Assembly (NCBI RefSeq): GCF_002105155.1
Contig: NW_019029021.1
Span: 62,001 to 126,000 of the forward strand
Source: Lobosporangium transversale
Lineage: Eukaryota
Direction: 5' to 3'
DNA length: 64,000 bases
Both the position numbers and the translations under genes were made by a program. This document shows, piece by piece, positions 1-64,000 of this stretch. Each line of letters starts with the position of its first letter. Position 1 is the stretch's first letter. A model generated the notes under the pieces. The model saw nothing but the letters and a program-made list of their open reading frames with translations. It was not told where the DNA came from and made no database searches.

Positions 1-240
1 AAAATCACTCATTCACTAGTTGAATCCTGCTTAAATGAATTAATTAACCTAGCATTACCAGCCATCCTCCTGAGTACTTCATTACTCACACCAGCATTCG
101 AAAAGAATGGTCGCTGCAGAAGAAGCTTTGCCTCAAGAGAAAGAGGAAAAGATTACACTAGTAAGACGAGGCGGAGCTATGTATGCCCACCGTGAATAAA
201 GCCCATGCCTTTTTTTTAATTGATCCAGCACTCAATTTGG

Positions 241-438
241 TCAGTAAAGAATAAAATAAAAATATGTAAAGGTGATAGACGCGACATTGATGATATCGAG
301 CATAACGGTCATAGAAACAAGGAAAAAAAGCACACCCTTCGCCTTGCGCAACCGCGTATACCAAGGGCCCTCCTCGGCGGTGATGGGTGTAGCAAACATT
401 GTAGTCGCTGTAGCTGTGTCTGAATCTGTGCCTGGCAT
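241..438 (-). pseudogene. Truncated MFS transporter paralog (exon-1-like fragment)
   Basis: PWYTRLRKAKGVLFFLVSMTVMLDIINVASIT aligns by eye with PWYRTLDQKKGLLLVLISMANMLDIINVASVT of the 4207-6161 gene. Similarity stops abruptly after ASITF and no matching downstream exon is visible in 1-240. Confidence 0.6.
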
Positions 439-2433
439 TTTATGAGGTTTGTCTTATTAATTAACCGAGTTGATGGATCTGCAAGCCTTGTTTGGTTAAG
501 GTTTTTAGGAAACCAAATTACTGGGTTATGATCTCAGAAGCAAAATAAAGGAATCAAAAAAAAAATAAAATAAAATAAAAATAAAAATAAAAATAAAAGT
601 AAAAATAAAAGTTAAAAAAAAAAAAGAAAGGACAAGGTGATTGAGAAAAAAAAGAAGCCAAGGTTAACTTGAGTACTAAATAAAAAGAAGAGGTATTGTA
701 TAGTTGCTGTTAGAAGAGTACGAACGGGAACCCGCCTTAAATACATTTTTTGGTGCGCAAGCTCAGTTGCTTATCGCCAATTTTATTTGGTCACGATACC
801 TTATATTTTTAATCTAAAAACGATGATTGAATTGTTCTGGTGGCATCTCACTACGTGACGGACTTGCAACAATACTCGTAACAAGCGAGATAATTGGCTG
901 CCAATACACTCGAAAGTATTCAAAAAATATAAGGTATCGCGACCAAATGAAACGGGCTATATATATAAATATGCCTCTTTGTCCAACGTTGAACTTTGCT
1001 TGTTTACAATATGCCTCTTGTCCAACGTTCAACTGCTCAGACTCCCCTACTTGAGGTTTTTTTAATGGAGCATTGTGCCATTTCACAGCCCCAATAACAC
1101 AAAGAAAATTGGCAAACCAAAAAGAAGAAAGAGCTCCCATTCCGCCGCATGCTCTCTTTTAGATGGCACTTCAAGTATTAAAAGGCAATTCTTTAGAAGA
1201 TCAGATTTCAGCTTTCTATGTATTGCAAATCTTTATTTTAGTTTGCGCAACGTCACAGCGTAAAAGAATGCGGGAATAAAAAATGACAAGAGCATTTCTA
1301 GGCTCTATTGCCTCTTATCGTGCTCCTACCCTACCGTACAGATATTGTACGATTGCCCTGTGTAAAAGAGAAATTACATTAGTCTTCAACGAGATACTCA
1401 TCTTTGCTTTTTGATAACTTTATTAGCTCGAAAAAAAAAAAGAATAAAATAGAATAAGCGCTATTTGGTTTGAGGGAAAGGCTCGTAAAGGCACCTAACA
1501 GTACTTCTTAGGGATGTTCTCCTCTAGTAGGGGGATTGAGAACTAAGCAATGAGTCTTTTGGCAAGTATGGTAGCTAAGATCATTAAGTTATGGGATACA
1601 GAGAACCGCACTAAACCATGTAAAAAAAGGAGGGTGTTCGGGCCGTTTGTGCCAAGGGACAGGGCCTATACTAGCTGGTTAAAATATTAGAGGGCACCAT
1701 TTTCTTCGTGATCATTAATGAAATTGATAACTCACAACGATTCGCTCCTTTGTAAGGACCTTATTTTGGTTGCAAATGCTTCACACCCGCTATACTGACA
1801 GGCTCTTTGATAGACATTCGTCCCTTTTCACCGGCCTCACAGGCTGCTGGGTCTAAATGTTGCTGTGCATGTCCCCAATACCAATCAGCAAGCGACAGTG
1901 GATTTTAATTTCCATTGAGGTTGTCACAAGGCAACCCAATTTTGACGGCGGGGTATTCCTTCTTGGGTTTCTGCGCTGATTCATTGAAATTTCAAGCTCC
2001 ATGGATACTCTCCATGGCCATCTCTAGTTTCTATGGAAGGACGAATGATTGTACTTTGGGCAGTGTATTTCGGTTGAGGCTTATTGTTAACCGGCTATAG
2101 GCGAAAAGACAAAAGAACGGCGGTTAAAGACAATCCTAAACGGGAAAGCAGAGCTATAATGAGAGAACGCTTAGTATACACAATGATTACCTCTTTTTGG
2201 GGATGTTAAGGAAAAGATACAACAGAAGAGGTAATCTTGGCATTCATCCCTTTAGCGATGAGGTTGCTTTTATTTGACTGCAACTGACTAGAAATGAGGA
2301 GGATAAGAAAAATACCCAGTTGGGAATACAGTGCCTAATGTTGAAATGGAGTCGATAGTTTTTCGATTATTTTTTTTAAATGGTCGAACCAGTCTGTCCC
2401 TCATCAAGTAAACCAAGTACCGGAGCTTCTTAA

Positions 2434-3300
2434 TTATCGAGCGAGGCCCTCCTCATTTAGGGCCGCGTTGGGCTTGAACGCTTCTGAGAGTGCTAATGTG
2501 CTCTCTTTCCGAATCGAGTTGCTTCTCAAGCGCAAGGTGGTCAAATTCGTCTTGGTCTTGAGCGCCTCTGACATTGCCAGAGCCCCTTCATTCCCAATTA
2601 AGTTGTTTTTCAAGCGCAAAGTAGTCAAGGCTGTGTTGGCCCTGAGTGTTTCTGAGAGCGCCAAGGCTCCTTTCCTTCCAATTGAGTTGTCCTTCCTTCC
2701 CAATAAAGTTATGCTGTAAATTCAAAGCGGTCAAAGCCGTGTTGTGCCTCTGATAGTGCCAGAGCTCCTTCATTCTCAACCGAATTGAACGCTAAATTCA
2801 ATGCTGTCAAGGCCATGTTCACCTTGAGTGCCTCTGACAGCGCCAGAACTCCCTCATTTCCAATCAAATTGGGCTCCAAGTCTAAAGAGACTAAGGTTGT
2901 GTTGGTCTTGAGCGAGTTTACAAGTATTTGAAAATCACTAGCTCCTATACATCGAGGCTTCATCTCAAAGGATATATGAAAATATGGCTTCCTAGGTTCT
3001 AAGCTACAGAGCTTTATGAAATCCTTGGATAGAACAATATGAATCGTCTTCATACTGGCAAGTCCAATGATACGGACAAGGATTTCATATCGGGTGGATG
3101 ATAAAAGTAGCCTCCTGCTGATGCTTTCTTGATGCCGTCCGAGGTCAAGCCGAAGAATCGATACACTTGACACCTTTTAGGCACTCTCGAACGTTTCAAG
3201 GTCAGTACTGGTACAATCCCAGTCGAATGTGACATCCAAGTCGTAAACACATCTTGCATTGGTTAGGGCGCTGAAGAATTCTTCTGCTCTGGTTCTGGAT
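2434..3300 (-). pseudogene. RNI-like (NLRC3-type) leucine-rich repeat gene, frameshifted
   Basis: 28-residue repeats of the type LxLxxNxIGNEGALALSEALKxNTxL are split over ORFs 2709-3173, 2588-2779 and 2434-2703 in different frames. The 5' limit is approximate. Confidence 0.75.
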
Positions 3301-4206
3301 CTCAATAAAATGGTTGCTTTACCGAGTTATGAGTCATAATTGTCGTCATTTATCTCGACCGCATTAATGAACGCTTTCTGTCCTTTTTCTTTGTATGTCA
3401 AACGATAATGTTCGAAACAAACCCATTTGCATTCCCGAGTTTTTTAAAGCAGGTAAATGGATAACGGTGTTGCTGCTACTGCTGCAGCAGTTGCTGTTGC
3501 TGAATTGCGGTGCTTCTGTAACGGCGTCCAAGACCCTTTCAGGATAGAATGCGATGCGTAGAGGCTCAATCCTAATAGAACAAAGCAAAGGCAAGTTAAA
3601 TTGAGTTTCCCATTTTCAGGAGCTGACAAAGTACCATGAACTGTTATATATACCTGCTGCCATTAGAGTCTACAAGGAATGGGATGGGAAGCTCATCTAA
3701 CTTGAATCGTAGTGCATTCGGAAACACGTCTCAAATGTCATGTAAACACACAAAATATGGCGAACTGCCATTACTTGCGGAGATGTTTGCATTCCTGACG
3801 CAAACTTTTTCAATGAATAGACGAATCCAGAGGCGGCTTTTGCTTATACAATAAAAAAGGCATATCACCTCACTTGATTGCCTTTTATCTTTCCATTCTT
3901 GCAACGTCAGAGAAAACTGTGAGTGAGCGAGACAAATTGCAAAGACGCCTTTTGTCCCCCAACTTTAAAAAAAATGGGTACGGGCACACAACCATTTCCT
4001 TTTCGACTACATTCAAACTTATTTGTTTATAGTATCGAAGCAACAAAAAAAAAAAAAAAAAAAAAAAAAGGCTGAAGACTCATTGATAATGAAGACATTG
4101 TGCATAAGGCTTCGCCATTGAATGAGAACACGTTTATTATTGCTCCTCGTGTCTTAACGTGCACCGTATTTGTATGACTTGAACTTTTCTATTTCATTTT
4201 TCTTCT

Positions 4207-6161
4207 TCAATTCCTCGTCTCCTGCTTCTGCCCCTCATCACTCCCTGCCTTGCCATTTCCTTCCAAAATTGAGATGCTACTGCTTTCAACTGTAGCGGGC
4301 TCCCCTTTCTCTTGATCTCCCTCAACAGTTTCTGGATCAATGTCCAAGAATTCAATAGGATCCTGATTTGAGGCAAAAATCGCTGTCAGGATCATGCCAG
4401 TGCCCCCAAAGACCGCAAACGCATAGAATGCGGCTCTATATCCGCTCATCAGAGCCTCAGGTGTTCCACCTATGCCTTCGAATGTTTGAGACATAATAGT
4501 TCCAATTGCAAGGCCAATAGGACCACCCAGCTGTATGGCAACGTTGAAGACTGCTCCAACCACGCCTTGGTCCTCATCCTCAGCGTCAGCGACTACATTG
4601 ACTTGACAACACATCCACGTCGGTGAGAGGCCCAAGCAGTTCACGATGAAGGCAGGGAACGCAAAGTGCCAATAGGTTGTACCAGGTACAATTTGAGCAA
4701 AGATAATGGCTGATGTGATGATCAAAGTCCATCCGATCAACATAATGAACTTAGTACGGATATACTTGAATAGTCGGGTGACTGTATAGAGCCCAATGAC
4801 AAGGCCAACGCCGTGGACGATGTAACAGCAGGCTGTGATTAGAGGAGAGTATTTGAGCACATTCTGGAAAGTCAATGAGGTGAAGAAGATCATGGTGTTG
4901 TAGCATGCGGTCACACATATTATCACTAGGACGCTTGCTGAAAATCGACGGGAACTCCAGATACGGAAAGGCATGATTGGGTACTCGATCCGACGTTCCC
5001 AAAAGATGAAGCCGGCCAAAAGAACCAAACCCACAATAAAGGGCGTCAACGTTTGTGCAGATCCCCAGCCGACAGTCGTGGATTCAGAAAGATAGTAGAT
5101 TACCATGACAACACCGGCCATGAAAAGAGCGACGCCCAAATAGTCAACACGGCGATCTGTATTGCCAGGGTTATCATTGACATTGGAGATGATAAAGAAG
5201 CCAGCAACAGCCATTGTGATCGAAATAATGGCAGTGACAAAAAAGATCCAATACCAACCAATAGTAGCATCGAAAATACCACCCAGAAGGACGCCAGTCG
5301 TCTGGCCAATACAACCTGCACCACCGAACATGGAAAGAGCAAATGTCCGTTCAGGCCCTAATGGATAGGTTGTGGTGAGCAACGCAAGGGCTGAAGGGAT
5401 TGTGAGCCCAGCACCAGCTCCCTGTAGAGCTCGTGCGATAGACATGAAGATTGGATCCCTAGCGAAGCCGCAGACCAGCGACCAGATTCCAAACCAAGTG
5501 GTGCCAGTCAGGAACACCCTACGATGACCAAATAGATCTCCCTATAAGGATATCAGCGAATCAAGTACGGAAATACCTGTCAGTACGTCCACTACGATCT
5601 TTATAGTGCAGCAAGCTTTGAAGGCTCTATTATGGTTCAATAACTGGTGTAGGAGCAACTGTTTCTGCAGAATGAAGAAAGAATAAAAAAGCCTTACCAT
5701 CCTACCGCCAACTAAGAGGAATGCAGCATATGTAAGAGCATAGCTACTCACAATCCTACAAACGAGCAGGCAAAGCAATATGAGGGATACAAGTAAAAAT
5801 ATAAAGATAAAAAATAGGCGGGTTAGTAGGCAGCTTGGAGCACGACTTTCCTGGTACAGATACACAGAGGAGGAAAAGAGGGCGATATCAGGTAGGCATA
5901 TAAAACGATACACGCGCCTATTTCTTACCATTGGAGCTGATTTGGCTCATAATGAACATCACGCAGAATGGACGGGAGGGCGATGGTGACAGAAGCGACA
6001 TTGATAATATCAAGCATATTCGCCATAGAAATCAGGACGAGCAATAAGCCCTTTTTCTGATCTAGCGTCCTATACCAAGGAAGCTTTGCTTTTGCTGGTT
6101 GTGGATCCAAAGTATATACATGATTACTTGAGGTGATTGTGGATGCGTCTATATCAGCCAT
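4207..6161 (-). CDS. MFS drug:H+ antiporter-like transporter (DHA2/14-TMS type), 3 exons
   Basis: Exons about 6161-5928, 5755-5698 and 5542-4207 with GTAAG...AG introns. The junctions give QW-IVSSYALTYAAFLLVGGRM-GDLFGHRRVF (MFS motif A); also ARALQGAGAG and many hydrophobic helices. Confidence 0.92.
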
Positions 6162-8452
6162 TAGTTCTCTTCTTGGGCTATAGACTCAAATACAGCGAAT
6201 GGGGTTCTAAAGTCTAGCAGGTAACTTTGAAAACAGTAGAATAAAAAAATAAAATGAAATAAAAGGTGGTGATAAATGCAAGAAGGAGGATAAAAGAGAG
6301 CGGAAATGAGAGATGGGATAGAATGACCTGTTAAAAAATAAATAAGGATGACTATTCTTATAAGATTATTATGCTGAATTGCAACTGAAGAAATGGAAAA
6401 ATAAGTGCAGATCGGATCTAACAGAGAAATTGCATTCTTTTTATACTTTTGCTGGCCTCCATCCCCGGGCAGAGCATTTTGCTGTCTATATTTTAGTAAT
6501 TATGGCTTTCAAATTGAAATTGCGTCGCAATCAAGGTTACGCGTAGGCTTTTGATTATATTCCCGTTATAATATGTTACTCCAATGTTTGGAATCAATGA
6601 CGACTTAATCAAAACATTAAGCAAATAAGCATTCGAGGAAATGGCTGGATAAGATTATGCTTGATTTCTAAGCATCCTCTTGACCAAAACCTAAATTCAA
6701 AGTACACACACCTTATTGGTTTAGGAATATTCCGCGCTAGTGTGCAATGGTTTTCTATTATTCATTCGGATTTTTTGTCATTTTGTTACATGCCTTTCAA
6801 TGCGGAAACAATTACAATTTGTTGTACACAAGTCCAGGGTGATAATAAAGGCTCCTGGTTAATAGCTTTACGATAGATTGCCTGCACCTCCCGCCTTGGA
6901 AGGAAACTGCGCATGAATATCACTTGCCGAAGAATATATAAGTAAGAATAAAAACTGTTCATTGATAAGAATAATGGTGCGTGTAGTGAGCACTGCTCTT
7001 ATACGCTGAGTAATGATGCTCATTAGTCAAAAGATCTGCGCTTGGCAATAGCTTTAGCCTTATATCGGAACAGACTTCATAGTGCATCTTTTCAAAAGTG
7101 CATGCATATCCGTTGCCGCAGTATATTTTGTGAAAGCTTATTCTGTTCTTAAACCTTGATCCCACTGCGCTTTTTTTTTTGCTCCTTAAACTTTAAGGTA
7201 GCTGTTAAGGAAGTAAAGATTTATTCGCTCCACCTATTAACATCTATACTTATTAACACACCAATATGGCACAATTGATGTGGTAGCGAGATACCCAAAA
7301 AGTGAGACAAAAAGTGGGACAATTTTTCCAAGTAGAAGCCAATATAAAAAAGAATTAGCCGTACCAGCATTCGACTCAGAATTGTATCAAGAGTGGATTA
7401 CCTTGAACAATAATAGTACCCCATGATTGGCTGCCCTCCTCAAATCATATATCGGCTGATTTGGGGCGGAAAGACTTAGAATCAAATAAAAGTTTTTTTT
7501 AAGAGCATCCAACGGGATCGCTCCTATCCCATAAACCGTAATAACCGCAAATTTCTCTAAAACTTTTCCTCAAAAAATTAATCCACTTCACAAAGCCAGA
7601 TTGAAAGAGCGCAAAAACTACATCGACTGGGTTTTTCTTCCATTCTTATTACCACCTCATTACAAGCAAACTGATTGACTTCAATACATGGACATTCAAG
7701 ATTACTCAAAAATATACGGTTTAAGCGATAGTCTATTCGCCTGATAGCCAGTTCATTGCTTCAGATAGCAATGACTATTGAATCCAATATCAGGCCAGTG
7801 CTCAATTGCCCTTCCTTCCGGAGATCGATATTGATATCCTTACGAGATCACTCGATGAACTGAAGATCATGCTCGTCGAATTGGCCCTACAATCTGTTAA
7901 TATTTGGTTGGAGGCCACCAAGGTGCCCAAACAAGGGAAAAGGTTCAAGCTCCTTAAATCAAATTAAAGCCAGAAATAGCAAGACAATTAGGTTGTGAGA
8001 ACTAAAGTCAAATAATTACATCAATACAACCACACCTCCGAATAAATCTGGAATTTTGCTAGGTAGACATCCGTTACACTGGAGGCAAATGGTTGTGAGT
8101 GGCAGGGTCTGGAACCGTGGTGATAAATCAAATCATTGAAAGGCAAAAGGGAGCTTCGTAAATCCGCTTGCTCCCCATATGCATACGCGAAGAGGATATG
8201 ACTCCCCAAATCTTTGCATTAGGGAATACAATACTGCCACAGCTACCCTGGTCATACATCATACATCATATTGGTCAAGTACACTGGTAAAAGAAAATGC
8301 GGAGGAGAGGGCTCGAAATTTTGAAACTGAAGGCATATCTTTAATATTAACAATAACAGGGGTTTATTAATTTTGGTATTTTGGTATTGTCCACAAGGCT
8401 CAATTTTGAAGATTGTTGCGCCGGTATACTTGACTTTTTTTAACATAATAAC

Positions 8453-8830
8453 TCAATGAAAACTCTTTTCATATCTCTTTGGTGTGTTTCTCACCATTTC
8501 CCCTTTCAAAGCCTTGAGTCGCATGTCCAGAAGCGCATACTGCTCTTTATAAAGCTTAACGAGATTTTGCTTAGCTAGGATGACTTGCTTAATCATCTTC
8601 ATTACCCGGTCTACATATGTGCTTCCAGCACCAAACTCGCCCGTAGGCAGGATTAGGCCCATGTTGATCCTCTCGGTCATGAGTTCTTGATAATCAATCG
8701 AGCTAAAGCGACCGGACTCTACCTTTTTACTCAGTTTGATGTGATAGCTGAGATCATCTTCACATCTGGCAATACAATCCACGACGGTAATCATCATCTC
8801 TATAACTTGATGGATGCTGGGGGTGCTCAT
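8453..8830 (-). CDS. Small orphan helical protein (125 aa), paralog of 9536-9865
   Basis: Intact ATG ORF; shares MST..I..V....IA.C..D..YH..L...ER.N and VDR...M...VI......Y..Q...L with its neighbour. Confidence 0.7.
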   Translation of the reverse strand: MSTPSIHQVIEMMITVVDCIARCEDDLSYHIKLSKKVESGRFSSIDYQELMTERINMGLILPTGEFGAGSTYVDRVMKMIKQVILAKQNLVKLYKEQYALLDMRLKALKGEMVRNTPKRYEKSFH

Positions 8831-9535
8831 CTTGAAGGAAGAGGGCTAAAAAATAAGAGCCAGAGTTATAAAAATGTAACCGTTAATTATTTAGGGGCAA
8901 TTCAGGGAGAACTTTAGGCGCAGGATATGGAATGAGAAGAAATAAAGAGAAAGAAACAGTAAAAAGCAAATGATATGGAAACTGACGTGTCATCTTGTCT
9001 GTATCCCCTTCCACTCTCGACGTTGTTCTATCGACAAGAGCATATTGATAAGAAATCCCATTTAATGGAAGTAAAAGGATCGATGAAACCATAATATGAT
9101 CCATAAGGAGCTGTGAGGCTAGCCAGTGATCTGAGAGGCCCTATATTGTGGGAATTCAATGAAGTGCGTTGAAGCTTAAAATAAAACAAGCCCTTAAGGC
9201 AATAAGGCAACAAGGCTGAAAAAGCGTCAGCATAATTTTCAAAGCTTCGCGACGCGTAAGTGTAAACATTAATTATCACGAATTTTACATACACAAAGCC
9301 CGGTTTTGTAATACAGCAATGAAATAGAGTTTGTCTTTCATTTTACATCCCTATGTCGCTTATGAGAGCCTAGTTGAAGATGCTTCAACTGGTCCTCATA
9401 TGAATTTATCTTTTTCATGAACTACAGAGTGATGAGCCAAGCTTAGCTTTTAATTCTTTAAATGCTATGTGCCACCACCCCCTTTAAAGGAGGGGAGTTT
9501 AAGGCTCTCCAATGATTGTCTGGCAGACTCTTGGT

Positions 9536-9865
9536 TTACTGTAGCTCCTTAAGTATCTTTTCAAGTCCCTCAAGTTGTTGCTTATAACGCGCAATGGCGG
9601 TCTTGTTTACTTCAATAACCTCCTCGACCATTGATACTAATCGGTCCACCAGTTCGTAATCTCCGTCGGAATCGTGCTTACCAGCACCAAGGTTGATGTT
9701 GGCTCTCTCGAACTTGAGCTTGTTGCGTTCGATTATATCACAATTGTTAAGTTTAGCTCTGGCGAGTAAGGCAGTGTGGTATTCGATATCACTGTTGCAT
9801 TTGGCGATGGACTTATTGGTCGATTCAATACCCTTTCGGACGTCTTCAATATTTGATGTGCTCAT
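9536..9865 (-). CDS. Small orphan helical protein (109 aa), paralog of 8453-8830
   Basis: Intact ORF with conserved similarity to the tandem neighbour; both ATGs sit in the same caagATGagcac context. Confidence 0.7.
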   Translation of the reverse strand: MSTSNIEDVRKGIESTNKSIAKCNSDIEYHTALLARAKLNNCDIIERNKLKFERANINLGAGKHDSDGDYELVDRLVSMVEEVIEVNKTAIARYKQQLEGLEKILKELQ

Positions 9866-10710
9866 CTTGGTATTGGAAAATACAGGGGACCTAGGGTATG
9901 AGTAATCTTCGATCGAAAATAAGAGTTATTATATCACTTGAAGCTCGTGCGGGGCTTAAGAGCGCAATGGAGAGATGGGTAGAAGGAAAAGTGTTGAAGT
10001 AGAGGGCTGTTGAGCAGTGCTATAAGATTCCAGGTATTTATACGCGTTATTCTTTTTATACTCCCTCACATCATCTTGCTTTTGACAGTACAAGGGGACT
10101 AGAAGTATCATTTTAAAAAAATAAAAAAATAAAAATAAAAAAAGGCTGGAAGAAATGACTTTGAAGCCTGGCAAATCGCCGTATACATCATAGTATAAGA
10201 TGATAGGAAACATAATGGTGCACCTGACTCTAATGAATGATCAACACAGATATTAGCCTATACAAAAGCTGATCCACAATGGGGGGGAGGCCTCTTGTTG
10301 GAGGTTATAGGTACTACTTTGATAAAATGAATAATTCAGCAAACAAACGTTGCTCAGTCATTAAGGATAAAAGGCTAGTTACGCGCGAAGTGCTGTCGCT
10401 CATGATACTTTGTTGGCATGTAATAGAAAATAGCCATGAAAAAAAGGATCCATTATAGAAGCGAGAGATACGAAAAGGATTTAAACGAATAAGCGAGATA
10501 TCTCTACCGCAAAAACGGTGGTGTTCGGCTTTTTGCCACTAATTTATGCTTTAAATATGCTTTACAGCTGGTTTTCTCGTTCATATATTCTCCCTCAACT
10601 CCTTTTCACCATCTTACGCACCGGACGCGTTAGCACATATTTTTCTTGCTCCATTGTATCCATTACTCTTCATCATAAGCAACCAGAGCGCAAAGCAAAG
10701 AATAAAAAAC

Positions 10711-11418
10711 ATGGCCGATTTTGAACACATCGATATCTCGGAGAGGTTGACTCGCGTCGCGAACGAGATTAACGCCTGTGATGAGCGAATCAACTCACTC
10801 CAAGATATGATCAACTTCTGGGAAAACTCCTTAGCGGGAGACCAAAGAGGACCTGCACCTGCAGAACCCAATACAGGCTACCCTATGACTGTGTCCCCTG
10901 AAGCTTTGGATATGTCCCAGGGACAGGCACAAACAATTGAAATATCCGAACAACAAGGCCTATTTGAGCAACATGGGTTGCCGGAGAGACATGGGCTATT
11001 TGAGCAATACAAACCATCAGATCAATATGAATTGCTAGAACAGTGCGGACCAGTAGAGCATGGTGGATCGTCAGAACAGCTAGGACCATTCGAGTGGCAC
11101 GGAGTAGCTGACCAATACCGGCCATCAGAACAACAGGATCCTTCAGAACAACATGTGCCGTTAGAACAATATGAAACGTTAAAACAAGAAGAACTATTAG
11201 AGCAACAGGAAGCATTAGAGCCTACGACTTCCGATGGAATGGAGCATTTGTACGATTATTCGTTACAGGAGCAAACTGAGAGGACCCTGGATGAGCTGAA
11301 TTCCTTCTTACGGGAAGCAATAAGAACAAAAGACGAGCTGGAAGGTGCCATGGTTATTCTCATGACTGAATTTATGCTGAAGGAGGGTCCCGATAATAGC
11401 AAAGATAAGAGTAGCTAA
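10711..11418 (+). CDS. Acidic orphan protein with about 15 internal hexapeptide repeats
   Basis: ATG at 10711 (aaaacATGg). Helical N- and C-terminal segments flank EQQGLF/EQHGLP/ERHGLF/EQYKPS-type repeats at about 10948-11217. Confidence 0.7.
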   Translation: MADFEHIDISERLTRVANEINACDERINSLQDMINFWENSLAGDQRGPAPAEPNTGYPMTVSPEALDMSQGQAQTIEISEQQGLFEQHGLPERHGLFEQYKPSDQYELLEQCGPVEHGGSSEQLGPFEWHGVADQYRPSEQQDPSEQHVPLEQYETLKQEELLEQQEALEPTTSDGMEHLYDYSLQEQTERTLDELNSFLREAIRTKDELEGAMVILMTEFMLKEGPDNSKDKSS

Positions 11419-12888
11419 CCGAGCAAATGACATAACTGCATAATGGAAACAAATAGAATAAAGATTTGGAAACAGTTGTTGCTGTCGATACGAGGGCAAA
11501 GGTTTGTCCTGCTGGCAGTGTGTGGATAACTTTGCTTTTTTTAATCTTCATTGCTCCGAACCACAATGTCGCATAAAAGCGAAACGTCTTCCTCGTTACG
11601 TATCAAGAGCTTAGTTTCCTCAGCTCCCTTCTTTGATACGGCCTTGCTTCTTGGTGGTATCCACATGCCCTCAATTCGGTCACAGAGGCGGTTATTGTTA
11701 TTGTGTTATTGTGGCATGTTTTTCAGGATGGTTGGTAGGTTTGCCATAGTGCCAGAATATTAGGTGCTTTTTAATCGTTTAAAAAGAGAAGGATAAGAAC
11801 CTATATAAGGCGTAGGGATTTCCTACTTCATCCCTGTCTGTCCCGCTTTTACTTTGTACTCGCAATGATCCAAGGAAATCTACTATAATAACCCGCTTTA
11901 CTTCAAGGTGACCAGACTCAACCAAGCAGGATCAACAGTACCGGGTATTTACAAAGCTCGTAGATAACTCATATAATGCTAGCTGACTCCCCAAACCCTT
12001 GGGCCTAGAACTGAAGGTTCCTCCTCCATGATAGATGACCAGGAAGCACCCCAAACCCCATCTCATGCTCAAGGATGCCCTCCATGCCACCAATCTTCCC
12101 ACTGTTGGATTTCCTGTTATTGCTGGGAAGCAGTATCTCAGGTTCTAAAAGCGCAAAAATTAATCAAATCCCGTCTAGATCTCTAAGAGTTTTGGCGAGA
12201 TAACCAAGTAAGCTTGTAACGGAAATACCTGAATGGGGTAATTTTACCAGTTAAGATTTGTTCAAATCCCCATGTATCCTAACAACCCTGGTGTAGTTAC
12301 TGAAGAAGCCCAAAAGACCAAGGGAAGAGCTATTAACCCTTGGTTAACTATGTTTTCGTTTTTAAAGGATTATGCTCTTAACCCCTATATCCAGGAGAAC
12401 ACGCATTAGGATTGTAAGTCTTCTCTGAATAGGAACACAGTGGACAACATATACAAAGCCGAATGTGTATGTTCGTTTTTTCCTTAAGTACTTTTCTTTT
12501 AAAGATATAACTGAATTTACTAGAGTTACCATGAATTCTGTTCCACGAGCGCATGTTTTAAAATAAGTGTTGGACAATCTTGGACACAACGGCATTTTAC
12601 ATTAACTGATAAAATTGAGAGCTGCTACTTACTGATGGTTACAAAATAAAAAATAAAAAAGCTGGCTTGCATTCCTGATAGAAGTGAGGACATACAACAA
12701 ACCGGTCGAGCAGCATATTGCTTTCTGAGCATTTTTTATTCTCGTTTCTTTGCTGTTTCTGCTTTTCTTTTTACTTTTCAACCATTGCAAGCTTTAAGCT
12801 CTATCCTTTCTCACCTGAAGAGAGAAAAAAAGCCATTTCCTTTACACCAGTTTTTCCACTTCCTTTGTCACCTTTTATAGCCTTATTT

Positions 12889-12920
<32 letters not shown>

Positions 12921-12921
<1 letters not shown>

Positions 12922-13421
12922 TGGCCTACAACTACAACACTGAGCGCGAAATAGTTGTTGGTAGGCGAATGGCGCTTCACCAACGGATTTTGGACTATCG
13001 TTCCATGATCGAGCTCGTAAAACAGATGTTGGATGACCAAGAGCGGATCGTGCACGACGTCGATCTTTACCTTATGTTCGAGAACGTGCTTCTGGGAGCG
13101 ACCAGACTTTTGGAAATCCCCAGACTACCTACTTTTGCCGTTGGACGAGCTCAGGCTTCCCATCTCCAAGCGAGTACTCAAGTTAGTGCTCAAAACCAAG
13201 CTCAAACTGCGGCCTGGGTTCGGACTACCCTCAAGGTCCCTTTGATCGGACGACCTTTTAATGCTGGATGTGGAGCGCAACCGCTCATTGACGAAGTATT
13301 GGTGAGACGACAGCGAATTGTGGACGCCAGGGCTTTGCTGAGGGAATTGGAACGTATAATGGAGAAGGACAAGAGGACTTATGAGACTCTTGGCGAAGCC
13401 TTGCTTAGCATTGACGGTTAA
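12921..13421 (+). CDS. Orphan protein, 166 aa, helical ends
   Basis: Intact ATG ORF after a poly-A tract, with coding-like composition against AT-rich flanks. Confidence 0.6.
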
Positions 13422-14132
13422 AATAAGGCTGCCTCCGCGAGGGCATCCTTCCTTTTGAAACAAGCTTGCGCTTTAAATTTATTTTCCTGCTTGTCGAGTC
13501 GTCTCAAAAATGGTCTTCAAGTAGAAAACAGAAATGAAGGCGAAAATAAAATGCAATTAAGCATATAAAAAGGATCTACAATAGCTGCAGAGCGTCCTTT
13601 GATGCATTTGGATTTATTAAATCTCTCCCCTGTCTTTTTTTATCGTGTGGAATATGTTAGAAATGAGGCCTGCATGACTGAAAGGTTTTATTTTAGTTAT
13701 TCAGGTAGCAGGGTCTAGTTTTTTTCTTTTTTTTTTCTTGCGCGGATCCTGATAATCTCGAGTCCGTTCATGAGGACAAAAAATAAGATAATTTTATCTG
13801 AGCTTCATGTAAAAAAGATAAAATAAATAATATATGCGTTTAAGAAACAGCTTCAAGTATACAATAAAAACATATCATCTGCAAGAACCTCTTTTACTCT
13901 TATTTTTTATTTTTTACTTTTTTTCTTAAGTCTTTGTGTGTTTCGAAGAGTCATTTCCACATTTCCACCGATTAGCAAAAAAAAGAATAACTGTCCCTTT
14001 TTGCAATTTATACCTCCCCTACTTTTGCCCTTGGTAAATTACCTCATTTATCTTCTCGCTTCGTGGGCCTTTAATACCCACTGCCATCCACATCCACACC
14101 CTAAAGCTGCTCTGAGGCAAACTAGCAGGGAT

Positions 14133-14567
14133 ATGTCCGAAGTTCATCTGACCAGAGACAGAAAGTGGTATTTAGATGCCAGGCATGCAATTCTTGAACA
14201 GCAACAAGCAATAGCTAGACGTGAAGTGCAGGCAGATGAAAGTGTCGAAATACTTCAAGAGATGATGAAGGACTGGGAGCGAAAAATCCGAAACTTTCTG
14301 CATTACGAGAGTCGTTTACAGTCGATCCAAGAGGCTATCGATGTCTTTGATAGCTCTCAAATGCCCCCTACCGTGGTGGAAATCCAAGGAGCCTTGCGAA
14401 TCGCCAAGGCCCGAGGTGCAAGTGGAACGATTGCATCCCGAAGAGAAATGCTGCAGTACTGCACGATCCTTGTGTGGGATCTGATCTTTCTGAGAGCAGA
14501 ATGTCGCAGGAAGGTAGAGTGCTTGCAGAAAGATTTGCAAACCCTAGAAGCCACCCAACGTCGCTGA
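14133..14567 (+). CDS. Orphan coiled-coil-like protein, about 144 aa
   Basis: In-frame ATG at 14133 (MSEVHLTRDRKW) with charged heptad-like sequence. Confidence 0.6.
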   Translation: MSEVHLTRDRKWYLDARHAILEQQQAIARREVQADESVEILQEMMKDWERKIRNFLHYESRLQSIQEAIDVFDSSQMPPTVVEIQGALRIAKARGASGTIASRREMLQYCTILVWDLIFLRAECRRKVECLQKDLQTLEATQRR

Positions 14568-15025
14568 GGATCCTTTTGGGCTCTAAAAAAATGAAAATGG
14601 CTTTCGCATTTAAATAAAGCTTTCTATACTTCGAAGTTGATGGAGCAGACGTCAGTAAAATAGACTTTCTCACTGAATCTTTGTTGCATCCTTACCCTGT
14701 GAGATTAAAAAAGATTAAAAAAAAAAAAAAAAAAAAAAAAAGCCCTTAGGGCAACTGTGGCTCAAATTCTAACGGACCATGTTAATAAGTACGCGCACGA
14801 GCACGTTGTGGTTGAATTTAAGGTTTCGGGTCTAATTCTGAGAACGAACCCAATCGAGACACAGCCTTGAATCGTATTTGCTGTTGTGCACAGATTGCAT
14901 AAATACCAAAGGGCTCCTAATATTTTTAATTCTTTTTATCACGAAGTGGATCATCTTTTTTCTTTTTTGTGCTCTCGCCCACATTTTCTCCTATATCGAG
15001 CAAATAACCCGAATAGCCACCTAGC

Positions 15026-16372
15026 ATGGTCCCTTTTCCCCTAGCGAGGATGTCTCCACAGAGAGTAAGCCATTCGTCCATCACTTCTGTTGCCAAAACT
15101 GTGCCGCTACTGACAACGTCATCAATAACAGTAACAGCCACAGCAACATCAGCGGCAGCAGCAGCAGAAACAGCTTTATCATCTTTATCATCAGCATTAT
15201 CAACAACATCAACCTCCTCGCAGAGAACAACAGCAGCAACAAAGCAGCCTTACTCATATTCCACGATGATTCCAGTCGTTTCCAACCATTTCCCTTGTTC
15301 ACACCAAGGCGCAGAAGCCCAACAAGACTATCGTTTTGAGGATACCCAGCTTACATACCATTCAAATCGTCAACGCATACACATACTCAAGACTCACGTG
15401 GATTCATTATGCTTCTGGCCAGAGGGGGCTTCCATGATGGGTATCCAAATCCTAAAGACGATTGATGGGACAGCAAAAGAAGATGTGTCTATTTTCACTA
15501 CTGGGAGCTATGGAGATAGTAATGGCGGAGATACAAAACATCATCCTCACAAAGGCTTTAGTCCACAATGCTCTATTCAGCACGAAAAAGCATTCCCTCA
15601 TGAGAAGCATCCCCACCAATACCCTACATTCAGCCCTCCTGCCCAGAGCAGCCTCCTCAAGCGCTCTTTTGGAAAACTTTTTAGGAAAGTAGTGAGCCCA
15701 CTACCCCTTCTACAATTTACCACAACTTCACCGCCATCACTGCCACCACCGCCATCACCACAACCTCGACAACTACGACCGGTACAAATACCACCGCGCC
15801 CTCCTAGGCCCACAAGTCTAGATGTAAACTTATATACAACGGCCATACCAACAAAGGTATTCCGTGATGGCACTGTCTCACTTGTCGATCGACGAATGTA
15901 TCGTCGAGCAAAAGCTGTCCATGGCATCCGAAACCGAGCAGCTGACACCAGAGTTGAAACTGGGTTCGATGGGGGAACTATAAGGGGCGACGGCATAAAA
16001 AAGTCATCAATACTGAGGTCCATGGCCCAGGCCATCTCTCAGGCAACAGCGAGGGCGAGTAGAGTGCTAACGTTGAAACGACAGCAGTCCTCATACTCTC
16101 TTCGTCAAGTATTTCCCTTTTCCACTACTTCTTTCTCTGTCTCATCTTCATCACCTATGTCACCTTCATCCCCTTCCGCTCCTTTGTTACCTGAAAGTAC
16201 CATCAGCCTTGAGAATGATATTCAGGATTTGGAAAAAGGCGCTGTCGCCGAAGATACTGATCTAGATGAAAGTTATGATATGGAAATGTGTTGTCCGGTT
16301 TCAGTCAAAAATAAGAGCATATTACGTATAGGCACTAAAACGATCCTGAAGAACGTAAGGCAATCTCCATGA
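15026..16372 (+). CDS. Hypothetical Ser/Thr/Pro-rich protein
   Basis: 448-codon ORF, low complexity, no recognisable domain. Confidence 0.6.
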   Translation: MVPFPLARMSPQRVSHSSITSVAKTVPLLTTSSITVTATATSAAAAAETALSSLSSALSTTSTSSQRTTAATKQPYSYSTMIPVVSNHFPCSHQGAEAQQDYRFEDTQLTYHSNRQRIHILKTHVDSLCFWPEGASMMGIQILKTIDGTAKEDVSIFTTGSYGDSNGGDTKHHPHKGFSPQCSIQHEKAFPHEKHPHQYPTFSPPAQSSLLKRSFGKLFRKVVSPLPLLQFTTTSPPSLPPPPSPQPRQLRPVQIPPRPPRPTSLDVNLYTTAIPTKVFRDGTVSLVDRRMYRRAKAVHGIRNRAADTRVETGFDGGTIRGDGIKKSSILRSMAQAISQATARASRVLTLKRQQSSYSLRQVFPFSTTSFSVSSSSPMSPSSPSAPLLPESTISLENDIQDLEKGAVAEDTDLDESYDMEMCCPVSVKNKSILRIGTKTILKNVRQSP

Positions 16373-16674
16373 TTGAGAGTAGAATTGGATATAAATACAA
16401 GGGAAACCCAGGTAGCTCCCAGACAAGATCGCCCTAGTTATATTATCGACGAGTACTGTAATCACGAGACCTAGGGACCTCAGAGTCTTCAGAAGGTTTC
16501 TCTTTGACTCGGTAGATCATTGCCACACATGAGTACTGTAGTCGAAGCAGATGTAAATAGCTATAATAAAATATCCATTTTTCTGGAGATACCTGAACAT
16601 ATACGAGTCATTTTAATATTCAACTATGTATATAATAATAATATCTATGCTCTACGTCTTTTTAAGATAATACA

Positions 16675-17540
16675 TTATTGATCAAGGTTTAACAACGCAC
16701 CCCCTATTTGCTTTTCCAGTAATTGCTCTTGCTCCTTCTTTTTTTGATTCATCAGCTCCTCTTCTTCAGGAGTTTTCTTTGTGTTTTGTTTGAATGAGAA
16801 GCCTGTCTCGGAGACCAGTGCGAATACACCGCCTTTTTCCTTCACCATTTTCATCTCTTCATCCCTCTTTGTCAAAACTAAGCCAGCAAATCCAAGTGAA
16901 TTTATATTGATGGAGATGCCAGAGATAGCGTCCGGGTATGGGTTTGTAGCCTCCTGACGCCTTGGAACGATCATCATGAATTTAGAAGTCAAAAGCCAAT
17001 TGTAAGAAACTTTAGACGTAACTTGGCGCTGCTCGTCCTCTGAGAGACCTTCCTGCTCTGCATATTCACGCAATGACGTGTGCATGGCATCCATGAGTGA
17101 TATATAAGCGTCAAGAAGCACATCCTCTTGGCTTTTATTTGTGGCAGCAGGGTCCTGGAGAAGAGTGATATGATTGATGCAATTGAATGGAGCTGAAAAC
17201 ATGTCGCCTGCAAAATCGTGAGGAACAGATGATTAGCATCCAGGTTTTATACTTAGATGTCAGTAACAATATTAAAAAGCTAGTTCTTACACTGCATGCT
17301 TACCTGGACGCTTTTCCTTCCTGCCAGGTTGAGCTTTAGCAAGATTACGGACAAGGGCCGCAATGGGTGCAGGACGATCAAGTGGAATGACTTGCATATG
17401 CTTGTGCGGCTGACTGGCACCAGAACGCGCCCCACAGTTGTAGAAAGCGACAGCGTCACCAGGACACTTGACAGCATTCAATGCTCCCCAGACCGCAAGT
17501 AGGTCGTTGGGCGAGAGAGGATCCGTTTGTTTCTGAAAGT

Positions 17541-17576
<36 letters not shown>

Positions 17577-18181
17577 ATAAAATAAAATAAAATAAACAGG
17601 AAGTTAACGCGTTAAGACATTGCTCCATGCTAAGTTTTGCTTCGATTAATGTATATTTATACCTTTTGTCACGACAAGGAAGTGCCTGGGGACAACACAA
17701 AATTTGTTCAGGAGGGCCATATGCTCTTCCCCAATATCCATGACAAAGAGTGTAGGGTCATGAGGTAGGAATGGGTTGGACTTTTTTTCGACCTTGGGGG
17801 TAGCCGGCCGCGATTCTGCTTCAGGGACTACGCCTTGAGGCTTCAATGCCAACGCAGGTGCATAAGCAATCTCACACTTGATTGAGCAAGTTTCAATAAT
17901 AAAAAGTAAACAATTTAGTTAATTAGCCGAAAAAAGCCATTCATAAAGATATTCAGATCCGATGAGGTTCTGTTAAAGATGCGGAACAAATTGGACCTTC
18001 TATTCCTCTTTCAAAACAAAGCGTTATTAATTAGGCGAGTCATGTTGTAACTTACAAGGATATCATATTCAGTTTCCTGGGACATATGGGTATCCGTGGT
18101 AGTGAAAATAAGGCTGCCGGACTCCTTTGCAGAGTTGTAGACAGAGGTCAGCCGTGAGTCAAAGTCTTCAGGAAATAACAT
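16675..18181 (-). CDS. Ap4A phosphorylase / ATP adenylyltransferase (APA1/APA2 family), 4 exons
   Basis: Exons 18181-18056, 17876-17663, 17540-17304, 17207-16675. Motifs NPFLPHDP, LLNKFCVVPRHFLVVTK, FYNCGARSGASQPHKHMQ (HxHxQ), SYNWLLT, ININSLGFAG. Confidence 0.93.
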
Positions 18182-18886
18182 GATTTTGAGGAATGTTGAA
18201 ATGAAGAGTGGAGAGTGAGGGGAGAAGAGAGTGGAGAAGAGAGTGAGGGAGCAAGTGCGAATGAGGAATAAGAAATGAGGGATGAATGTCATGTTCGTTG
18301 TTGTACTATTTTCCCGCGCTATGCTCTTGGAAGTCACGTCATGATTTTACATGGGCAACAACAATACTTCACCAACATGGCTTTCCAGTACACATGTACC
18401 ATGAAGTATTGGCCGCTAAAGCCGACATGTAGGTGTAACGTCTTTCTATTTTAGCAGCTTGATTGGGGGAGATATTAATGGATCTTTTAATGGCTGCTTT
18501 CATGTTCTCGACTTTTGAGTTCTGAAGTAGGTCAGATTAGAGATTTCCCATTACTCTACCTTGTTAAGTGGTCCGCACCATTCATCGATATTCAACGCCA
18601 TGATATTATTGTGATTGATTGCACAAGACGGGTGAACATGTCTGTTCTCAGATCTGTGCCACAAAAAATAATGTCACAGTCCATTGAACCCTGTTCGTTT
18701 TGTTTCTAATTTTATATCTTTAGTCTTTACTGCTCAATTTATTGAATGCCTTTTATTTCACCCCTTTCATTCCATTCATCATCGCTTCATCATCTCATCT
18801 TGCATACATCAATCGATCGTATAGCAGTATTTGTGTCATCACTGCCACCAGTGCTCTTATCCACATTATCATAGATAAACACCACC

Positions 18887-20692
18887 ATGGCCCATCATAG
18901 CACATACAGCGCCGTTGAGATCGATGATGACGAGGTATTGCCCTGTTCTCACTCCTGTTCTTCGTCTTTTTCTCTTCATTAAACAGTCAATAAGTGTTAA
19001 AGGGTTAGATTGCTATATACGAGTAGAATTGGAAGGTTAATCCTTTTTTTGCAATATTGCTTTTTTTTTCCCTCTGATCGCGAATCCATAGCTGAACAAT
19101 GCTACTGAGCTTCAATTCCAAAGTACGCTTTCTTTTATTGATGCCTCTACCAAGATCAAAAGCTTTCTACGAAATAGCATCTCATTCGCGGTGTACATAT
19201 CAAAGATCGCGACAAGGAACATGAATGCCTTCAAACGCGATGCACAAACATATCAATGGAAGGGATTTAAACTACTAATCTATAGATCGATATACGTGGT
19301 AGTGTCTAGAACGATTAACATTGATCAGGACGGCATCCTTCAGCACAACAGTGATCATATTTATCGCAGCACGCCGAATGGCCATATCAAATTGATAAAT
19401 TGCTCAAAGAAGACAGGAGCCTTCTGATTCCTCAGACCTTCCAGCATGTCGCTAATTCCTTTTCTCTCTTTCTCTCTCTTGCTCTCTTCCCATTGCGTTG
19501 TATGAATATAGACTTTTCTTCAGATTCTCGCACCACTGCTCCAACAGGGAATATCTCTTCACCACCCACAAATGCATCACAGCCACGCTCAGCTGGTAAG
19601 TTGGAGACCACTCGAATGAATTCATTAAGTGTTTGTTTTCAAGAGATAGAAAGTCAAACTACATCAATGAATTGACATCTATTATATCTGTCAAACCTAT
19701 AGGTTTTGGATCGTCAGGGATCTTTAATCCCAGTCAAGCTGATACACGGGAACAGGATACAGGCAGATCGATCTGGTCTGCCGCATATTACCAAAGATTC
19801 TTTGACGTCGACACTTCTCAGGTACGTCGTTTCAATATTTCAACCATAAGCGGCAATCAACTTTCAACAATATACCTTATATCAACTCTATGTATGCTGA
19901 TAAAAAATATCATTTTCGTTTCAACATGTTGTACAGGTCATGGAACGCCTCTTTGCAAGTGTTGTACCAAAGGACAATTTTTTGGAAGTGATGGGTGGTA
20001 GTCCCGATCTCTATGGTAAGAGTCTACAAAATGCAAAGTGACAGTGAATTTTTTTTTTTTTTGTAGAGACGCAGTACTGATCATTTCTATATTGGCTTAT
20101 GACATATTATTTCTTTTTCTTAGGACCTTTCTGGGTCGCAACGACAGTCATTTTTGTGTTATTTGTCACCGGGTCAATCGTGGATTCAATTAATGCTTAC
20201 CTTAGCGGAGCTACTTACTCCTACGATATTTTTCAGATGACTTTTGCATTCGGCACTATCTATACTTACGCATTCTTAGTTCCACTTATGGTCTGGGGAG
20301 CAACGAAGTACTTTGGCTGTCAACCAGATCTCTTGGAAATGCTGGCGCTATATGGATATGCGCTCACAATTTGGATCCCTGTTTCAATCCTGTCAGTAAT
20401 CCCAATTGAGCTGGCTCGATGGATCTTGTTAGGCATTGGAGCAGGTCTATCGGGAGTGTTCTTGATCAGGAACATGTACCCAGTACTGTCCAGAGCCGAG
20501 GCACAGATCGCCAAAATCATCTTGATTCTGGTCATTATCTTTCACGGTGTTCTAGCTTTGCTCTTGAAATATAGATTCTTTGCATACAATGTTAGCATTG
20601 CACCACCTGGTACTCCTGCACCCGAGCCTTCACCTTCACCTTTACCTTCACCTTTACCTTCACCTTCACCGACGCCCTCACCTTCAGCTTAA
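18887..20692 (+). CDS. Yip1-domain membrane protein (YIPF1/2-like), about 6 exons
   Basis: The spliced product contains WSAAYYQRFFDVDTSQV and PDLY-GPFWVATT, then five hydrophobic helices and a C-terminal SP-rich tail. Exon boundaries are GT-AG. Confidence 0.88.
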
Positions 20693-20840
20693 TTAAAATA
20701 TGGCTAATGTGATCAAAATTCATATTACAAAAGCGCAAATAAAATACACCCCGTGACTGATCAGTAAAAAAAAAGTTCGTCAATGTTGTCTTTTAGTAAT
20801 TCATCATTGTACAAATAAGACTAACATTTCCTTTTCATCC

Positions 20841-22598
20841 ATGAGCAACTCTGGCCAAAATGAAATACCACAGCCAATTCACCCATTGCTGCTGCCAGAG
20901 ATTCTCGTCCTTATTGGCCCTCATCTCAGCCAAGCAACTGTTTTGCAGTGCGTCCTTGTCTGTAGTATATGGAATGTCTACCTGACGCCCTTTCTCTTTC
21001 AGCGTGTCAATTTGCCCAAGCGAAAGCAGCTTTCTCTGAGCGGCAGTGGCAAGCGAGCTTCACGTCCCATGATATCAGCTTTACAACGTAATGGCTCCAA
21101 CATACAAACCTTAATCTGCGCTGATAATAATACTATCCTACGCCAGATCATACCCTACTGCAACGCAATCGAGACTCTGGTGCTGGCCAAGATTACGACT
21201 GAGGTGGTCTCTATCTTGAGGCACTGCAAAGAGACGCTTACACAACTGGAGTTTACACCTGCTGCACGGCCCTCAGCTTCACTCCCTCTCCCAACATCGT
21301 CCTCCTCTCCAGCCTCGCTTTCTCCATTATCATCAGCACCATTACATTTCAGGACATCTTCATTTAGCAGCACTATTCCGCGACTGTTATGGACAGAGTC
21401 TAATGAGATATTAGAAGCTATTCTCCAGCTTTCAAAGCTTAAGCACCTTGTTTTAAGTTTCCTAGGGCTCAGAACTGCCGAACAGCTGACACCATTTTTC
21501 CAGTTTTGTCAACAGCATCTCGAATCATTAGAACTTCACAATACTGCTGTATTCGGGTGCTCGCCTAAGCCCATGGAATTCAACAAACTGCGATCGTTAT
21601 GCTTAGTAGAAAGCACCATGAGTTATCAAGCCCAAGCATTATTAGTGGTACAGTGTCCTTATCTTAAGCATATTACTTGGATTAGTAGCCAGTTTGTTAT
21701 ACCAATGAGCATAATAGGAGGGATCCGGAGGGGCGACAATCAAGAGGATCAATATAGTCAGAGTGGTCACGATGATAGGCGGGCGAATTTAAAGAGCCTA
21801 GAGATCTCGAACGGGATTGCTCTGGATGAAGACATAGCCTGTGCGCTAGAACGACTACCATCCTTGGAAACGATTTTGGTCCGAGAAAGTCTATTTGGGT
21901 CGCTTTGTTTACAAATTGTGTTAAAGTATCTACAGAATCAAATCCAAGTAATTGATGTTGCAGATTGTAAGGCCGTGACGCCTGAGATGGTGTGTATGAT
22001 GATGCTATCATGCCCAGCGTTAAAAAGCCTAACAGCGGATCGGATACGGGCCATGGATGTGATTGAGTTGTCGCCTACATCATCGCCGGCGCCAGCTGTA
22101 TGGCTCTCATCACCGTTGCCAACGTCACCTTCGCTTCAACAAAGGCGGCAAGAGTGGGTGTGTCATGGACTGGAAGAATTACGTGTCGTTTTTGTGGGAC
22201 CATCTTTATTGACACCGTACGAGACACAACATGCAATCTACAATCAAATCGCTAAATTGAGAAACCTGCGGCTCTTGAGTCTCGGACGCAATGCATCTAC
22301 ATCGTCCTACTCGGTCAAATCAGTATTAGATTTAACCCTGACAAATGGACTGACACAACTAGCACCATTGAGAGAGCTGCAGGAGTTTGACTTTTGCCAA
22401 ATGTACCATAAGATGGGAATGGATGAATACAAATTTATGTTGAAGAATTGGCCTAAGCTAGAGGTAATGCATGGGTACCTTCACACAGATAGTGACCGAG
22501 CAGCATTTGTAGAGAGTTTTCTGCAGAATGAGCGCCCAGGGATTAGACTGAAGCATAACCTTAAATATAAACGCACTCTGACACGAACAGTTTGCTAA
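20841..22598 (+). CDS. F-box/LRR (RNI-like) protein
   Basis: N-terminal HPLLLPEILVLIGPHL...CVLVCSIWN F-box-like motif, then LRR-like segments, WVCHGLEEL and GLTQLAPLRELQEF. Confidence 0.85.
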   Translation: MSNSGQNEIPQPIHPLLLPEILVLIGPHLSQATVLQCVLVCSIWNVYLTPFLFQRVNLPKRKQLSLSGSGKRASRPMISALQRNGSNIQTLICADNNTILRQIIPYCNAIETLVLAKITTEVVSILRHCKETLTQLEFTPAARPSASLPLPTSSSSPASLSPLSSAPLHFRTSSFSSTIPRLLWTESNEILEAILQLSKLKHLVLSFLGLRTAEQLTPFFQFCQQHLESLELHNTAVFGCSPKPMEFNKLRSLCLVESTMSYQAQALLVVQCPYLKHITWISSQFVIPMSIIGGIRRGDNQEDQYSQSGHDDRRANLKSLEISNGIALDEDIACALERLPSLETILVRESLFGSLCLQIVLKYLQNQIQVIDVADCKAVTPEMVCMMMLSCPALKSLTADRIRAMDVIELSPTSSPAPAVWLSSPLPTSPSLQQRRQEWVCHGLEELRVVFVGPSLLTPYETQHAIYNQIAKLRNLRLLSLGRNASTSSYSVKSVLDLTLTNGLTQLAPLRELQEFDFCQMYHKMGMDEYKFMLKNWPKLEVMHGYLHTDSDRAAFVESFLQNERPGIRLKHNLKYKRTLTRTVC

Positions 22599-22800
22599 AC
22601 AAAAAAGGAAAGCGCCACAAATTTTCTTGGAAAAAAGCCTCTGTAACGTGCATAAAAAAAAACTTTTCTCTGTTGAACTGTTAGTCAGCTTGCTTCTATT
22701 CACTATCTACCTAGAGCTCGGCTTCATCTGCGCTTATTGGCATTCATTTGGATGCTACATCTCTCTTCTAAAACTGTACGACTGCATGCATTATCACATT

Positions 22801-25564
22801 ATGGAGAATACTGAAGATTCACAAGATTTATCCACTTGTCACACTTTCAGTCCTGATAACACCATTTCGTCACCTTTACTACCTATTACATCATCTTCAC
22901 CTGAATCTTTAAGCTCGAGTGGCGCAGATCACATACATGCAGATGTCTCAGATGTGCAATATCAGCATTCAACTCCAGGGCGAAATCCAAGTTTAGATCC
23001 ACCTTTTCATGGTGTACTAGCGAACCCAACCCATCCTAGCGTGGTCAAAAACGGAGTTGAAGGAAGCGAGCTGAAAAGGGGAGAAGAAGACAAAAGGGAA
23101 AACGGAGAAGGAAGCGAAGAGGAAGACGAAGAGGAAAGTGAAGAGGGAAGTGAGGAGGAAAGTGAGGAGGAAAGTGAGGAGGAAAGTGAGGAGGAAAGTG
23201 AGGAGGAAAGTGAGGAGGAAAGTGAGGAGGAAAGTGCAAAAGAGAGCGAAGAGAGCCAGGAAAGCGCAGAAGAAAGTGAAGACGATTATAGGCACTTCTC
23301 GTTACTAGACTGGATCCTGCCGTATAGGTTCTTTAAGAAAAGTGAACCAAAGAAGCAATATCGTTTCCCAGTCGCATTTAACAGGATTCATAATATCTCT
23401 TCATTGTTCTCAGAGGCTCGTGGGCTGACGCGTGATATGCACCCAACCCTGGGTTCGCTACCAAAGCAGCAGTCAACACAACGCCATGATGACTTAGAAT
23501 CGATGGATGCGGAGGGTGCTTCTGGCATGTTGTGGCAAGCAGAAGGAGACAGCGATGAAGAGAGCGATGGAGACTGTTCTAGCGAAAATGATGAAGAGAG
23601 CGAAAGCGATGATGGAAGCAACAACAGCAACAGTGATGAAGTATATAATGAATCAGTACACCAGAGCCTCAAGGAAGTTAACGACAAGTATGATGAAATG
23701 TACGGCAAAGCTCTTTCCACATATCCAGCTTCAACAAGACCAGGGGAAGAATACACAGATGAAGAAGAGGGAGCAGTTGTTGATGATGTTGAGTTTGATG
23801 ACGTTGAGCTTGATGATGTTGAGCCTGGTGACACGAAGGCTGCAATGCAATCCGAGGAGACAGTTAAAGCCAAGGATGAATCCGGCACATCTTCCTCCCC
23901 GGAGCAGCGGCGAATCCATTTTTTTGGTGGCCAAGATGAGGTTTGGGATATTCCTGATGTGAAGCAATATGAGCAAGAGAGTATGCCGATAGTATACCGC
24001 ATGATGAGCCCTTCTAAGATCAGGGTGTATGTGCTGGATAATCGAATGGGGGAACACGAATATGCGAGTTTGTACAGCGGCGTGAAGGGGCTTGGTGGCA
24101 AATGGCTAAGCCCTTTACCCTATAATAAGATCCGCTCCAAAAAGGCAGCTCGCAGAAACAGATGCAATCCGTGGCTTATCACGCACATTGTAACTGACCT
24201 GAACACGTATAGGGAAGTTATGACGTTTGTGCCGATTAGCCGTCTTAGGGTAAGGAAACCTTTTTTTATTAATTATCATTTTGTTTGTAGCTGTACTCAT
24301 CCATATCGTACGTCAAAGCAATGTGAATGATGGTTTTTAAAAGAAATGCGCTTAAACATTTTTTTTAAAATAAAAAACCAAGGTCAACATCATGATTGTT
24401 AGTACGACATGGCTTGAACGCACCATACGCGAAAAGAAGGCGATCGACCCACGACCCTACGCCATACTGAATCCCCGACCGCAAAAGGCGCTCAATGCTT
24501 CAAGCACGCCTAGGCCAAACCAGAGTGGAGCCAGCACTCCATTTTCCAATCCTTCTACCGACAATGATCGCAAGGAGCCACAGACCGCACACGGATGTGC
24601 TGATAAAGACACTACACAAAACGAGAGCTGCTTTACTCTTGAAGCTCAATATTCAGGTCATAATGCACCTGCAAGTCCAGCCGATTCCAAGCATAGCGCT
24701 ATATATACAGGCCTGGATACTCCAACGGACATGATAAAGCCCAGTTCCTCCAAAATCATCGATCTTACTGATTGTTACGGCGTCTCTGGCCCTATTGGCA
24801 AGGATGGCTGTAGCGATCATAACGGTGTGTTGTTTAATTTCGTTTCTCAAATAACCGCGGACCGATCCTCTCTCTCTCATGTACCGCCAATAGCTGAGGA
24901 CGATCGGCCCAAAAAGAAAACACGTCTTTCTAACCATGCACACACTTCACTAGCAACTTATGCATATTCAGCTGTCTCGACACCTACAACTGAAACCTCT
25001 ACAGCCATTTCCAAGGCTACTGTAGATGAGAAACCTGTGACAGCTCCAGCAATGCCATTGCCATCTGATCGATCTAAAGTGTCTGATTGCCCTAGTGCTC
25101 CAAGTAGGCCAGCCCAAAATGATCAAGATCGGTCTCAGTTATCTGTGGGCAGCGCCTCTAAAACCGATGAATCCTACAGGGACGGCAAGCATCCTTTGGA
25201 ATGGCTCCTTAGTCAATCGTTCCCATCTTTAATACTTGAAGATATCTTTGAACAGGCCTCTGAATTTGTTCGTGCAGGGATTGATGCGCTAATGTCGAAG
25301 AGACAGAGTTCTGTGAATCTTTTAAATATGACAGCTACAGATATCCACACGTGGAGCAATGATGAACAACCAGAGGGCTACTCATCCCGGAAAGCGGAGA
25401 GCGAAAGCATTTATAGCTCGGATGTGTCGGGATATGGGGCCAAGAGATGCAGAACAATCTCTGGACATAATAGTGACGACAATGAGCAAGAGCTGAACCA
25501 GGCACGCAAGGTCCACATTTCGGAATCGCTGCTGAGTAGGATGAGGAGCTCAGAATCTGTTTAA
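22801..25564 (+). CDS. Acidic, disordered protein with a central BRCT-like domain, 2 exons
   Basis: Intron 24250-24382 (GTAAGG...AAG) joins the two ORFs in frame. RVYVL...VKGLGG...THIVT...IVSTTWLERTIREKKAIDPRPY resembles a BRCT domain. Confidence 0.7.
23131..23236 (+). repeat. Coding 12-bp tandem repeat (GAGGAAAGTGAG)n encoding (EESE)n
   Basis: Directly visible, about 8-9 units. Confidence 0.95.
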
Positions 25565-27984
25565 AACCATTATGTCTGATGTAAGCTGTACGGAAATATT
25601 GATAAGAGGCACGCAAGTAGAGACCAAATAACAGAATAATAACAACTAGCGAAAAAAAAAAAAAAAAGACACCGAATCCAGGGAACCAATACGACATAAG
25701 CGCACTGTGCAATGAGACCGCATGAGTACCATGGTACTAAAATCTGGGAGCTTGCCAAGAGTTTAATTAAGCCTTGAATGCATTGTTGTGATACTATCCC
25801 TTAAACCGTCAACCTGGCAAATTTGCCATTATAAATGGACTTAAAATCCAGCAATTCATGGGCATTGCCTTGAAATTTTATTTCGATGTCGAAATAAATG
25901 ACCGAAAACTAAACTGTCATGGAGCTATCCTGGCTTCTTTATCTGTGCCAATAAAAAACTCCTGAAGGCTTTCGCATGACACTAGCATCCTCTTGGGGGC
26001 CCATTGTGTTGTTTATTTATTGACTGGTGTAATAGCAGTGATAATATTCGCCATAGTATCGACTTGAAAGGAGGGCAATCTGAGTTGATTCATTCTACCG
26101 CACCTTAGAGCTTGCTCGGCAAGACTTGATTTGTCACATCATTTGCTTCCTCGTCTTCTTGATATATCTGGGTTGGTAAACACTGCTAATAGAGTTTGTT
26201 AGGCCTGTTGAAACCAGAGGGAACCACAGCAACATATCATACCCAAGATGATACAAATATCTCTGTTGGAGTGAGTGGTGAACTGTGTGTGGTTCAGATG
26301 TAGTGGACATAAACGGCGAAAGAATGCATCGAAAAGATGTGAGCGATTATGAGAGCAAGGAAGAAGGGGTTGGTATGCCTGTTCAAGTCCTTGGCAAGAG
26401 AGCATGAGTAGCAGTTGTGATCAAAAGTTGATTTCGGTGAGTCCGCATAACAATGGTATAGTTTCTAGACTCTATCTTCCACGTACAGCATTGCACTATT
26501 GGTGTTTTCAGACCTGGCACCAATCATGCGAGCGAGGTATTTCTTTTCCTGAGGATTCCTTGTGTTAAACGGCCAGACAGAAAGCTTAGAAGAGTTACAG
26601 ACACAACGGTGAAAAAAATATATGTGAGCAAACAGTTGCTGTGTTTATTTGTTGTCTGCACATGCCTTCTTTCATCGCGGGCTTTTTTTTTTTTTAATTG
26701 TTTCGCAAATCTTGTTTCCTTTTTTGTTCGTCAATCACTGTGTGCACGAATAAGCAGCTGAAGCATCTCTTTGGTTTCTGTACATGTGTAGACACATTTT
26801 ACATCGCGGCGTCTTATTTATTTTCTGCACCAAAACACAAAACACAAGCGTTTTCCATTGGTGCCTCCAGAAGAAATAAACAAACTTTATTTTGGCGGCC
26901 ACTCCACAATCATGCCATGGTTATAACAATCCCTAGGAAAGGATGAAACGCGTCGGTATTAATCTCGCTTCTGTAATTCTAAATGCATATATTTTGGTGA
27001 TTGGTATCAACTATCAAGTTCGCACATACACACACCAAACGACCGCCAAAAACCACCACTCTCGCTTCTGCTCTCCCTCCATCCACAAGGCGCTGCGTAA
27101 TATCACCATTAACAAGGCACCGTCCAGTAAGAAAGGGTGCTTAGCTAGCTTTTACTCCAAGCAATAAGCACATCACCTATCTCCGCCATTGATGCCGGAA
27201 CCTGAGAGCCAACGAATATCTCTGCTTTAACGCAATAGTATTGGGGCTGTTGGAGCAAAGAACGACATCTGAACCCATTCTCTGATAAAAAAGACTTTTT
27301 TTTTCTTTAGTTGTTACCTTTGAAAGGATATAATCACCAAGTCATATCTGTTAATGCATTTATTACCCCTGTTCAAAATTATAAATCTTCTTTTATTCAT
27401 TAAATTCCTCACAAAGCACAAAACGAGAGCCAGTGCAAACAAAAGAAACTGAAAAAAAAAAAAAAAAAAATTGTGTAAAAAGGATCGACATCGACACTGT
27501 ATGCTGTATATGGAGATGATTTTTTCGAATGCTCACTTTGGTATCTCAATGTTATTATTTCCAATCTGCCGTTCATGCGAGAGCTTGTATTTATTTGTCA
27601 ATCTCTGCTATTGACTGGGACAAAACCCCAATCCAAACAAAGGAACTGAATAAAGATTGATGTGGCCTGTGAAGCAAAGGATCGATATCAAAACTATATG
27701 AGACAATGATAAAACTCATCATCAATCCAGGATATAAAAAGGGATCATTGTCTTCCTCCTTCAAAGTCCCATCCCTTTTACCACTGCCACTTGTTCCTGT
27801 ATCTTTCCCTCAATATTCTTTATCTATTCGCTTTGAATCTTTACACCATAAAAAAGCTCATCCTTTTATACCTTTGTCGCTCTTTTTTTTTTTTTTTTTT
27901 TTTTTTCTTTTTCATTTCTTTTTCATTTCTTTTCATCACCACCATTTTTCCTTTTTTCTTTCTCTTTTCGCTTAGATATTGACC

Positions 27985-30900
27985 ATGGGGCTGAAGTCCT
28001 TCTTCAAACTGGTTGCGGATCGCGGGGTTTTACCTTCGGAAACTGACGTGGGCACTTTCTTGGCGGCAAATCCTGACCATTCTGTTCATTTAGATCTCCT
28101 CGGTACGTTCTATTACGACATCCTCCGCAGAGTCGTCCATGCAAAGATGAAAAACGAAACCATCATTGATGTAGGAAGGTCCCTGGCACTCGAGATAAAG
28201 GATCTTTTCACAACGGACAACCTGACTATACATATTGATGGGGAACCTTGTACTGAGAAAGAAAAAGCAAGGACAGAACGGCAAGCCATAAGACAAAAAA
28301 ATATGGACGCTTTGGAGAACAATATGAGCACCTTCGAGAGAAATTCTCGGAGTGGGGTATGGACTCGTCCTCAAGTCATGAGGCGCATCCAGAAGGGTCT
28401 TCGAGAAGTCCACACCCTGAGCGTCCAGGACAAGGATCAGCTGGCAACAGGCCTTAGTTCTGTCTTCGATGTCTGTCTGTGTGCATATGAAGCGGACCCA
28501 TGCATAGGGTGCCATGATGAGGAGAATGATAGGATCGTGATATCCCAAGACTCTAATTTTTTTGCGTACGAACGAGTCTGCTTCCTAGTGCGACCCCTTC
28601 CGCACCGTAGACGGAAGTTTGGGGTTTACGACGTAGACAACGTTATCCAAGCACTAAGACTGCCAACACACGCGCATCTGGTGTTATTCTGTGCCATCGC
28701 AGGCAATGACTACTCAAGGAACCTCGAGACGTTAGGCCCGGTTAATAATCTTCGATTAGTTCGAAAGATTGCGTGGAACAAGAACTACAATAAAATGCCT
28801 CAAGATTACCTCGGGGAAGCTAATAAGGTGTTGGGAAGGAACGTAGCTTCTGAGGAAGGCCGTTTCAGTGTAGCTCTCCGCATTTTTACTTCCGGCCATC
28901 AAACGTCGGCCCAAGCGTTACCATCGAACAATGAGTTCGATAACTTCAAGCAGCGTCTACTCAATGAAAAGGATCTTCGCCATAGAATGGCTCAGCAAAG
29001 GCGAGCGCAGCGCCGCAGAACGTAAGAAAGCTCAAGCTATAGTTTTTGGCCTTGAAACCAGACGTCCCCAATACTAATCGTTAGTCCCTTTCTTGAATAA
29101 TGTAGAGGCGTACCATCATTCTATATAGCGGAAGGGTCACATAGAAACCAGTTCCGGCCCATCTTTTCTGACAAGCCGAGCATATTGAATGGGCGCACAG
29201 TTGATATCAGTAACTGTCGTCAGCACGATAGGCCGGGCCTTAAGCATCCACCACGTCGGAAAAAGGCAAAAAAGAAGCAACAGAAAAAACAAAAGCGGAA
29301 GCACAAAGGCAAGAAGCCCCACAGGGCTAAAAAAGAAGGTGCACCAATTAGGAACTTGAAGGATGCTACGAAGGTTGATCACAGCTACAGCAGTAAGCAC
29401 CCTATCAAGGCCTTAACAATTGGGTCCCTTAAGGCCTCCATGGCAAGGAAAGGCGGACTGGACGCAGATGAAAGGGATAGTATTGCAAGCCAGATCCGAG
29501 GGGCAGTTGTTGTCCTCAACCGACTACGCCGCTATGCATACTGGGCGATTGCCTTGGACATTGAGAGGATCATGCGGTTACCAGGGGCAGCAAAGTCGAG
29601 GAAAAAGGCACTGGACGAGGTCTTGGATAGCAATGATTATTCCTTCCGTCTCGCCACCCTTCTTTTGAGTGGTCAAGGTGGCCCCAATTCAGCTTACGCG
29701 AGGGCAAAAAAACAAGGAAAGGCGGTAGAAACGCCCCATTATCTCCTCGCTTATGAACATTTCAAGGCCACCACTGAACTTTCCCCAATAAAGGAAATAG
29801 ACATCACATTGGGGGACGTCCAAGGCTTTGATCCCAAAAAGATCACATTTCCAAGAGCGTCAGACTTACTAATGGGCCAAGTACAGACATCATTAAGGCA
29901 GCACTACAGGAACGCAATGGTATAGCTTGTGTAGGGGTATTTTCATGCATATTCTGCAATCGAATGCTCTTTATTCAGACTCTTTTTTTATTTTTTTTCT
30001 AGTTTGATGTCGAGAAAACAAACGAAGATATGAGCGACATTGAGTTTTTTTTGCGGGAGAACAAAAAAGTGAAAAAATACTCAGACTTTCCTACGTCTCC
30101 CTGGCCACCCGGGTATGTGTATCTGTCTGAACACGCCTTAGTTGACATCCTCTGGGCGAACGAAGATACCAAGCAGCTGCTGGAGCATATTCTGCCTCTC
30201 AATAATCCTTCCAAGACTGCAATGTATGAGTGTGTACAGGGAACAAAAGGGGTTTTGATACAGGCTCTCTTTTGTGACATTGGAGGTGATCGCATGGTTC
30301 GTGGATATCAAGACAAAGTATCCCTGCAGTCACAGGACAAAGATCTAACTCGGTTCAAACTCAAAGGAACGATTTCTACCAACGGTCTAGTTCTGAATCT
30401 ACTTGCCTATGACACAACCCAGACGAAGAGACAGCAGCAGTCTGACGTAGATGAAGAAGACCCCAGCCAAGGACTGGAGCTTTCTCAGGGATTTCTCAAC
30501 ACGACGTGTTCAAAGGCGGCCGGTGAAGACCTAACAGATGAAGACTATGCAAACATAAACTGGAAGAGGAGCTCCAAGCTGCTTGAAAACGTTGAGCTCA
30601 CATTCAACAAACCAGGGCGATGCCCATCCGCAAACACCACAACTATCGTCGGATGTGATCCTGGTATTGTTAACGCCCTTACGTTTTCCTCGCTGGACCC
30701 TCACAACCCTAACTTGCGGCAAACGGTAAAGGTGAGAAGCAGGTTCTTGTACCTCCCTGTCCTCCGCTTCAATCACCTGTTGAACAAAAGGAAGCGTGAA
30801 AAAGGAATGATTGAGGTTGAGAGCGCCATCCCTGTGTTTGGAAGGGATACGTATAATGAGTACTTTCAATGGATGAACGAGGAGTCTCAGACACAGACAG

Positions 30901-31479
30901 GATCAACGAATTTGGATGTGCTTCAAGAGTTCTACGAGTCCAGATGGCACCTGAAAAAAAAATGGGACCTACGAAAGGCTCAACGAGCTACGTTCGACTA
31001 CGCGGTACAGCGAGTGTTGAAGATGCTTGGGGATAAAGGAGTACTTGTCGTCGGCCTAGGGTCCTTTGAAAGTAGTAAAGGAGTTCCCAGCAAGCCACTG
31101 CTATAACGAGACATCTTGTCACACAGGTATGGCTGTTTTTAAAAAATTAAGCAAAGCTGGAAAGCCATAAAACCCTTGCTAATAAACGACTGCCATTTGA
31201 AACGCTTAGGTCAAAGCACGCGGACACTTCGCTGTAGGAGCGCACGAATTTTACACCAGCGCCCGCTGTCCCCGACCCCTCTGCGATAGCTTTTTAGAGA
31301 CGGTGTACCCTCGCTCTAAATATTGCCGGACATGTAAGGTATTCTTCGACTGTGACGCAGTAGGGGCGGAAAACATCGCAAGAATCGGTCTTGCTCAAAT
31401 TGAGAGGCAAGAGAGGCCTGCAAAGTACAAGCCCACGGAAGAGTCGCCTGCTCCGGCTGCAAAGCGCGCACGACGCTAG
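27985..31479 (+). CDS. XPG/FEN1(PIN)-nuclease fused to a Fanzor/TnpB-like RuvC, 4 exons, about 1080 aa, one 1-nt frameshift
   Basis: Exons 27985-29021, 29106-29919, 30003-31126, 31210-31479 with GT-AG introns. XPG motifs MGLK, HLDL, IDG..K..R, EAD, SQDSN, GNDY..LG. RuvC motifs VGCDPG, HEFYTS, CPRPLC..CRTC, DCDAVGAENI. Frameshift at about 31095. Confidence 0.85.
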
Positions 31480-31525
31480 ACACAAGTATTTGGGTGCCGG
31501 CACACCCACAAAAAATTTGTAAGTT
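31480..31525 (+). ncRNA. Hairpin just 3' of the Fanzor-like stop; candidate omegaRNA scaffold part
   Basis: TGGGTG (31491-96) pairs with CACCCA (31503-08) and ACAA (31482-85) with TTGT (31517-20). Position matches where TnpB/Fanzor guide RNAs lie; no expression evidence. Confidence 0.3.
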
Positions 31526-32569
31526 CTGTTTATTTTCGTCTCCTGTATCCATCCTCTCTAATCTTTTGCCCCTGAATTTCTGGACTAACTTTAAAAACCG
31601 TACAGATCAACAGATAAGGTAATTTGGCCTTTTACCATTCTAGGGTCCTTAAGTATCTTCTAAAACCAGCTGGACCCTCTTGTTTGCTTTCAAGAAGATC
31701 TGTCGCAACCTGCTTGCCTGAACTCCTGCCAGAGCAATTATACCTCAAATTACTACGTATTTCCTGTCCCAAATAAGCAAACTTTATTACCGCCTTTAAA
31801 AAAACATTGATTGAATTGATGATTTGTTACGACACAAAATGGTGACCAACTTCTCCTCGGGCCTATCTGATCCGCTTCAAATGGATCTCGTAGCTTTCAA
31901 GAGAGCTGGGACAAAATGAATTCGCTTTCAAGCTTAAGGGGACATTTCGAGAGTCAAACAAAGCTGTCGCTGCTCTCTCTATAGTTAATATATTGCCTTT
32001 GAAAAAACAAGATAAAGAACAGGTAGCCTCAACTTTAGCACAGCCTGGTCTACTTAAAGCCAATTAAATTGCCTAAGGTTAGGCTTGAATGGCGGCCGAT
32101 GTGCTCATGACAGGCAGAGGCCCTTTTTTTAATTGTTTTGTATTGGTTATTTGGTGGTGATGGAATGATGCTTGTTTATAAAAAAAAATTGAAAATACGT
32201 TACCATTATATCATAAGCAGAAACAAAAACGGTGGTCATGGATACATACAACTGATTCTCTGAAACGCCATGAGGATGCTCTTTTTTCTCTTCGTCTCTT
32301 TAATTGTGTTGCCCTCCGTCTTTTGAATATCCAACCAAAGCGCATAACTGTTTGTTTACAATGCAATCACATCCAATGGCAGTCACCTTATTTCAAATAT
32401 AATGCTAGACTTGTTAGATAAATACAAAACCGGCCATTGTCTATTAGTTATTTATGATCTAAAAGTTGTCTTATTAAAACATCTATACTTGCACTCGAGC
32501 TTTTTGACCCTTGTTCTGGCTCTGTTCGGTCCAACTGATGTATCAATGCGTTCACCTCCGAAGCGCTAC

Positions 32570-34160
32570 TCATGTATAGCTTTTCGCTCTGCTTCATCAT
32601 TGGACTATCCTTCTGACTCTCTTCCTCTATAGCCTCTTTTTGCTTCTCCTGCTCTTCTTTTCCCTGGCTCGTTCATCTGCTTCCTGCTTCTCCTGGGCAA
32701 GCGTCTCATCCATGCCTGAAGATATCACCTTCAAAAACATCATCATTGTAGCCTTGGTCTGGACGCTCAATTGGTTGACACTCCAGAATGGGTTGGGACT
32801 GTGGTAGTACTAGTGGTAGTGAAGATGCTGGTATGAAGTCTGATGCTGATGTGGATCTGACACCTTGCGATGGTATAACCTCCGCTGTTGATGTAGTCAG
32901 TGACAAAAGATGTGAAGGGTCTGAGATATCGGGTGAATTGACGAAACCCTTACATCAAACATAAAGCCGCAGTTTTGAGTGATCCTCTTCTTTCACCATA
33001 TCCTGATTATGCTTTGTTTCTGCGGCTGTGGATCAGTAGTGGTAATAGCTGAGGTCTTGAAAGCTCCTCTATCCGCTCATTTTGAGGGACTCGCAGCCGT
33101 TGTCGACACTTGCGCTGATTGGAGATAACCGGAATGGATTGGTTGTTGCGGTGGAGTATGGTACTGAAGAGGGTTGTAATATATGGCTCCATATTCCGGG
33201 GAATCTGTTTCAGCTCCGGAAGGCCATAATGCTGCTCCTTTATGAAATGATGAACCTACTCTGGTCTGGAGTGGAGTACTGCTTTATGGAGTTGTAAGTT
33301 GTAGGCGCAATCGACTCATCCCAGACTTGATCCCATGCTACTGCTTCTTCCTGCTATCTTTATGAAGAAAAGCACCATATCAAGATCTATCATGACTTGT
33401 TCCTGCTGTGATGATGCCCTCTTCATCTCAACCCATGATCCTGAATGTTGCTATTCGCTTGCGATTGCCATTGCGATTGCGATGTAATAATTGAAAAGCT
33501 CTCGTGCCCGTGTCCCTGCTTCTGCAGATGACTGTGAGGTCTGTTTGTGATATAACAAAGTAGTAGCTACGATTGTGATGCCTCTGTTCTAAATGATCTT
33601 CCAATCGACTTTATTCAGATCACCACGATCTGTGTTCAATTGGAATGACTCTGAGAAATCCCGATGGGTCTAGTCCATCATGTCTATCTTGATTCGAACG
33701 AGGCCTCGCGAGCGTAATATTCTTGACGCTGCATCAAGTATTCGGAAATATCAACTCCATGGGTACCAGAATAGGAGTAGAGAAGGATGTTGTGTTGAGC
33801 GTGCCACTGTTAAAGATCGTGAACTCATCTTGGGCTTGAGAGATAGAAGGGATACTGTTACCCTTGAGGCAAAATGACTACTGTTTTTGGCAAGCGAAGA
33901 AGAAGAAGATGATGATGATGATGATGATGATGGGAAAAGATGACTATTATAGTTCCCGAGAGGTTGATTGGCAAAAGAAGGATGGTATTTTCTGATGGTA
34001 TTGTGTCTGATACTGAGGCTGTTGAGTTGTGCGTCTATTTGCTGCCCCATAAACTCTTGTTCGTAAAGTGGTCAATGCCTGGAAAGGATTTGGCAGAAGA
34101 GACGAGAAGAGGAAGAGCCACTGGACCTTACCACTTGATTCGAAGAGTAGGCTTGTCATT
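32570..34160 (-). pseudogene. Decayed or frameshifted low-complexity Ser/Gln-rich gene
   Basis: Chain of short coding-like minus-strand ORFs (33947-34339, 33751-34050, 33007-33192, 32706-32906) broken by stops and frame changes. Confidence 0.45.
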
Positions 34161-34630
34161 TCGGAGAAAAAAAAAGAAGTTTGTGTAATGGTAATGCTGC
34201 AGAAGGAAGGCAACAAGAAGTCTAAAAGACCGACGGAATGACGGAGGGGGAACTTGTTATAAAAGAAAGAAAAGGAAAAAGGGAAAAAGGGAGTGATGAG
34301 TAGAGAAAGGAGGAAAAAGAGATGAAAAGACATTTGCATGAGAACCAGTGTTGAATTGTGGGGTGTGTGTTTTTGTGGATGAGTAATTCGATTCAGGTCG
34401 GACTCACACCCGTTGAGGTAGGGTGTCTATTTGTCAAATTTTAATTTCAGTTACCGGAGCACGGCGAAGTGAATTCCGATCAAATCCACACATGTGAGAA
34501 CAATTTTTGTTCTTTATTTTATTAATTTTATTAGAGTCTGAATGAAAGGGATAAGGGTCTATGCTGAAAAAAAAAAAAAAAAAAAAAATTGATTAAAATG
34601 TTTATGTTTATTAACTATTAATACATTTAT

Positions 34631-35455
34631 TTACTTGGAAACAATCTTGTGGATGCAAGCATTCTTGCCCTTGAAGACGCCATCCTCTGCATGGATATCA
34701 CGGTGTCTGTAACCTAGGGTGATTGTGGGGCTTGAAATTCTCAGGGTCAAACAGAGCGGGGTTTCCTCCTTTCTTCACATACAGCTTGAAACATCCTCAC
34801 GGAAACGGGTCAAGTCACGGTAGTTCTTGAGAATGATCTGGAGAGACTGTTGGAAGACACCATCCGCCTTCGTCACCATCTGGACACGACCCAAGCACTC
34901 GGTTCGAACCTGGAGCGCTGAAGACGGTTCTTGTGTGAGGCAAGGGCGTTGATCTCTTCAATGGTCACACCAGCAGGGTGAAGGATCTGATCATACTCCG
35001 TGGGCAAGATTACAGTGATATGTGACTCTCCACGGGAGATCAAGGTTCCGTTACCAAAGTCCTTAGTAGTGTTGACAAGATCAAAGACAGGTTTGACATA
35101 CTTGAAATCTACATTCAATCCAACCCAATTGGCGAACAAGCCAGTGCCCTGTTGAAACCATATTCAAATTGAAAGTTGTGCATTGAAGAAAGCAGTATAT
35201 CAAGTGATGGTGTTAGTGTTGAGTAGAGTGAAACACCGTTATGTATTTTTATTTTCTCCTCCGAGCATTCAAGGCCTCCAGTATTGAACGTACACTATGA
35301 GGGATGAAAGGGACCTTCGAGGTTTGGAAGACTTTCTTGTTGATGACAATGGGCTTGCTGTGGTACTTCTTATTGCCATCAACAGTCTTGGGACCTGCCA
35401 TGACAGTCGAGGCAACTAGAGCCAAAGTGGCGAACAAAAAAGTGGCAACACGCAT
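34631..35455 (-). CDS. Secreted 2H-phosphoesterase-fold protein, 2 exons, apparently frameshifted
   Basis: Signal peptide MRVATFLFATLALVASTVMA and intron 35293-35149. First motif ESHITVI; second FKPH-ITLG appears after about 3 single-base frame corrections, ending ...GVFKGKNACIHKIVSK* at 34631. Confidence 0.75.
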
Positions 35456-37009
35456 TGGTTATGAAAAAATGAGGAGAGGATATGTGTCTGTTGGATGGAA
35501 AAAAGGTGAAGGAAGTGAGGTAGATGGATAATCGAGGAAACAGAATCCACTTTTTGGGCGCGGGAGAATTCCTTTTAAATGTTTTCCTTCGATCGAAAGA
35601 GTATTTTTTTTGCTTCTAAAATAAAATGTGCTTTCCTTTCCAGTAAGCACAGAGGACAGATTGCCAAAGGGACAAGAGCAACAATCCATTGGCCATTGAG
35701 AGCATCAATAGTCTGTGTTGTAGTAGGTTTCTGGGAACGTGGACTATGGATTGGATGGACAGGGGCCCAAGAGATAATAAATGAAGGGAACACAAACAGC
35801 AACAGAGCCAATAAAATTTAATACACTGGTTAGATGTCATAAACGTCATTTATGGTTCGCTCAACGATAAAAAACTGAAGAACTATCAAAAATCTGGATT
35901 GAATATGTAATTAATGCTCTATCACAGCGCTTTACAGTCGCCCAGTAGTCAACCCATATTCTCCCTCAAGCGCCACACGATTAGTGCTATAACTCATTAT
36001 TGTGTCTCATGTTGAAGGCACATTGTTACAGGAAAGGAATTGCTCATACCCTCCTTCCATAACTGTCAACCGCTCTGTCCGCGGTGAGTGGGACAAACAA
36101 AGGTCTGTAACCAGCGCGCGCTGTACAAGATAAAGGATTCCATTCGTTGACCAGACTAATGGTGTTATGCCTCGGTAGTGATCATTGAAGTTCTATATCA
36201 GATCAAGAGTATGATTGAGCTTGCCTGCGTACAAAATAGCATATGCGCCGCTAATGGTTAAGAGTCCTTGAAAACACATGTCTCGATCCAAGTGGATCCA
36301 TGTCATATGCACTTCTTTCTGGTCTTTGCTGTGTTCCCAGCAACGGTTATCTAGCATTTATAACATTGAGCATTGGTGGCGTCATCTCTCTGTAGCGCTC
36401 CTTGAGAACTGCAGAAAGAACGCACACCTTCTCTCTGGCAACCAACCACATTTAAAGCTTCCATCCATGACCCTGTAAAAAAAGCGTTATGAGCATTCGG
36501 ATTCATCACTCCATATACGAATGAATACTAGTGGCGTTGGATTATGGCTATGGTGGACTTTCGAATCCAAGCAGTGATACAAACCCCAATAAATCGAGTA
36601 GCGCCGGTTAACCGAGCAGTATCCGAGGATTTTCGAGCAGCAACGAGAATAGTCCATTAGGAGTATGAGGTGATCTGTTGGACCATCTGAATCTCAATCC
36701 GTAAATACACTATATATTAATACGAAGCTAAACTTTATGTCCAATACTGCTGCGGCTGGTCAACTCACGATGCAGATAAATAGCCACATCTCACATCTTT
36801 CGGTCAGAATGCCGTGAATTTGACACAAACGCTACAGATCTATCAAAGCACGCTGCTCTGCCCATGTCAAGCCAGCATCACATTCACCTTTGCCAGACCA
36901 TTTCTTTTTAAAAAGTGGATTAACTTCTGAAGAGATTTGTTTGGCCGATTGAATTGACCTAAGGCTCGGAAGTCCACCTAGGGGTGTATAGTCTTTTTGA
37001 ATTAAAACA

Positions 37010-37150
37010 ATCAAAATATGCGTTTTGAGTTCCAATGGTATTCAATAGTACGAGTTTGTTTAAAGTTTCTGGGCGACTCCCATGTAGCCTCGCGTTTATT
37101 AAAGCCCCCCCATTGCACATGATATTCTATTTCATTCTTCCCCTGGTGTT
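37010..37150 (-). mobile_element. Chromodomain relic, probably from a transposon
   Basis: Manual translation HQGKNEIEYHVQWGGFNKREATWESPRNFKQTRTIEYHWNSK matches the chromodomain pattern Y.V.W.G....TWE...NF; flanked by stops. Confidence 0.6.
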
Positions 37151-38349
37151 ATCCCAAACAAGCTTCTTTAAAGTTCTGGCCCCGCAACTCCAAAAAGTTA
37201 TGTTTCCATATGTTGGAATTTCTACACGCGCATGGAGATATGGCTTTAAAAAGTGCTTCTAGCTGATATCCATGTTCCTTCCAGGCCATATCCTTTTGTT
37301 ATGTCCCAGGGTTTGGAGGTTCCTCAAAAGAAACTTTCATTTTAATCCGTAATATCAGATTAATTAGTGACGGCTATGGCAGGGCCTAATAAAAGGTTCC
37401 ACATAGCAACCATAATAAACAACTCTCGATCTCCTTGGCATACCAGCCTTCAGAAAATATCCCAGCTTGTGGTCGTATCCTCGGTGTTACTATCAACGGC
37501 TATATATATATATGTTTCTTTTTTTTTTTGTTCTGAGGATATGGCGAAGATGAAATAGCACATGATATCTTTTCAGCCCCATCCGAACGAGTCGATACAA
37601 AGGAATGAAGGGATGAGACGGAGGTGTATTTCCATAGAAGAATAACACTTGCTGTCCTTGGTGGTTATTTTGCGCTATTCTGTAAATTTAGCCTGAATAC
37701 AGCATCTGACACGCCGGCATACAAAAAATGTCTGGGTCAAAAAATTCGGGTGTTTTTTCAGCACACAAAAGTTCCCTCCGTTCCGCACAGCAGTATAATA
37801 GGTAAAATAGTGAGATCTGCTCTGGCTGGGCACGTATGGGGCCAGCATTGCGTTATGACTTCAAACCTGTCCTGGGCCCTCTCTACTAGATACATGTGCT
37901 TGCAAGGTATTCTATGCTTGTCGTGATCGGGACTCTACCAACAGCGATCTCCCTACCTTCAGTCGATAGACAAGGCTAGAGGGCATTCTTGGACGAAAGG
38001 CAACCACAATTCAGGCGCATCTTATATATTATTATCGGCCTTTTATTTTTTTTTTTTTTTTTTTTGAGGATTTGGCCAGAATGGAATAGTCTTGTAGATG
38101 TTTCCTTTTCAGCCAATGAAGAACTGGCTCAGATAAGGAGCATGTTCTACCAGTCGAACAAAAGACAGCAAGCTTTCGGTTGGCCCCCGAGAAGACACCA
38201 CTAATAAAACAATAGAGATATATCTATTTCTGCACATGCTGTCTTGCAGTTCTGGTATCGCGGTCTCTTTGGTTTTTTTCCGGACACCAATAAAGTAACT
38301 GTGTTCTGGTAGAGCGCCATGCCTGAAACAATGGCCACATGCCATGCAT

Positions 38350-38640
38350 AAAAGATAAAGCCCTTAAATTCAGAGCCCTTTTAATACTTTTCACACATGG
38401 TGGCAAATACCATCAATTTGTGCTTGACGATTCGCCACCATCTCCATTTGATTGGCTAGGTTTTGTCTTTCCCTGTGGCTGATTAAATACTGTCATTCTG
38501 AACATGTTGTTCATTGCCAATAGCGCTTTGTGGTTCGGTCATCCACAGCTCATCAACGCAATAGCTAATAGCTGACGCGAACTTTTATTTGCAACAGCAG
38601 CATATTACTCTTTGTCCAATATTCGCCTGTTTTATCTTCA
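38350..38640 (-). repeat. Non-coding inverted duplicate of about 61745-62020 (upstream region of copy D)
   Basis: ttttaatacttttcacacatggtggcaaataccatcaatttgtgcttgacgattcgccaccatctccatttgattggctaggttttgtc is the reverse complement of about 61901-61989. Confidence 0.92.
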
Positions 38641-39363
38641 AAGAATTAGTTGCTATACTTTCTTTTTCAAGTACTATTTTCTCTTTTCAATTCTTTTTCC
38701 TCCTCTCTACCAGCAATCGATAGCTGTCGAGCCGACGAGCACTATAGTTCAGCTCAACTATCATCAGCTCCGCCACCCCCAGCTTTCTGCCATATTGAGC
38801 AGACAGATATGAATATGGCTCACATAACCTCTTCGAGCTAGACAGTCGTCTAGCATCCTGTCAAACACTCAGCAATGTTAACCACATACCGTTCAAAGAT
38901 TTAGAGCGTGGATAGGAAAGGGATATGACTGATGAATGTTTGACACCGGGACGTATAGTTGTGAAAGTAAAAGTTTAACACCAAGCCAGGCGAGGGAACC
39001 CTGGCAACAGCACAATGGCGGATGCAGTATTCCGAGAACCATTGTATACTCCCTCTATATCAACGCTGTGAAAAGGAACGTATAATAGAAAGGAGTAATA
39101 GTGAGGAAAAGAACAAATAGGAATCAAACAAAGGCGAGATTCACCAACCTCTTCAACTAATCCAGCTCCCCTAAAGTAAACCAAGTTGCTGCACAACTCA
39201 TAAGGCAGCTATAAAAAATAAAAAGAAAGTTCCTATTTTGAGACAAACGCATGTTGCATAGATATTCAATTTGGGAAGCTACTCTCTGTTGGATAGTTCC
39301 TGCGATGCAATGCTTTGTACATATTTTTATTACTGTGGTGGCTCTTATTACCTTCATTATTAT

Positions 39364-40857
39364 CTAGATTATGTTATGTGATTCAAAGAACTCTTCCAGC
39401 AAAGCAGCTGCATCTTCCTCGCCGTTCAGAACACCATGCACGCCTCTAAATCTTGGCCAATTGTTCACCATCCATGTCGCATCCTCAAGCTGCATTCGCT
39501 GCTGATAATCTGTAACCCTTAGCGTATCTAGTCTCTTCAGATTGGCTAGTTCATCCAGACCTGCTCTTAGTCTTATGTCCAGTGTCCGACTGTAGAGCTG
39601 TGTTAGGTCAAGATGTTCTAGCCGAGTCAGCTTGCCAAGCTGCTTAAACGCAATACGTGCCTTTGCCATCCCTTCTTCAGTCTCTTGATCAATATCTGCC
39701 TCAAGAGTGATACTCAAGTGAGTCAATCCACTACATACCCATTCTGCTCCATTGACAATCTCTGATACTGTAGTTTTAGATCCTTCCAGTCTCTTCAGTC
39801 GTGGACAATTTGATAAAATAGCCTGAGCAACACTGCTATCTCCAGCGAGCACTAACGTCTCAACTGTCTCACAGAGTCTCCGAAGCCTTGTCTTCTGTAC
39901 TAGCTGTCCATTATCCATCACTTCTTGCTTGTCAGCTAGCAACTCTTGCAAAGAGAGCTGATCGAATATAGCATAAGGGAGGTCTAACTGCCTTAATCCT
40001 GTCATCCGTCTGAGAATTGCCGCCATATCCTTGTCTTCTATTATCTCACAGGAACATAGATCTGACAAGTTATTCAGAGCCCAAGGGTGCTGAAGGAATA
40101 CCCTGTAGAAGTCTGACTGATCTTCTTCGTCCCAGCTCTCAATGTCCAATGAACGCAATGCTCGACAATTCCTTACTAACATCCCGAGGCAATACCAGCT
40201 GCTGTACGGATGCGGAGGGTTGGTTACCCTGACATTCGAAATACACAGTGTGCGTATGTTTGGGAAAATATACTCGCTGTCCTCATTACTAAAGAAGTTG
40301 ATAGGTAGCTGGATGGACACTTCTTCCAATTTCAAGTGATGAAGTCTCTTGCATACTTGAAGGAATAGATCGGCTCCAACATCAATAACTTTGCCATAAA
40401 CCTCCAAGTGCCTGAGATTGATGCATTCCAATAAAGCCTCCCAGAGCTCTGACGAACACGAAAACTTAATATTTTCGTTCAAGCAAAGGCTAGTGATGAT
40501 GGAGCCATAAGCCTTGATATGGTTGAAAAGGTGGATTGGTTTGGACCATTTACATTCATCTCCAAATACGATAGACTTGAGTCCCTGCAGTGATCCATAC
40601 TTCTTTGGGAAAGAAGCCTTAAAGGTGTAAGACTCAAATGTTATCTCTTCAATGTATTCCTTGTGCTTCTGTACTGCTTTACTATTAGGATCTCCTTGCG
40701 GTCCGACAGTGATTTTCCTCCATATGAGGCTGATAAGAGTTTTATGAAAAGCCTTGGAGACGCGGATACAGTTCAGAAGGTCGCTTCGCTCGAGCAGCTC
40801 AGCAATGAGTAAGAGGATTTCTGGAATCTGTAAGGGATTCAGCTTAAGGTTGTCCAT
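39364..40857 (-). CDS. F-box/LRR family protein, copy A
   Basis: Intact intronless ORF: MDNLKLNPLQIPEILLLIAELL...CIRVSKAFH, EWVCSGL, GLDELANLKRL. Confidence 0.88.
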   Translation of the reverse strand: MDNLKLNPLQIPEILLLIAELLERSDLLNCIRVSKAFHKTLISLIWRKITVGPQGDPNSKAVQKHKEYIEEITFESYTFKASFPKKYGSLQGLKSIVFGDECKWSKPIHLFNHIKAYGSIITSLCLNENIKFSCSSELWEALLECINLRHLEVYGKVIDVGADLFLQVCKRLHHLKLEEVSIQLPINFFSNEDSEYIFPNIRTLCISNVRVTNPPHPYSSWYCLGMLVRNCRALRSLDIESWDEEDQSDFYRVFLQHPWALNNLSDLCSCEIIEDKDMAAILRRMTGLRQLDLPYAIFDQLSLQELLADKQEVMDNGQLVQKTRLRRLCETVETLVLAGDSSVAQAILSNCPRLKRLEGSKTTVSEIVNGAEWVCSGLTHLSITLEADIDQETEEGMAKARIAFKQLGKLTRLEHLDLTQLYSRTLDIRLRAGLDELANLKRLDTLRVTDYQQRMQLEDATWMVNNWPRFRGVHGVLNGEEDAAALLEEFFESHNII

Positions 40858-41578
40858 GTTGCGAAGAAACAAAGTCGATGGAGTGAGAAAAACAAATGTG
40901 GCTGGATTTTACAGTCCACGCTTGATTTCAAGACAAATCTATCCTATCCAAAAAGCGCGAAATAAATCGTCACTAAAATAATTAGCAACCTCCCTAAAAG
41001 TGAAGGGACAAATCTTTCACATTTATGACATTTCCCTTAAGGAGGCTGCCAAATAAATGTGCGGCTATTATTTTTTCAAATTGGATAGAATACTGTATTC
41101 ATTTCTACGCTTGATTTTAAGTCAGGTTTATACGTCAAAAGCGAGATTGAATTCCACTAACCATTGCATCTACTTTATCTCAACGTTGTGAAAAGAATCG
41201 TTTAAGAGAAAGGAGCAATAGCAAGAAAAAGAAGAAGGACGAATCAAACAAAGACGAGATTCAGTTATCCCTTCATCTAAACCTACAGTAGATCAAGTTG
41301 CTGCACTACTCGTTGGGCAGCAAAATAAAGGCCCTATTTTGAGACAAACCCATGCTGCGCATAGGCTATCCAAGTTGGGGAGATGTTCTCCACTTTTGGA
41401 TAGTTTCTGCAATGGCAATGCTTTGCGCATATGTTCATTACTGTGGCGACTCTTATCACCTTCATTATCATTTAGGTCGAATAACAGCTATCAGGAAGTA
41501 GATGTGCACTAAAAGATCCATGTGTAAGATCTCTGTCTCTATATCAGGGTATGACCTGGTAATACTTTCCTCTATATT

Positions 41579-43098
41579 CTATCTTCTATTGGATATGTTA
41601 TGTGATTTAAGGAGCCCTTTCAGCAAAGCAGCTGTCTCTTCCTCACCGTTCAGAACACCACCCACACCTCTGATCTTTGGCCTGTTGTTCATCATCCATG
41701 TCGCATCCTCAAGCTATATTCGCTGGCAGCGATCAAATCTGAAGCTTAGGCAATTTAGTCTCTTCAGATTGGCTAGTTCATCCAGACCTGCTCTTAATCT
41801 CATGTCCAGTCTCCGTCTATCTAGACTCCTTGGGTCCCATCCTGTTAGGTCAAGACTTTCAAGCCGAGTCAGTTTACCTAGTTGTCTAAACGCAATACGT
41901 GCCTTTGCCATCCCTCCCTCAGTCTCCTGATCAATATCTGCCCTAAGATAGATATTCAAGCGAGTTAACCTAGTACAAACCCATTCTGTTCCATCGACAA
42001 TCTCTGATACTGTAATTACAAATCCATCCAGTATTTTCAGTCGTGGGCATTTTGATAAAATAGTCTGGCCACCAATACCGTTATTTATCACGAATACCAG
42101 CGTCTCAACTGTCTCACAAAGCCTCCAAAACCTTGTCTTTCGTACTAGTTGTCCATTATCCATCACTTCTTGCTTGTCAGCTAGCAACTCCTGCAAAGAG
42201 AGCTGACCGAATTTACACGCAGGGAGGCATAGCCATTTTATTTCACTCATCCGTCTAAGAAGCGTTGCTATATCCTCGCCCTCGATTGTGATATAGGCAC
42301 GTAGGTCTGACAGATTATTCAGAGTCCAAGGATGCTGAAGGAGCGCTACCTTGTAGAAGTCTCCTTCATCTCGGCTGTGACCCTTAATGTCCAGTGAACA
42401 CAATGCTGGGCAGCTCCTTGCTTGCATCCCGAGGCAATACCAGTCGCTGTACGAATGCAGAAGGTCGGCTATCCTGACATGGTCAATACGGAGTGTGTGT
42501 TTATTTGAGAAAATATATTCACTGTGCTCTGTACTAAGAATATTGACAGGGAGCTGGTGAATGGTTACATGGTCCAATTCCAAGTGCCGAAGCTCCTAGT
42601 AGACTTGTAGGAATAAGTCAACTCCAACATCGACATCTTTGCGATTAATCTTCAAGTGGTTGAGGTTGGTGCATTCTAACAAAACCTTCCAGAGCTCTGG
42701 CGGATACTCAATACATTCGGTTGCATGAAAGCTAGTGATGATGGAGCTGTGGGCCTTGATCTGATTGATGGCGTGGATCGGTTCGGGCTATGAGCACCAC
42801 CATGTGTATGTGATGGACTGAAGCCTATGTAACGGCTCATGCCTCTCTGGAAATGAGTTATTAAACTTGTAGCTTTCAAATGTAATTTCTTCAATGTATT
42901 CGTTATGCTTCTGCACTGCTTTGCTGTCAGGTTCTCCTCCCTGTCCGATTGTGATTATCCTCCAAGTGAGTCCGATAAGAGTTATATGAAAAGCCCTGGA
43001 GACGTGGATACAGTTTAGAAGTCTCTTTGCTCGAGCAGCTCGGCAATGTGTAAGAAGATTTCCGGGATCTCGAAGGGATTCAGCTTAAGGTTGTCCAT
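41579..43098 (-). pseudogene. F-box/LRR family copy B, disrupted
   Basis: Full-length homology to copies A, C and D, but with in-frame stops (about 42676, 42596, 41714) and frameshifts in the 5' part. Confidence 0.85.
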
Positions 43099-44961
43099 GC
43101 TGCGAGAGATGGAGCGATAAAAAAAAAAAAAAAAAAAAAAAAAAAAGACGACGATGTGGCCGGAATTTGTGTCGACAGAGAAATTGAGTTTCAGAAACTA
43201 CTGCGCACTCTTTCCAACTCTAAACGTGCATGTAACTGCGTCTCTCAGGGTGTCAATCATAATTGAAAATACATCTTCCTCAAAAGGATAAGAAATTATG
43301 TTTTTGAGTAAAAAGGAAAAAGATGGAGAAATATTATAAAGTGTAGTATGGAAACTGTCTGGCTTTTAGACAATAATACTGAAGGGAACTACTAGAATTT
43401 CCCCAAAACCTCTTTGAACTCTCAAGCATAAGCATTGGATCAATGTACATTGGTTCTGAAGTCGAAGTGCAAGTGGCTGAAGATGTCGAAGTTGTCAAGG
43501 ATGGCAGGGATAGTCGTCAGCAAAGACAGAGATACCGATTCATACCACATCATCAATGTGACATGGACTGATGTCTTTTGATAGTGCATAAAAGATATCT
43601 CCAAGAACCCAAATCCTGGTAACAGCAAATTCATATGAGCCCCCACTGACATTTGATTGCCTCCAAAGTTGCAATGATCTCCTTCCTATGTGAGCCAATC
43701 TGGTAGTTGGGAGGCGTCGAATCCCTCTTTTTCTGCTGTCCTCAATGCCGTAGCTAGGACCTCTGGCCGCTTTGTGAGTCATCCTTTGAACTAGAAGCAC
43801 AGGTCAAATAGTTGGTGAATATAAGCTAGCTTGCAATATGTCCTTTAGATATATTTTGCCACTTGGAAGCTTGTAAACTCTTACATCTGGGAAATGTTAC
43901 AAAAAAAAAACTAGGCGTGGATTATGCTGCAGAGAAGAGAGTTTTGACTTGATTCCTATCGACCGACAGAGGAAGCAAGAAATCTAGGCTGGATCTTTCC
44001 ATTCGTTTGTCTTGATGCACTCTTTGAAGAAACATGAGTACATACGTTGGAGTGAGAGAGTAACGGGGTCATTCCTAGGTAATGTGATATATTCTGTAGC
44101 TATTTTCTGAGTGTGTATGTCCTAGACAATGATGCAGGCCCTTGTTGGCCAATAAAAAAAAATAAAAAAAAAAAAAAAAGAAAAGAAAAAAACCTCTCTT
44201 ATCTTTTCATGTCAACCTGCTACCTCCGAGATTCAAAGATAGAAGGTCAAATGTCAAGTTGACGGACAAGTTTGTGGGAGATGGATGTGGGGGGAAGAAA
44301 TAATTAGCCACCAAATCAAAATCAAAAAAAAAGAGCTCCTATGACGCTTTCGGTTTCTAGTCATGTTAGTCTACTATGTCACATCCCAGAAACTCATCCT
44401 ATTGTCAATTAAGAGGTTGTCTCCAGAGCTGTTCCTTGTCATTAAAGGATATTAGAGAAACTTTACAAATTAGGTTTTCTTTTTCATAAAAAAAGTGTCT
44501 CGTTTTTTTTTTTATTCAACGTTACAAGACGTCATCGCCAAATGTTAATCGACAATGTTCCTGTAACTTTAAACAAAGTTACGCGCGAGAAACCCCACTG
44601 TCCAATGACAATGTAAATAATAAAAAAAAAAACGTGGCAATTTTGTCTCCTTTGGAGATTAAGTAAATGAATAAAGAACAACCACGAACTCACACAACTT
44701 TTTTTTTTTTTTAAGACTGCAATAGGACCTTAGTTGGTGATATACGATGCAGACATAGTCTATGGTGAAATGGATGAAAGAAGTAAGATTTATATATATA
44801 AATAAGACAATTAGGCACTCCTTTCTAAAAAGTATGGATCCATATGCACTAATGAGTCCCTGATTCCAGATGACGTGAGGAAACGAGATATTACAAATAT
44901 ATAACGTATATACTATTGAGAGCCATCATTCCTAGGACGTAGGGAACCAGCCAAGCGATTC

Positions 44962-45003
<42 letters not shown>
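44962..45003. repeat. (TAA)n microsatellite, about 14 units
   Basis: Directly visible. Confidence 0.95.
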
Positions 45004-45006
<3 letters not shown>

Positions 45007-45163
45007 TTGCTTATGTGGGCTAGTTGGCTCCTGAATCGCAATTTAGGAACTTCTGAATTGAGGCAACTCCCTTTAATCTTCTTTATGTTATTGACAACCC
45101 CTTCTTTTCATTATTAATGCATTAATGGATCGGGAGATCCGTTGCTTAAAGGAATGTGAGAGC

Positions 45164-45199
<36 letters not shown>

Positions 45200-45376
45200 C
45201 AAAGTATACTGTTACGATGACAAAGGGTTATTCTTGGCTTGGTTATATAAAGTATATTATATCACTAGATATATATATAGTGTATATGATATATATATGT
45301 ATAATACTTTTGTTCAATTACACGTTTCGAAGCATAGCAAAAGCCTCGGCTCCCTCTTCCTGGTTTCCCCTCCTCT

Positions 45377-45413
<37 letters not shown>

Positions 45414-47625
45414 TCTCAATGCCCCCGATCCAAATCGAGATTTAGACTGCTCTTACCGATCCTTATTATTTTTAACTACCACACTTTTTTTTTTTTTTTT
45501 CTGCTCCCAGTAGTAAAGTCGAAATACACTTTCTAGAATGAGCAAAAAAAAAAACAAAAAAAAAAACAAAAAAACAAAAACGACTAACAATCGCCGATTG
45601 CATAAATTGGAAGAGGGGAAAAGGGAGAAAGAGAGCCAAGGATATATCGGGGATTCCATCGGGGTTGCCATGTTTTTGGGCTGAATGCATAACGAAAAAA
45701 AAATAAAATAAAATAAAAAAAATAAAAAATAAAATAGAAAATATAAAGAAATCGCGATCCAATGTATATACGATTTATTTAGATCTGGGCTTTCTCAAGT
45801 AGCAAAGTAGCAAAATAGCAAAGCAATGGCTCCATTATGCATGCTTCTCTTTCTATACAAAATAAGCAGAATAAACAAAATCTTGGAGAAATCTTGGTTT
45901 GAGTAGATCGGGCTTTGAATAGCGCGCATACGCACATTTTAGAGCGCAGTCTTTTACTCTTTGTAAAGAAAATAAACATTTTTTTGCTTTTTATTTTTTA
46001 TTTTTATTTTCTCTTGACAACGTCCATCCATGATCCCGTTACGTTTTGTATATACTTTACCCGGTCCCTTCACCCCCCCCTGAATCGAGAAAAATCATGA
46101 TGTACCTCTTTATCTTCACTCTTTCTTTTTATTTTATTTTTTATTCTCTTCTACAACCCGATCTCCTTATTTTATAGATCTCGATGAAGAAAGGAAAAAA
46201 AAAAAAAGAGCGCTCAATAATAATAATAATAAATAAATAAAATAAAAAGAAATAAAAAGAAAAAATAAAGGTCTGAAAGCTCTTTTTCTACCCATAAAAA
46301 CGTGTATATATACATATATATATATATATAGTGAATATACTTCATGAGAGTGAGAGTGAGAGTGAGAGTAAGAGAGGAGCAGAGAGAAAAAAAAAAAGCC
46401 CATGTAAAGCAAGTTATGCAGTTATGCGGTTATTATGCGGGGAAGAGAGCAAAATAAGGGATTGAGGAAAGAGGGTGGTGAATAGAGAGAGAGAGAGCGA
46501 GAGAGAAGGAGAGGCTCATTTCTACATGAATCTAAACTAAATCAGCAAAGAGGAATATCGGGGAGTGAAGGGGTAGAGGAGGGGGGGAACTGGTGGCTGC
46601 CTGGCTGCCTGGCTGCCTGTCTGCTTACATGAAAAGCAAAAAGTTGAAACGTAAGGGGGTGAATTGATAACTTTAACAATTTTACATGTACTGTACATGA
46701 ACAGTAACATGCGTATCCATGTTTACTGGAGTGGTGTGGACCATTCATCTTTTGTGGATAAATTTTATATTCCAGTATTTTGGTTTATGGACATTAATAG
46801 ATGTGCATGGTATGGCAAACGCGGAGGTGTTGGCAGGGGGGGAGTGTTTGCTTAGATGTCCAATGCGTACATGAGATATTCAGAAAAGTCCTCCTAACTA
46901 TCGCCAAAAGGCAAAAACGCCAATCCCCAAGACCCATTTCATCTAGAAAGGAAAGAAAAAGAGTGCTTTCTGGTGAAAACAAAACATGAATGCACCCTCC
47001 TTTCTTTTTTCTTTTGATAGTCCAAGCCCAAACGTTGCTCTTCTCCTTCTTTTATCGTATCTCATATCATGTCATACATATCATAAGCCATATAACCAAC
47101 GATACCCGTGACATGAATGTATATATACATGTATGCTTTATTTTTTTCGGTTTTCTTTTTCTTTTTTTGAGGGCCCATTCTTGTCAAGATCTCCAAGATT
47201 CAAAACGGTTTTGCTGTTTCGCCTCTTGGTATGAGCCAACTTCAAACAGTTGAACAATGTGGAGACAGATGAGCAAACACAGCAAAAAAAAAAAAAAAAA
47301 GTATATATCCACTCTGTCCACTCAAAAGTAAGAACGAGAAAAAGAGCAAGAGCAAGAGCAAGAGAAGAAAGGGAGAAGAGAATAAGGAGAAGAGAGGGGG
47401 AGGAAGGGGAGGTTTGAAGATCGGGAGCATTGCAGATTGTTGATTGGTCTAAAACCGATTAGTTTTAGTCGAATTGGATTTGAGATCTCATATTCCAGCG
47501 ATGCTTAATCTTTTTGCATTTGACCTTTTTGCCCTTTCTTTGTTTTGCTATGCTTGACAGGCTTATGTGGAAAACGGATATGGTTTTTACCAATAAAGAC
47601 CTTTAGTTTTCAACTTGGTCTAGCC

Positions 47626-47656
<31 letters not shown>

Positions 47657-47996
47657 TTTCTTTCACTCTTGCTCAGATAGTGTATAAATGTATAAATACA
47701 ATATACATAAATATATATACCATGGTCAGCTGTAGTTATGGATCAGTTAAAGTGCTGCGATATTTCAATATGGTCGGACGCTCAGTCCATTTAAAATAAA
47801 AAAATGCAATACCATCCATGGGAACTGACATGCTTATTACACAAGGACATTAATTGGCCAGGATTCATGGTGATGGAACGTGATTTCCATTCGATCGGTT
47901 GTTAAACGATCAAAAATCAGAAGCATCGGAAGCGATGCAAATCACAACACATGGCGATTTATTTGCGATGCTGATACTGATGCTGATGCTCAAGTC

Positions 47997-48040
<44 letters not shown>

Positions 48041-49625
48041 TCATGCCAATTTGGTTGGACAAAAATAAAATTTGTATTACATGTTTTATATTCGGCCTGC
48101 CTTGCTTGGTAATGCCAGTTGCAAGCATGCTCTCTTTTTTTTATTTGTTTTGTCCATTCCACATGATTTGAATAGTTGAATTGATCTATTCATGTACGAT
48201 GATTACCACAGGGTGGGACAGACGGCACATGTCTATCCCACTCTGTCACACATTGATGTGACACTTTTTAAATTACATGTACGTTTTTATCCGTGGCTGT
48301 AAATCAAACGAGGGGGAAGGGAAGGAAACGGAGGGAAAGGGAAGGGAAGGAAAGTCAGGTGAACGTGTAATAAAAATCTCTTTTGTCCAAGTGACCATGT
48401 TAAACCCAAGAGATGACTAAATCATTTGCCATGGTAAAATATTTAAAAAAACACGTGTAGCTTTTCTTTCTTTCTTTCTTAGAGAGAATGTATATTATTA
48501 GTTTTTTCCCTACGGTCTTCGCCACCATGCGACGCATGAGATGCATATAATTATACGCTTCTGCTAGAGATTTTTTTTTCTTTTCCTACGGTAACCTAAA
48601 GATGTGCGGATCTTCGCCACCATCAGATGACGTTAGTCGGAATGAGTTTCGGCTTGTCCAAACACTTTAAACGTGGCAAGTGACAAGGACGAGCTGCTCA
48701 GTCATCATTGGTGATATCTCCTAACAAATAAATACTATATCTATAATAAATATGTATATATATATATATACATCTACCATCAATCCACCAAACATTACTT
48801 TATATAAAATAGATGTTTCCATTAAATATATTATATATATATATGTAATTATGTGGATTCGTTATGATATTTGGTTGGCCAGAAGAGTTGCCATGATGTG
48901 AGCATGAGGGGCACTTATTGACAATTTGGTTGTCGTCCTTTATTTCGTTTGACAAATAATTGGTGGAATAGTAAAGTAAATTATAATATAAACCTAGCAG
49001 TGGCAGTGGCAGTGGCAGTGGCAGTGGAAGGATCTTTTTTTTTTTTTTTGAGCAATAAAAAAAAAAAAAAAAAACAGTGATGATCCTCTTCCTATTAATC
49101 AAATAGACGGATACTCAAGATCCTTTGCTAACCTATTACAGATTACACCAGGAGAAAGAAGGGAAATAAAAAAAAAAAAAAACCCTTGGCGTTACTGATG
49201 GATCATGGGAGAGAGAGAGAATGAAAGGATCTTATTTTTGGCAGATGGACTGCTGTGAGTAGGCTGTAGAATTCACCCCGCTGTAATTCGAAAATAAGAG
49301 CCAAACGGCAAGCTAAACGCGGTAGCAGAGATAGGTTGAATGGAAAAGAGGGGAAGGGGAGAGGTTGGGGGTTGGGGGGACATGCATATGGAGATTTGGA
49401 GATGGGATTTTAGGAATCCAGGATATTGTCTCTCCACTCCACCGTTCATTCAAACAAAACGGGGTCTCTGTTTTCTGGATGCTGTTCAAAAATCAATGTG
49501 GTAAATCAACTCTAGTCCGGAGAGTGTTATGTGGGCACTAGGGTTACTCGGACAGCCAGAGCACGGGCTTTATTTCCGATACGGCCCTCCTCCTCCGGCC
49601 ATCTCAGCCTTTTGGGCAAAAGGTG

Positions 49626-49657
<32 letters not shown>

Positions 49658-50526
49658 CGCTCTGCCCTCATAGACCGCACACGCCCACTTTTTTTCTTTT
49701 TCTTTTTCTTTTTCTTACGTTTAGTAGACCTAAAGGGTCTCGCCTCAACTCCACTTGAATACTCCATATTATTTTTTAACCACCCATGGGTGTTCCGGTA
49801 TGATGGAAAATGTTGCGGCAACAAACACCACATTTATATTAAAAGGGTTCCCACATGTTAGGTCCAGTAATGGTCATTTCTTTTTTTTATTTTCAGGTGA
49901 AAGTGGCAAGGACCTGAGAAGGGTTCGGGGGGTCAAGGTCAAGGTCAAGGTCAAGGATATCGGTTGGATATGGCTGTTATTGACCATTACGCTTGTCTGT
50001 CTCACATTTGTATAGAGTATAGGATAGTCATGATATTCATTTGTATTGCATTGGATAGAATACAATAAAGATATCGGATAGAGAGACAATAAGGAGCTTC
50101 TTTTTTTTGAATACGTTTGAATTGAGAGAGGATAAAGTGTATATGTAAAATGTAACCAATCAAGTAGAATGTATCGTATCATATGGTAGACCACTGTAAT
50201 CAATATATATATATTTGTATAGAAAAAAGCATTTTAAAATAAACAATCGTCTCTCTCCATCAATTGACCACATTCGTATTCATTATAATATATAATATAA
50301 GACAGAATACAGTATAATAAAATATGTATATAATATATACTTCTTTCAATTGATTGTGGTTATTCATTCCCTGTTTTGTATAAAAGGCATTGCTACGCGC
50401 ATTTCGTTGTGGAACAAAAAAAATTTTTTATTTTTTTAATTCTCTCTCACTCCATTACTTTTGACCATTACTTTCATTACATTCTCCATCCTCCGACTTT
50501 CTTCTTCTTCTTCTTCTCTCTCTCTC

Positions 50527-50560
<34 letters not shown>

Positions 50561-50709
50561 CACTCCACTACCTTCAGTCCTTCTTCTTTCTCTCCAACTC
50601 TCTTTCACCTCTCTATCCCATTCTCACTTTTCCTTTCTTTCTTTTTTTTTTTTTTTTTTTTTTTTACTACACTCCACTCTCTTTGACAATCATACAATCA
50701 TATCCAATC

Positions 50710-51720
50710 ATGGGCACTTTAATCACCTTCATCAGCCAACACATCTCTCTCAGTCCAAGTGCAAGAGACCGTGAACGCGACGATTACTTTGGTCATCAAT
50801 TCCAAAACCAAAAGCGTCCGCAGCAACAACAACAGCAAAGCCAACTCTCTTCATGTTTCCACCAGCGTGAACGTGCCCTTCAGCAGTTCCCTTGTGAAGA
50901 AAAGCATTCGTTCAATCCTCATTATCAACACAATCTCTCCACATCTCCCTCCTACTCTATTCCTCCTTCCCTCAGCTCCTCTCCCTCAAACTCCTCCCCC
51001 TCATCTGCCTACACTAGCAGCTCACATTCCTCCCTCTCCAGAGCAACCGGCTTCCGATCTCTTCCCCAAGACTCTCATATGCACCAGTACAACTACAATA
51101 CCTACAGTGGTAACAACAAGCATGACTACAGCTACCATCGTCGCTACAACCGTCGTCAGGCCTTGAAATGTTATACCTCTCAACAACAAGAGTCCTATGT
51201 GGTGGATGATTGGATGTTCGGGATCGCAGAGGATGATGAGTATCACAATTCCATGAGCACAAACATGATGCGTGCCAGTCCTCAAGAGTCCCCCATCTCC
51301 CCCCCTCTCTCTACCTCGACCGTCTCCCTAAAGTCCTCATTCTCGCGCAAGAACCGTACTCAACGCGGCAGTGTCCTGAGCATGTTCTCCACTGCATCAA
51401 GGTCGACCGTTACCTTCTCACCCGCTGTTGTTGAACACATTGTGAGGACAACGGATCATCCCAAGACCTCCATCGGGTTATTGCCCACCATCTCAGAGTC
51501 GACCTTATCTTCAAGCTCTGCCTCTGTATCCTCTTCTCCCTCCTCCACTTCTCCTTCTTCTTCCAAGAAGTTGTCTGCCAAACAGTCGTTGATGCGTATT
51601 GCACACTGCTCCAAATCCGAGGATGGATGGTGTACCCAGAAGGCAGGACAGTATACCCAACGTTACGCTAGCACACCCCGCAGCATGTCGATCGATGGCC
51701 GCCGTAGCCGTCGAATGTAA
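50710..51720 (+). CDS. Hypothetical Ser-rich protein
   Basis: ATG at 50710 after a CT-rich leader; 336 codons with coding-like bias; no recognised domain. Confidence 0.75.
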   Translation: MGTLITFISQHISLSPSARDRERDDYFGHQFQNQKRPQQQQQQSQLSSCFHQRERALQQFPCEEKHSFNPHYQHNLSTSPSYSIPPSLSSSPSNSSPSSAYTSSSHSSLSRATGFRSLPQDSHMHQYNYNTYSGNNKHDYSYHRRYNRRQALKCYTSQQQESYVVDDWMFGIAEDDEYHNSMSTNMMRASPQESPISPPLSTSTVSLKSSFSRKNRTQRGSVLSMFSTASRSTVTFSPAVVEHIVRTTDHPKTSIGLLPTISESTLSSSSASVSSSPSSTSPSSSKKLSAKQSLMRIAHCSKSEDGWCTQKAGQYTQRYASTPRSMSIDGRRSRRM

Positions 51721-63516: not shown

Positions 63517-64000
63517 TATAGTTTTAAATAAATGAGAGCAATGACACATATAGCCTGGTATGGAGAACAAGCGCCATAGCCATAAGGCTTCGAAGGCCTA
63601 CCACTGATGATTAGGACACCTTCGTGATAATGGTGACAAAGTAAAAAAAAAAAAAAAACGTTACATTTTGGCTACAATAGTGCCTGCTTTTTGCATCCCA
63701 TGGAGCTTTTTACACAATGCATTTGTCAAGTCTATTTAAAAGCGCTCTTCTAAAAGAGTTTTTCAAGCATTGTTTATGAGTGGGCTAGGGTCTTGTTAGA
63801 GCTAATGAGCGTGTGGGGAAGATGGGCTGTTTTGTGGCCCATATGGGCATACTCGACTCCTGGATCTATAGAGAGTTTCCATACGAAAATTCTCAAATGG
63901 ACAACGCCGCATTGTGGTTTCTCCCTGATGGAATCCAACACTATAGAGCTTTCGTCATTATTAGAAGCTCTGTACAGCATGCGCGTCGGAAGTGCCTGGT

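Follow-up and report, generated by a model that had tools for sequence, protein, structure and literature searches.

Within the window—the whole 64,000-nucleotide stretch of Lobosporangium transversale DNA analyzed here—four exons on the forward strand (27985–31479) join an Exo1/FEN1/XPG-fold nuclease domain to a Fanzor1 protein. This fusion is a real, conserved architecture within Fanzor1 and apparently undescribed in the literature; that the fusion family is real we regard as close to certain. The locus itself belongs to a fungal element present in many copies, and this copy, whose right end lies near 31616, is dead.

Exon 1 (27985–29021) encodes the Exo1/FEN1/XPG-family 5' nuclease domain of ~340 aa, exon 2 (29106–29919) a lysine/arginine-rich linker and the start of the Fanzor part, exon 3 (30003–31126) the WED and RuvC-I motifs and a glycine strand, and exon 4 (31210–31479) the relocated glutamate, the C4 zinc finger, the RuvC-III aspartate, and the stop codon. 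Between them lie intron 1 at the domain boundary (29022–29105, 84 nt, GTAAGA..TAG, branch-like ACTAAT at 29073), intron 2 (29920–30002, 83 nt), and intron 3 (31127–31209, 83 nt, branch-like GCTAAT at 31178), all on the forward strand and with GT-AG ends. A preliminary description of the locus had placed all three here, with the first two preserving the frame, and splicing and translation bear this out. Uncorrected, the spliced coding sequence meets a stop at codon 985; the repaired full gene encodes 1081 aa—in agreement with the ~1080 aa predicted after a 1-nt correction.

Junctions, by which the same description had proposed to check all three introns, are seen for two of them. Intron 2 is spliced in a contig of run X7, an RNA run by guess, and intron 3 in an X7 contig that stems from a diverged copy at depth 8.6; both are unspliced in three DNA runs. 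No intron 1 junction occurs among the joints listed (15 of 28, from contigs of public runs), and the support for this intron is comparative: metagenome locus L002, a distant relative, carries it with identical position, phase, and in-frame stop. The positions of introns 2 and 3 are matched in the likewise distant metagenome loci L001 and L004, that of intron 2 by eye also in L003. As intron 1 opens with an in-frame TAA, its retention would yield a stand-alone nuclease. Exon 2 aligns collinearly, at 27–55% identity, with all nine relatives that a search with exon 3 retrieved. An origin of the fusion by chance or as a mis-splicing artefact was considered and rejected, as was a bacterial-contaminant TnpB in view of the spliceosomal introns and fungal relatives.

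The N-terminal half shares its fold and acidic motifs with the Exo1/FEN1/XPG superfamily, from which the fusion family differs by being joined to an RNA-guided-type nuclease and by being repeat-borne. Exon 1 matches Rad2 in phmmer (E 1.5e-4), and its AF2 model (pLDDT 95.6) retrieves FEN1, Exo1, Rad2, and XPG in Foldseek, with FEN1 as the best match (E 5.8e-10)—the fold that had been expected for this part. In a model of the relative P0005, residues 2–308 match Exo1 with Z 21.4 and FEN1 with Z 20.6 (VIA-align), which amounts to a tie. On the level of these models, the fold does not separate Exo1 from FEN1, and a subfamily assignment is not possible. A Pfam search with exon 1 gave no XPG family match, and nine relatives gave one weak match to XPG_I_2. 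The acidic motifs of the family line up with the EAD, DSD, and DY motifs of Exo1, with five residues seen aligned. The seven acidic active-site residues that we take to be the count of the superfamily are 96–99% conserved: counted over the sequences that cover each position among 95 N-domain sequences, D37 is present in 45/46, D85 in 56/58, E169 in 67/70, D171 in 70/73, D189 and D191 in 73/74 each, and D242 in 76/78. Just 20 of the 343 N-domain columns reach 90%. The N-domain relatives share a median of 26% identity; to solved Exo1/FEN1/XPG members, the identity of the family N-domain is 12–17%. Other substrates are also found in this superfamily.

The catalytic residues of the C-terminal half lie where the preliminary description had located them: the RuvC-I aspartate in GCDPG (codon 30657), an alternative glutamate in HEFYTSARC (codon 31246)—the canonical RuvC-II strand, VVGLG, being without one—and the RuvC-III aspartate (31354). 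Passages of PMC10711439 name as a Fanzor1 hallmark that the RuvC-II glutamate is replaced by an alternative one six residues ahead of the zinc finger. The Fanzor1 pattern D-X(125,275)-[TS][TS]-XX-C4 finger-X(5,50)-RD, as found in an excerpt of PMC3627910, fits the window in spacing and finger, with ~170 residues from D to TS and the finger CPRPLC..CRTC. Among 25 long relatives, RuvC-I reads DPG in 9 and D-x-G (x hydrophobic or small) in 11 and is unaligned in 5; the relocated glutamate is present in 18 and RD in 17, most of the others being without the last exon. The WED motif is TNG in the window (30378) and TDG in P0002; a WED TDG motif combined with the Fanzor1 fold characterizes Fanzor1 in the available part of PMC10711439.

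This fold was judged on a model of P0005—a natural full-length relative, 31–56% identical to the window exon by exon—and not on the window's own chain. The model (pLDDT 85, falling below 50 in the poorly ordered linker at 387–414) ranks SpuFz1 first and FEN1 third. Its residues 435–1181 match SpuFz1, PpFz1, and GtFz1 with Z 15.9–17.7 over ~470 aligned residues, the top score belonging to SpuFz1 over residues 436–1181; a structure search with the relative's model thus returns the Fanzor RuvC fold that had been anticipated for the C terminus. On the sequence level, exon 4 is 88/89 identical to sibling P0168 and matches Pfam PF07282 with E 4.7e-5, just short of the curated cut-off; this family is found above the cut-off in five of nine relatives, below it in two, and is absent in two. 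Another sibling, ORZ22893.1 (P0087), is labeled FZ1 in the supplement of PMC10432273. Exon 3 by itself matches no solved sequence significantly (best E 1.1), and the family profile has six weak matches in the PDB (E 0.06–0.8), all to Exo1, XPG/FEN1, or SpuFz1. The Atlas places P0005 in a 58-member cluster, whose sole label is Cas12f1-like TNB (0.98). Since Pfam detects the zinc-finger part only, the fusion is easily missed.

The fusion is carried by a whole family. The search with exon 3 yielded nine proteins, seven of them named Mortierella; four hold the whole of exon 1 and the Fanzor part, and three more hold part of exon 1. A profile search gave 1517 matches at E 0.001, with 150 of the 1517 among the matches listed. 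All 24 proteins of at least 900 aa among 155 contain the N-domain, and 23 of the 24 contain both halves (among the matches listed); without the seed sequences, both halves are found in 17 of 18 such proteins, again among the matches listed. Fused homologs exist, the halves being linked in these relatives, and none of the outcomes that the preliminary description had named as refuting the fusion occurred. A full-length profile favors two-part proteins, so these counts make the fusion common and do not prove that stand-alone forms are absent. Five of the two-half proteins come solely from collections of assembled contigs, in which uninterrupted fusions of 1102–1281 aa occur. Named members stem from five genera of Mortierellaceae—Mortierella, Linnemannia, Actinomortierella, Entomortierella, and Dissophora—and are annotated as hypothetical, Rad2 nuclease, PIN domain-like, putative transposase, or Cas12f1-like. 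In trees of the two halves (28 proteins), the C-terminal tree reproduces 10 of the 11 well-supported N-domain splits, and 9 of 14 recur in the reverse direction; the Mantel rho is 0.50, and five near-identical copies inflate this agreement. Of 3948 candidates among longer proteins, a word-based search with exon 1 picked up none, which is a failure of sensitivity as fused relatives exist. A profile search aimed at distant relatives brought back its own seed only, and short patterns—weak nulls—found no relatives in viral contigs or prokaryote genomes.

The window copy, judging from its sequence, is a dead pseudogene that carries a frameshift and one substitution each in its XPG site and its RuvC-III motif. 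Other copies have one extra base behind 31095 in all four public runs (extra-base depth 213.6/222.1 in X7, 20.2/20.2 in X1, 128.8/278.6 in X2, and 13.5/21.4 in X6), and three sibling gene models keep the frame open through this region; hence, the 1-nt break is real. The preliminary description had recognized this frameshift and overlooked the two further lesions. Residue 191 (codon 28555) is asparagine in the window, where 73/74 relatives—and the siblings P0028, P0031, and P0093—have aspartate. The XPG motifs that had been listed thus hold for the fold and for six acidic residues (D37, D85, E169, D171, D189, and D242 are intact) and fail for the seventh. In RuvC-III, the RD motif reads CD (codon 31351) with the catalytic aspartate kept. 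The arginine is present in 3/3 siblings that cover the site, besides the long relatives counted above, and CD for RD is a lesion of the window copy and not of the family.

The closest siblings, 12 gene models spread over 11 Lobosporangium transversale contigs, are ~60–99% identical where aligned; no intact copy of the window's subfamily was seen because all 12 are truncated (223–694 aa). An internal-deletion derivative is found among the copies. In two DNA runs, the summed contig depth is 83–745 across 26500–31707—a range that is not a copy number—and ~10 from 31708. This drop, the start of a flank contig at 31589, and a loose end at 31616 place the probable right end of the element at 31606–31616 on the forward strand. 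The upstream part of the repeat (26500–27984, no strand assigned) is marked by depth and by many variant contigs from 26500 on, and the repeat extends left beyond 26500. The ORF list holds no frame of at least 130 aa in 26500–27984 and no transposase frame in 26500–31616. No target-site duplication of at least 9 nt was found, repeat finders returned A/T runs only, the 64-kb window holds no second gene copy, and the Atlas gave no usable lead (under 0.9) for the gene upstream. The stretch 22669–22681 (forward strand), a weak left inverted repeat candidate, matches the reverse complement of 31602–31614 in 12 of 13 positions; 5 of 300 shuffles do so as well, the 13-mer was picked after seeing the match, and in an unbiased scan it is not above null.

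A candidate guide (omega) RNA might begin at the very end of the gene. The 3' motif at 31479–31518 (forward strand), a candidate first stem with a 6-bp hairpin at 31491–31508, shares exact runs of 9 and 11 nt with locus L004, in register around a hairpin of differing sequence; this match of two sequences only was reached by none of 636 window tiles and by none of 1000 shuffles. The hairpin has a z of −1.7 in the window and −4.7 in L004. A gapped alignment of the two 3' ends is marginal (56 of 2000 shuffles and 37 of 632 tiles are as good), RNAalifold finds no compensatory pair in them, the region 31440–31640 as a whole folds no better than shuffles (z +1.7), and Rfam gave no match. Directly behind the motif lies a candidate fourth intron in the noncoding 3' end (31519–31605, forward strand, 87 nt, with GTAAGT, CTAAC, and CAG)—the sole strict intron-pattern match on both strands of the 64 kb. 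Its predicted removal closes a short stem that ends in GATA at 31616 (−2.3 kcal/mol spliced, 0 unspliced), while the unspliced 3' end is predicted to form a competing stem; the counterpart in L004 is a weak stem ending in GATA, without an intron. In the solved Fanzor1 RNAs, the first stem has 7 bp, and in PpFz1 a second stem of 4 bp precedes the guide, as described in sections of PMC11423790. The fit of the window's 3' end to such an RNA is suggestive; the energies are small. A guide would start behind GATA. As the candidate scaffold begins at or within the end of the coding sequence in the window and in L004, it must be excised from a longer RNA. If confirmed, a guide RNA interrupted by a spliceosomal intron would be a further new feature.

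Exo1 resects 5' ends. The simplest reading of a 5' nuclease kept active-looking in one chain with the Fanzor is that it converts the cut to a recombination substrate, and we consider it an even bet that an RNA-guided cut plus 5' resection favors copy-in by recombination. In an intact copy, the right end of the element would likely supply a guide RNA to the Fanzor part, which would likely cut the insertion site where it lacks the element; the fused Exo1/FEN1-fold domain would likely trim the 5' strands at this cut, and recombination would then copy the element back in. Relocation to new sites likely needs a transposase in trans. According to passages of PMC10432273, Fanzor1 proteins act as endonucleases guided by omegaRNA, the RNA-guided SpuFz1 produces 5' overhangs, and a TnpB break allows the element to copy itself through recombination—the biological role of Fanzors being stated there as unknown. 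The domain reading of the preliminary description is supported, and the role in resection and homing is one that we infer. The guide RNA, the activity of either domain, and the Fanzor cut as the substrate of trimming are all putative.

Several rival readings put the trimming domain to other uses. It might act on RNA or R-loops—maturing the 5' end of the guide, or stripping RNA from the hybrid for turnover—and the candidate scaffold's need for excision from a longer RNA as well as the removal of RNA primers by some members of the Exo1/FEN1/XPG superfamily would suit this. The solved Fanzor1 proteins are without the domain (matches on P0005 begin at 435), yet they obtain their RNA in yeast, as stated in part of PMC10432273, and we consider the RNA reading rather unlikely. 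Alternatively, the two domains might act apart, with the nuclease serving transposition or repair (flaps or junctions after a transposase in trans) and the fusion merely coupling expression. The long, poorly ordered basic linker, an intron 1 whose position at the boundary would free the nuclease upon retention, and the tie of FEN1 with Exo1 are all consistent with this. The frame across intron 1 is kept in the distant relative L002 and the trees of the halves are congruent—which fits long joint selection and leaves separate action unlikely, though worth keeping in view. If the halves were in fact two adjacent genes—a nuclease that stops at 29025 and a separate Fanzor—joined by gene predictors only, the in-frame stop with which intron 1 opens and its missing junction among the joints listed (15 of 28) would be explained, as would the 11 relatives of 342–390 aa that span mainly the N-domain and one published FZ1 row of a sibling species that begins at the linker. 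Against this stand the size class and signals of intron 1, which match those of the two introns seen spliced, the position and phase it shares with L002, and the uninterrupted fusions in contig collections, so that we regard two genes as very unlikely.

Other rivals concern the way the element spreads. The fusion might be a complete mobility machine, in which a guided cut and resection reach new sites via repair synthesis and no transposase is required; the stretch 26500–27984 without a frame of at least 130 aa, the copies on 11 contigs, and the six Linnemannia copies in one 90% cluster point in this direction. A transposase could nevertheless lie further left or act in trans, the latter having been proposed for Spu-1 in part of PMC10432273. 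Moreover, homing requires target homology and alone leaves the dispersed copies unexplained, and the GATA end could mask the TA duplication of a cut-and-paste element. Such a machine thus appears quite unlikely. The broader picture of transposase-free selfish elements with a two-nuclease protein and a spliced guide, in which guide splicing and intron 1 splicing would act as switches, is in our view similarly doubtful. That the family is a domesticated host DNA-repair gene and not a selfish element would agree with its broad spread in Mortierellaceae and with conserved catalytic residues and intron positions; it is most improbable given the many dispersed decayed copies, the internal-deletion derivative, and the sharp boundary of the repeat.

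The favored cut-and-resect reading has a laboratory parallel in engineered Cas nuclease–exonuclease fusions, which couple a guided cut to end trimming; the fungal fusion, on the contrary, is natural and long conserved. Helitrons feature a RepHel gene and a 3' hairpin near a CTRR end; in the right part of the window element, which is what the comparison covers, the hairpin lies ~110 nt inside the right end, and this end does not read CTRR. Fanzor1 proteins (SpuFz1, PpFz1, and GtFz1) have in common with the window family the fold, DPG, the relocated glutamate, the zinc finger, the RuvC-III aspartate, and TNG/TDG. Judging from parts of PMC10432273 and PMC11423790, their elements resemble the window element also in being multicopy, in showing no transposase of their own, and in a hairpin behind the stop. 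The fusion family differs by the extra ~340-aa active-looking 5' nuclease and linker in front, by a length of 1080–1300 aa against up to ~800 (a value from an excerpt of PMC10711439), by D-hydrophobic-G instead of DPG in distant members, and by the candidate intron in the guide RNA region. TnpB of IS200/IS605 and IS607 shares RuvC and zinc finger as well as a model of vacant-site cutting (PMC10432273, in the portion available); it relies on host resection, whereas the window element has spliceosomal introns and no TnpA was seen. The unclassified Mucor elements MCi-2 and MCi-5, also fungal and of the Fanzor1 type, have conserved 3' ends but no clear inverted repeats and—unlike the window element—bear Crypton or Harbinger fragments, as far as the consulted part of PMC3627910 goes; motif searches of its protein file gave no XPG-like N terminus.

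We found no paper that describes an Exo1/FEN1/XPG–Fanzor fusion in a literature search outside of which lay most subscription papers and the bioRxiv supplements. Queries for Fanzor with XPG or with Mortierella gave no papers, and those with FEN1 or Exo1 gave genome-editing tools, going by titles; among the titles from broader queries, none pointed to such a fusion. The term XPG is absent from the main texts of PMC10432273, PMC11423790, PMC13565253, and PMC6338049 and, one scanned PDF aside, from the supplements of PMC10432273, PMC10711439, and PMC10530073 and one file of PMC3627910; in PMC10711439 and PMC10530073, the words fused, fusion, and PIN refer to laboratory tags only. Members are nonetheless contained in published Fanzor tables: 5 of 18 Mortierella rows (among those listed) and five further rows, Podila included, open with the same motifs by eye, all of them named hypothetical protein.

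Since the window copy is dead, the value of this finding lies in the family, for which the databases hold the full-length candidates P0004, P0005, P0064, and P0105. It makes the fusion a natural counterpart of the nuclease–exonuclease fusions made for genome editing. A large branch of Fanzor1 that bears a catalytically complete 5' nuclease in its own chain would also make the cut-then-copy idea testable by one point mutant.

The fusion proteins, in which an Exo1/FEN1/XPG-fold nuclease domain precedes a Fanzor1 part, extend to distant members that vary at a catalytic motif. Four unnamed fusions of 1102–1281 amino acids (P0086, P0117, P0137, and P0144), located on contigs of 4–5.5 kb, form their own branch in both the N-domain tree and the C-terminal tree; relatives of P0117 were sought in viral contigs with short patterns, a weak test, and none were found there. 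Among distant family members, RuvC-I reads DLG, DFG, DIG, DAG, or DMG (11 of the 25 long relatives aligned), yet the relocated glutamate is retained. PMC10711439 describes DPG as near exclusive in Fanzors.

The element surrounding the fusion gene also occurs in altered forms. Comparison of read contigs with the window shows 30517 joined to 31490 in contigs from two DNA runs, and this joint is an internal-deletion derivative that retains the 3′ end. In a diverged subfamily found in the run contigs, eight letters replace 45 in the stretch at window 31527–31573, within the candidate 3′ intron, with both intron ends kept. Further run contigs begin to match at 31530 and carry unrelated sequence ahead of this point; hence, part of the element's 3′ end is also found without the gene.

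Upstream lies a two-exon gene (22801–25564, + strand) with an acidic repeat and, spanning its intron, a stretch that by eye we take to be BRCT-like; Pfam and Atlas did not support a family assignment. This gene would lie inside the element if the left end is at 22669.

Elsewhere, the window contains five F-box/leucine-rich-repeat-like frames (20757–22598, 39364–40908, 41714–42595, 59781–61391, and 62005–63516), of which the last four appear by eye to be close kin; the two scanned with Pfam gave weak F-box-like matches. A chromodomain fragment (58966–59385, − strand; Pfam E 6e-7) is likely a retrotransposon remnant. A kinase-like frame (55793–57583, + strand) has weak Pfam matches, and a membrane transporter-like frame (4207–5541, − strand) was recognized by eye only.

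Within the fusion gene, sequence comparison of two loci shows that an in-frame stop opens intron 1 in the window (29022–29025) and at 243–349 of L002, the metagenome locus of a distant relative—in both cases coinciding exactly with the domain boundary. Judging from these sequences, a transcript keeping intron 1 would encode a separate nuclease of 346 amino acids.
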